Shown: positions 1 through 64,000 of the stretch, piece by piece
Position numbering within the stretch: position 1 is the stretch's first letter
Layout: every line of letters starts with the position of its first letter
Source: Octopus vulgaris
Taxonomy: Eukaryota
Direction: 5' to 3'
NCBI GenBank assembly: GCA_951406725.2
Contig: OX597824.1
Coordinates: 22,382,001 to 22,446,000, forward strand
Length of the DNA: 64,000 bases
Program-made: the position numbers and the translations under genes
The notes under the pieces: model-generated
What the model was told of the DNA's origin: nothing
The model's database searches: none
What the model saw: only the letters and a program-made list of their open reading frames with translations

Positions 1-112
1 AGAAAATATAAATGTAGACAATAACAATGTACTACACAAGTTTAGCTTGGAATCAAGGTCGGATTAAGATTCATAGATGATGATGATGACGACGACAATG
101 ATGATGATGATA

Positions 113-323
113 TACTCTTTACTCTTTTAGTTGTTTCAGTCATTTGACTGCGGCCATGCTGGAGCACCATCTTTAGTGAAGCAAATCGACCCCAGGACTT
201 ATTCTTTGTAAGCCAAGTACTTATTCTATTGGTCTCTTTTGCCGAACTGCTAAGTTATGGAGATGTAAACACACCAGCATCGGTTATCAAATGATATTGG
301 GGGGACAAACACAGACACACAAA

Positions 324-375
<52 letters not shown>

Positions 376-546
376 CATATATATGACAGGCTTCTTTCAG
401 TTTCCATCTACCAAATCCATTCACAAGGTTTTGGTCGGCCAAGGCTATAGTAAAAGACGCTTGCTCAAGGTGCCATGCAGTGGGACTGAACCCGGAAACA
501 TGTGGTTGGTAAGCAAGCTACTTACCACACAGCCATTCATGCGGCT
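113..546 (-). mobile_element. SINE family A (tRNA-derived head, CORE-like CCTTGGGCAAG segment, internal TA/TG microsatellite, AAGAGT tail)
   Basis: Matches the family consensus seen in intact copies such as 28498-28895: A-box-like TGGCTGTGTGG, B-box-like GGTTCAGTCCC, 3' ...GACTGAAACAAGTAAAAGAG. About 20 copies in the window. Confidence 0.9.
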
Positions 547-804
547 ACAATATACATATATATATATATATATATGCATACATTTTTTCATGTTCAACTG
601 TTAATCCCTACAGATTTTCTCTCTTCACTTTCGTTTATTTGTTCTTTCTCTCTCTGTATTTCTCCTCTCAGCCCTTTCTGCCAAAGAGCATAGACTCAAA
701 ACATCAATGGCTTTTCCATTTTCCCGAGCATCAAACTGATACACCCACTTGTTCCCTCACCTGTCTTCATCTTTTGTTTTCCGTAAATTTGAACTATCTA
801 TCTA

Positions 805-859
<55 letters not shown>

Positions 860-881
860 ATATATATACGTATGTATATGC

Positions 882-921
<40 letters not shown>

Positions 922-1436
922 GCATGTATATGCATATATATATATATATAATTTCAATATTAATGATAAATGGGTAAAATTAATTAATTAATTAATTAAT
1001 CAATTGAGATCCTTGAGCTCCTAGTTCTAAAATCAGTGCATGGTGAAGCAATTAGCTGACCCCTAATTATAATTATGTTTATAATTATAGAATATATATA
1101 TATATATACATATATATATCTATCATCATCATCATCATCGTCACAATCACAATCATCAATGTCATCATCATCAATTAATGTCTATTCTCTATACTGGCAT
1201 GGGTTACATGGTTTGACAAGAAGTAGCAAGCAGGAAGACTGGGCCAAGTTCTGTTGTCTGTTTCGGCATGATTTCTACAGCTGGATGCCCTTCTCAATGC
1301 CAACCACTTTACAGAGAGTACTGAATGCTTCTTACATGGCACCAGCACCAATAGGGTCACCAAGTAACTCGCAAGACTACACAAAGTCCTTTCGAGTGGT
1401 GGAGTGGGTGGATAGGATCGAGGGAGGTGGCTGTCT

Positions 1437-1838
1437 TATTTCTTTACTACCCACAAGGGGCTAAACATAGAGAGGACAAACAAGGACAGACAAAGGGATT
1501 AAGTCGATTACATCGACCCCAGTGCATAACTGGTACTTAATTAATTGACCCCGAAAGGATGAAAGCGAAGTCGACCTCGGCAGAATTTGAACTCAGAACT
1601 TAACGGCAGATGAAATACCTATTTCTTTACTACCCACAAGGGGCTAAACACAGAGGGGACAAACAAGGACAGACAAAATGGATTAAGTCGATTAAATTGA
1701 CCCTAGTTCATAACTGGTACTTATTTAATCAACCCTGAAAGGATGAAAGGCAAAGACCTCGGCGGAATTTGAACTCAGAACGTAGCAGCAAACGAAATAC
1801 CGCTAAGCATTTCACCCGGCGTGCAAACGTTTCAGCAA
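1437..1838 (-). mobile_element. SINE family B tandem dimer (tRNA-like head, GCCTTTCATCCTTTCGGGGTCGATAAATTAAGTACC central domain)
   Basis: Two ~185-bp head-to-tail units, flanked by a near-perfect TSD GGGAGGTGGCT(G/T)TCT. The central domain resembles the Meta/Sauria-type SINE domain. Confidence 0.85.
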
Positions 1839-2804
1839 GGGAGGTGGCTTTCTGCCAATGGTGGACTTCCACACAGACTCCATGAACCAAATGAATTCCG
1901 AAGGCTTTGATCGTCCCTGGGTTATATATAATAAAATCATTTGCCCAAGCTGCTGTGTAGTGGGACTGAACTCAAGACCACATTGGTTGGGAAGCAAGCT
2001 TCTTAACTCCATACAACCCGGCCATTAAAACTAAAGTGTAGTGTACATCAAAGCTGAACAGCGATATAGTTTAAAATACAGCAGAACACAAATGTAGTGA
2101 TAGAAAAAAAAAAAAGAAAAAAAAAAAGAATAATAATAGTTGTAGAAGCGATCGCAGTGTTATGTCAAACAAAGTAAGATGAAAAAAATGTGAGATTAAT
2201 GACTCAGAAGCGTTGAATAACTTCGGCAATAACTCATGGAAGAAAAATGTTGATATATAGCTCAGAGATATATCACACAAACTATTCCCACCTGAATAGA
2301 GTTCTTAAGCAGTGTCAAACCTGATTATTATATAGATGTGTGTTTGGTGAAACTGGTTGAGTTGTAAACATTATCCTTGATGAAAAACCCCAGCATGGCC
2401 ACCACAGCCAATTGGTTGGAACCAATAAAATAATAATTAATAGACTTGTGATAATTAATAATTAATAGATTTCATATTAATAGACTTTGTATCTGGCAAC
2501 TCTAAAATGTTGCTATCTTTTATCTTTTGATGTTGTTTCTCTTTTTTTTGGTTTTCTTTTTTTGTTTCAATCATTGGACCATGGTCATGCTGGAGCACAC
2601 CACCTTCAAGGGTTTAGGCTAATGAATCAATGGAAAGTTATTCAACCAGTCTCCTTTGCCGAGCTGCTAGGTTACTGGGATGTAAATAAACCAACATTGG
2701 TTTTCAGATGGTGCTGGTGGACAAAGACAACACAGACAAACACACACACACACACACATACACACATATATACATGCATATATATACATACACACACACA
2801 GACA

Positions 2805-3150
2805 TCATCATCATCATCATCATCATCATTTAACATCCGCTTTCCATGCTGGCATGGGTTGGACGATTTTACTGAGGATTGGCAAACCAGATGGCTGTAC
2901 CAGGCTCCAATCTGATCTGGCAGAGTTTCTACAGCTGGATGCCCTTCCTAACGCCAACCACTGAGAGTGTAGCGGATGCTTTTACATGCCACCGGCACGT
3001 GGGCCAGTCAGGCAGTACTGGCAATGGCCACGCTCAAATGGTGTTTTTTATGTGCCACATGCACAGGAGCCAGTCCAGCGGCACTGGCAATGATCACACT
3101 CGGATGGTGCTCTTAGTGCTCCACTAGCACGAATGCCAGTCATCGAATTT
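2805..3150 (-). mobile_element. SINE-like family C, 5'-truncated, (GAT)n tail, GGAAGGGCATCCAGCTGTAGAA motif
   Basis: Same sequence recurs at 19107, 24080, 28205, 28910, 33498 and 53395, with internal ~45-bp GTGCCGGTGGCACGTAAAAAGCACC subrepeats. Confidence 0.8.
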
Positions 3151-3166
3151 GATTTCGATTCAGACA

Positions 3167-3208
<42 letters not shown>

Positions 3209-3566
3209 GGACGATGTCTATATTACAATATTACAATGACCAATAATATATTGTGCATGTATAGTAACATTAAGATCATGAAATTAGCATTAGCTTACCT
3301 CACTCTTTCTTATGGAACCCCTAGGAACCTTTTGCAGAACCCGAGGGGTCTAGGGAGCCTGGTTGAAAAACGCTGACAGCACCTGACATAAAATAATCTC
3401 CCTCTCAAAGACTCACCCCACTTAGTTGTGAAGGCTTTTTCCTTTTCCACTATTTTTCCTTGCTGCAACTTGCTTGGTGACCCGACTAGAGTTGGTGGCA
3501 TGTAAAAAACACCCTGTACACACTGTAACATTCTTGGCATTTCAAAGAGTCTCCAGCTATCAGAGC

Positions 3567-3993
3567 AGAGACAAGCTGACACTGAATCAGCTTTGCTGAC
3601 TGACAGGTGGCGGTTGTTTAGAGAATGTGCGGGCTAAGACTACGTGCCTTCACTAGTCAGTTAAGGTGAGACAGTGTCACGTGACAACTTGACGGGGCTA
3701 CCTGCTGGAGCCTAGCGGCAGGTATTTAAAGGGAAATATTTAACAAGTTAGTCAGTCACCAGCTGACACTCACTGGTGATACATAGAAGAGGCCAGGGAA
3801 CAGAAGAAAGAAGACATGCACCCAACACCAGAGCTGAAGACACCTCCGGAAAGGGGGGCCCCACCACGTCAAAACGGTAGAGAAATAGGGGCCAAAAACG
3901 GACATGGTTCCTCCTGATGATGTCTTGAGCTAACTGGATCCTATAAAGGAGCTGTTGTGGTAGCAGACCACGAAACACGGTTGTAATTCCTCC
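3567..3993 (+). mobile_element. ~420-bp LTR-like (solo-LTR or pseudo-LTR) element, copy 1
   Basis: Inverted homolog of 13635-14052 (the ORF track shows the shared spurious peptide MFRGLLPQQLLYRIQLAQDIIRRNHVRF). TATTTAAA box near 3723. Termini are degenerate. Confidence 0.6.
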
Positions 3994-5589
3994 TTCCAGC
4001 GCATCTCCCTTGCTATCCTTTGCAGTAACACTTTTTCCATTTTACCTGCTGATGCCATGATAAATGTTTCTATACTGTGAGGTGCCAAAACTGACACAGG
4101 TGCCTGGTGCAGCTCTGCAACTCAATGGACCCTGTCAAACTATCCAACCCATACCAGCATGGAAAATGGATGTTCACAGACAATGATAATGATGGTGAAG
4201 AATTTTACACATAGCGTTCTTTTAATTATCCTCAATATTTTACTGTAGGTTCCTCTATTATATTACATTGGCATATTTGATCATAATGTTTACTTTATTC
4301 TGTTGCAATAGGTTCTTGCCGTATTATATTATATTATATTATATATTATATTATATTATATTATATTACACATTATATTATATTACATATTATATTATAT
4401 TATATTATTTAATATTCCTATATGTTTTTTTATTATGCCGCTATGAATAATCAGCCATTCTTGTGTTATTGTTTTGCTCAAGCTGTCCTCTTTCTTCATA
4501 TATATTATGCATATGTGTGTGTGTATGTATGTGTGTAGGTATATATGTATATACACGTACACACGCACATATTTCCCATACAGTAATTATTTTTGTTCAC
4601 TATTTTTTTTCGTCTCGTTCTACCTCTTAACTAAATATCTTCCATACACACACACCACACACACACACATGTATATAAGTATATATAAGTATATACACAT
4701 ATATACATACATATATATACATGTACATATACATCGACTCACACACACACACATATACAAATATATATGTATATATATATATATATATACATACACATAC
4801 ATCCATAAATATATACATAAATACATATATACATACATACATACATATGTGTTTGTGTGTGTGTATGTATCACAATTAATTTCACAGATTCACCACTTGT
4901 ACACTACACCACCACCACTACCACCATCATCACCACTCCACCATTACCCAGCCATTTTCTGTCCTTTAATGATCCTATCCTGGCTTCATTTTGCTTTAAT
5001 CATCCACATATTATTGATAAATTACTTTGCATTCCTAAATGACTAACCTTTAACCCTCCAACTAAAAGCATCCTTTTAAACATTAGACTTCAGCCTCTCC
5101 CACCATCCTATGTAACGGCCTCTGTTCTCAAATTTCCTTTCTGTTTATCTTTTATCTTTTGCTTGTTTCAGTCATTGGACTATGGGCCATGCTGGAGCAC
5201 CGTGTTGAAAGATCTGAAACAAGCAGTTGTAGGTATGGCTGTGTGGTAAGATGTATGCGCCTGAAGGCGGTGAGCTGGCAGAAACGTTAGCACGCCAGGC
5301 GAAATGCTTATCGGTATTTCGTCTGTCGTTACGTTCTAAGTTCAAATTCCACCAAGGTTGACTTTGCCTTTCATCCTTTCGGGGTTGATAAATTAAGTAC
5401 CAGTTACACAAACCAGATATAATGCAGAGAAGAAACATGTCTTCTGGCTTTATGTTCTGAATTCAAATTCTTATTTCTTTATTGCTCACAAGGGGCTAAA
5501 CATAGAGGGGACAAACTAAGACAGACAAAGGGATTAAGTCGATTACATGGACCCCAGTATGTAACTGGTACTTAATTTACTAAATATAA

Positions 5590-6004
5590 GGCGGCGAGCT
5601 GGCAGAAACGTTAGCACGCCGGGCGAAATGCGTAGCTGTATTTCGTCAGCCGCTACGTTCTGAGATCGTATTCCGCCGAGGTCGACTTTACCTTTCATCT
5701 TTTCAGGGTCGATAAATTAAGTACCAGTTACACACGGGGGTCGATGTAATCGACATAATACCTATGTCTGTCCTTGTTTGTCCCCTCTATGTTTAGCCCC
5801 TTGTGGGTAATAAAGAAATAGGTATTTCATCTGCCATTACATTCTAAGTTCAAATTCCACCAAGGTCGACTTTGCCTTTCATCTTTTCAGGGTTGATAAA
5901 TTAAGTACAAGTTACACACTGGGGTCGATGTAATCGACTTAATCCCTTTGTGTGTCCTTGTTTGTCCCCTCTATGTTTAGCCCCTTGCAGGCAATAAAGA
6001 AATA
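5590..6004 (+). mobile_element. SINE family B dimer (partial B copies also at 5266-5580)
   Basis: GGCGGCGAGCTGGCAGAAACGTTAGC head, junction GAAATA-GG-TATTTC, tail CCCCTTGCAGGCAATAAAGAAATA. Confidence 0.85.
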
Positions 6005-6268
6005 AGAAGTATGCATCCCAACAACATAGTCCCAGGTTCTCTCTCAAATCTTGTTAAAGACTTTCAACCCAGCCCTTCTTCCCTAGATTTTGTGCACTCT
6101 GCAAATTCGTCCTATTTGGTAATTTTCATCAAGTAGGATGTCCAGGCAAGACAATCTCTCTATGTCTGGCTAGCTATGTCTTTAGCCCTCTTCCTTCTCC
6201 ACACTTCCCCTTTCCTCCTCCTCCTCTGTATATCTTATACAAAAATCATGTTTCTACTTTATATTATA

Positions 6269-6669
6269 CTAGCAGTATCGTCCGGCGTTGCTCGGGTTTG
6301 TAAGGGAAATAACTATATAAGCATTTTTAGAGAGTTATAGCCAAAAAGTAGCAAAAAAAATGCATTAAAAATGGAAAAAAATGATGGTAAATTTTTTTTT
6401 AAATCGTTGACTCATCGTAGACATTTTTAGAGAGTTACTTCCCTTATATAATTGCGAAAAAATGCATTAAAATGGAAAAAAATGATGGTAAATTAGTTTT
6501 AAAATCGTAGACTCATCGTAGACGCGCGCTAATAATACCCAGAAGGGCTCGATATGAATCACGACTATAAGATACCCGGTTTTGGTTAAACTGCACCACA
6601 AAATGTGGGAGTAGTTAGGAATCTAAATCGTAGGAGACAGACTCACAACTTGACTTTTATATATAAAGA
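6269..6669 (-). mobile_element. Non-autonomous Helitron
   Basis: Minus strand reads A|TCTTTATATATAAAAG...CCCGAGCAACGCCGGACGATACTGCTAG|T: 5'-TC, subterminal GC hairpin, 3'-CTAG, inserted between A and T with no TSD. Confidence 0.85.
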
Positions 6670-7128
6670 TTGTTACACTGTAAGGTGATTTGCCCTCTAT
6701 ACTGGCCAACTTCACCATCTCATAAGTGGTGAATTGGTAGAGCAGAAGACATACCTTCATGTTCTGAGTTCAAACCTTCTCTGGGTCAACTTTGACTTTA
6801 ATCTTCTGGAGTCTGATAAAATAAGTACCACTTGAGTACTGGGGGGGGGGGGGATGATATAATTGGCTGTTCCTTTCCCAAAGTAATTCCTGATCATGTG
6901 TCTAGATAAGAGATCAATATATTGATTTATTGCTATATCGTATATCATATCATATTACTATATATTATATTATATTTCTGTCTTAGCCAGACACCTGTTT
7001 GAGTTCTTCTGTCATACTTTAAGTGTAAGTGGATTTTATTGACAGAAATGGAAAGAAGCTCATACTATGTGTATGTGTGTGTATATTTGTATTTCTTTGA
7101 CAAGAAAGAGCAACAAAATAACACAAAT

Positions 7129-7159
<31 letters not shown>

Positions 7160-7187
7160 GGCATATATGCATATATATAGGCATATA

Positions 7188-7238
<51 letters not shown>

Positions 7239-7283
7239 GCATATATGCATATATATATATATATATATATATATAGGCATATA

Positions 7284-7321
<38 letters not shown>

Positions 7322-7323
<2 letters not shown>

Positions 7324-8154
7324 CATATATGCATACATATATGTACATACATATACATGTATATCGATATACATATATGGGTACAGGACATCACAAAATG
7401 TAAACAACATGAAATACGAAAATAAAGTTGTGGATGCAAATAACAAGAAAAACAAATGGAAAACAAGACGAGTAGCATAAAAGATGACCCTTCATCAGTT
7501 GTTGGCTGTCCTTCTACTCCTTATTTTGAGCATTAAGGACAGCCGACAACTGATGAAGGGTCGTTTTTTTATGTTACTCATCTTTTTTGCCATTTGTTCC
7601 TCTCATTACTCTTTTACTTGTTTCAGTCATTTGACTGTGGCCATGCTAGAGCACTGCCTTTAGTCGACCAAATCGACCCCAGGACTTATTGTTTGTAAGC
7701 CTAGTACTTATTCTATCGGTCTTTTTTGCCAAACTGCTAAGTTACGGGGGACGTAAACACACCAGCATCGGTTGTCAAGCTGTGTTGGGGGCGGGAGGGG
7801 GCAAACACAGACGCACAAACATATACACACACATACATATATATACATATATACAATGGGCTTCTTTCAGTTTCCATCTACCAAATCTGCTCACAGGGCT
7901 TTGGTCGGCCCGAGGCTATAGTAGAAGACACTTGCCCAAAGTGTCATGCAGTGGGAGTGAACCTGGAACCATATGGTTCATAAGCAAGTTACTTACCACA
8001 CAGCCACTCCTACACCTTGTTCACGTACCCAACTTTATTTTCGTATTTCATGTTGTTTACATTTTGTGACATCCTATACCCATATATGCATATCTCTATA
8101 TATATATATATGTGTGTATATGTATGTATGTACATATATGTATGTATATATGCC
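7322..8154. repeat. (TA)n-embedded foldback element; right arm interrupted by a SINE A
   Basis: Arm 7322-7523 is the reverse complement of 7545-7604 plus 8017-8154, with a ~21-nt loop. A related single arm lies at 44667-44830. Confidence 0.8.
7605..8016 (-). mobile_element. SINE family A
   Basis: Full-length family A match; splits the foldback arm. Confidence 0.9.
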
Positions 8155-8252
8155 TATATATATATATTATTATTATTTGATTGAATGTTATACATCCATT
8201 TCCAAGTAAATTTGTCTATATATATGTGTATATATATATATATATAATTATA

Positions 8253-9145
8253 TACAAGGCACGATGGGTAAATTGTCAGCATTTTGTAGTCTTAATTTCA
8301 CATATAGGCATTGTTTGTTTTTGATCTTGTCAACTGCACAGTATAGTAGGGTCAGTTGGGAATCATTTGTCAGGAAAACAGCACCATGATGCAGTTCATT
8401 CTGCCAGAAATTTGGAAATGACATGCTGTACTGATTGGCATTCATGCCAGAAGCTCCAATACAAACATTTCAGAGTGTTTGGGTGTGAATCTGAGGACAA
8501 TGCAGAGGATTTGGAAAGAGCTGGCTGAGTTTAATAATGATTACGAAGGTATGGCAGCTCAGGAAAACTCACTCCGATCATTCTGATAACAAAAGGACTC
8601 TTGAATTTGTTGGTGAGATCCAGGCCTTGATTGACAACCATCCCTCTAAGCCAATCAGGTTCATCACCAGGGACACGGGAGTGTCTGAGTTTCTTATCCA
8701 GCAAGTAGTGCATGAAGACATTGGGTATTCCTCATACAAAATGAGAAGGGGCCAATTTTTTATCCCAAGCCATCAAGGACAAATTTTTGAACCAACTCAA
8801 ACATCCCCTCCAGTCGAACATGCTTTGGTTTTTCTCAGACAAGAAAAATTTCTGCTAGGTTCAGATGGTGAACACACAGAACAACTGTTGGCTTGCTGTG
8901 CCCTCAAAACATGTATCAAGAGTGATAAAAATCAAACATCCAGTCAACATCATGGTGTTTGGAGTGATCCCTAGTGATGGTGATGTTATACCTCCATTCA
9001 TCTTCCCACATGGCCTCAGGCTAAACACAAAGGCCTACATCACATGCCTGGAGGAGGTAGTGCTGCCCTGGGTGAAGAGGGTGGCTGCTGGAAGACTCTA
9101 TTTCTGGCAACAGGACTCTGCACCATGCCACACAAGCAGAAGAAC
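8253..9145 (+). pseudogene. Degenerate Tc1/mariner-superfamily (maT/DD37D-like) transposase, 3'-truncated by a SINE A
   Basis: Frameshifted pieces WFFSDKKNF, KHPVNIMVFGVIPSDGDVIPPFIFPHGLRLN and LPWVKRVAAGRLYFWQQDSAPCHTSRRT. Probable TA|CAAGG left end. Confidence 0.8.
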
Positions 9146-9503
9146 CACATGGTTCCAGGTTCAGTCCCACTGCGTGGCACCTTGGGCAAGTGTCTTCTAC
9201 TATAGCCTCAGGCCGATTTGGTAGACAGAAACTGAAAGAAGCCCGTCGTTTATATATATATATATGTATGTATGTATTGTGTGTGTGTATACATTTGTGT
9301 GTCTATGTTTGTCCCCCAAATATCACTTGACAACCAATGCTGGTGTGTTTACATCCCCGTAACTTTGCAGTTTGCCAAAAGAGACTGATAGAATAAGTAC
9401 TAGGCTTACAAAGACTAAGTCCTGGGGTCAATTTGCTCGACTAAAGGCGGTGCTCCAGCATGGCCACAGTCAAATGACTGAAACACGTAAAAGAGTAAAA
9501 GAG
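9146..9503 (+). mobile_element. SINE family A, 5'-truncated
   Basis: Family A body and tail. Confidence 0.85.
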
Positions 9504-9554
9504 TATATGTATACACGCACACACACAGACACATAAATATATTTAGATAGATAA

Positions 9555-9585
<31 letters not shown>

Positions 9586-10171
9586 CATACATATATACAT
9601 ACATACATGCATACATGCATACATACATATAAATATATACATACATACTTACGTATAATGGAGCATTAGTGAAAAGCAGTGTTTAGGCATGAGCAGAATT
9701 TTGTCTAGTTGAAATATGTTTGTGACATATATCAACGGCTAAAAGACAAATACACTACACTTACCATAGAGAATAAGTCTCTCTTATGGTAAAAAGGTGT
9801 GGAAACAATGGTTCGTCCAGTGCCGCCCTCCATTTATGTATGTATGTATGTACATGTCTGTGTACGATTATGTATTTGTATGCTTGTGTCTCCTTGTCGT
9901 GACATGGCATAACAGTTGTAAATGTATGTCACTGTTATGTAAGCAGTGTCATTGATTTCCAGTTTCCTGTGAAGACATGTCGTCTAGTCACGGGGGGGGG
10001 GGGGGAATATTACCCCGCTTGGAAACAGGTGAAGGTGAGCAGCAGGAAAAGCATCTGGGCAGGGAAAGTTTGCTTCAGGTCTATGCGAGTATGGAAATGT
10101 AGACATTTAAATGACGATGACGATGATGATGATGATAATGATGATGATGACGATGACGACGATGAGGATTC

Positions 10172-10610
10172 TTCCAACTGTTAAAATTGCTATTATTATT
10201 GTTGACAATAATGTCAGAAAACACCATAGAATGTGATTAAATGACTCGTTTATGTTTCAAAATGTCAAAAGAAATTTTGAGTTTAACAGCCAATTTAAAG
10301 AAAAAAAATATATAAATGAAGAATTGAATTTTCTAATACTCATTAGAATTTTTATTGCTATAGCTGAGTGTTCTCTCATTTAGCAATAATACAAACCTTA
10401 TAAAGATTCTATTTAATACAGACAGTGATATTGGCTTGAAAGAAATAGAAAATGCCAATAATTATACAAGAGATAATAATGTCGCAAATGAATTACAAAA
10501 TTCTGTAGATGTCAACGTTTAGTCTGCTGTGAAAAAAATGAAACGGTTAAAAAATAATAGAAAATTCTAATTCTTAGATTAAATTTTTAGATTAAGCTTT
10601 TGCTTAGTTA
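10172..10610. repeat. ~440-bp AT-rich module, copy 1 (direct duplicate of 48416-48854)
   Basis: Near-identical by eye to 48416-48854, with only about a dozen differences. Confidence 0.9.
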
Positions 10611-10762
10611 GATAAACATTGAGTATTTCAACAATAATTTTATTTACAAATTAAATTTGCATCTATTAATTCATACATAGCTGGTAGGTATGTAGCAAAG
10701 TTATGCAAGCATGTACAAAGAAAATATTGCGCACAAAAATGGTAAATAAAACTTTAAATGCG

Positions 10763-11587
10763 TTTCTACTCTAGGCACAAGGCCCGAAATTTTTGGTGGG
10801 TGTATGGCGTGGTGGTGGTGGGGGAGTGGGGCAGTCGATTAGATCGACCCAGTTTGCAACTGGTACTTAATATATTGACCTTGAAAGGATGAAAGGCAAA
10901 ATCAACTTCAGCTGAATTTGAACTGAGAACGTAAAGACAGACGAAATACTGCTAAGCATTTTGCCCAGCGTGCTAACATTTCTGCCACTTGAAAATATTC
11001 TGAAATTTGGGGGGAGGGGTCCAGTCGATTAGATCGACCCCAGTATGCAACTGATACTTAATTTATCGAACCCGAAAGGATGAAAGGCAAAGTTGACCTT
11101 GGCAGAATTTGAACTCAGAATGTGAAGACCAATGAAAAACTGCTAAGCATTTTGCCCACCGTGCTAATGTTTCTGCCACTTGAAAATATCCTTCTCTGCT
11201 CTAGGCACAAGATCTGAAATTTTGGGGGAGGGGCCAGTTGATTAGATCGACCCCAGTATGCAACTGTTACTTAATTTATCGAACCCGAAAGGATGAAAGG
11301 CAAAGTTGACCTCAGCAGAATTTGAACTCAGAACGTAGCGATATGCGAAATACCACTAAGAATTTTGCCCAGCATGCTAACATTTCTGCCACTTGAAAAT
11401 ATTCTTTTCTACTCTAGGTACAAGGCTTAAAATTTCTGGGGAGGGGGCCAGTTGATTAGATCGAACCCGAACCCGAAAGGATGAAAGGCAAAGTCGACCT
11501 CAGCAGAATTTGAACTCAGAATGTAGCGATATGCGAAATACCACTAAGAAGTTTGTCTATCATGCTAACAATTCTGCAAGCTCCTCA
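10763..11587 (-). repeat. Tandem array of 4-5 SINE B-variant units (~190 bp)
   Basis: Repeated GAAAGGATGAAAGGCAAAG...GAATTTGAACTCAGAA...TTCTGCCACTTGAAAATAT, with the alternative GGCACAAGGCCCGAAATTT tail. Confidence 0.85.
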
Positions 11588-11926
11588 CCCTAAGTCCAAA
11601 CCAAATATCATACAAAAAATGGTAAGCAATGCTTGAAATTGGTTTTGAAACTATTTTTTTGAGCAGTGAGGTAAATATTAAACACAATTTTGGAAGGCTT
11701 TCCACCCAACTAAACACTAACATTTTTTTGTTGTTTTTATTGGTTGATTTCATATTTGCAATTACTGTTCTTAGTTGTTATATTAAAGTTTTATGTATCT
11801 AATATATCTAAATATACAGAATGACAATTTTTTAGATCCACTGACTTGAAATTTACTTATTGATTCAATTTATTCTTCTAAATTTATTTCACACATGGGA
11901 AATTATATTTTAAACTAGTTTTTATA

Positions 11927-11961
<35 letters not shown>

Positions 11962-11982
11962 ATGGATGTATGTATGAATGTG

Positions 11983-12016
<34 letters not shown>

Positions 12017-12101
12017 AGGAGGGGAGAGACAGAGAGGGAGATATGTATATATATATATATATATATGTGTGTGTATGTGTGTATGTGTAATAATAATGAA
12101 G

Positions 12102-12149
<48 letters not shown>

Positions 12150-13634
12150 TACACAGATGATACATAGATGGCTATTTTAATTTAATATTGACTCATTCGC
12201 ATTATATTGGATATATATCTACATATATATATATGTATGTATGTATGTATATATATGTATATAAAAATATATAATACACACACATACACATACACACATA
12301 TAGATATGTGTGTATACACACATGTATATATACATTTACATATACATACATATGTGTATGTGTGTGCATGTGTATGTGTATATATTTTTATGTTCATGTA
12401 CTATTACCACTTTTTAAGGGGCTATCAAGCCCATCTTTAATATGTACATCTTCATTGAATTACAATTCACATAATCCCCAATTGTCATCAGGCGTCTTAC
12501 GCCTGATTATGAATATAATACCAGACTGGATTCCAACCAGAAACTTTTATTGCTCAACTAAGGGCTAGTAATGCTCCTATCCACTATAACACTGATGAAT
12601 TCTTTCTTTTTTTTTTTTACTAGTTTCAGACATTACTTTGCAGCTGTCCCAGGAATTTTAGTCGAATGAATTGACACTAATATTTCTTTTTGTTTTTTAA
12701 AGCTTAGCACTTATTCTGTTGGTTTCTTTTGCAGAACTGTTAAATTATGGGGATGTGAACAAACTAACACTGGTTGTCGAGTGGTAGTGGGGAACAAACA
12801 CACACACACACACACACACAAACACACGCACACACACACATGTATATAGACAATGGGCAAACACACCAGCATTGGTTGTCAAACAATGTAGGGTGGACAA
12901 ACACAGACACGCAAACACATACACACACCTACATATACATATATATATATACGATGGGCTTCTTTCAGTTTCCGTCTACCAAATCCACTCACAAGGCTTT
13001 GGTCGGCCTGAGGCTATAGTAAAAAGACACTTGCCCAAGGTGCCCTGCAGTGGGACTGAATCCGGAACCATGTGGTTCACAAGCAAGCTACTTACCACAC
13101 AGCCACTCCTATGCCTATACTGGTTTATTGTGGAAATATGTGTGGCTCAGTGGTTAGTGTATTCAACTCAGTTTGAGTCATGGCAGTGCATTGAGTCCTT
13201 AAGCAAGACACTTTATTTCATATTGCTCCAGTCCATTCAGCTGGTAAAAATGAGTACCTGTAATTCAAAGGTCCAGCCTTGTTACATTCTGTGTCATGGT
13301 GAATCTTTGTGAGAACTACATTAAGGGTACAGGTGTCTGTGGAGCGCTCATCCACTTACACAATAATTTCCCAAGCAGGCTGTTCCATGGATCAGGTCAA
13401 CTGGAACCCTTGTCATCATAACCTATGGAGCATCAATAGTCTATTGCAGGATTCAAAGCCAGCAACACATAAACTCCAGTACTTGAATGGTACGTGATCT
13501 GAATGACCCTGAAAAAATGATAGGCAAAGTTGATTTCAGTGGTATTTGAACTCAGAACGAAAGCAGCCAGAAGAAGTGCCACTAAGCATTTTGTCCAATG
13601 TGTTATCAATTCTTCCAGCTTACCTCTTTCCATC

Positions 13635-14052
13635 TGAGGAATTACAACTGTGTTTCGTGGTCTGCTACCACAACAGCTCCTTTATAGGATCCAGTTAGCT
13701 CAAGACATCATCAGGAGGAACCACGTCCGGTTTCGGCCCCTACTCCTCTACCGTTTTGACGTGGCACCCCCTTTTGGAGGTGTCTGCAGTTCTGGTGATG
13801 GGTGCAGGTTTTCTGTCTTCTTCTTTCTTCTGTTCCCTGGCCTCTTCGATGTATCGTCAGTGACTGACTGACTTGTCAAATTTTTCCCTTTAAATACCTG
13901 CCGCTAGGCTCCAGCAGGTAACCCCAGCAAGTTGTCACGTGACACTGTCTCACCTTAACTGACAAGTGAAAGTGCATAGTCTTAATCCACGCATTCTCTA
14001 AACGACCGTCACCTGTCAGTCAGCGAAGCTGATTCAGTGTCAGCTTGTCTCA
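13635..14052 (-). mobile_element. ~420-bp LTR-like element, copy 2
   Basis: TGAG...CTCA termini (TG..CA, 4-bp inverted); homologous to 3567-3993. No TSD found. Confidence 0.65.
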
Positions 14053-14813
14053 CCTAGTGATGTTATTTCCCGCCGGCATGTTATGATTTTCAAGCCATTT
14101 TTGGTCTTCCTGCTTCAGCCATATATAGAAGCTGGTTTTTTCAACCGCCTCCTGTATTCTCATTATTATACATGCTGCATATTCTCTGAACTTTCTCCTA
14201 CAATTCCTTTGTTTGGTTCAAAGAAACCCCCAAACTCATGTTAAATGAATCAGTGATAAATAAATAATAGAATGTATAGGAAACAGAGAGTTTCATTCCA
14301 AGACACTCAATAGTACCAATCATCATGGATGGTCACCAGGAGTGTGTTTTTATGATTCACACAGAACCTTTGACTGGCCAGGACTGATGACCCATGGTGT
14401 CACAGATCAATTTGTGATAAGGTTAATACAGTTCACAATTAACATAACATGTTTTCCTGGATCAGTGATAAATGAATCATTGATAAACGAAGATGCATGT
14501 GCCAGTATTCTGAATCATGCTTCTCCTCAAAGGATGGTCGTTGGTTGTTGCTTTCATCTTTACAGTATAAACTGGAATGATGTATATAGCTTATGTAGTC
14601 TACAAGTACTTGGGATATTATCTTGGTGCTATCAAAGTATGGAATCTTATCGTATACCTATCTGAACCGAATTACAGATTTCAGTGTTGCATTTTCTAAA
14701 GTTAAGTTTTTATCTTTGATGAGATTAATATTTCTAAGAATAAGATTAATAGTCTAAGAAAATCATATTCATATTCATAATGAGTCATCTTAGACGTTTA
14801 GATATACATACAT

Positions 14814-14864
<51 letters not shown>

Positions 14865-14889
14865 TACACACATACACATAAACATACAT

Positions 14890-14924
<35 letters not shown>

Positions 14925-15019
14925 TACATACATACATATAACAAATATTAGTGATGGAAGTGGTTTTAATACAGGATAGTAATCTTTATATTTCACATAC
15001 ATACATACATATACATACT

Positions 15020-15061
<42 letters not shown>

Positions 15062-15475
15062 GAGAGAGAGAGTGAGAGAAAGACAATTATATAGAAACAC
15101 ATATACACAAATATATATATACATATACACATATACACACATATATACATACATATATATATCGATTATATTAATACAACTATATATTAATCATATTTAT
15201 CAATTATATATTCATATATTAGTTAATATAATAATATAATAATTTCTTACTAAATCACAAAGTCCAAAATCTACATAAGGAAAGAGGAAAGGAAATAGTT
15301 ATGTGGTTATGAGATATTAATGCCTTATCAAAGAAAACATATTGCGATGTGAAAATACAATTTTACTTTAATTTTACGTTATTTATTTTATTTGATTTGA
15401 TTAAAAAACACGTCAGATTTGCATAATTTGTAATTATAAATAAATTAAGTTCCTGCTAATTTTGAACAATTTCCA

Positions 15476-15506
<31 letters not shown>

Positions 15507-15768
15507 TTAGCAAGTGTATTCATTTTATTGTAAGATAACATTTTAGAAATACTTTGAAATACTTTTATCAGAAGTGCAGGCATGGATGTGTGGTTAAGAA
15601 TAATGCTTTGGAACCATATGGTTTTGGGTTCAGTCCCACTGTGTGGTACCTTGGACAAGTGTTTTCTATTGTAGTGCTGATATGACCCAAGATCTTTGAA
15701 TGGATTTGGTAGTTGAAAACAGCATGACAGTCCATTGTAATAATATATATACATATATATATATATAT

Positions 15769-15976
15769 ATCACCTTGATCACCATGACCGACCAGTCCGT
15801 TGGGCGTCCATTTAACACTGCTGGTCACAGCATGCTGTCCACTCCTCTCTGGATCACGCCTTTCCCATCCATGTGATCCCAATCGTCCTCCTGAAATCGT
15901 AACTCCACCGTCGTGGAGGCCTTCCGGGTGGTCTTTTCCACTCACGCGGGTACCACTTGACAACTGCACTGGTACA
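15769..15976 (-). mobile_element. RTE-clade LINE 3' fragment
   Basis: Minus translation CTSAVVKWYPREWKRPPGRPPRRWSYDFRRTIGITWMGKA*SREEWTACCDQQC*, the typical RTE ORF2 C-terminus (W.PR..KRP.GRP..RW). Short-repeat tail GGTGATCAAGGTGAT. Confidence 0.85.
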
Positions 15977-15979
15977 CGT

Positions 15980-16017
<38 letters not shown>

Positions 16018-16019
<2 letters not shown>

Positions 16020-16311
16020 CACGTGATCACGTGACCGACCAGTCCGTCAGATGTAGTTACACATCGCTGGTCGCAATGTGTTCGCATTGTTTTAGCCTTC
16101 AAATGACGCCAACCCACTGGCTAAGGGAGCAGGCCAACAGACAAAAGAGTGAGAGAAAGAGTGGTGAAAGAGTACAGCAGGGATCACCACCCCCTGCCGG
16201 AGCGTTGTGGAGCTCTTAGGTGTTTTCGCTCAATAAACACCCGGTCTGGGAATTGAAACCGCGATCCTATGACTGCGAGTCCGCTGCCCTAACTGCTGGG
16301 CCATTGCGCCT
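16018..16311 (-). mobile_element. SINE family D variant (tRNA head) with RTE-derived 3' tail
   Basis: Head GGCGCAATGGCCCAGCAGTTAGGGCAGCGGACTCGC...GGTTTCAATTCCC. Tail ACGGACTGGTCGGTCACGTGATCACGTGAT matches the adjacent RTE end. Confidence 0.8.
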
Positions 16312-16329
16312 GCATATATATATATAAAG

Positions 16330-16668
16330 ATTAGAGACCTCCTTTGATCATGGATGACCATGGAATTGCACCTAGAAAGTTACCCTCTGAAGCACAAGTC
16401 TGGGTAAGGTTGTTTATAGAAGACCAGAAATCACCCGTGCACACCAGCTTCCCCTCTCCATGCCACCAATGTTATCCAAAGGAAAAGCAAAGGCTGATAC
16501 AACTTGGCACCAGTGATATCACAACTCATTTCTACAGCTGAGTGAATCGGAGCAACATGAAATGAAGTGTCTTGCTCAAGAACACAACACGAAGCCCAGT
16601 CTGGGAATCAGACTCACTATGTCATGACTGTAAGCCTGATGCTCTAACCACTGAGCCATGTGCCTTCA
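16330..16668 (-). mobile_element. SINE family E (older CORE-type tRNA SINE)
   Basis: Minus strand GGCACATGGCTCAGTGGTTAGAGC head, then TGTGTTCTTGAGCAAGACACTT...CAGCTGTAGAAATGAG CORE-like domain. Confidence 0.7.
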
Positions 16669-16674
16669 CTTTAA

Positions 16675-16787
<113 letters not shown>

Positions 16788-16850
16788 TTATTCAGGCAGT
16801 TAGTTTTACATGTGGATCTGGCTGTGTGTATATTTGAAATCTAAAGGCTG

Positions 16851-16919
16851 TCCCACTGATGAAACTGGCCTTCAGCGAATACTTTTTTGCTGGAAATAGC
16901 TAGAAACCATGGTCTCGGA
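16851..16919 (+). ncRNA. Minimal type I hammerhead ribozyme motif in a (TA)n-flanked element (16785-17050)
   Basis: TCCCA-CTGATGA-[stem II including TTCAGC/GCTGGA]-GAAAC-CATG-GTC-TCGGA. Stem III loop is palindromic; stem I pairs 4/5. Confidence 0.6.
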
Positions 16920-18719
16920 AATAATTGAGATGGTAAACGTTTTTAATTTTCATTCCTTTCGAGAATTTATCCTTATTTGATGGTTTGAGTTTTCTACTGC
17001 TCTTTCTAGCACAAGGCTTTCCTATTTGGAAGCCTCTTATTGTATTTCTATACATATATATATGTATGTATATATAAGTGTATATTTATACATATATATA
17101 TATATGTATAAATAAGTGTATATTTATACATACATACATATAAGTATATATAAGTGTATATTTATACATACATACATACATATATATATATATATATGAG
17201 GCCCTTCTATCAGTTTCTACCTACCAAATCCACTCACAAGGCTTTGGTTGGCTTGAAGCTATAATAGAAGATACTTGCCCAAGGTGCCACTTGGTGGGAC
17301 TGAACCCAGAACCATGTGGTTCGGAAGCTAGCTTCCTACTACACAGCCCCACGTTAAACCTGCCATATCTGGCCAAAATATTCTGTTTTATGTTTAGATG
17401 TGCCAGATCAGACTTTTCCTACCAACCCTGCAATGTCATTCTAAAATACATAATGGCAACATTGAAATCTTGACGCCAAGAGATAATGCAGGATTAATTC
17501 AAAACCATGTGAATAAATAAGGATTACGTTTAACAGAGTAATCTGAATGCTAAAGGGTTAAAAAATCTGAAGAAAACATGGTTAAATGAAGCAATGTTTA
17601 TGCATTGATGTAAAAATGCCAGTGTAGAATCTTTGGTAATGTTATTTTTCCAGTTGCTTCCATCTTCATTGATCCTTCCTCTTTGAGATGAAAAGACACA
17701 GAAATGTTATTAAGCACTTTTTTTTTTTTTTGTTTTTTACTATTGAATGCAGTGAATTTGGATGGAATATTTATTGGCGTCAGCAAAATTTCTTATTTCA
17801 TAGAGACAATCTTTTTTACATTAGTACATTACAAGAAGGAAATTGGATTTAATAGATGAAAATGCTTAACATTTAAGTAATTTAATATACAAAACTGTTG
17901 GAATTATGAATAATTTTGGAAACAATGATAGATACTTCATTTATGAGTGCAAGTGTGGCTGTGTGGTTAAGGTTAAGAAAAATTACTTTACAAATCAATA
18001 GGATTTTTGGCTTCAATCTCACTGAGAAATCTTAAGCAAATGTCTTATTTGTTGTTAGATAAATTCTTTTTGTTTGTTTCCATCATTAATTGAAATAATA
18101 AGAAAAATATTTTTTGAGGTTTTTTTTTTGTAACTCTGCTCTTCTCTAGAACTTATGTTTTTTTTGTTTTTGGAATTTGAAGAAATTTTACCTGTTTTCA
18201 GAGATATGTGATTGAATTCTAAGGAGAAAAAAAAAATGAATATTTTCAACACCTGCTTCTCTTTGCCTTCAACCAAAGTTCCAAAACTTCAAAAGCTGTC
18301 AAAGCCATTCAACATATTTGTGCTTTTAATGAAAGAGCTACATAGAAAAGGCTTCCATACTTCAAGGAGAGGAAATTCAACCTCTCAGATCCTTTCTGCA
18401 TTCTGGTTGAACTCTTCAGTTCAATGAAGCTCAATTGAATATATTCATTGTGGGATGACGTCAGCAGCTGGGGAGCTGACCGGAACTTGGGGCTGACCGG
18501 AAGAGGAAGGGGCAGGAGTGACACGTGCACAGGCAGGGGAGCATTGGGCCTTTGCGATCGGGGTAGCAGACAGAGCTGAACATGTGAATGCTTTGTCAAG
18601 GTAGGGGAAAAGTAGCTGCTATTTCTAGCATTCGGGTCAAGCCACGTGGAGGGGTGCATTACCGCTGGGGAGGTCTATGTCGACAAAGAGAAGGTAGGTG
18701 CCTCTATTTCAAACCTGCA

Positions 18720-19095
18720 TATACCACACACATCAATGAGGATCCATGTCAGTCTATTGAGGAATTGACCTGGCAGATGGAATGCTGTCATGATACTGTC
18801 ACCTGTCACCTGACACATTCACTTGATCAGTAAGGTCCAAAATCTTGGTGCATGGTTGCCACACATTGCAGATGAAAGAGACAAGTTCCTGTGCTTCTCT
18901 CTTGTCACTAGTTTGCTTGTTCTCTATCAAACTACTTGTGAACTCAATGATTTTTTACTGTATTTTCATCAGTGGTGAAAAATGATGTTCTTACATGAAT
19001 CTGAAGCAGCGGAATGTATGGAGGAGCAAATCAAGCAAGCAATGCTTTGAGCTGAGTCAGAGCCTCAGCCATACAAGACAATGAGCTATAAAGGA
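18720..19095 (+). pseudogene. Mariner transposase remnant (N-terminal/central)
   Basis: INEDPCQSIEELTWQMECCHDTV..., KVQNLGAWLPH (WVPHEL-like) and SGEK*CSYMNLKQR (TGDEKW-like). Confidence 0.75.
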
Positions 19096-19106
19096 TCTCA
19101 CTAAGA

Positions 19107-19390
19107 TCATCATCATCATCATCATCGTTTAACGTCCGTTCTCCATGCTAGCATGGGTTGGACGGTTCGACCGGGGATCTGGGAAGCCAGAAAGCTGCAC
19201 CAGGCTCCAGTCTTATCTGGCAATGTTTCTACAGCTGGATGCTCTTCCTAACGCCAACCACTCCGTGAGTGTAGTGGGTGCTTTTTACGTGCCACCTGCA
19301 CAGGTGCCAGGTGAGGCTGGCAACGGCCACGGTCGGATTGGTGCATTTTACGTGCCACCGGCACAGAAGCCAGTCGAGGTGGCGCTGGCA
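19107..19390 (-). mobile_element. SINE-like family C with 13-bp TSD
   Basis: Flanked by ATCTCACTAAGAT on both sides; (CAT)n tail on the plus strand. Confidence 0.85.
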
Positions 19391-20658
19391 TCTCACTAAG
19401 ATATATAGCAAAAAAAAGAAGAAATTATAAATACTTTACAAGTGCATGAATGGCTGTTTATCTAAGAAGCTCATTTTGTGAATCAAGTGGTTTTGGGTTC
19501 TATCCCATGGCCCACCACCTTGAGCAAGCATTTTCTACTTACAGCATTAGGTTGATCAATGCCCTGTGAGTGAACTTGTAGAAGGAGACTGTGCAAAAAC
19601 CCGTCAAATGTGTGTGCATGTGCCTTTGTGTTTGTACCCATCAATGCTTGACAACTGATGTTGGTTTGTTTACATCCCCATGACTTAGCAATTCAGCAAA
19701 AGCGACCAATAGAATAAGCCCCGGACTTAAAAACAAATTTTGGGGCCAATTTATTCAACCAGACCCTTCAAGACATTGCCCCAGCATGGGTGCAGCCCAA
19801 TGACTGAAACAAGAAAAAGATAAAAAAAACAAAGGATGATAGTAATGTTGTTTCTCTATTTTACGCTTTATTTAAAAATTTTTTTTTGGAAAACTAAATT
19901 AGTTCAAATTCAATGTTTTGATGATTAATTCATACAACAAGATATAATATTAGAAGTGGGATGGTTGGGTCTGTTCATCATAATTCAGTCAATATTTTCT
20001 GCACAATATTAACAATATTACAATATATCATCGATATGGAATATATAATTATGTATCCTAAACAGAGTTGATTCATCCTGATTCTTATGATATTACATGA
20101 AAGAGCAATAAAACATTAGTCAGTGGCTGGAATCTTCTTGTTTTCCTCTGTTGTCATAATTAACACCAAAACACTGATGAATCATAATATCAATGAAAGG
20201 TTGAAGAATAACATTGATTAAAAGTAAAATGATATACTGCTTATACACAAGAATACATATACAAAAACTTTTGGCCTATACTCACTTTTACTCTCTTTTA
20301 CTTGTTTCAGTCATTTGACTGCGGCCATGCTGGAGCACCGCCTTTAGTCGAGCAAATCGACCCCCGGAACTTATTCTTTGTAAGCCCAGTACTTATTCTT
20401 TCGGTCTCTTTTGCCGAACCGCTAAGTGACGGGGACGTAAACACACCAGCATCGGTTGTCTGGCAATGCTAGGGGGACAAACACACACACACATACATAT
20501 ATATATATACATATATACGACAGGCTTCTTTCAGTTTCCGTCTACCAAATCCACTCACAAGGCATTGGTCGGCCCGGGGCTATAGCAGAAGACACTTGCC
20601 CAAGATGTCACACAGTGGGACAGAACCCGGAACCAGGTGGTTGGTTAGCAAGCTACTT

Positions 20659-22638
20659 TATTTCATATATAATTTGCCACTAAGGCAGTACACAGAGTAG
20701 CTGCGGGCTGGACAAAAAACATAAATGAATGATGGTGATGGACAAGGATGGTGATGAGAGAAGACGAAAGCGCCCGCCGACTTCCGCTTCTCTAAGACAT
20801 TGTTCTTTTTTTTCAAAGATTTTACAAAAAATTCCAAAATTTTACATATGTTATAAGAGGCAATAAATCTCTTTCTCAATACAAAAATGTTCAATAGGTT
20901 TACGTTACCTGGCCGACCAGCCCTCTTGCTTCACCAAGGCAATCGTTCTTCGTCAGGCCTTTATATACAGGTATAAATTGAAATGAGTCCTCCGGGAAGG
21001 AATTCGCGATTCTGCACAGATCGTTATCGAGTATGACCTCCGCAGCCAGCTGCGAAGGCCACCCGGGGTCCTCTGTGCAGGACCGAAGTCCCTTCCATTG
21101 GCCTCTCTTTCTCATTTTACGTATTTAATTTTCTAATGTTCCTCCTTTGTAGAAGAGGACTACATATTGTTTCTCCGGCGGCACACCCGCCGAGGAGACT
21201 TGGGAGACGCCGTCTGCGTGTTACAATCTGCTGGCGGCGTCCCGTTTCTCTTTTTCTTTTTCTTTTTACCTTGGGCCTCAGGAGGTTGAGGTTCCGGTGT
21301 TGTACACACCGGGTCCTCTTTTTCTCCCGCAGCCTCCGGTTCTTTTGGTGGGTCACCATTGCTCCCCACTTTTCTTTTTCTTGTGGAGGAAGTCACCGCA
21401 TCCTCTTTTTGTTTCTCTCCCTCCATTGGGGGTGCAGGGAGAGGCTCCAACATCAACTGCTCCAGGATCCTACTTTGGTTCTTGGGGCAGTTCTTCTTAA
21501 TATGGCCGGTCTCCAGGCACAGGTGACACTTGGGGGGGCGTCCCTCAAGCATCACCGGATACCTGTACCCGGCCATCCTCAAAAAGTCCGGTAAAACCAG
21601 ACTTTTGGCTGACTGGGTCCATAGGGTCAAAACAGCTTTTGACCCCTCCCAATCAGCCACAGACTGCACTTTTACGCTCAGTAGCTTGGAACTGCTACCA
21701 TCCAAGCCCCAGCAGATAGAGTCCTCTATCCACTCGGGCTCAACGCCTGGTGGTAAGCCGCAGATCCAAGCTCTCAACAGTTTTTCTCCCATATAATTGG
21801 GGAGAAACAATATCTCTTCGCCCTCGATAGGCTGGCTTGCAAATTCGCAAGCTGCTTTAGGGGAGTCAAATAGCAACCAAACCATTGCGTATTTAACTCC
21901 CCGAGTGATATATTTAACGGCTGGCATGTAGTCTGCCAGCTCGTTTAAAATAGTAGCCTTTGGGAAGACTGCTATGGTGTCGAGCGACTTCGAGTATGTC
22001 CTCAACACCACAGTCTTCCTTTCCAGCTCTTTTAAATATTTTTTGGGAGGTGTTAGGTCCCACACAATAAATTCCTTTGCCATTGCGAAACGGAATCCAA
22101 TAAAAGTTCAAAAGTGTAAGAAAATGAATAAGATAGAAAGAGGGAGAAGAGAAAACACAACAGAAGAGAAGAATTACAATAAAATAACAGTTCAAAAGAG
22201 TTCTTTTTAAAAATAACGATAGCTTGAAGAAGAGTTCAAATTCAGCAAAGGAATTAATTATTTTGGCCGAAAAGGTACTCCTGGCCAAACGTTCAACAGT
22301 CTTTGGTGCTTCCTGGTAAATCCCAATGAAAACAGTCCTTGGTTATCGTTGGTAATCTCCTCGAAAGCAAATAATTTTTGAGGAGGGGCTACGCCTCCTC
22401 AAAAAACACAATTCTCACTGCAAAGTGAGTCTTTACACTCGACCACAGGCAGGAAAATGTCCGGAGCAAAGTGGAGTCTATTACTTGCTAAAAAATATTA
22501 AATGCAAAGCAATAAACTTCACTAAGCCCCCAAAAAAACATCAAACACCTACCTGTAGTCGAGTCTCAAAAGTTCAATATTTCACGTAAAAACACGTGAC
22601 AACTGGAGCAGCCAAAAAACACGTCCGAACAAGTCGAA
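20659..22638 (-). mobile_element. Complete ORF1-only non-LTR retroelement (HAL1-like, L1/Tx1-type)
   Basis: 16-bp TSD GGTTAGCAAGCTACTT (20643-20658 and 22639-22654). 5' end TTCGACTTGTTCGGACGTG...GCTGCTCC, ~555-nt 5'UTR, gag-like ORF, 3' end ...GAAATA. No endonuclease or RT sequence recognisable. Confidence 0.85.
21160..22083 (-). CDS. ORF1/gag-like nucleic-acid-binding protein, 307 aa, with CCHC zinc knuckle
   Basis: CHLCLETGHIKKNC = CX2CX4HX4C preceded by EGRPPK, followed by a basic/proline-rich tail. A probable frameshifted C-terminal extension (EKQYVVLFYKGGTLEN*IRKMRKRGQW...) runs to 20900. Confidence 0.8.
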   Translation of the reverse strand: MAKEFIVWDLTPPKKYLKELERKTVVLRTYSKSLDTIAVFPKATILNELADYMPAVKYITRGVKYAMVWLLFDSPKAACEFASQPIEGEEILFLPNYMGEKLLRAWICGLPPGVEPEWIEDSICWGLDGSSSKLLSVKVQSVADWEGSKAVLTLWTQSAKSLVLPDFLRMAGYRYPVMLEGRPPKCHLCLETGHIKKNCPKNQSRILEQLMLEPLPAPPMEGEKQKEDAVTSSTRKRKVGSNGDPPKEPEAAGEKEDPVCTTPEPQPPEAQGKKKKKKRNGTPPADCNTQTASPKSPRRVCRRRNNM

Positions 22639-22717
22639 GGTTAGCAAGCTACTTACCACACAGCCACTCCTGCGCCTATGTAGAAGTTTTGATGGCATCC
22701 ATATGAATATCTGAACA

Positions 22718-23180
22718 GGCATAGGAGTGGCTGTGTGGTAAGTAGCTTGCTTACCAACCACATGGCTCCGGGTTCAGTCCAAGTGCGTGGCACCTTGGGC
22801 AAGTGTCTTCTACTATAGCCTCGGGCAGACCAAAGCCTTGTGAGTGGATTTGGTAGACGGAAACTGAAAGAAGCCCGTCGCATATATATGTATATACATG
22901 TGTGTGTGTGTGTATGTGTGTGTGTAAGTGTGTGTGTGTGTGTGTATGCGTGTGTATGTTTGTGTGTCTGTATTTGTCCCCCCCAACAATGCTTGACAAC
23001 CAATGCTGGTGTGTTCAGGCCCCTCACCCCCATAACCTAGCAGTTCGACAAAAAGGGACCAATAGAATAAGTACTAGGCTTACAAAGATTAAGTCCTGGG
23101 GTCGATTTGCTCGACTAAAGGCAGTGCTCCAGCATGGCCTCAGTCAAATGACTGAAACAAGAGTAAAGAATAAAGAGAGT
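22718..23180 (+). mobile_element. SINE family A
   Basis: Full-length; head-to-head with the split copy, about 40 bp away. Confidence 0.9.
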
Positions 23181-23479
23181 CAGAGATTTCATTTTCAAAC
23201 CGTTGTAGTGCTAAACGATTTTTGGTATCAAAGTAGCACAAAATGGTGACCTGGCAGAGTTGTTAACCCATTGGGCAAAACGATTGGTGACATTTTATTT
23301 GTCTTTATGTTCAGAGTTCAAATTTTACTGAGGTTGGCTTTGCCTTTCAGCTATTTGGGAGGTTAATAAAATAAGTACCAATTGAGTACCGAGGTTGATG
23401 TAATCGACTTGCTTCCTCCCTTGGAATTGCTGGCCTTGTACCAAAATTTGAAACCAATTTTAAAACTACACAAGGCATA

Positions 23480-23860
23480 GGCACAGGAGTGGCTGTGTGG
23501 CAAGTAGTTTGCTTACCAACCACATGGTTCCGGGTTCAGTCCCACTGTGTGACACCTTGGGCAAGTGTCTTCTATTATAGCCTTGGGCCGACCAAAGCCT
23601 TGCAAGTGGATTTGGTAGACGGAAACTGAAAGAAGCCCGTCGTATATATGTATATGTGTATGTATATGTTTGTCCTCCCAGCTACGCTTGACAACCGATG
23701 CTGGTGTGTTTACGTCTTCATCACTTAGCGGTTCGGCAAGAGAGACCGATAGAATAAGTACTAAGCTTACAAAGAATAAGGGCCGGGATCGATCTACTCG
23801 ACTAAAAGCGGTGCTCCAGCATGGCCGCAGTCAAATGACTGAAACAAATAAAAGAATAAA
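23480..23860 (+). mobile_element. SINE family A
   Basis: Full-length family A match. Confidence 0.9.
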
Positions 23861-25167
23861 GGCAGTGAATAGGCAGAATGGTTAAAATGCCAGGCAAAAT
23901 GCCTAGCAGAATTTTGTTCATGTTTACATTCTGCCAAGGTCAACTTTGGCTTTCATCTTTTCGGGGTTCATAAAATAAGTGCCAGTAGGGCACTGGGATC
24001 AATGTAATCGACTTACTCCCTCTCCTAAAATTGCTGGCCTTGTGCAGAAATTTGAAACTAATATCATTATTGTTATAAAGATGCCGAATGTAGCTAATGC
24101 CAGCACTGCCTTGACTGGCTTCTGTGCCGGTGGCATGTAAAAAGCACCAACCGATTGTGACCGCAGCCAGCCTCCCCTGGCACCTGTGCCAGTGGCACAT
24201 AAAAAGCACCCACTACACTCACGGAGTGGTTGGCGTTAGGAAGGGCATCCAGCTGTAGAAATACTGCCAGATCAGATTGGAGCCTGGAACCGTCCAACCC
24301 AAGCTAGCATGGAAAACGGATGTTAAACGATGATGATGATGATGGTGGTGGTGGTGGTGAGATGGTGGAATTGTTAGCATGGCAGGCAAAGTACTTAGCA
24401 GCATTTTATTAGTCTTTACATCCTGAGTTCATATTCCACCATGGTCAATTTTGCTTTTCATCCTTTTGGGGACCAATGAAATAAGTACCAGTCACGTACT
24501 GGGGTTGATATAATCAGCTAACTCCCTTACCCTTGTGCCTATTGTAGAAAGGGCAATTAAAACCACACAATGCGGTAGGTGCAGGAGTGGCTGTGTGGTA
24601 AGTAGCTTGCTTACCAACCACATGGTTCCGAGTTCAGTCCCACTGCATGACACCTTGGGCAAGTGTCTTCTACTATAGCCTCGGGCCAACCAAAGCCTTG
24701 TGAGAGGATTTGGCAGACGGAAACTGAAAGAAGCCCATCGTATATATGTATATGTATATATGTGTGTGTATGTGTTTGTGTGTCTGTGCTTGGAGCCTGG
24801 TGCAGCTGCTGGCTCTCCAGACCTCAGTCAAACCGTTCAACCCATGCCAGCATGGAAAATGGACGTTAAACGATGATGATGATGATGATATATATATATA
24901 TATAAAATAAGTGTATGTGAGTGTGTGACAGGCCTCAACAGACTTTCTATTTACCAAATCCACTGATAAGGCATTGGTTGTCTGGGTTAATAGCAGAACA
25001 TATTTGCCCAAGGTACTGCACAATGGAATCAAACCCAAAACAACAAGATTGCAAGGCAACCTTCTTAACTGCACTTCCATACCTGGATCTCTTGATAAAC
25101 TTTTTGGCAAAATGTTTAAGTTTTTTCCAGTGCATAATTGAAAGGTTGTTATAACATGTTAACAAAA

Positions 25168-25212
<45 letters not shown>

Positions 25213-25962
25213 CCCGGTTATTCCAGACAGCAAGAAATCTGTTTATTTTATATTATAGCTACAGTCATTACTTCTTTAAACTATTCATTGACAGTTTTCA
25301 CGCTTAAATCAAGTAACAAATTTACATCTCAGCAGAATTCCAGATAATTACCAAAATGTTGCCTTAACCACAATGGTTAAAACAAACTGAAAAAGTGAAG
25401 AAATTGAAGAATTTTCTAAACAGCCATTTTACAGGAACTATATTTAGTAGGGAATAATAAATGGTTAGCTTCAGATACTGTCCGGAGAATGCTAATGTTG
25501 GTGTTATGGAGTAAATTAGTATAGCAAAGCAGATCACGTTAATTACTTTTAACAGCAGTAAATTAGCTGAAAGGTAATACAGCAAATTAAAAATATATAT
25601 ATAATAAAATAAAAAAGAAACCCATGAAATTCAAAATAATTGGTTTATATTTCAAAAGAGCTGGTCGTTGACATTGTGAAGTTGGCAATACATAACATCA
25701 GTTTACAATTATTTCAAGCAAAAACTATTTTATTTCAGTCTTTAAAAAGTAATGACTTAGTGGATTATAATGCGTTTAGCTTCAAGATTAAATGAATGCT
25801 ACAGCCTAGCTTAAAAACTGTTGCAAAGGTGTCTTTTTTACCTTCTGTCTTTTACTTGCTTCAGTCATTAGACTACGGTCATACTGGGGCACCGACATGA
25901 AGGGTTTAATCAAACAAGTCAACACCAGTACCTTATTTTAATTCTGGCATTTATTCTATTGA

Positions 25963-26332
25963 AGGCGGTGAGCTGGCAGAAACGTTAGCACACCGGGCAA
26001 AATGCTTAACGGTATTTCTTAATTCGATTGTCTGTCCTTGTCTGTCCCCTCTATGATTAGCCCCTTGTGGGCAATAAAGAAATAAGAAGCATTAGCATGC
26101 CAGGCGAAATGCTTAGCGGTATTTGGTCTGCTGCTACGTTCTGAGTTCAAGTTCTGCCGAGGTCGACTTTGCCTTTCATCCTTTCGGAGTCAATTAAATA
26201 AGTACCAGTTATGCACTGGGGTCAATATAATCGACTTAATCCGTTTGTCTGTCCTTGTTTACCCTCTCTGTGTTTAGCCCCTTGTGGGTAGTAAAGAAAT
26301 AGGTATTTCATCTATTGGTATCTTTTGTCAAA
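25963..26332 (+). mobile_element. SINE family B multimer
   Basis: Junctions GAAATA|AGAAGCATTAGC and GAAATA|GGTATTTC. Confidence 0.8.
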
Positions 26333-26439
26333 CTACTAATTCATGTTTCAAACACTATGTTAAAGACAATGAACTCTTGGCTGAAGAGAGCGTGATACCG
26401 AAGGGAGAGTGACACTGAGTAATACTGAGAGTGATACTG

Positions 26440-26820
26440 GGTGATACAGAGCTTTATGTTCAACAAGTACACCAGCTCAACAAAGCAATCCAGCTGAAAT
26501 GATCCCTTAGTGACATGCCGGGCTTCTTCAACACAGCAATGCTTGTGCCCATGTTACTAATTCGGTAAAAAATGCTATTCAAAAATTCAGTTGGGAAGTT
26601 CTACTGCACTCATAGTATTCCCTTGATATAGTGCCTTCGAATTATCACCTTGTTTTGGTTCTTTTCTGTCAGCCTGAAAGATGTTTCATTCAACATCAAT
26701 GCAGAGCTGAAAATATGATTCAATGAGTTCTTTGGGTCAAGCTCCAGTAACTTCTTGTGTCAATGCATTGACAAACCAGTGGAATATTGACAAGAAGTCA
26801 TGGACATTGAAGAATATATT
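26440..26820 (+). pseudogene. Mariner transposase C-terminal remnant
   Basis: HSNACAH (HDNARPH-like) and WEVLLHS*YSLDIVPSNYHL (WEVLPHPPYSPDLAPSDYHL-like), with stops. Confidence 0.8.
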
Positions 26821-27897
26821 GGCTTCAAATTTTGGTACACGGTCAGCAATTTGGAGGATGGAGTAAGTCAATTACATCAGCCCCAGTGGTCAGTTGGTAC
26901 TTATTTCATTGACCTCCCAAAAGGATGAAAAGCAAAGTCAACCTTGGTGGAATTTGAACTCAGAACATAAAGACAGACAAAATGCCACTAAGCATTTTGC
27001 CAGTTATGCTAACGATTCTCCTATCTTGCTGCCTTAATGAATGAGAATATATAATTAACTGATTTGTTAAAATTGTCAATGCAAAATTTGGATTTGAGTC
27101 AAGCTCCAGTAACTTCTGACTTTGTTCTAATGGCTCTAAACCATTTTTTGCTTATGGATCCTTTGAATTTTATTTCACTCCGCTGCACCTCCGTAGCCAT
27201 TCACTATATATAAAATAAAATTTTACTGTATTTTTATTCTTTTTATTCTTTTACTTGTTTCAAAGTTGTTGAAATAAGTTCTTCGTTATTTTTCAAATGA
27301 GTTAAATCAAAGGCAATGTGTTTCAACAGAAATATACTAGCAAAACAGTTAAATACAAGTGCCTGGCATAGAGATGAACACTATTGGGGAGCCTTTACTT
27401 AACAAAGACAGAACTTGAAGTTCCTTTTTTTGCACAGCTTAACAGTCCCGCATGATAATGGGATTGTGAATATTGGTTTCAAATTTTGGCATAAGGTCAG
27501 AAATTTCAGAGAAGGGAGGAAGCTGATTACATCGACCCCAATGCTTAATTGATACTTAATTTTATTGATCTCAGAAGGATGAAAGATAAAAATCAACCTT
27601 GGTGGAATTTGAACTCAGAATGTAAGGACATGAAATGATATTAAGCATTTTGCTCAGCATGCTAATGATTCTGCCAGCTCACTGTCTCATGGAATAGGGA
27701 ATATTAGTGATAAATCACAATCAAAATCAAATTCACTGACGTGGCCAATGACAGCACCGCCAGACTGGCACACATTCACCATCTGAGCATGATCGTTGCC
27801 AGGCCCACTGACTGGCTCCCCTGCTGTGGCACATAAAAAGCACCATTTGAGCTTGATCGTTACCAGCATTGCCTTACTGGCACTTGTGTCAGTGGTA

Positions 27898-28137
27898 CCT
27901 GTATTTGGACTAGTCGTGGTTGTTATAATGGCTTTAAATTTTGGCACAAGGCCAGCAATTCTAGGAAAGGTGTTAATCAAATGCATGAACCCTAGTGCTC
28001 AGCTGGTATTTATTTTATTGACTTAGGATGAAAGGCAAAGTCAACCTCAGCAGACATCTTCATTGTTATGACAACACTATTTTGGACCTTGTTTCCTCCA
28101 ACCTTCCTCAAGTGTTCTATTTGGCAAGATATTTGAA
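27898..28137. repeat. Arm 1 of a ~240-bp inverted duplication (partner 29855-30095)
   Basis: Reverse complement of 29855-30095; includes an old SINE B piece plus unique sequence. Confidence 0.9.
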
Positions 28138-28497
28138 TATATAAGATATATTAGAGCCAGTCCATATATAAGATATATATAAGAAGATATATAAGGCAAG
28201 GTATATAAGAGCCAGTGCCACTGGACTGGGTCTTGTGCAGGTGGCACATAAAAACCACCGTTTGAGTGTGGCTGTCGCCAGTACCACCTGACTGGCCCTC
28301 ATGCCGGTGGCACAGAATAAGCATCTACTACACTCTCAGAGTGGTTGGCATTAGGAATGGCATCCAGCTGTAGAAACTCTGCCAGATCAGATTGGAGCCT
28401 TGTGCAGCCATCTGGTTTGCCAGTCCTCGGTCAAACCATCCAACCCATGCCATATTGGCAAGCGGATGTTAAATGATAAACGATGATGATATATATA

Positions 28498-28895
28498 GGC
28501 GCAGGAATGGCTGTGTGGTAAGTAGCTTGCTAACCAACCACATGGTTGCGGGTTCAGTCCCACTGCGTGGCATCTTGGGCAAGTGTCTTCTGCTATAGCC
28601 TCGGGCCGACCAATGCCTTGTGAGTGGATTTGGTAGACGGAAACTGAAAGAAGCCTGTCGTATATATATATATATATGTATGTATGTGTGTTTGTGTGTC
28701 TGTGTTTGTCCCCCTAGCATTGCTTGACAACCGATGCTGGTGTGTTTACGTCCCCGTCACTTAGCGGTTCGGCAAAAGAGACTGATAGAATAAGTACTGG
28801 GCTTACAATAGAATAAGTACTGGGCTCAACTAAAGGCGGTGCTCCAGCATGGCCGCAGTCAAATGACTGAAACAAGTAAAAGAGAAAGAGAAAGA
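28498..28895 (+). mobile_element. SINE family A
   Basis: Full-length young copy. Confidence 0.9.
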
Positions 28896-29124
28896 GATAT
28901 ATATATATATCATCATCATCATCGTCATTTAACGTCTGCCTTTCATGCTGGCATGGGTTGGACAGTTTGACAGGAGCTGACCTGGCTGGAGTTGGCTAGG
29001 TAGGAGCTTGCACCAGACTTCTGTATCTGTTTTGGCAGAGGTTTTATGGCTGGATGCCCTTCCTAACATCAACCACCCTGCAGAATGGACAGTGCTTTTT
29101 ACATGGTACAAGCATATACACAAA

Positions 29125-29712
29125 TGTATGTACATATGTACGTATGTATGTATGTATGTATGTATGTATGTACGTATTTATGTACGTATGTATGTACGTA
29201 TGTATGTACATATGTATGTATGTACGTATGTACAAATGTATGTAAGTATGTATGTATGTACATATGTATGTAAGTACGTATGTATGTACGTATGTATGCA
29301 TGTACATATGTATGTATGTATGTACGTATGTATGTATGTACGTATGTACATATGTATGTATGTACGTATGTATGTATGTATGTATGTACGTACGTATGTA
29401 CGTATGTATGTATGTACATATGTATGTATGTACGTATGTATGTATGTACGTATGTATGTATGTACGTATGTATGTATGTACATATGTATGTATGTACGTA
29501 TGTATTTATGTATATACGTATGTATGTACATACGTATGTATGTATGTATGTATGTATGTATGTATGTACGTATGTATGTATGTATGTACATATATATGTA
29601 TGTATTTATGTATGTACGTATTTATGTACGTATGTATGTATGCATGTATGTATGTATGTATATATGTATGTATGTATGTACATATGTATGTATGTACGTA
29701 TGTATGTATGTA
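29125..29712. repeat. Compound (TATG)/(TACG)/(TACA) tetranucleotide satellite
   Basis: About 590 bp of 4-mer units; source of the spurious MYVC ORFs. Confidence 0.95.
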
Positions 29713-30091
29713 CTTAGGTTGAAGTGGATCAAGCAAATGGAATCACAAGTAGGAGAATAACTAATAGGAGTAGAGTATCCCTCATATGAGTGATGGAACA
29801 AGAATGATCTGTGCTCCTTGTAGACTCAATGGAAGTATTGACTTTAAATTTCCTTTCAAATATTTTACCAAATAAGAAACTTGAGGAAGGTTGGAGGAAA
29901 CAAGGTCCAAAATAGTGTTGTCATAACAATGAAGATGTCTGCTGAGGTTGACTTTGCCTTTCATCCTAAGTCAATAATATAAATACCAGCTGAGCACTAG
30001 GGTTCATGCATTTGATTAACACCTTCCTCTAAAATTGCTGGCCTTGTGCCAAAATTTAAAACCATTATAACAACCAAGACTAGTCCCAATA

Positions 30092-30326
30092 CAGGGTGTG
30101 GTAGAAAGATTGCCCCGATTTCAAAGGTTAATGAAAAACAAACACATGAAGATACTAGAAAAAAAAACCGATTCTCTCCACACCAGGCCATGGTAAGTAC
30201 TATCTGAAAGAGGAGAAAAAATGGCATTTAATGAACTTCATAGAAATACAAAATTTTTTCAGGCATCTTCATATGTTTGTTTTTTATTAACCTTTGAAAT
30301 CAGGTCGACCTTTCTGCCACACCCTG
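30092..30326. mobile_element. Tc1/mariner-type MITE
   Basis: TA|CAGGGTGTGGTAGAAAG...CTTTCTGCCACACCCTG|TA; ~70-bp imperfect TIRs and TA TSD. Confidence 0.85.
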
Positions 30327-31305
30327 TAAATCAGCCAGAATGACTGATACATGTTGAAATATTTCTTATTGATTTATCATATTTTTTAGGAGGTGGGGAG
30401 CAGGCAGTGTTGTCAGAGTATCAGACAATATACTTAGCATTTCTTTCAGTTCATTACATTCTGAGTTCAAATTCTGCTAAGGTCAACTTTGCATTTCATC
30501 CCACCAGGGTCAATAAAGTAAAGTACCATTCATATGCTGAGATTGAGGTAATCAGTTAAGTCATTTCTCTTAAAATTACGGACCCTCAGGCAAATTTTGA
30601 AACAATTTATCACATTTGTGCTTTTTATTATCATCATCATTTCCATGTCTGCATCAAATGAACAAAATTTGTTGAGGCAGAATTTTCTACAGCTGGATGC
30701 CCTTCCTGTCACCAACCATTATCTGTTTCTAAGTAAGTACTATCTATTTCCCCATGGACAGACTTGATGGTGAAATTCATTTTCAACATTTTCCTGAGCA
30801 GCTCAACTGGAACACTCATCATTGAAACTGACTGAGTACCAGTGATATATACAACAGGATTCTTTCAGTTTCCATCAACCTAATCCACTCACAAGGCTTT
30901 GATGGGCCAGGACATAGCTGAAAACACTTGTCCATGGTGCCATACAGTAGGACTAAACCCAAAACCATGTGATTGGAAAGCAAACTACTTACCACTCAGC
31001 CATGTTCTGTATATCCTTAGCCTTTAGCATACTACATTTTCTCAAAAATTGTTTCCCCTGCCACTGCCTTGTTACTACAGAGGAGAAAACTCATATGGTG
31101 ACATGATGCACCTCCAGTGTGCTAAAGGTTAAAACTATAAAACTAAAAAGAATAAAAATAAAATTTATAAAAGTAAAGTTTAAAAACATCCTTTATACTT
31201 TCATTGATGAAAGGACCAAATTCTAAGAGGATTGGTTAATAAAACTCAGCATTTCCTACTGTATGATGGCTAAAACAAGTTATATTTTCACATTAAACAT
31301 CACGT

Positions 31306-31514
31306 AACCCCTTTGATACCAACCTGACTGAAACCGCTTTTGGCTCTGTAGTACAAATGTCTTCTTTTCAAAAGTTCTGAATTAAAATCTTCCACCAAAC
31401 CTAACACTAGCTTAATGATAACTCAGTTAGTTTATTAAATTCTTTGTTATATGTAAAATTAATTGAAAGAAACACAGAGCATCTCAACAGAAATATGGTA
31501 ACAAAAGGGTTAAG
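31306..31514. mobile_element. piggyBac-type MITE
   Basis: TAA|CCCCTTTGATAC...GTAACAAAAGGG|TTAA; same family as 38339-38716. Confidence 0.7.
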
Positions 31515-33125
31515 TATCTTGATTTCTCGTGGATGGTTAAGAAGCTCACCTTGCTGCCAGGTTGTTCCATGTTTATTACCAATATGCCACTCCTTGGCTA
31601 GTGTTTTCTGCTATGGTCTCAGGTTTACCAGCACTTTGAGAGTAGAATTTGGTAGATGTGAAATGTACTGTAGCCCATTGTATACATGTGTGTGTGCGTG
31701 TATGTGTATGTATACATGTATGTATGTGTGTTTGTGTGTGTATATGCATATGCATGCACCTGTGTGTGCATGTATTTATGCATATATGTGTGTATGTGTG
31801 CATGTGTGCATGCATGTTTGTGTACGCATATATGAATATGTGTGTCTGCATATATATGTGTGTGTGTGTACACATATGTATACATGTATGTCTGTGTGCT
31901 TGTGCGTGTATATGCATATGCGTGTATATGCATATGCATGTATGTGTGTGTCCATGTATTTATGTCTGTATGTGTATGCATGTATGTATGTGTGTGTGTT
32001 CGTGTGTGGGGGCATATGTATGCATGTATGTGCATGCATGTATGTATGAATGTATGCGTGGGGGGCATATGCATGCACATGTATGTTCATGCATGTTTGC
32101 ATATATGTGTGCATGTGTATGCATGTTTGTGTACACATGTATGAATATGTGTGTGTGTATGTGTATATGTGTGTTTGTGAGTATCCTTGTCTTGACATCA
32201 TGTGATGATTGTAAACAAGCATCACTGTCATAGAAGCGGTGTTGTTTGTTTCCAGTCTATATGAGTGTGTGTATGTGTGTGTGTATGTGTGCATGTATGT
32301 ATGTATATATATATGTGTGTGCGTATAACTATATATATATGTGTGTGCGTATAACTATATATATATGTGTGTGTGTGTGTATGTATGTTTAGCTATGGGA
32401 AAATATATTACATTACTTGGAAACAACTTAGATTTTGCGACAGACAAAGCATCCAGCAATGGAAAAACCAGCCTCAACAAGTTTCACCTGACCCATGCAA
32501 GCAAGAAAGAAAGGAAGGATATTAAATGATGAATAAAATGAACGAATGGAATGAAATGACTCATCTATTAGAAGACCTATAAAAGGAGCAACCCAACCAT
32601 ATTATAATTTCAAACTGAGTTGGAGAAAAATAATACCATTTTATCCAACAATAAACTCAGTTTTATACCAAGAAAACTGCAGTGATGAATGAGCAAGACT
32701 AGAAACGCTACGTTACATTTCCGCCGTCTCTATAGTCTGAAGTACTCCATAAATCTAGTTATTTAACACTCTCACATTATAAAACTATAAAGCCAGATAT
32801 ATGTTGTAATAAAGATGTGTTAACAAATAACATAAAACCCGTTTATTTGTTTGAAGTAATAGTAACCCACGTCACTTCAGTAGATGTTATGTCTTAGTCG
32901 TTTCACCACTCAAAGACAGAACTAAATGATTCCTTTATATAAATGGAAACAAAATACTGTTTGACCAATAAAGATTTAGCCTACTTCGGCTTTGATAACT
33001 AGCAAACAGTCAAGTATAGTGACTGCAACTATAATACACAATGACAATAAAACGGTGTGTGTGTGTATATATATATATATGTATATATAAGTGTGTGTGT
33101 GTATGTATATATATATGCATATGCA

Positions 33126-33163
<38 letters not shown>

Positions 33164-33323
33164 TATGTATATATATGTTTGATTGATTGATTGATTGATG
33201 TGTGTATATATATGCATATGCATCTATCTATATATATGTGTATATATATATATGCATCTATCGTATATATATATATATATCTATATATATATATGTGTGT
33301 ATATATATATGCATATGCATCTA

Positions 33324-33371
<48 letters not shown>

Positions 33372-33497
33372 TATGTATATATATATGTGTATATATATAT
33401 ATATACATACATATGTATACGTATGTGTATATATACATATATATACACATACACACATATGTATGTATGTATGTATGTATATATATATGTGTATATA

Positions 33498-33990
33498 TCA
33501 TCATCATCATCATCATCGTCGTTGTTTAGCGTCCGTTTTCCATGCTAGCATGGGTTGGACGGTTCTACTGGGGTCTGTGAAGCCAGAAGGCTTCATCAGG
33601 CCCAGTCAAATCTGGCAGTGTTTCTACGGCTGGATGCCCTTCCTAACGCCAACCACTCCGTGAGTGTAGTGGGTGCTTTTACGTGCCACCCACACAGGTG
33701 CCAGACAGAGCTGGCAAACGGCCACGAACGGATTGTGCTTTTTATGTGCCACCGGCACAAGGGCCAGGCGAGGCTGGCAACGGACACGAAACGGGGCGGT
33801 GCTGGCAACGGTCGCGAAACGGAAGGTTCTCTTACATGCCACCGGCACTGGTAACACATCTGCAATTTCCATTGATCGATTTCCATTCTGATCCTCACTT
33901 GCCTCAACGGGTCTTCACAAGTAGAGTTTCGACATGCCACCGGCACTGGTAACACATCTGCAATTTCCATTGATCGATTTCCATTCTGAT

Positions 33991-33992
<2 letters not shown>
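33498..33992 (-). mobile_element. SINE-like family C (longest copy)
   Basis: (CAT)n tail plus several GCCACCGGCAC subrepeats and an internal ~60-bp duplication. Confidence 0.8.
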
Positions 33993-34028
<36 letters not shown>

Positions 34029-34046
34029 CATGCATACGTACATATA

Positions 34047-34408
34047 GGCACAGGAGTGGCTGTGTGGTAAGAAGCTTACTTTCCAACCACATGGTTCTGA
34101 GTTCAGTCCCACTGCATGGCACCTTGGACAAGCTTTGTGAGTGGATTTAGTAGGTGGAAACTGAAAGAAGCCCATCGAATATGTATGTGTGTATACATAT
34201 GCATTTGTGTGTCTGTGTTTGTCCCCCCCCCCCACCATCGCTTGACAACCAATGTTGGTGTGTTTATTTAGCTGTTGGTAAAAGAGACCGATAGAATAAG
34301 TACTAGGCTTACAAAGAATAAGTCCTGGGGTCAATCTGTTCGACTAAAGGTGGTGCTCCAGCATGGCCACAGTCAAATGACTGAAACAAGTAAAAGAATA
34401 AAAGAATA
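34047..34408 (+). mobile_element. SINE family A
   Basis: Family A match with internal deletions. Confidence 0.85.
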
Positions 34409-36168
34409 CACACACACACACACACACACACATGTACGCATGTATATATGATGAAAGAATATTGATTTCAAATTTTAGCCCATGGGGGAAGAGGTAAGTT
34501 GATTACATCGACTTATTTTATCAACCCCGAAAGGATGAAAGGCAAAGCTGACTTTAATGGAACCACATAGATAACAATGATGTGGATGCTGGTACCACAT
34601 AAAAAGCATTGGTAATGGTGCCATGTAAAAAGCACCCAGTATACTCTGGAAAGTGGTTGGCATTAGGAAGGGTACCCGAACCAAAACAGACTGTGGTACC
34701 TGCTGCGGCTGCTGGCCTAGCTAGTTCCTATCAAGCCATCCGACACATGCTCTCACGGGAAAGAGACGTTAAATGTAGTTGGCGATGATGATGATGATGG
34801 TGGTGGTGGTGGTGGTGATGGCGATGATGATGGTGGTGGCGGTGATGGTGATGATAATGAGGAGGAGGAATTATGACTGTGTGGTAAGAAGCTTGCTTCT
34901 CTATCCTGGGCCAACAAAAGCCTTGCAAGTATTTGTTTGATTAAAATATGTAATGGCAAGTATTTATTGACCTTTCTCTTTCTTTTAAAAATTGGCACGA
35001 ACTTTCCGGACAACCCAATAGTTTTGTTGTTATTAATCTGGTGTTTAAAAGATAAAGTCATTGTATCATATTGTATCATATAACCAGGGGTGATCTCAGG
35101 TGGAGACCACCCCTGGTTCTGGTTCTATCAAAAGGGTTAAGCCTTATGTCCAGTCAGCCTCCATAAAATACTCTAACACCTTTGTCTCCTACGTATCCAA
35201 CCAATTCTTTGTTAATAGAATACAGAATGATAATCTGTAGCATCTATTTTTAGTTGAGATTCTCTGCAAGAAATCATTCTCATAACAACAATATTTTTGT
35301 ATTTTGTTGTCGCACTAAATAACTCAATTGTTATTGCAAGAATAAAACCATGAAAGCGCCGAGTTATTTCTCTCTTTTACAAATACACTTTGACATGCTT
35401 ATGAAATAAATTATATATTTTTATCAGCCATCAATAACATACTGCTCGTTAGTTTTCCACATTTCTATTGTCAGTTGTCATTAATTTAACGAACTATGTT
35501 TATTTTCCAAAAATTATAATTTCTTCTTCTCAAAGAATGTAAAAGCATTGGAAAGTCCTTGATTGATCTTTCAGTGTCTGGTTAACCTTTATTAATGTTA
35601 TTTCCTTTCAATTTACTTGTATTGCAGTTAAATCTATAGTGATAATACTCAATTTCTTTAACTTATGCTTGCTTTTTTATATGCACAATACATACGTACG
35701 TACATACCTACATGAAATCATAAAATCAGGAGTTATGAGACGTGAATACAAATGTATTATTTCCATATGATTACAACTGTTTCGTAATTTCCTCCATGTA
35801 GTAGTAATATTAATTTCAATATTCCAAATAATAAACATACGTTTTATGTCAGTATTCCTATTTAGTATTACATAATACAATTGTATATTCGCACTGAGAT
35901 GTGGGATAGAGAAAATTAACGCATCAGATCATCAGATTATATGCCGTATGCCACAACATCATGAATACATTCAGGGTTCAACTCCAGAATATTGCTCTTT
36001 GTTATTCTCTTTCTTTGTTCTTTTTAGGTTCACCTCTTAGCTTTTGTACTCTGTCTATGGTACTATCCTATCAAAATGTCATCTTGTACTTGGCTGGAGC
36101 CTTGTACCAAACATAAATCTGGCCTGTGGCCCTCAGCAGCTTGTCTTATAGAACCGTCCAGTTTCACA

Positions 36169-36871
36169 GGCGGCGAGGTGGCAGAAACGTTAGCACGCTG
36201 GGCGAAATGCTTTGCGGTATTTCGTCTGTCGTTACGTTCTGAGTTCAAATTTCGCCGAGTTCGACTTTGCTTTTTATCCTTTCAGGGTCGATAAATTAAG
36301 TACCAGTTACGCACTGGGGTCGATGTAATCGACTTAATCCCTTTATCTGTCCTTGTTTGTCCCCCTCTGTGTTTAGCCCCTTGTGGGTAGTAAAGAAATA
36401 AGAAACGTCCAGTTATTTTTTATGTTACAAGTCTTTATCTCCATCTTTCCCTTGTTATTTCTGTACTGCCCGCAAGGGGCTAAACATAAAGGGGACAAAC
36501 AAGGACAGACAAACGGATTAAGTCGATTACATCGACCCCAGTACGTAACTGGTACTTAATTTATCGACCCCGAAAGGATGAAAGGCAAAGTCGATCTCGG
36601 CGTAATTTGAACTCAGAATGTAGCGGCAGACGAAATACTTATTTCTTTACTACCTACAAGGGGCTAAACGTAAAGGGGACAAACAAGGACAGACAAACAG
36701 ATTAAGTCGATTACATCGATCCCAGTACGTAACTGGTACTTAATTTATCGACTCCAAAAGGATGAAAGGCAAAGTCGATCTCGACAGAATTTGAACTCAG
36801 AACGTAGCGGCAGATGAAATACGGCTACGCATTTCACCCGGTGTGCTAACGTTTCTGCCAGCTCGCCGCCT
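36169..36871. mobile_element. SINE B monomer (+, 36169-36400) tail-to-tail with SINE B dimer (-, 36457-36871)
   Basis: The monomer has TSD AGAA(C/A)CGTCCAGTT; the inverted pair is ~55 bp apart. Confidence 0.85.
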
Positions 36872-37009
36872 TCCTCTTGTTGTGTGCATCAACTAAGATT
36901 TCTATGGACCTCTGACTGACCAAAGACTCTTTCAGCTTTCACATATTGCTTCTTCACACTATCTTCTGTTCACAACAAAAACCAATGATAATTAATCATT
37001 AGTCTATGT

Positions 37010-37488
<479 letters not shown>

Positions 37489-38338
37489 ATGTTGAGTGAT
37501 ATATTTTTTTTTTACCAGAGAATGACTAAGCATTCACAACCATCTGTCTATCTCATTGCTTGGTGACTACGAAGTCTGTCTTACCTGTGTGACTGTCAGG
37601 CTGGTTTTTTGACATCAGTGCTGTGGATAATCATTTACAATAGAGAACTCAAGGAATCTTGATCTTACTGTATCCATGACAACTGTATGTACCAGATAAA
37701 CCATTATGCTGTTGCCTAACATATGTTAAAATCCCCATCGTTGTTATTGATTTCGTATTATGGCACAAGGCCAGCAATTTTGAGGAGAGCAGGTGAGTCG
37801 ATTACATCAACTCCAGTGCTCAACTGGTACTTATTTTATTGACCCCAAAAAGATGAAAAGCAAAGTCAACCATGGCAGAATTTGAACTCAGAACATAAGA
37901 ATAGATGAAATGCTGCTAAGCATTTTGTCCAACTTGATAAGGATTCTGCCAGCTCAGTGCCTTATCCAAAATCATCATTATTAAACTGGTGTAAGGTAAT
38001 GAGCAAGCAGAATTGCTTTGCAATGTGTCTTCTGGTTCTTTATGATCTCAGTTCAAATCCCACCAGTGTCAATTTTGTCTTTTTCATCCTTTCAAGGTCA
38101 ATAGAATAAGTTCTATTTGTTCCTACACCTAACATTGCTAACTAATTATGTAACTAATTGACCCCCTCTTCCTAACATTCCTGGCCTTGTGCTAAAATTT
38201 GAAGCAGTTATTAAGCTGGTGTTTGGAACGAAAATTTACTTGAAATTTTGATGGAATATTTTGATTTAGACTACTTTAAAACTGGAAGTTTGTAACATAA
38301 ACCAGAGATGGTCTCAAGCAGTTTAGAATCAAAAGGAT

Positions 38339-38716
38339 TAACCCTTTTGATAACAACCCAGTGCTGAAACTGGCTCTGGCTCTGTAGTACAAATGTCTTG
38401 TTTTCATAATCTGTTGTGTTTGGGAAGAGTCATTTTCTTTTTTTGCCTTATAATTTAACACACTCACTGGTAAAACTTCCACTTGTTTCCTATATTTATG
38501 TTCCTAAAATTTTCGTTGCGTCTTGCAACCTTTACAATAGTCTTGACTCTTCATAAGTTTTGAAGGAAAATCTTCCACCAAACCTTAGTTGCAATTTATG
38601 TTCCTAACACCAGCTTAATGATAACTGAGTTATTTTACTAAATTCTTTGTTATATTTAAGATTAATTGAAAGAAACACAGACCATCTCAAAATAAATACA
38701 GTAACAAAAGGGTTAA
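38339..38716. mobile_element. piggyBac-type MITE with a nested ~140-bp insertion
   Basis: TTAA|CCCTTTTGATAAC...GTAACAAAAGGG|TTAA. The insert at ~38410-38550 is flanked by a TTCATAA duplication and is absent from the 31306 copy. Confidence 0.75.
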
Positions 38717-39114
38717 AGTACAATTATAAAGTTAGCCCATTAAAGGCCAATTCAACTACGATCATTATAAATTTTTACATTTTCTAAGCTCCTAAGGGTT
38801 CTTTGACTATATTTCCCCTGCTATATTGTTTGCTTGGAGAATAATGTAAATTCAAAATATATCACATAAGAAACACAAAAATCTTAATATTAATATTAGT
38901 TTCAAAGTTTGGCCCGAGGCCAGTAAGTTCGGGGTAGGGGTAAGTCAATTACATCAACTGCAGTGTTTAATTGGTACTTCTGTTATGGACCGTGAAAAGC
39001 TGAAAGCCCAATTTAACCTTGGCAGAATTTGAACTCAGAATGTAAAGATGTGAAATACTGCAAAGCATTTTGCCTGACATACTAAAAATTCTTCCAGCTT
39101 GCTGCCTTAATAAT

Positions 39115-39742
39115 ATTCTTTTCTACACTAGGCACAAAGCCCGAAATTTTGCAGGGGTGGGGGGCAGGTACGTAGCTGGTACCTAATTTATTGACCCCGA
39201 AAGGATGAAAAGCAAAGTCAACTTCAGTGGAATTTGAACTCAGAACATAAATACAGACAAAATACCACTTAGCATTTTGCCTGGCAAGCTAACATTTCTT
39301 ATTTCTTTACTGCCCATAAGGGGCTACACACAGAGGGGACAAACAAGGACAGATAAACAGATTAAGTCGATTATATCGACCCCATAACTGGTACTTAATT
39401 TATTGACCCCGAAACGATGAAAGATGAAGTCAACATCAGCAGAATTTGAACTCAGAACATGAAGACAGATGAAATACCACTAAGCATTTCACCTGGCGTG
39501 CTAACGTTTCTCATTTCTTTATTGCCTACAAGGAGCTAAACATGCAGGGGACAAACAAGAACAGACAAAGGGATTAAGTCGATTACATCAACCCCAGTGC
39601 GTGACTGGTACTTAATTTATTGACTCCAAAAGGATGAAAAGCAAAGTTGACCTTGGCAGAATTTGAACTCAGAATGTAACGGCAGACGAAATACCGCTAA
39701 GCATTTCACCTGGCATGCTAACGTTTCTGTCAGCTCACTGCC
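39115..39742 (-). mobile_element. SINE B trimeric array
   Basis: Three units; the junctions fall at the head motif AGAAA(C/T)GTTAGC. Confidence 0.8.
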
Positions 39743-39888
39743 TTTGCTGATTTAATAATATTATTTATCACAGTATTATGGTATTGACCAGACTATTGGG
39801 TGTGGTTATACATCGCTAGTCACAATGTGCATTGCAATGTTTTAGCCTTTGAATGATGCCATCTATATTCAAGGACTAAAGGCAGAGT

Positions 39889-40397
39889 CAGGGCCATCAC
39901 TAATCCCCTGCAAATAGAACAACAATTAAACTATGTTAACTGAAGATTTCAAGAAATAAAATGGTAATACATTGTACCTGCAAAAGTTCTTGTTAAAATA
40001 TTGCATTGTACCACGAACATGTACCAGACTTTATGGATTTTCTATACCTATTGAACTTGAACTTAGCTCTCAGCTTGTTTAATCTGAACTGATTGATGAT
40101 TTCATGAAGCCAAAAGTGTGCTGTGTTTGTTTTTGAAAGTTGTCTGGATTATAAAAGTACTCTTTTATTCATATCTGGAACTTTCACTTATTGAAATTTG
40201 TAATAGTACTAAATAAATTTAACTTGTTGTACTTGAAAAATATTCTTTAGTTTAACGCGAAATATTGAACTTGAGATAGAATAAAGTAAAATATAGCTAT
40301 GAATAAAAAGGTGCATAGATTATGAATTTTGATTGAAGGGATGGGACCTCAAAACAAAAAGTTGCAGGGAGCCCCTAAAAGTCACGCGATGGAGCTG
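39889..40397 (+). mobile_element. hAT deletion derivative
   Basis: CAGGGCCATCAC / GCGATGGAGCTG TIRs; 8-bp TSD GGCAG(A/G)GT; remnant IELELSSQLV*SELIDDF resembles the hAT C-terminal dimerisation region. Confidence 0.7.
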
Positions 40398-40771
40398 GGC
40401 AGGGTATCAAAGTGAATAATGTATTAGACTATCAATTGACTGATCTTGATTTCAAATCCTCTTTGAGTCTACCATTGTGTATTTGATGCTTTTGCCAAAA
40501 TACCTTGGTTTACTATATATATTTGGATTATCAGATAAATTCATTCATTTCTTTACCATTTATCTTAATCCTTTCCAATGTTACTTGAATTAACATGAAA
40601 AATATATTTATTTTAGTATTCTGTGGTATTTTGGTAGCTCTATTCTTCCTCTGCAACATTTATTTATTGGTTTTGAAATTTTAATAAATTTTACCTCTTT
40701 TCAGAGAATTCAAACAAAATGATACAAAACAGAATGGTCAAAAACATTACTAGTTTGGTATATGTAGTATC

Positions 40772-40804
<33 letters not shown>

Positions 40805-40954
40805 CATACATATACACATATATATACAAACATATATAGGTTCAGATGAATATGGTACTTAAGTTGAGGCACCAGAATTTAGTACAGTATTATCTATACA
40901 ATTTCAAAGTAAGGTAGTTAAAATCAAAATAAGCAACAAGGATATCCAGAGGTA

Positions 40955-41043
40955 ATGCAGTACAATCGTTTCATGCAACTCCATTTAATTGAACAACGCA
41001 ATCATTACATCAATTTAAAATGCAGAGCAATCTTCAGTTGCAC
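40955..41043 (-). ncRNA. Minimal hammerhead ribozyme motif
   Basis: GTGCAA-CTGAAGA-long stem II-GAAAC-GATT-GTA-CTGCAT. Confidence 0.65.
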
Positions 41044-41209
41044 AAAGACATAGAATTTAATTAAATTAGAACAGATGGACATATTAGTATAATTATACCT
41101 TAAATCTCCAAGAAGTTAAGGAGATAGACAAAGAACATGCTATCTCAACTCCAGTTTAGAAGTTACTAATATGTCCATCTGTTCTAATTTAATTAAATTC
41201 TATGTCTTT

Positions 41210-41298
41210 GTGCAACTGAAGATTGCTCTGCATTTTGAATTGATGTAATGATTGTATTGTTCAATTAAATGGAGTTGCATGAAGCGATCGTACTGCAT
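41210..41298 (+). ncRNA. Hammerhead ribozyme motif, core mutated (GAAG)
   Basis: GTGCAA-CTGAAGA-stem II-GAAGC-GATC-GTA-CTGCAT; probably inactive. Confidence 0.5.
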
Positions 41299-41320
41299 TA
41301 CCTCTGGATATCCTTGCTGC

Positions 41321-41351
<31 letters not shown>

Positions 41352-41669
41352 AATATTTGTGATGCATCATAATACCATGGGCCATTTATTGGTTGTGCAT
41401 GCTACATGATGAAAAGTTGATTGGACACTCCATGTGTATGTAATTTGATAATTCTCCAGCATAGAACAGCTTGATCAACATGTATCATCATATGCAAATG
41501 ATATTCATTAGCCTGCAGTTAATTATCATAGACTCCATTAACTCAGTTACAACCACAGTTTTTATTAACCCTACCGTTATCCCACATTTTCACTGAGCTT
41601 ACACTAATTAGTTAGTTCTCTCCATGTCATGATGCTGTAACATGATCTCCCTAACCAGCTTTGTTTTCT

Positions 41670-42108
41670 TATTTCTTTACTGCCCACAAGAGGCTACACA
41701 CAGAGGGGACAGACAAAAAGATTAAGTTAATTATATTGACCCCAGTGCGTAACTGGTACTTATTTAATCGGCCCCGAAAGGATGAAAGGCAAAGTCAACC
41801 TCGGCAGAATTTGAACTCAGAACGTAACGACAGACGAAATACCTATTTCTTTATTGCCCACAAGGGGCAATATTTTCTTTACGAAATACCTATTTCTTTA
41901 CTGCCCACAAGGGGCTACACACAGAGGGAACAAACAAGGACAGACAAACGGATCAAGTCAATTATATCGACCCCAGTGCATAACTGGTACTTATTTAATC
42001 AACCCTGAAAGGATGAAAGGCAAAGTCGACCTCGGCGGAATTTGAACTCAGAATGTAGCAGCAGAAGAATTTCGCCTGGCATGCTAACATTTCTGCCAGC
42101 TCGCCACC
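41670..42108 (-). mobile_element. SINE B dimer
   Basis: TSD-like AGCTTT(TT)GTTTTCT on both sides. Confidence 0.8.
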
Positions 42109-42207
42109 TTGATAAGCTTTTGTTTTCTACCATTGTTCTGATCTCATACCAGCTTCTCACTCTTTTCATCTCCTTTTATTGTCATTGGTCCTTTGCCATG
42201 TGGTTTT

Positions 42208-42705
42208 AATAATAATGAAATTATTGTATACAGTGCTCAGGTGCACCACAACTTGTCAAAAGTGCATATAAAGTATATGCAGTAATGTACAAATGTCTGG
42301 AAAGCGAACAGTGTATGAGTCAGATACATGCTTGCATGTGTATGGGGGGGGGAGAAAATCAGGTATAGTGTTGGTGAATCTCAGGAAGCATGGAAGTTTT
42401 GAAGAATGAAGTGCTCCGACAACTAACAACTGATGCCGGCAGTTTGTTCCATGCTTCAGCAACTCTTAGCGTGAAAAAATGTTTCCAAAAGTCATGAGAG
42501 CTGTGCTGTTTTCTGACTTTGTAAACATGTCCACGAGTGTTAAACAGGTGGAATTTGAAAAGGTGCTCAGAGTTATTGTTTGTAAGATGGTTAATAATTT
42601 TATGGGTGTCTGCCAAGTCAGCTGCCAGACGTCAGAGTTTCAATGTATCCATGCGCAGGGAAGTAAGGCGTTCAGAATATGGCAAATGCCTGATGGAGGG
42701 TATTA
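42208..42705 (-). mobile_element. CR1-clade LINE 3' fragment
   Basis: HLPYSERLTSLRMDTLKL*RLAADLADTHKII...NTRGHVYKVRK...FFTLRVAEAWNKLPASVV..FK is the canonical CR1 ORF2 C-terminus; (ATT)n tail. Confidence 0.9.
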
Positions 42706-44150
42706 GAACACCCTGCTGCTCTTTTCCCCTTAGTTTATCACTTTAGTGCCACCATACAATCAGTTTCTTGATCTTATCTGAAGACATGCCCAATCCAGTT
42801 AACACTACTACTCTGCCTTCTATCCAACATTTTCACTCTCTTAATGCTGGTGCTCTACCTTTTTTTATCCAACATTTTTTACTGGGTTATCAGTAGTAAG
42901 AAACTAGACTATGACAATCTAATGTCTTCATGCAACATAATTATTTAGAAAGACATTGAAGATAAAACAAAAAAAAAAGAAGCATAAAAAAATGATTACA
43001 CCAAGGGATTGTAACGTGAAAAATGTGAAAAACGAAAAAAAAAAGTTTGCTAAAGAAATATCAATGAAAGAAAAAAAGTTTATAAAAAAAATCAATATTG
43101 AGATCTTGCTAGATTACACAACACCAATGAAGCTAGTTTAGTAATACTCAGATCAATGCTGCTTCACTGTTCAACTACAGCACTTTTGCAATTTGGACTT
43201 AAATGCTTTTTTTTCTTTTCAGCTTTAATTGTGTAACAACATTAGATTGCAATTAAATTAAACATGTTTTATATAACTAAACATGTTTTATATAAATTAG
43301 TAATGATTTAATGTGTGACATTCAGAGTGGTTATCAAGTTCATACCTAGGAAACATTATTGTTCTTTTCTTTTTAACATTCTATCTATATTTTTTTTATT
43401 TTTTTTATTTTTTATATTTTTCTGGAATCATTGCAAGAACGCTAATTGATGTTTTATTGCATCCATTTTTTTCCTATATCATCTTTTTTTGAATTATATA
43501 CACTTTATCTTTCTGTTTTATCATCTTTCATCTTTTTCTTTGATCTTTTTTACTTGTTTCAGTTATTAGACAGACAGTGGCCATGCTGGGGCAGCACTTT
43601 GAAGAGCTTTCAGTCAGATCAACTGACGAGGTAATTATTTTTGTTTTTTTTTAAAGCCTGGTACTTATTCCATCAGTCTCGTTTGCTGAACAGCTAAGTT
43701 ATGGAGACATAAACACATCAACGCTGGTTGTCAAGTAGTGGTGGGGAATAAATACAATTATAAAGATACACACACACACACAGACGAAACACATGCATAC
43801 ACACACACAGATATATATACATGTATATGTATACAACAGGTTTCTTTCAATTTCCCATCTACCAAATCCACTCGCAAGGCTTTGGTTCGCCTAAGGCTAT
43901 AGTAGAAGACACCTGACCAAGGTGCCATGCAGTGGGACTGAACCTAGTACCATGTAGTTGGGAACCAAGCTTCTTACCACACAGCCACTCCTACGCCTGT
44001 ATGTATATCATCATTATCATCACCATCATCATCACCAACCTCATTGTCTGCACCTGTATATATTTATATATATATATATATACACATACAAACATGGCAT
44101 ACATATATATATATATGTGAGTGTGTGTGTGTGTGTTTGTGAGTATATAT

Positions 44151-44319
44151 ATGGATCAATATAGTTTGATTCAAAATTCGTGGTACTTCAAGTTTCAAAA
44201 TGTAATGCTAATCTTCAGCCATTGAAAATTTGAATTTCAAATTTCCAATGGGTGAGGATTAGCATCATGCTTTGAAAATTGAAATGCCACAGAATGTGAA
44301 TCAAACTGTTTTAATCCAT
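44151..44319. repeat. ~170-bp imperfect palindrome
   Basis: ATGGAT...GAAAATTTGAA-T-TTCAAATTTCC...ATCCAT, with essentially no loop. Confidence 0.8.
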
Positions 44320-44394
44320 TCATGTAACTCCCAATAAATGTGCTGAGTGCCCTTCTTTCATTTGTCCACCTACTTGCGTGTATATATATATGTA

Positions 44395-44426
<32 letters not shown>

Positions 44427-44484
44427 ACTTAGATATATTTCAACCAAAGGTTGGCCAAGTCCATGTCTAACTTAACAGCACCAC

Positions 44485-44527
<43 letters not shown>

Positions 44528-44623
44528 CAAATTTTCAGAAAGCAAAAGATGAAGACAGATGTAGGAACAACAAGCAGGTGTTTAACACTCAGGAAGAATA
44601 AAAAAAGTCTTTTATATTTCGAG

Positions 44624-44660
<37 letters not shown>

Positions 44661-44953
44661 GAATATATGATGAAGGGTCCTTTCCTTTCTCTGTGTTTAC
44701 TTGTCCTGTTTTCCATTCTTTTCTCATTGTTTATGTATTTAACTTGTTTGTTTACATATTTCATGTTATTTGCACTATTGGTGACATCCTGTACCCATAT
44801 ATCCATGTATATATCTGTTCGTGTATATATATATATGTGTGTGTGTGTGTATTATGTATGTATGTTCGTATGTATGTATATATGTATTATTATTATTACT
44901 ATTATTATTATTATTATTTATTCAGTTAAACTGATGAAAGTCACAAATCATTA

Positions 44954-45094
44954 TTAGGTTGTCCCAAAAGTTCGTAAACACTTGCGAAAATTGAAATTTT
45001 ACTCGCCAAGTACTAACAAAAACAACAAAAATTATTCCTCAAAATAAAGACCATTATTTTCCAAGACTTTCTACGAACTTTTGGGACAACCTTA
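44954..45094. mobile_element. Mariner-type MITE
   Basis: TA|TTAGGTTGTCCCAAAAGTTCGTA...TACGAACTTTTGGGACAACCTTA|TA. Confidence 0.85.
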
Positions 45095-45185
45095 TATTTA
45101 CGAACACTTTTCACATATTAATTGCAATAAATATTTTTTAAGAATATAAAAAAACAATGAAAGTCTGGAAGCTGCCATGTGGGAT

Positions 45186-45567
45186 GGAAGCACTCCCTCG
45201 GTTACGACGACGAGGGTTCCGGTTGATCCGAATCAATGGAACAGCCTGATCGTGAAATTAACGTGTAAGTGGCTGAGCACTCCACAGACACGTGTACCCT
45301 TAACGTAGTTCTCGGGGATATTCAGCGTGACACAGAGAGGGACAAGGCCGGCCCTTTGAAATACAGGTACAACAGAAACAGGAAGTAAGAGTGAGAGAAA
45401 GTTGTGGTGAAAGAGTACAGCAGGGATCACCACCATCCCCTGCCGGAGCCTCGTGGAGCTTTAGGTGTTTTCGCTCAATAAACACTCACAACGCCCGGTC
45501 TGGGAATCGAAACCACGATCCTATGACCGCGAGTCCGCTGCCCTAACCACTGGGCCATTGCGCCTCC
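45186..45567 (-). mobile_element. SINE family D (tRNA-derived), full length
   Basis: GGAGGCGCAATGGCCCAGTGGTTAGGGCAGCGGACTCGCGG...GGTTTCGATTCCC head. The 3' half is shared with the older copy at 13130-13430. Confidence 0.85.
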
Positions 45568-46541
45568 ATGTATAGACTGCCATGTATAGACTGTGAAACT
45601 GATAATAATTCAGCAGAATGTAAAATTATGAATATTTAAACATAAAAATTGTATATCGTTTACATTACATACAAACAGGCAGAACACATGAACATACATA
45701 CATACATACGTGAACAGACAGACATGCAGACGGGTAGATAAGCAGATGGCTAGATATAGTAGTACAGGTATTGTCACAGAGGTGTCTGTAAATCCAAATG
45801 GGTACTCAATGCATTTGAAGGTGTGGGTGGGAGTGTGTGTGTGTCTGTGTGTATCTGTGTGTTGTGTGTATGTGCATGTGTGTTGTGTGTTGTATGTGTG
45901 TGTTGTGTATGTGTGTGTGTATCTCTTATCTTTTACTTATTTCAGTCATTTGACTGTGGCCATACTGGGGCACCACCTTAAAGAATTTAAGTTGAACAAA
46001 TCGACCCCAGTACCCTTTCTTTAAAGCATGGTACTTATTCTATTGGTCCCTTTTTGCTGAACCACCAAGTTACATGGACATAAACACAGCAACACAAGTT
46101 GTGAGATGGGTGACAAACACACACACACACAAATACACACACACATACACACACATGACTTTGGGTTCAATCCCTCTGCATAGCACCCTTCTGCTGTAGT
46201 CTCAGGCTGACTAAATCTTTGTGAATGGATATGGTAGATAGAAACCGAAAGAAGCCTGTTGTATATGTATGTGTGCGTATTTGTTTGTCCCTCACTACCT
46301 CTTGACAACAGCTGTTGGTGTGTTTACATCCCTGTGACTTAGTGGTTCAGCTAAAAGAGACCAATAGATTAACACCAGACTTTAGATATATAGGTGCTGA
46401 GGTTGATTTCTTAAACTAAAATTCTTCCAGGCAGTGCCCCAGCATGGCCACTATCCAATACCTGGAACATGTAAAAGATAAAAGATAAAATATTTCTCTC
46501 TCTCCCTATCTCTCTCTCTCTCTCTCCCTCTTTCCTTTTCT

Positions 46542-46957
46542 TATTTCTTTACTGCTCACAAGGGGCTACACACAGAGGGGACAAACAAGGACAGACAAAT
46601 GGATTAAGTCGATTATATCGACCCCAGTGCATAACTGGTATTTATTTAATCGACCCTGAAAGGATGAAAGGCAAAGTCAACCTTGGCGGAATTTGAACTC
46701 AGAACATAACGGCAGATGAAATACTTATTTCTTTACTACCCACAAGGGGCTAAACACAGAGAGAACAAACAAGGACAGACAAACGGATTAAGTCGATTAC
46801 ATCCGTCCCAGTATTCAACTGGTACTTATTTAATTGACCCTGAAAGGATGAAAGACAAAGTCGACCTCGGCGGAATTTGAACTCAAAATGTAACGGCAGA
46901 CGAAATACCGCTAAGCATTTCGCCCGGCGTGCTAACGTTTCTGCCAGCTCGCCGCCT
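46542..46957 (-). mobile_element. SINE B dimer
   Basis: Full head plus two bodies; TSD-like TTTCC(T/C)TTTCT. Confidence 0.85.
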
Positions 46958-47001
46958 TACACTTTCCCTTTCTTGCTCTTTCTTTCTTTCTTTCTCCATT
47001 G

Positions 47002-47067
<66 letters not shown>

Positions 47068-47883
47068 ATCTCTGTCTTTCTGTGCTCTTCTTTTGTAGTT
47101 GGATTTCAGAACTTCTCTTAGTTTTTCAAAAAGTGACCATCACCGCTTGTCATTGGTTGTCTTGCTAATCAAAGGCGATGGCACTCATTCAACCAGTCAA
47201 TGGTGTTGCATTGTGGTTCTTGGATGTAAATATTCTTCATGCTCAATGGCACCGGTCCAGCTCACTGCATGGTTACTTTTACTCTTACAGTTTGACATCA
47301 AATGTAACATGGAGCACATGGGGTGATGGACACATTGGTTGTGATGATGATGATGATGGAGATGATAGCTGTGGTGGTGGTGGTAGTGATAATGACGATA
47401 GTGATGGTGATGAACACGATGATGGCGAAGCTGATGCTGATGATAATGATGATGACAATGGCGAAGCTGATGATGATGATAACGATGATGATGATGATGA
47501 AAAATGGTGACAACAACGATGCTGATTGGTGACTTTGATAATGGGATGATTGAGATATTATTAGTAGTGGTGGTGGCAGTGATAATAAAGATGATGATGA
47601 TGATGGTGATGGTGATGATGATGATGATGATGATGATTATGATGGTGATAATGATGGTGGGGTGAGAACAATGATGATGTTGATGAGAAAGATGATAGTG
47701 GCGATGATGATGGTTTTTACATGTTCATGTATGTTGTGTGTGTGTGTGTGTGTGTGTGAGTGCATATGCATATGTATATGTGTATGTGTTTGCGTGCATG
47801 TGTACGTGTGTGAGTGTTTTCTGTTTTACCTTTTACTAGTTTCAGTCAGATGTATTAGTATAAAGCTCAGGAATTGAAAAAGT

Positions 47884-47919
47884 CTTTTACATTTCGAGCC
47901 TACGCTCTTCTACAGAAAG
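47884..47919 (-). ncRNA. Ultra-minimal hammerhead-like motif (variant core)
   Basis: CTTT-CTGTAGA-A-GAGC-GTAG-GCTC-GAAA-T-GTA-AAAG. Stems I and II are perfect; the core CUGUAGA deviates from CUGANGA. Truncated relative at 44527-44625. Confidence 0.4.
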
Positions 47920-48415
47920 GGACACAGAAAAAACAAGGAGAGAAAAAAAAATGTGTGTAGTGGCTAACGATCTGTGCATGTGTATATCTGTGTGTGTGTT
48001 TGTGTGTAGGAGTGGCTGGCTGTGTGATAAGAAACTTGATTCCCAGCCACATGGTTCTGGGTTCAGTCCCACTGTGTGGCACCTTGGGCAAGTGTCTTCT
48101 ACTATAGCCTCAGGCCAACCAAAGAATTGTGAGTGGATTTGGTAAACAGAAACTGAAAGAAGCTCGTAGTGTGGGGGGGGGGGGCATAATTGTCACTGAT
48201 TACAAACAAAGTCACCATTTATGTGAAAGTGATGTCATTTATTTGCAGTCTTCCATAAAAATATGCCCAAATCATGCTCGAGGGAGTAGGGGAAATATCC
48301 ACCTTGCTTAGTAACAGGGAACTGGAAGAGCATCTGAACTTAGAAAATTTATTTCAAAGACGTTTGTCTGATCTATGCAAGTATGGAGATATAGACATTT
48401 AAACAATAATAATGT

Positions 48416-48854
48416 TTCCAACTGTTAAAATTGCTGTTATTATTGTTGACAATAATGTCAGAAAACACCATAGAATGTGATTAAATGACTCGTTTATATT
48501 TCAAAATGTCAAAAGAAATTTTGAGTTTAACAGCCAATTTAAAGAAAAAAATAATATAAATGAAGAATTGAATTTTCTAATACTCATTAGAATTTTTATT
48601 GCTATAGCTGAGTGTTCTCTCATTTAGCAATAATACAAACCTTATAAAGATTCTATTTAATACAGACAGTGATATTGGCTTGAAAGAAATAGAAAATGCC
48701 AATAATTATACAAGAGATAATAATGTCGCAAATGAATTACAAAATTCTGTTGATGTCAACGTTTTACTCTGCTGTGAAAAAAATGAAACAGTTAAAAATA
48801 ACAGAAAATTCTAATTCTTAGATTAAATTTTTAGATTAATCTCTTGCTTAGTTA
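48416..48854. repeat. ~440-bp AT-rich module, copy 2
   Basis: Direct duplicate of 10172-10610. Confidence 0.9.
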
Positions 48855-48870
48855 AATATTATATATATAT

Positions 48871-49269
48871 ACTCTTTTACTTGTTTCAGTCATTTGACTG
48901 CGGCCATGCTGGAGCACCGCCTTTAGTCAAGCAAATCGATCCCGGGACTTATTCTTTTGTAAGCCCAGTACTTATTCTATCGGTCTCTTTTGCCGAACCA
49001 CTAAGTGACGGGGACGTAAACACACCAGCATCGGTTGTCAAGCAATGCTAGGGGGACAAACACAGACACACAAGCACACACACACATACATATATATATA
49101 CATATATACGACAGGCTTCTTTCAGTTTCCGTCTACCAAATCCACTCACAAGGCATTGGTCGGCCCGGGACTATAGCAGAAGACACTTGCCCAAGATGCC
49201 ATGCAGTGGGACTGAACCCGGAACCATGTGGTTGGTTAGCAAGCTACTTACCACACAGCCACTCCTGCG

Positions 49270-49272
<3 letters not shown>
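48871..49272 (-). mobile_element. SINE family A
   Basis: Full-length young copy. Confidence 0.9.
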
Positions 49273-49309
<37 letters not shown>

Positions 49310-49535
49310 CATATAAACACACACATATATATATATGTGTGTGTGTGTGTGTATATATATAAATAACTGAAGGATTAAAATTAATCAAAGGGCATACTAA
49401 GTATGTCTACCTGCTGGAAATGACAGTCAAAACTCTTATTTAAGTCACCAAAATACACTGATAATAACTACACAAATCAACCAAAGGCAGATCAGGTTAA
49501 TAAAATCTCTTAATGTACATTTAAGTATTTGGATT

Positions 49536-49590
49536 CACGTGGACTGGTTTCTGCACTGGCAAAAAATAGCCTGAGCTTCTTCAGCACACG
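49536..49590 (-). ncRNA. Minimal type I hammerhead ribozyme motif
   Basis: CGTGTG-CTGAAGA-AGCTCAGGCTATTTTTTGCCAGTGCA-GAAAC-CA-GTC-CACGTG. Confidence 0.65.
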
Positions 49591-50188
49591 TTACCATGAT
49601 AGAGACCCCCAACCTATCGTTTTGAAGTCTGCCCCACAACTGATCCATTTTGCGCTGAAATCAATTATAGTCACCAGTGAGGAAATAATCCCAATACAAG
49701 GGCAAACAATTCATGAAGAAAATAATTCCTGAAAAATTAATTTGCTAAGATATTAATTTTGTTATTATCTAGAATGAATATTTTTAAATGTACGTTTGGA
49801 GATTTTATTATCCTGGTCTGCCCTCGGTTGATTTCTGTAGTTATTATCAGTGAATTTTGGTGATTTAAAGAGTTTTGACTGTTATTTCCAGCAGGTAGAC
49901 ATATTTAGTATGTCCTATGATTAATTTTAATCCTTCAGCTATTTAATGCTTTTCTTGGCCTGTAATCACCTATATTATTGATTCTGTTATTATCATTTTT
50001 TTAAATATTAATACTAGATAATAATATCTTAACAAATTAATTTTTGGGGAATTATTTTCCTCATGAATTGTTTGCCCTTGTATTGGGATTATTTCCTCAC
50101 AGGTGGCCGCAATTGATTTTGGCGCAAAATGGATCAGTTGTGGCGCAAACTTCAAAACGATAGGTTGGGGGGTCTCTATCATGGTAAC

Positions 50189-50241
50189 GTGTGCTGAAGA
50201 AGCTAAGGCAATGTTTTGCCAGTGCAGAAACTAGTCCACAT
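50189..50241 (+). ncRNA. Minimal type I hammerhead ribozyme motif
   Basis: GTGTG-CTGAAGA (50194-50200)-[GGCAA/TTGCC hairpin]-GAAAC-TA-GTC-CACAT; palindromic ACTAGT stem III. Confidence 0.7.
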
Positions 50242-50881
50242 AAGAGACTTTATTATCCTGATTTGTGTAGTTATCATCAGTGTATTTTGGTGATTTAAAT
50301 AAGAGTTTTGATTGTTATTTCCAGCAGATAGACATACTTAGTATTCCCTTTGATTAATTTTAACCCTTCAGCTATTTAATGCTTTTCTTGTATAAATAGT
50401 ACATGAGAAAATTTGTTGCACAACTTAGAGACTAGTATTTTTTATTTTAGTATATTTACGAGCTATTTGTGTATATGTAGAACAAGTGGGAAAAAAATCG
50501 CACCCCTCCCCTCAAAAAGAAAGAAAAATGTATACAGTGTCAAGAAACATAAAAAAAAACTTTAAATGAAGAAATTTAATTTTGATTATTTAATGCTTTT
50601 CTTAGTCCTACAGTCACCTATATTATTGATTGTTATTATAATTTTTTTTAAATAGTCATAATAGATAAAAAAATTAACAATATCTTAGCAAATTAATTTT
50701 TCAGAAATTATTTTCCTTGTGAATTGTTTACCCTTCTATTGAGATTTTATATATATACAAACATATATTCAGATGAATATGGTACTTAAGTTGAAGGCAC
50801 CAGAATTTATAATGGTATTATCCATACAATTTAAAATAAGGTGATTAAAATCAAAATAAGAAACAACGATATCCAGAGGTA

Positions 50882-50970
50882 ATGCAGTACGATCGTTTCA
50901 TGCGACTCCATTTAATTGAACAATGCAATCATTACATCAATTTAAAATGTAGAGCAATCTTCAGCTGCAT
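50882..50970 (-). ncRNA. Minimal type I hammerhead ribozyme motif (best preserved)
   Basis: ATGCAG-CTGAAGA-long stem II-GAAAC-GATC-GTA-CTGCAT; perfect 6-bp stem I, palindromic loop III, intact core. Confidence 0.75.
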
Positions 50971-51386
50971 AAAAATATAGAATTTAATTAAATTCAAAGG
51001 ACTCATTAGTATAATTTTATCCAAAATCACCAAGAGGGTAAGGAGATAGACAAAGAACATGTTTTACAAACAACATCACAATTGTAAACTGAGATTTTTC
51101 CAAAAAAGACACTGCTTATCACTGATTATTTCTGATATTTAGATTTAATTAAGGGGTGGGGGTTCAGTTTTAATTTATAGGCTAGTTTATCAAATCTGAT
51201 GTATACAAATATATATGTATAGATGTGTGTGTGTATATATGTGTATGTATGTATATGAGTATGTATGTATATATATATATATAAACACACATATATACGC
51301 ATGGATATGTGTATATGTGTATATATATATATATAAACACACATATATATGCATGAACGTGTATGTGTGTGTGTGCGTGTGTGTAT

Positions 51387-52290
51387 AAAAAATCCCTGGT
51401 ATTATTAAATAAACTTTTCCCCATAAACCACAGGTACAGCAAGATTTTTAATAAACACTTCATAAGGATTTTGTACAACTGTTGTACACCAAGAACTCAT
51501 TCCCAGTTGTAGCAGTCCAGACCCCGAAACTTGCTCGCTTCATGAGTCATATTTGATAAATGCAGTTGTTTTTGAAGGTGAAGTTACAGCAGTGCTCCAA
51601 AACAATGTAATTGGGAAGAAAAACTATATTGGTTTACGCGAAGGCAATTTTAAAAGCCATTATACAAACCACCAGTCTTCTTTCTGACACATTAATAAAA
51701 ATAAAACCACTAAGTTGGCTAGCCATGACGGGATCTGAAGACCAAATTCACAACACATACAATCAAGTGAAAACCCATGAGTGGCTGTGGGGTAAGTATC
51801 TTGCTTACGAACCACATGGTTTCGGGTTCAGTCCTACAGCATGGCACCTTGGGCAAGTGTCTTCTACTATAGCTTTGAGCCGACCAAAGCCTTGTGAGTG
51901 GATTTGGAAGACGGAAACTGAAAGAAGCCCGTCGTATATATGTATATGTGTGTGTATATGCTTGTGTGTTTGTGTTTGTCCCCCAACATCGCTTGACAAT
52001 CAATGCTGGTGTGCTTACATCCCTGAAACTTAGCGGTTTGGCAAAAGAGACTGATAGAATAAGTACTAGGCTTACAAAGAATAAGTCCTGGGGTCAATTT
52101 GCTTGACTAAAGGCGGTGCTCCAGCATGGCCGTAGTCAAATGACTGAAACAAGTAAAAGAGTAAAAGAGTAAGAGTATGGATCAAAGAGATGCAAATTAT
52201 GTGGAGCAGGAAGATCGCACATTCTTAATTCCAGATCCAAAATTTTCAGCAAATGCAAACACATGGACAAATTTTTGTTGAACTGCAAGA
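51387..52290 (+). pseudogene. Penelope-like element C-terminal/GIY-YIG endonuclease remnant, interrupted by a SINE A
   Basis: LLNKLFPINHRYSKIFNKHFIRILYNC; CSSPDPETCSL..YLINAVVFEGEV...KKNYIGLREGNFKSHYTNHQSSF*H...TKLASH; after the SINE, YGSKRCKLC...ILNSRSKIFSKCKHMDKFLL. Confidence 0.85.
51779..52176 (+). mobile_element. SINE family A inserted in the Penelope relic
   Basis: GAGT shared at both junctions. Confidence 0.9.
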
Positions 52291-52710
52291 CACAATCCAC
52301 TCTGGACTGAGTAACACTCTCACAGACTTTGACCTCCTTTCTGTCATTTTATTCAACACCAGTTATGTTAATTATGGCTTCTATAGTCAAAGAGGACAAA
52401 GATCTTGTTTTTTCTTTTTCACCTTTCTTTTCTTTCTTCTCATTCCACTTTTTGCATCAACATTCTTTGTGATTTTATTTCTTGTTTTTGTTTTTCCTGT
52501 TTTCTCATAGACCAGTGTCCTGGTTTTTAAATACATCTAACCTTATGCATTGAGGTTGAAAGATTGTTTGGAGTCACATGGCATGTTATATAAATCTGTC
52601 AAATTATTGTATCTCTACAGTATGGAACTATGAGCAACCCTTTTTTAAAATTGTGTATATTAAATATTTTTCTCTCACAGGATGCTCTCTCTTTACTCTT
52701 TTACTCTTTT

Positions 52711-52877
52711 ATGGAAGGGCAGCGGTGCCAAATTCACAAAGTATGGAAGGCCAGTGGTGCCAAAATCACAAAGTATGGAAGGCCAGCGGTGCCAAATTCA
52801 CAAAGTATGGAAGGCCAGTGGTGCCAAAATCACAAAGTATGGAAGGCCAGCGGTGCCAAAATCACAAAGTATGGAAA
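52711..52877. repeat. 32-bp minisatellite, 5+ copies
   Basis: ATGGAAGG(G/C)CAG(C/T)GGTGCCAAA(T/A)TCACAAAGT at 52711, 52743, 52775, 52807, 52839 and 52871 (partial); no spacers. Confidence 0.95.
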
Positions 52878-53394
52878 GCCATTTTTGGGTAAAATTTTCA
52901 GTGTAAATTTTCGGAAAATTTTGGTGAAAATTTTCGACAAATTATTGGGTAAAATTTTCGGGACTTATTCTTTTTGTAAGCCAAGTACTTATTCTATTGG
53001 TCTCTTTTTGCCAAACCGCTAAGTGATGGGGACGTAAACACATCAGCATCAGTTGTCAAGCAATGCTAGGGGAACAAACACAGACATACAAACACACACA
53101 CATACATATATACGACAGGCTTCTTTCAGTTAGAGTACTTCTTTTGTTGATCCTACTCAAAATGGAACTGTAAGCTATATGAATATCTGCATAAATATAA
53201 CTATAAATATAAACTATAAAACGAACAGAATATATTCCTTTTATATTTTATTGTGCATTAGGCAATAAGGACCTCACATTGCATTATCAATAACTCATTT
53301 CAGTGATTCTTTTTAGCATTGGTTTTACTCATACACAATAAAGCAGCCACCAATATATATATATTTTTCAAAGTTATCATTATTATTATTATTA

Positions 53395-53700
53395 TTAAAA
53401 AGCACCATCCGAATGTGGCTGGTGCCAGCACCACCATGAGTGGCTTCCGTGCCAGTGGCACGTAAAAAGCACCATCCAATCATGGCTGTTGCCAGGCCCG
53501 TCTGGCACCTGTGCTGGTGGCACGTAAAAAGCACCCACTACACTCACGGAGTGGTTGGTGTTAGGAAGGGCATCCAGCTGTAGAAACACTGCCAGACCAG
53601 ACTGGAGCCTGATGCAGCCTTCTGGCTTCCCAGAACCCAGTTGAACCGTCCAACCCATGCCAGCATGGAAAATGGACGTTAACCGATGATGATGATGATA
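53395..53700 (+). mobile_element. SINE-like family C
   Basis: Family C body and (GAT)n tail. Confidence 0.8.
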
Positions 53701-53777
53701 TATATATATCATCAACACCGTACAAAATTCTGGTGCATCTAACTTAAGTACCCTATCCATTTGAATCTAAATTTTGC

Positions 53778-53820
<43 letters not shown>

Positions 53821-53859
53821 GGTGGCTGCTTTATTGCATATGAGTATATATATATATAT

Positions 53860-54156
53860 ATCACCATGACTGACCAGGCTATCAGATGTTGCTACACATC
53901 ACAGGTCACAATATGTTGCACAGTGTTTTAGCCTTCAAATGACGCCACCCGCTGGCTAAGCAAGCAGGCCAACAGAGGAAGAGTGAGAGAAAGTTGTGGT
54001 GAAAGAGTACAGCAGGGATCCCCCGCTTCCCCACCGGCGCCTCGTGGAGCTTTAGGTGTTTTCGCTCAATAAACACTCACAAAGCCCGGTCTGGGAATCG
54101 AAACCACGATCGTACGACCGCGAGTCCACTGCCCTAACCACTGGGCCATTGCGCCT

Positions 54157-54158
<2 letters not shown>
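53860..54158 (-). mobile_element. SINE family D variant with RTE-type tail
   Basis: Same structure as 16018-16311. Confidence 0.8.
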
Positions 54159-54195
<37 letters not shown>

Positions 54196-54432
54196 GGGTG
54201 GCAAGCTGAATCGTTTGCATGCTGGGCAAAATGCTTAGCGGTATTTCATCTGCTGTTACGTTCTGAGTTCAAATTCCGCTGAGGTCGACTTTGCCTTATA
54301 TACTTTCAGGGTCGATTAAATAAGTACCAGTTACGCACTGGAGTCGATGTAATCGATTTAATCCCCTTGTTTGTCTCTTCTATGTTTATCCCCTTGTGGG
54401 CAATAAAAATATATATATATCTACATACACAT

Positions 54433-54548
54433 ATACAAGGTGGTATCAAAAAATTTAAGTACTAGTAGGTTTAATAAAAAATAACTTATGTACCAAAGTA
54501 TTAATGTCATCTCTTTCAAAATAGTCACCTTGCACAGAATACATTGGC
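54433..54548 (-). mobile_element. Mariner 3'-end fragment
   Basis: Minus strand ...SVQGDYFE... (mariner C-terminal GDYFE motif), followed by a TIR-like end at TA. Confidence 0.6.
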
Positions 54549-55624
54549 ACAAACAGAGACACGCAAACGTATGTATATATATATATATATGTTGGGCTTC
54601 TTTCAGTTTTTGTCAACGAAATCCACTAACAAGGCTTTGGTTGGCCTCGGGCTATAGAAAAAGACACTTGCCCAAGTTGCCACGCAGTGGGACTGAACCA
54701 TGTGGGTAGGAAGCAAGTTTCTTACCGTACAGCCACATATATATGCATATATGCAAATTTATATATAAATACATAGACACACCCTTGTACACACACACAC
54801 GCACTCATGCACACACAAACACACACACATGCACACATATACACGCACGTATGCACGTGTACATACGTATATATACAGATATTGATATAGACATAAACAT
54901 GGGCAGACAGACAAACAGACGGACGGACAGATAGGCAGATAAAATATAACAGAATTGAGGGAGACAGGTTGTGGTTTGCATCGACAAACTCCTCACGGCA
55001 ATTACGCTGCAGTCTCTCTGTGAAAGTCTTTGGCAGTAATGAAGTCAATGAAATAGTAAGTAAGATTCAAATAATAGGCAAAGCATTTATATTACGTCTT
55101 CTGAATTCATTCTTTTCTATTATAGCTCATAATAATTATAAATTCCGTCGATTTGATTTCTAACGTAGCTGATGAAAGGGAGGTAACTGTAATTGACAAC
55201 CCACCTCCTTATTTCAAGGGGCGTAACTCCAATGTCATTGCGGCTCGGAAATTTGGGTTTTCATTCAGTCGTGTGTGTGCGTGCGTGCATGTGTGTGGCG
55301 TGTATGTATGTGCTTACGTGTGTGTGTATGTGTGTGTGCTTACGCGTGTGTGCTTACGTGTGTATGTCTGTAAATACGTATGTATGAATTCTTTTACTTG
55401 TTTCAATCTTTTAACTGCGGCTATACTGGGGCATTGTCTTTAGTCGAGCAAATCGATCCTAGGACTTATTCTTTGTAAGCCTAGTATTTACTCAATCACT
55501 CTCTTTTTGCTAAACCTCTAAGTTACGGGGACGTAAACACACCAGCATCGGTTGCCAAGCGATGTTGTGGGCACACACACAGACACACACACACACACAC
55601 ACATACACACATATATACATATAT

Positions 55625-55670
<46 letters not shown>

Positions 55671-56899
55671 GATGGGTTTCTCTTAGTTTTCGTCTTCCAA
55701 ATTCACTCACAAGGCTTTGGTCGGCCTTCTGCTATAGAAGAAGACACCTGCCCAAGGGGCCTATTGGTATTTCGTCTGCTACTACGTTCTGAGTTCAAAT
55801 TCAGCCGAGGTCGACTTTGCCTTTCATCCTTTCGGGGTTGATTAAATAAGTACCAGTTACGCACTGAGGTCAATATAATCGACTTAATCCCTTTGTCTGT
55901 CCTTATTTTTCCCCTCTTGTAGGCAGTAAAGAAATAAGAAACGTTAGCACGCCGGGCGAAATGCTTAGCAGTATTTCGTCTGTCTTTACGTTCTGAGTTC
56001 AAATTCCGCCGAGGTCGACTATGCCTTTCATACTTTCGGAGTCGATAAATTAAGTACCAGTTGCCTGGCCCCCTCCGGCAAAATTTCGTGCCTTATGCCT
56101 AGAATAGAAAAGATTTTTTCGAGTTTTGCACAGCAACAAGGGAAATAATTCAATATATCCTTTTAATTATATTGGAGTTCTCTCCCTTGAACTTCAAACC
56201 TTCTCGGGCATTGAGAATAAATTTTATTTGTACATAAAGGGTTGCAAAAAAGAAGAAAAAATATGATAGGAGAACAAAAAATGAAAACGGCAAAAGTGGG
56301 TTTACGGAAGGACTTTCAGAAACTGACGTCCAGGGTAATATAAAAAAAAAGCGATTCAGCGTAGAGGTTTATGTGAAGCCTGATGGGTAAGGTAAATTCA
56401 ATAATACAAGGAGTGATGAGGGAATGCGTGATGAGTGAATCAGAAGTACTTCAGAATACACGTGACCAACAAGTCCGAAGAACAGAAGCCCCTACAAAGA
56501 AGGTATAGAGAAGATAGAGAAGGATGACAGCATGATAGATCCCTGGGACAGAGAGAGGGGAGAAGGAGAACGAGAGGGAAGGAGAAAGAGATAGGCACAG
56601 AGAAAGAGAGAGAAACAGACAGAGACAAACATTGATAGAGACAAAGAGACAGAGACAGAGACAGACAGATAGACAGACGGAGAGAGATAGCGAGGGACAG
56701 GTGGAGGTAGACTGAGGAAGACAGAGATGGGGAAGAGACAGACAAACAGATAGACAGACAGAAAGAGCAGAATGACAGATAGAGAGTGGGTGAGAGAAAG
56801 AAACAGAGAGAGAGAGAGAAAGAGAGAGAGAAGAGAAAGAGAGAGATTGAAGAGTTTGGTGAGATTAAGATCTAGTTTTGTGGAAGGAGGGAGTTCTAT

Positions 56900-57620
56900 G
56901 AGGGTAATAGCAGGGACATTGTGACGGCCGGTGGCCTTGTTTCTTTGAAGCGACTGAAGTTAATTTCGCACGTGGCCAAAGAAATGGAAAAGAATAATTT
57001 GGAAGGTATTTAATTAGTGTGAAGGCGGCGAGCTGGCAGAGACGTTAGCACGCCGGGCGAAATGCGTAACCGTATTTCGTCTGCCGTTACGTTCTGAGTT
57101 CAAATTCCGCCGAGGTCGACTTTACCTTTCATCCTTTCGGGGTCGATAAATTAAGTACCAGTTACGCACTGGAGTCAATGTAATCGACTTAATCCCTTTG
57201 TCTGTCCTTGTTTGTCCTCTCTATGTTTAGCCCCCTGGTGGGCAATAAAGAAATATAATTAGTGTGTGTAGTGTGGGGTGAATGCAAAAGCGAAGGTTTT
57301 CTTCAAAGAAGTTCTACTTACAAAGTCATTAGAAATGAGAAGTGAAGCGATGGGTGAGGGTTGGGGTCGAGAAGTTTCTAGGGATCCCTTTGACAAAGTC
57401 ACCGAAAAAATCGGGTTGCAGTTAGGAAAGCAGGAGGGTCGCTAGTTGTGCAGGAATACGAAGAATTGTATGGCTAGATTTCTTTTTGTCGTCCGAGGTA
57501 GCTTTTGAGTTTCCCACTCTCCTTCCATCCCCTCCGTTGGCCCTCAGGCTTGTACAAGCTTATACTGCAGAGCCAAAAGTACCGTCCCCATAAAAGCGAC
57601 GGCAGGAGTGAACCCTAAAC
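56900..57620 (-). pseudogene. Possible decayed gag/ORF1-like retroelement remnant interrupted by a SINE B
   Basis: Higher-GC unique sequence with stop-ridden frames; KKQGHRPSQCP resembles the second half of a zinc knuckle. Confidence 0.3.
57024..57255 (+). mobile_element. SINE family B monomer, full length
   Basis: 11-bp TSD TAATTAGTGTG (57011-57021 and 57256-57266). Confidence 0.9.
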
Positions 57621-58254
57621 CCCCAATGATACTTCTTTCAGGTGTAGATTATAATGGCCTTTTGCAGGAAGTGAGTGTTGGATATTGGTAAAAGCCGTTT
57701 ATTTTAAGCCTTTCCGTATGCGCTGTTTTTTTGCTTGACTGAACAACTGCGACGTATTTATGAATGAAGAACTTAAGAGCTTTGATTGTGCGTGGGATAT
57801 GGAGAAACATATCTGAGAGGATAAACAAGCAGAGGTATACCCAATAACATACAATGATTTATTAAGATTATCTCTGCTTCTAAAGGTTGTATCATAATTA
57901 CAAATGGCGAACTCACTTGTCAGTAGATAAAAAAAAAAGTGGGTTAATATACAGTTTGTCGCCGCATAAAGTGAAAGGTAAACGTGCTAAAACAAAATGA
58001 AAGTAAATTGCGATAGAAAGACGCCCGCTGTGAAGAAACTTAGGCGTCAGTGACGAGCAAGTGATTGTTTATTTAATTCATGTCTTGAAAATGTGCAGCG
58101 AAGCAAATTTAGAGATCGTGAAAAACGTTTCACGAATTGCATTTTGTACATCAAATCGGGAAGAAGAGTTCGATGGCCCGCAAGGTCTGTTCAAGTCTTT
58201 CGAGTAGGTTCAAACTCTTCACCTACCCATCTTCTGAATTGGAATGTCCACATT

Positions 58255-58665
58255 GGCGCAGGAGTGTCTGTGTGGTAAGTAGCTTGCTAACCAACCACAT
58301 GGTTCCGGGTTCAGTCCCACTGCGTGGCATCTTGGGCAAGTGTCTTCTACTATATCCTCGGGCCGACCAATGCCTTGTGAGTGGATTTGGTAGACGGAAA
58401 CTGAAAGAAGCCTGTCGTATATATGTATATATATATATAAGTGTGTGTGTATATGTTTGTGTGTCTGTGTTTGTCCCCCTAGCATTGCTTGACAACCGAT
58501 GCTGGTGTGTTGACGTCCCCGTCACTTAGCGGTTCGGCAAAAGAGACCAATAGAATAAGTACTGGGCTTACAAAGAATAAGTCCCGGGGTCGATTTGCTC
58601 GACTAAAGGTGGTGCTCCAGCATGGCCGCAGTCAAATGACTGAAACAGGTAAAAGAGTGAAGAGT
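58255..58665 (+). mobile_element. SINE family A
   Basis: Full-length young copy. Confidence 0.9.
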
Positions 58666-59094
58666 AACGAAAAACATCTTTATGAACCTTTACTAAACAT
58701 TTCACAAACGAACCTTTTTCCACGAACATTTTTTTTCATTTTTCTGTCAATTCCCTGCATGTACGTATGGTTAGTTTTCTTTTTAAAATGTTTTTCTCCT
58801 TGTATGCTTACACACACTTACACCACTCATATTCACATGTGTGCTTATCACTTGATCTCTGCGCTTACTGAAAGACACCTTACCTTTATTAGACCTTTAG
58901 TGGGTCACGCAAGCAATAAAGTTTCACATCTCTTTCAACGCTCCAGCATATTACATTTATGTGTCCGCCTAGGCATATCATATTGCCTAACCTATTGCAC
59001 ACACACCAACACTGCACTTTAATTCTTTGCCTTATATTTTTATATTTCTTTCACTTCCCATGTTTTTGACATGTATTCATTTGTCTTTAATTTA

Positions 59095-59707
59095 CACTCT
59101 TTTACTCGTTTCAGTCACTTGACTGTGGCCATGCTGGAGCACCGGCTCTTTGGTCTAGTAAATCGACCCCAGGACTTATTCTTTGTAAGCCTAGTACTTA
59201 TTCTATCGGTCACTCTTTTGCCGAACCTCTAAGTAACGGGGACGTAAACACACCAGCAGCGGTTGTCAAGCGATGTTGGTGGGGGACAAACACAGATAAA
59301 CACACACACATATCTCTTTTACTTGTTTCAGTCATTTGACTGCGGCCATGCTGGAGCACCGCCTTTAGTCGAGCAACTCGACTCCGGGACTTATTCTTTG
59401 TAATTCCAGTACTTATTCTATCGGTCTCTTTTTGCCGAACCGCTAAGTGACGGGGACATAAACACACCAGCATCGGTTGTCAAGCAATGCTAGGGGAACG
59501 AACACAGACACACAAACACACACACATACATATATATATACATATATACGACGGGCTTCTTTCAGTTTCCGTCTACCAAATCCACTCACAAGGCATTGGT
59601 CGGCCCGAGGCTATAGTAGAAGACACTTGCTCCAAGGTGCCACGCAGTGGGACTGAACCCGGAACCATGTGGTTGGGAAGCCAGCTACTTACCACAAAGC
59701 CACTCCT
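59095..59707 (-). mobile_element. SINE family A, full copy (59313-59707) plus partial copy (59095-59312)
   Basis: Family A match, inverted relative to 58255-58665. Confidence 0.9.
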
Positions 59708-59812
59708 ATTTTTCTTCATTGCACACGAAATCACATTTCCAATATCACACGGATCTGTATCGTTCGATCCTTGTGGCTTTCTCGCTAGAAGTGGGGTAAT
59801 GTAAAAACTAAC

Positions 59813-59953
59813 TTTCTCCGAGCTTAGATTCGAAACGGAACCCAAGGATTTTCGCTCGTCTGATCCACCACTGACCAAACAGGCGCGAAAGAAATATTTT
59901 AGTCCTGTCAAAAAATGATGGATCGTTTCCCTTTGACCTCCGACCTCAGCCAT
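59813..59953 (-). CDS. Probable first coding exon of an unidentified host gene (MAEVGGQRETIHHFLTGLKYFFRACLVSGGSDERKSLGSVSNLSSEK, phase 0)
   Basis: Unique, CpG-retaining sequence; Kozak-like GACATGG; 47 open codons ending at an AAA|GTTAGT donor; downstream of a CpG-rich promoter. Confidence 0.55.
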
Positions 59954-60003
59954 GTCAGGTGAAGTTCAAATGGACAAGAGTTGACCTATCTAGGTACAAT
60001 CTC

Positions 60004-60416
60004 GGATATTTTCGGTTTGAACGGCAGTTTTTTCTAGCGGTGTCATATGAAATTGTCACCCATAATTATGACCCTAGTATCGATCTATTGCATTTCAATC
60101 TGGGTTAGGGTTAGGGGTGGGGGGAAGGGTATCTTTTTTCTTCACAAATGTAAATAAACCCAATCTGTTTCTTAAACGAGGGACATATTCATACGGCACA
60201 GAATGTTTTTTACCTCAATAGACGTCATTGATTGGTTGAAATTGCAGAAATTGAAGAAAAAACAACAACAAATATCTTACAAACCATATAATTTTCTCAA
60301 TAAAGCCAAGAGAAAAAGATGTTTTATAAACACATCCTACCAGTATACGAAGTTTAAATTTTTTTAGTTACGTGGAAATTATTTTTAAAAAACTGCCGTT
60401 CAAACCGAAAAGATCC
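60004..60416. mobile_element. MITE with ~30-bp GG-terminal TIRs (Merlin-like), copy 1
   Basis: GGATATTTTCGGTTTGAACGGCAGTTTTTT...AAAAAACTGCCGTTCAAACCGAAAAGATCC; no TSD seen. Confidence 0.8.
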
Positions 60417-60883
60417 CAAATGGATTTCTGTTGCCGTATGTCTGTCCTTCTAGCTACCACAACTTGTTATAAAAACAGTAATTCGTAAAGGGACAGACAT
60501 AAAAGTCAGGGACGGAGAGAGACGCGCACGAGATACTCAGCCAGTAATTTCTCAGATATTCAACATGAACGACAGACGATATCCCAGAACCTAAACAGAC
60601 TCCACTAAATAACCAACGCACACACAGACACAAAACATATCCTGTTCTACACTACCACATTCATAATACGTATCGTGTTGATTTCTTCACCAGCTCGAAG
60701 CAGTTGGTAACGAATTGATGTAGTGAAGATTTGTATATTCAGCAAGCAAATGCAAGTGTCGTTTAAATAAATTATTTAAACTACAAACCGATGTTATTCC
60801 ATTATATACTTTGAAGTCGTATATATATTTATTTCATCTGCTACCTCAATATTTTCTGATACACCTTTTCCACTACAAGCCTC

Positions 60884-62094
60884 GGATCTTTTCGGTTTGA
60901 ACGGCAGTTTTTTTCTAGCGGTGTCATATGAAATTGTCACCCATAATTATGACCCTAGTATCGATCTATTGCATTTCAATCTGTTTTAGGGTTAGGGGTG
61001 AGGGAAGGGTGTCTTTTTTTTCTTCAGAAATGTAAATAAACCCAATCTGTTTCTTAAACGAGGGACATATTCATACGGCACAGAATGTTTTTTTTTACCT
61101 CAATAGACGTCAGTGATTGGTTGAAATTGCAGAAATTGAAGATCTTACGGTTAATATCTAGATCCGCACCCGGTTGGAAAAATGGAAACGAAAATGTGTA
61201 ACAGTTGTAAGGCATCGTATATTGACGGAATAAGACGGAAAAAAAGCGCGCTGACAAACGGGGGGGTTGGGTTGGGGGGAGGGGGCTCGGGAAATTCCCA
61301 GGATCAACCGTAGAGGATCCACGCCCAGGTGGCAAAAATGGAAAAAAATATGTGTAACAGGTGTAAGGCATCGTATATTGAATGAATATGACGAAAAAAA
61401 AGCGCGCTGACAAAGGGGGGGGGCTCGGAAAATTGCCTACGATTTAAAGAAAAATTTACCATCAATTTTCACCATTGTGTTTCTGATTCGCGACCCCATG
61501 TCGAATTTATCGATTTTTTTCAGAACTGGGGGAACTTTTCAAAATTTTCGCTGCGTTAGTTTTGAATTATGATATTGGGCTATGTGTGTGAAATGCGTTT
61601 AAAATGGTGAAAATTGATGGTAAATTTTTCTTTAAATCGTAGGCAATTTTCCGAGCCCCCTTCCCCCCCCCCCCCCCCGCCCGTTTGTCAGCGCGCTTTT
61701 TTTTCGTCATATTCCTTCAATATACGGTGCCTTACACCTGTTACACATATTTTTTTCCATTTTTGCCACCTGGGCGTGGATCCTCTACGGTTGATCCTGG
61801 GAATTTCCCGAGCCCCCTCCCCCCAACCCAACCCCCCCGTTTGTCAGCGCGCTTTTTTTCCGTCTTATTTCGTCAATATACGATGCCTTACAACTGTTAC
61901 ACATTTTCGTTTCCATTTTTCCCACCGGGTGCGGATCTAGATATTAACCGATCTTACAAACCATATAATTTTCTCAATAAAGTCAAGAGAAAAAAATGTT
62001 TTATAAACACATTTTCTACCAGTATACGAAGTTTAAAAGTATTTAGTTACGTGGAAATTATTTTTAAAAAATGCCGTTTAAACCGAAAAGATCC
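60884..62094. mobile_element. Same MITE, copy 2, containing a nested foldback element
   Basis: GGATCTTTTCGGTTTGAACGGCA...TGCCGTTTAAACCGAAAAGATCC; colinear with copy 1 outside 61149-61949. Confidence 0.85.
61149..61949. mobile_element. Foldback DNA transposon derivative (Merlin-like)
   Basis: 8-bp TSD GATCTTAC; GGTTAATATCTAGATCCGCACCCGG termini; ~330-bp inverted arms with internal direct subrepeats. Confidence 0.85.
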
Positions 62095-62352
62095 GTTTAC
62101 TTTGAAATCGTATATATATTTATTTCATCTGCTACCGCAACATTTTCTGATACACCTTTTTCCACTACAAGCCTCTTGCAAGAAGCAAATTAATTTTATA
62201 AGCGAGCTTGCTAATGCTTATGTAACGAATATGTGATATCTCCGCTTGCACTTTTGGGGTGCAAGTTGGTGCAATCACTTTCCGTTGCTTTTATATCCAG
62301 ACTCTACCAGTCAAAGAAACACAAAACGCAGACGTAAAAAAAATAGACATAC

Positions 62353-62705
62353 TTTATTGTTTTATACCGGTGAGAAATCAGTGGTATATCTGATGTCCAA
62401 AATGGCGTCCTGAGGAAGAAGATGATTTGACTGCAACAATTCAGGTTAAAAGTCTTCGGCCAAAGGACTGCTGCTATCAAAACCGGAGAGAGAGCGAATT
62501 AAACGTCTGCTTTGGTGAAATGCCTGCCGCTGTCTGTCGGACGCTAATGGTCAACCTTTACGCTCCCTTGCCTCTTTGTTAAGGCTCACACTCCCTTGCC
62601 TAAGGCCACGTCAGCAAGGCTGTCAGCTAAGGCCACGTCAGCAAAATTCCCTCTTTCGGACTTCGTGTATTCGCGAGAGGGCGTTGCGCGCGCGCGCGCT
62701 GTTGT
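62353..62705 (-). promoter_or_regulatory. CpG-rich promoter and probable non-coding first exon
   Basis: Two TGCTGACGTGGC motifs, TCTCGCGAA, a (GC)n run and AAAATGGCG (YY1-like); minus-strand donor AAA|GTATGT at 62352. Confidence 0.55.
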
Positions 62706-63282
62706 ATAGGATCACTTCACTACACTTATATTAAGAGGTAGGGAAATGTTTATAATCAGAGGAAACGAAAACCCAGAATCATAAATTTCTTTATGTTATG
62801 TAATAATAAGGAAGCCACAAGTATGATGTATGTGCTTTGTAAGTTATATTCACAAAAGTAATAAACGACTTATCTCCATGGTAACGATTTGGTGTTTTTC
62901 TTTTTTTTTTTTTTTTTTTTTTTCATACAACTTGAAGATGCAAGTGCCACCAGTTGAAAGTTCCACCTACTGGATGCTAGCAACTTCATGGGGTCATCAA
63001 GTAAAGAATATGCGTTGTTTCGGGGCCGACCTCCCGACGGCATCATTGCGCACCGGCCCCAATCGCTGAAATGCGGCCCCGCTTGTCAGATTGACTGCTT
63101 ATCGGGTTTCGTCCAATATTCTTCTAGCCATTGCTCATCGTCTCTTTTTCACCAAATCCAGTGGTTTGCCTTTTCCACTGTAAGTCCGGATATCATTCAT
63201 GGTGGTATTTGCTTTACGATGAGTTAGGTCTAACGATAACAACAGATACCTCACTCTGTGTCCAACGAAACCTCTACATTCA

Positions 63283-63640
63283 ATTTTTTTATTAGCCACA
63301 AGGGCCCAAACGTAGAGGGGGACAATACAGCCTGATTGGGGTCAGACACACAATGATTATATGACTTTTAAAATTTCACAAAATATAATGAGAACGAATG
63401 AGATACAACGAGGACGAAATACAAACATGAAATGAAGCAGAGAGATGGCTTACGCTCCGACCCCACGAGCCCCGTTCTCCTACTGAAACTTTTGTATGCA
63501 GACTTATAACATGTTCACGGGGAATCTTTCATTCCCAGCACCCTCGCAACACGCAACCGAATCCTCTACATTCGACTTCGATTGGAAAATGCTCCGCTTT
63601 CCAGCCTGCGTCTTCACCTTCCTCGAAGGGGAAAACAAAA
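63283..63640 (-). mobile_element. LINE 3' fragment (Tx1/L1-like) with a SINE-B-like tail
   Basis: Degenerate ORF end (RKVK..., RVARVLGMK) and tail TTGTCCCCCTCTACGTTTGGGCCCTTGTGGCTAATAAAAAAA. Confidence 0.6.
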
Positions 63641-64000
63641 TAGGGAAGGTGAATTACGAAGATAACGAGTAATTTAAGAGGATTTTGTGGAAGATAATTA
63701 TTACCGAGTCCCGAAGGAATAAGTATTTAAAAGAATGAATAAATATTTCAAAGAATATGAACCCTCACATAAATAAAACGTAGCACAAATTCTCATTATT
63801 ATCTTCATGGGAATCACATTACCCCCAAAGGAAAACTAGTTGTTATTTCATCTCTCCCACTGAAAGGACTAACGGCTAAGTCAACCATGGCAGCATTTAG
63901 ATAAAATGTAATCTATTTCTTTACTACCCACAAGGGGCTAAACACAGAGAGGACAGACAAACGGATTAAGTCGATTAAATCGACCCCAGTGCGTAAATGG

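Follow-up and report, generated by a model that had tools for sequence, protein, structure and literature searches.

The window analysed here (64,000 nucleotides of Octopus vulgaris contig OX597824.1, positions 22,382,001 to 22,446,000) contains a slightly decayed copy of an old, multi-copy family of ORF1-only retroposons, referred to as family A. We put at about 80% the probability that this ORF1-only family occupies a single base position of a SINE head, its insertion there likely being carried out in trans by an L1/Tx1-type LINE of 5.4 kb that has the same tail and the same target. The size of the family, the length of its members, the absence of ORF2, the site specificity, the tandem stacking, the selection on ORF1, the common tail and the unequal target copies were all observed directly.

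Results

All features of the element lie on the minus strand. The non-autonomous retroposon occupies 20659..22638, and these 1980 bp are bracketed, as a sequence-only reading had reported, by identical 16-mers: the 5' target copy at 22639..22654 and the 3' copy, which is the host SINE's own sequence, at 20643..20658. The bases immediately outside both 16-mers mismatch. A 16-bp match between the halves of a multicopy SINE is weak proof alone, and it is the genome-wide census that carries weight. The host, SINE A, is divided into a 5' part (22655..22676), with an 11-mer at 22656-22666 that we take to be A-box-like, and a remainder (20295..20642), with a presumably B-box-like 11-mer at 20617-20627, a CA/TA microsatellite and the tail; the repeat does sit between the box-like motifs of a co-oriented SINE, as had been proposed. 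ARAGORN detected no tRNA in the window, so the argument for a tRNA-derived head is confined to these 11-mers. Over 20200-23300, where the head is split, Rfam gave no tRNA match, and the element region returned only chance hairpin matches below threshold.

Within the element, a 555-bp 5' UTR (22084..22638) precedes an ORF of 307 aa (21160..22083), which has an N-terminal predicted RNA-binding region, a CCHC knuckle (21487-21528; a weak zf-CCHC match, E 0.0037, under the Pfam cut-off) and a basic linker. Comparison with an intact relative of 395 aa (L006) reveals one base missing at 21193/21192 and an in-frame stop at 21125-21127. The remaining ORF1, a family-specific C-terminal domain, stands behind the 1-bp frameshift at 20900..21192, with 20900 as its former end. 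No EN/RT is encoded in the three sense frames of the element. The sequence-only reading had thus described the coding part correctly, including a length of ~400 aa before the frameshift and stop. The 3' UTR carries the motif AGCTACT (20696..20702), the reverse complement of target positions 2-8, and a stem-loop with a 4-bp stem and a 5-nt loop (20675..20687) that is common to the helper LINE. An AATAAA runs across the 3' junction (20657..20662), with four bases from the element and two from the target; no poly(A) tail was found at the window copy or at any junction seen.

A DNA search for the element, in which 40 of 2682 candidates were scored, gave at least 83 matches, and many of these cover almost the full 1980 bp at 74-91%; a search with the ORF1 protein gave at least 131 (129 of 13439 candidates). 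Most family members are 2.0-2.3 kb long. In 50 loci of the 131 ORF1 matches (30 with 1.5-kb flanks and 20 as 9.9-kb stretches), no ORF2 was found between ORF1 and the 3' end, so the copies examined do not run on into ORF2, and dozens of colinear ~2-kb copies support the earlier suggestion that the element transposed in its ORF1-only form. Two junction-motif searches yielded 868 matches versus 8 in the control and 227 versus 1, with 2 of 30 sampled from the second being an unrelated element. Upstream of the first 30 of the 868 junctions there were 17 cases of family A or B ORF1, 7 of ORF2 and 6 of neither within 1.5 kb. The family has amplified as ORF1-only elements in many independent insertions, and its 5' ends are modular and exchanged among subfamilies.

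These insertions converge on one base of the SINE head, where 29 of the 30 best DNA matches end (picked blind to their flanks, window copy included), as do 27 of 30 protein matches from an overlapping set, the other three being without a detectable 3' end; the background is 21 target sites per 128,000 strand-bases in the window. The flanks are therefore not random, and the proposed targeting of SINE heads is borne out. A flank-blind tail pattern gave 349 matches, 189 of them followed by AAGTAG. Of the first 30 tail-pattern matches, 11 were without AAGTAG (10 read AAGAA- and one a decayed form), and at least 9 of these 11 clearly represent the equivalent position in an older SINE subfamily. One copy (L027) is off-site, has six bases in common with the target and carries its own 16-bp duplication. 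Different families and the helper stack in tandem at rebuilt sites, and there are at least 50,823 exact empty SINE heads versus roughly a thousand junctions. Self-targeting by SINE A was considered separately and rejected, since not one of 197 SINE A tails has its end there.

The 5' target copy is often donor-derived. Among 46 SINE-flanked insertions, the 5' and 3' copies are identical in 15, and a 15-nt variant is present on the 5' side in 9 and on the 3' side in none; the empty heads at the fetched loci lack this variant altogether. A test of donor origin at target base 13 alone (6 vs 1, p 0.125) was not significant. The initial interpretation of the flanking repeat as a target site duplication is corrected in this respect. 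The 5'-truncated copies L198, L178 and L027 do have true duplications, which reach 16 bp and contain private variants.

A DPE-like GGACGTG (22620..22626) occupies position 29 in a count that begins with the first A in the 5' target copy, and transcription is predicted to start at ~22653. Of 77 motif-bearing 5' ends, 44 have it at position 29; these include 25 different 12-nt spacers and come from passengers as well as older helpers. In the other 33 the motif is found at 20-21 (17 ends of one shortened 5' type), at 17 (12 ends, family B) or at 28 or 30 (4 ends); family B and the young helper have donor-type 5' copies without the motif at 29. The fixed distance from the first base of the target suggests, at the level of sequence, a promoter that is completed by the target, and DPEs of insect LINE promoters are given at +28 to +32 in an excerpt of PMC4748587. 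A Pol III model, combining the SINE A box with an element-borne B box, was rejected on three grounds: RGACGTG is what is conserved as the core, several 5' types have lost the B-box-like letters, and a T run comes next.

The comparison of dN/dS among copies that the sequence-only reading had proposed (24 intact ORFs, pairs with dS 0.1-1.5) gave a median of 0.20 in the RNA-binding/CCHC region, with 245/245 pairs below 1, the pairs being not independent and the method ignoring transition bias. ORF1 is under purifying selection, and its C-terminal domain is weakly constrained (median 0.62). Pfam assigned zf-CCHC, not mammalian Transposase_22, to the ORF1s of passengers and helper. One family C ORF1 had a weak RRM_3 match (E 0.0014), and ZCCHC3-RBD look-alikes scored 0.88-0.90 where the fold model is unreliable (pLDDT under 50); an excerpt of PMC5203782 links type I ORF1 (RRM plus CCHC) to the Tx1 clade. 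AlphaFold modelling with 23 sequences had a mean pLDDT of 43 and was confident only at residues 305-395. With this C-terminal domain, Foldseek returned no match at E 0.001, VIA-align reached a best Z of 4.5 with small alpha/beta folds, and an Atlas search gave no usable match. In the ORF1 tree, families A and B form a separate long-branched clade (support 99/100), which is the only grouping we trust there, with 8 of 22 branches open, L295 represented by a poorly aligned slice and P0212 omitted (no CCHC match). The one close relative elsewhere is an Octopus sinensis protein (63%), and a profile search gave 126 matches, mainly distant unnamed CCHC proteins. No RNA record was found for a young family B copy among those listed; assembled contigs match family B and the window copy in part, and starts, ends and strand are not readable from them.

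The putative helper is a young 5.4-kb EN/RT LINE, which has its target and tail in common with the passengers and is represented by at least 40 copies that match at 96-100% across the 3' 1.7 kb. One copy (L157) has an intact ORF1 of 467 aa and an ORF2 of 1133 aa with EN, RT and zf-RVT domains, whose best solved relative is human L1 ORF2p (E 1e-66 versus 1e-20 for R2). An AP endonuclease, an RT, a C-terminal zinc finger and the closest relationship to L1 place it in the L1/Tx1 group, and it is likely a member of Tx1; the nearest named relative is an Argonauta hypothetical protein (64%), with no named Tx1 reference among the matches. Its insertion is sequence-specific with a ~16-bp duplication, 20 of 20 fetched copies end at the target site or at a tandem rebuilt site, and its last ~40 nt align with the tail of the window element. 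Of 192 3' ends, 162 retain the 3' stem while their loops vary, in a search that required the right arm. Helper ORF1 also contains a CCHC and is homologous to that of family A (27% identical, E 1e-19). Because the identity is only 27%, the young LINE is not the direct parent of family A, and because target and tail are common and the two stack in tandem, it is likely the helper. No ORF2-bearing element with a family A or B ORF1 was found among 50 passenger loci and the young and older helpers. A 5' part was retained by older helpers at 4 of 20 loci, with one more keeping only a C-terminal piece of ORF1, and these older helpers with a 5' part and the young helper carry the other ORF1 type.

Discussion

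In the mechanism that we propose, RNA polymerase II would start inside the 5' target copy, placed by the DPE-like motif, and would read through the 3' end, where the AATAAA spans the junction, so that the RNA would both begin and end with target. The element's own ORF1 would coat the RNA in cis, while helper ORF2 would bind the 3' stem-loop. Nicking by the endonuclease would take place on the bottom strand, immediately left of AAG(T/A)AG, which in the window is the left edge of the 3' target copy; pairing of the read-through tail with the primer may then account for a junction that is precise and free of poly(A), and the top strand would be cut as far as 16 bases downstream. Through its target-like 5' sequence the cDNA end could anneal to the overhang, by which the 5' copy can take donor letters, and each insertion would rebuild the target and allow several families to stack head to tail.

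We give slightly less than even odds to specificity by the helper endonuclease alone, as in other Tx1 elements, with the target-like RNA ends as a by-product that has no aiming role. Endonuclease specificity is named as the main determinant for such elements in an excerpt of PMC4494074, heavily 5'-truncated copies are on target, and family C, which has no complementary tail motif, is still on site at 8/8 junctions. However, the off-site copy L027, with its six target bases only, fits short pairing as well as a loose nuclease, and, although SINE B has the ~60-nt tail of the helper, the SINE A site accounts for only 363 of about 101,678 exact tail matches, a weak control, as another LINE may move SINE B and 8 of 82 SINE B ends lie in its own head. 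Specificity by the endonuclease alone alters only the steps of RNA read-through, nicking and priming, and cDNA annealing. It is rather improbable that the antisense motif of the 3' UTR helps to choose the site by pairing with the read-through tail or the displaced top strand. A reverse-complement match of at least 7 bases to the target is found in 104/192 tails versus 83/3840 shuffles, the base in the motif corresponds to the target variant both in helpers (34/34 and 4/4) and in family A (64/65 and 17/19 readable, 13 more being unreadable), and the predicted probability of pairing with read-through is 0.78-0.99 for L081, L241 and L078. But the covariation comes from related copies and amounts to about two independent changes, hairpin-templated correction during copying could produce it without function, old B-type copies mismatch the target at AAGAAG sites (5/5), and the predicted pairing falls to 0.34 in L029, 0.09 in L036 and 0.05 in the window copy. 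The antisense motif tracks SINE subfamily changes in two lineages and is dispensable in others.

Two alternative histories are refuted. If SINE head, 2-kb insert and SINE body moved as one composite from a single old insertion, both flanks would always be of one SINE type, and they are; this very improbable history fails because 5'-truncated copies directly adjoin the upstream SINE head with duplications of their own, near-identical young family B copies lie in SINEs with differing variants, old and young SINE subfamilies are both occupied, distinct families and the helper stack at rebuilt sites, and the off-site copy has its own duplication. Still less credible is that a full LINE, once inserted, lost its interior in a single event at this locus. 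Helper copies with such deletions do occur singly (L293, L295, L305 and L310), but the many colinear copies, the selection on ORF1 across subfamilies and the separate ORF1 clade are incompatible with it.

We tentatively consider, as an idea that is rather less likely than not to be right, that the targeting is due to a split promoter: the initiator would come from the SINE head and the DPE, at a fixed distance, from the element, the target would also complete the poly(A) signal, the antisense tag would track SINE evolution, and the outcome would be RNA-assisted, self-reinforcing targeting by an ORF1-only guild parasitising a SINE. Proper transcription would then occur only after landing on this exact base, and the RNA would carry target at both ends plus an antisense tag.

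The following comparisons draw on excerpts of the cited papers. ORF1-present non-autonomous LINEs, such as HAL1 (half-L1), HeT-A and Ag-Sponge, have arisen in several independent lineages (PMC5753468, PMC5786205); like family A, they have ORF1 only and keep a LINE 3' end. Family A belongs to this category by its ORF1 without EN/RT, its amplification, the selection on ORF1 and a 3' end in common with an autonomous LINE. The label "HAL1-like" given by the sequence-only reading is apt for an amplified ORF1-only element with a selected ORF1 and does not hold in the strict sense of HAL1, a mammalian L1 derivative, since the ORF1 of family A is of the CCHC-knuckle type and not a Transposase_22 and there is no poly(A) tail. 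Family A also differs in its strictly site-specific insertion and in an ORF1 only 27% identical to that of the present helper. Crocodilian Tx1-Mar LINEs and SINEU-3 use one common site in a Mariner DNA transposon, other targets being LTR elements and Harbinger (PMC4494074). They resemble the octopus system in that a LINE and its passenger have a common site in an abundant mobile element, with a 16-bp duplication, tandem insertions around one duplication and ~90% on target, but the octopus target is the internal promoter region of a SINE and its passengers are elements with a selected ORF1, not non-coding SINEs. We found no published description of SINE-head targeting by LINEs or passengers.

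Dictyostelium TRE5-A.2 is likewise ORF1-only, targeted to Pol III units and trans-mobilised, as is probable for family A, and requires a structured 3' module (PMC3159450). However, TRE5-A integrates ~50 bp upstream of tRNA genes via an ORF1-TFIIIB contact, whereas the octopus elements insert at a fixed sequence within the head itself, and TRE5-A.2 derives directly from its helper, unlike family A. In R2, R1 and SART1, 3' target sequence in the RNA aids accurate priming (PMC6795142, PMC7265360), to which our model is likened; read-through target sequence improves insertion of R2Ol, and upstream target sequence in the RNA shapes the 5' junctions of R2 (PMC6795142). R2 obtains its flanks from rRNA co-transcription and a ribozyme, whereas a promoter inside the target is proposed for the octopus elements, and the internal motifs of SART1 are sense to the target, whereas the octopus tail motif is antisense (PMC6795142, PMC7265360).

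ORF1-only passengers (HAL1, HeT-A, TRE5-A.2) and transposon-targeting Tx1 LINEs are already known. Because each ingredient has a precedent and the occupancy is too low to suppress the SINE, we regard the system as a notable variant and not a new class. The usual roles are exchanged in it, as a SINE offers LINEs and coding passengers a safe place to land that is dispersed over the genome, and strong selection on ORF1 combined with a borrowed ORF2 provides a natural test of why half-LINEs retain ORF1. Since there are intact young copies of both helper and passengers, and the target has two variants, the shares of endonuclease and RNA pairing in site choice are testable, a question that bears on site-specific gene insertion tools.

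An ORF1-only family

Two identical target 16-mers on the minus strand (5' copy at 22639-22654, 3' copy at 20643-20658) enclose 1980 bp that read as a 5' UTR of 555 bp, a 307-aa ORF and a short 3' UTR that lacks poly(A), which bears out the repeat and gene layout described in the sequence-only reading; the CCHC knuckle match in the 307-aa ORF is weak. Compared with the 395-aa ORF1 of an intact relative (L006), the frame of the window copy is shifted by 1 bp at 21193/21192 and interrupted by a stop codon at 21125-21127, both on the minus strand. The closest ORF1 relative, and the sole close one, is an Octopus sinensis protein (63%). The insert interrupts SINE A, its host, between an A-box-like and a B-box-like word.

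The same reading had asked whether other copies continue into an ORF2, in which case the window copy would be a one-off deletion product. It is one of a multi-copy family and not such a product. The DNA search of the window's genome gave at least 83 matches (40 of 2682 candidates scored), many near full length and 74-91% identical, and the ORF1 protein search at least 131 (129 of 13439 candidates scored); in none of the 50 protein-match loci examined is ORF1 followed by an ORF2 before the 3' end is reached, and complete copies among them are mostly 2.0-2.3 kb long (range 1.75-2.7 kb). There are several ORF1-only lineages: family A, to which the window copy belongs, B (54% to A; some of its copies are young and near-identical) and C (28% to A). 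In the ORF1 tree, A and B form one clade on a long branch (support 99/100). The comparison of dN/dS proposed earlier, run on 24 intact ORFs, gave medians of 0.20 in the RNA-binding/CCHC region, with all 245 pairs below 1, 0.37 in the linker and 0.62 in the C-terminal domain, for pairs that are non-independent, and with transition bias ignored.

The C-terminus of family A/B ORF1 (residues 305-395 of the predicted protein P0004, window region 20900-21170) is confidently predicted to be a small alpha/beta domain, which is missing from the ORF1 of the helper LINE described below and for which no clear structural or sequence relative was found. Fully open chimeric ORF1s join a family A N-terminus to a B2-type C-terminus (L044:707-1897, L099:6383-7621, L100:4584-5822) and, together with 5' UTR types common to A and B, point to recombination or template switching.

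One target in the SINE head and a probable helper LINE

These passengers and a probable helper LINE form a guild that uses one base of the SINE head. The flanks, which might have been random, proved specific, and the sequence-only reading holds. Among the best 30 DNA matches, a set chosen blind to flank that contains the window copy, 29 stop at this one 16-mer and one is off-site, with 19 of the 29 running into SINE body and 10 into another element or other sequence. Among 30 protein matches, a set overlapping the first, 27 end at the target and the other three have no detectable 3' end. The background in the window is 21 target sites per 128,000 strand-bases. A flank-blind tail pattern matched 349 times genome-wide, 189 times followed by AAGTAG; 11 of the first 30 matches were not (ten AAGAA- and one decayed form), and at least nine of these plainly occupy the equivalent position in an older subfamily of the SINE. 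Two junction patterns hit 868 and 227 sites, and their reversed controls 8 and 1; the pattern counts include helpers and, in 2 of 30 sampled from the 227, an unrelated element. Exact empty heads number 50,823 in the genome. Truncated copies that have duplications of their own, varied host SINEs and mixed tandem arrays rule out hitchhiking within a composite unit; Kojima relied on the same tests for SINEU-3 (PMC4494074).

The helper, with ORF1 and ORF2, adjoins one family A copy at a rebuilt target. It is about 5.4 kb long and has at least 40 copies, 96-100% identical over the 3' 1.7 kb; at L157 both ORFs are open (467 and 1133 aa). The domains of ORF2 are endonuclease, RT and zf-RVT, and its similarity to human L1 ORF2p far exceeds that to R2. 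All 20 fetched copies end at the target or a rebuilt target, and the last ~40 bases align with the tail of the window element. A 4-bp stem in the tail, with a variable loop, is kept in 162 of 192 3' ends, in a search that required its right arm and with a compensatory pair in only two ends. Tx1 membership of the helper is probable and would fit its ORF1 type, duplication length and specificity. Because its ORF1 is only 27% identical to that of family A, and older helper subfamilies have the same non-A/B type, an ORF2-bearing parent with A/B-type ORF1 was not found among young or older helpers.

SINE B (5588-6009, plus strand) has ~60 nt of 3' tail in common with the helper, with 15 further tails in the window (e.g., 26242 and 57195, plus; 36515 and 46601, minus). 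This tail has 101,678 exact matches genome-wide, 363 of them at the SINE A site or 3 bases off; SINE B often lies in 184-bp tandem repeats, and 8 of 82 sampled ends are in its own head. SINE A does not land in itself here, as none of 197 SINE A tails has its end at the target. In a long array (L038, L039; G000:C7:13457100-13478900), ORF1-only members of families A, B-like and C and a SINE B tail are stacked at rebuilt targets, and L150 (G000:C1:111115391-111118416) is a very short fold-back insertion of two inverted element 3' ends at one target.

Origin of the target copies and possible mechanism

The perfect 16-bp TSD had been read as a mark of transposition; the repeat is real, but across the family the 5' copy is partly donor-derived. 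Among 46 insertions with SINE on both sides, the two target copies are identical in 15. A 15-nt variant occurs on the 5' side in 9/46, on the 3' side in 0/46 and in none of the empty heads within the loci fetched. Four insertions have a CTCGCT variant on the 5' side (3' side 0, empty heads 0/46), and a 17-nt variant recurs on the 5' side of young helpers. Target base 13 taken by itself is not significant (6 vs 1, p 0.125), and genuine duplications, at most 16 bp long, occur at 5'-truncated copies. Top-strand cleavage would fall no more than 16 bases downstream, and the cDNA, whose RNA would have begun in target sequence, may anneal at the cut target, as described for R2 (PMC6795142).

Most tails also contain an antisense motif, the reverse complement of the target's first bases (at least 7 bases in 104/192 tails versus 83/3840 shuffles), which is a real feature. 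With 14 junctions left unassigned, its variable base matches the target variant in 34/34 and 4/4 helpers and in 64/65 and 17/19 readable family A cases, and in 0/5 old B copies; family C lacks the motif at all eight junctions. Templated correction is a neutral alternative for the covariation. Predicted pairing of the motif with read-through runs from 0.05 in the window copy up to 0.99. AATAAA at the 3' end is completed by target sequence, so transcripts are predicted to end inside the SINE. Of the 77 5' ends that hold an RGACGTG-type, DPE-like word (22620-22626, minus strand, in the window copy), 44 have it at position 29, counted from the first A of the 5' copy; these come from both passengers and older helpers and differ in the 12-nt spacer, of which there are 25 versions. 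As insect LINE promoter DPEs lie at +28 to +32 (PMC4748587), the predicted start is the second A of the target. Against a split-promoter start, the word lies elsewhere in 33/77, and donor-type 5' copies also occur in family B and in the young helper, neither of which has the word at 29. The putative start-site word resembles an initiator. Split-promoter, RNA-assisted targeting is a tentative and rather doubtful reading. Within the 5' ends of the young helper (L157/L201-L220) lies a second 16-mer that resembles the target; a 12-nt spacer and a DPE-like word come after it, an arrangement that looks as though a new front had been added to an older 5' end.

Relation to known systems and other features

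As reported in the sources cited here, ORF1-only LINE derivatives occur in three clades (PMC5786205, PMC5753468), TRE5-A.2 is one that targets tRNA genes (PMC3159450), and in crocodilians Tx1 LINEs have other transposons as their targets, make 16-bp duplications and come with passengers (PMC4494074); related literature includes PMC3747384, PMC7265360 and PMC5203782. Two cephalopod repeat surveys name L1-Tx1, with no targets given in the portions concerned (PMC13282606, PMC8967140). Our search of paper texts found nothing on SINE-head targeting or these families, and the supplementary octopus repeat library may hold them.

At 22655-22770 in the window, the host SINE A head is head to head with a second SINE A copy of opposite orientation across a gap of 40 bp, and the pair makes up a long inverted repeat. 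An open frame at 8495-8974 (plus strand) resembles, by eye, a decayed Tc1/mariner transposase fragment, and a 276-bp inverted repeat (61148-61423 and 61675-61950, 98% complementary, 251 bp apart) is probably a young MITE.
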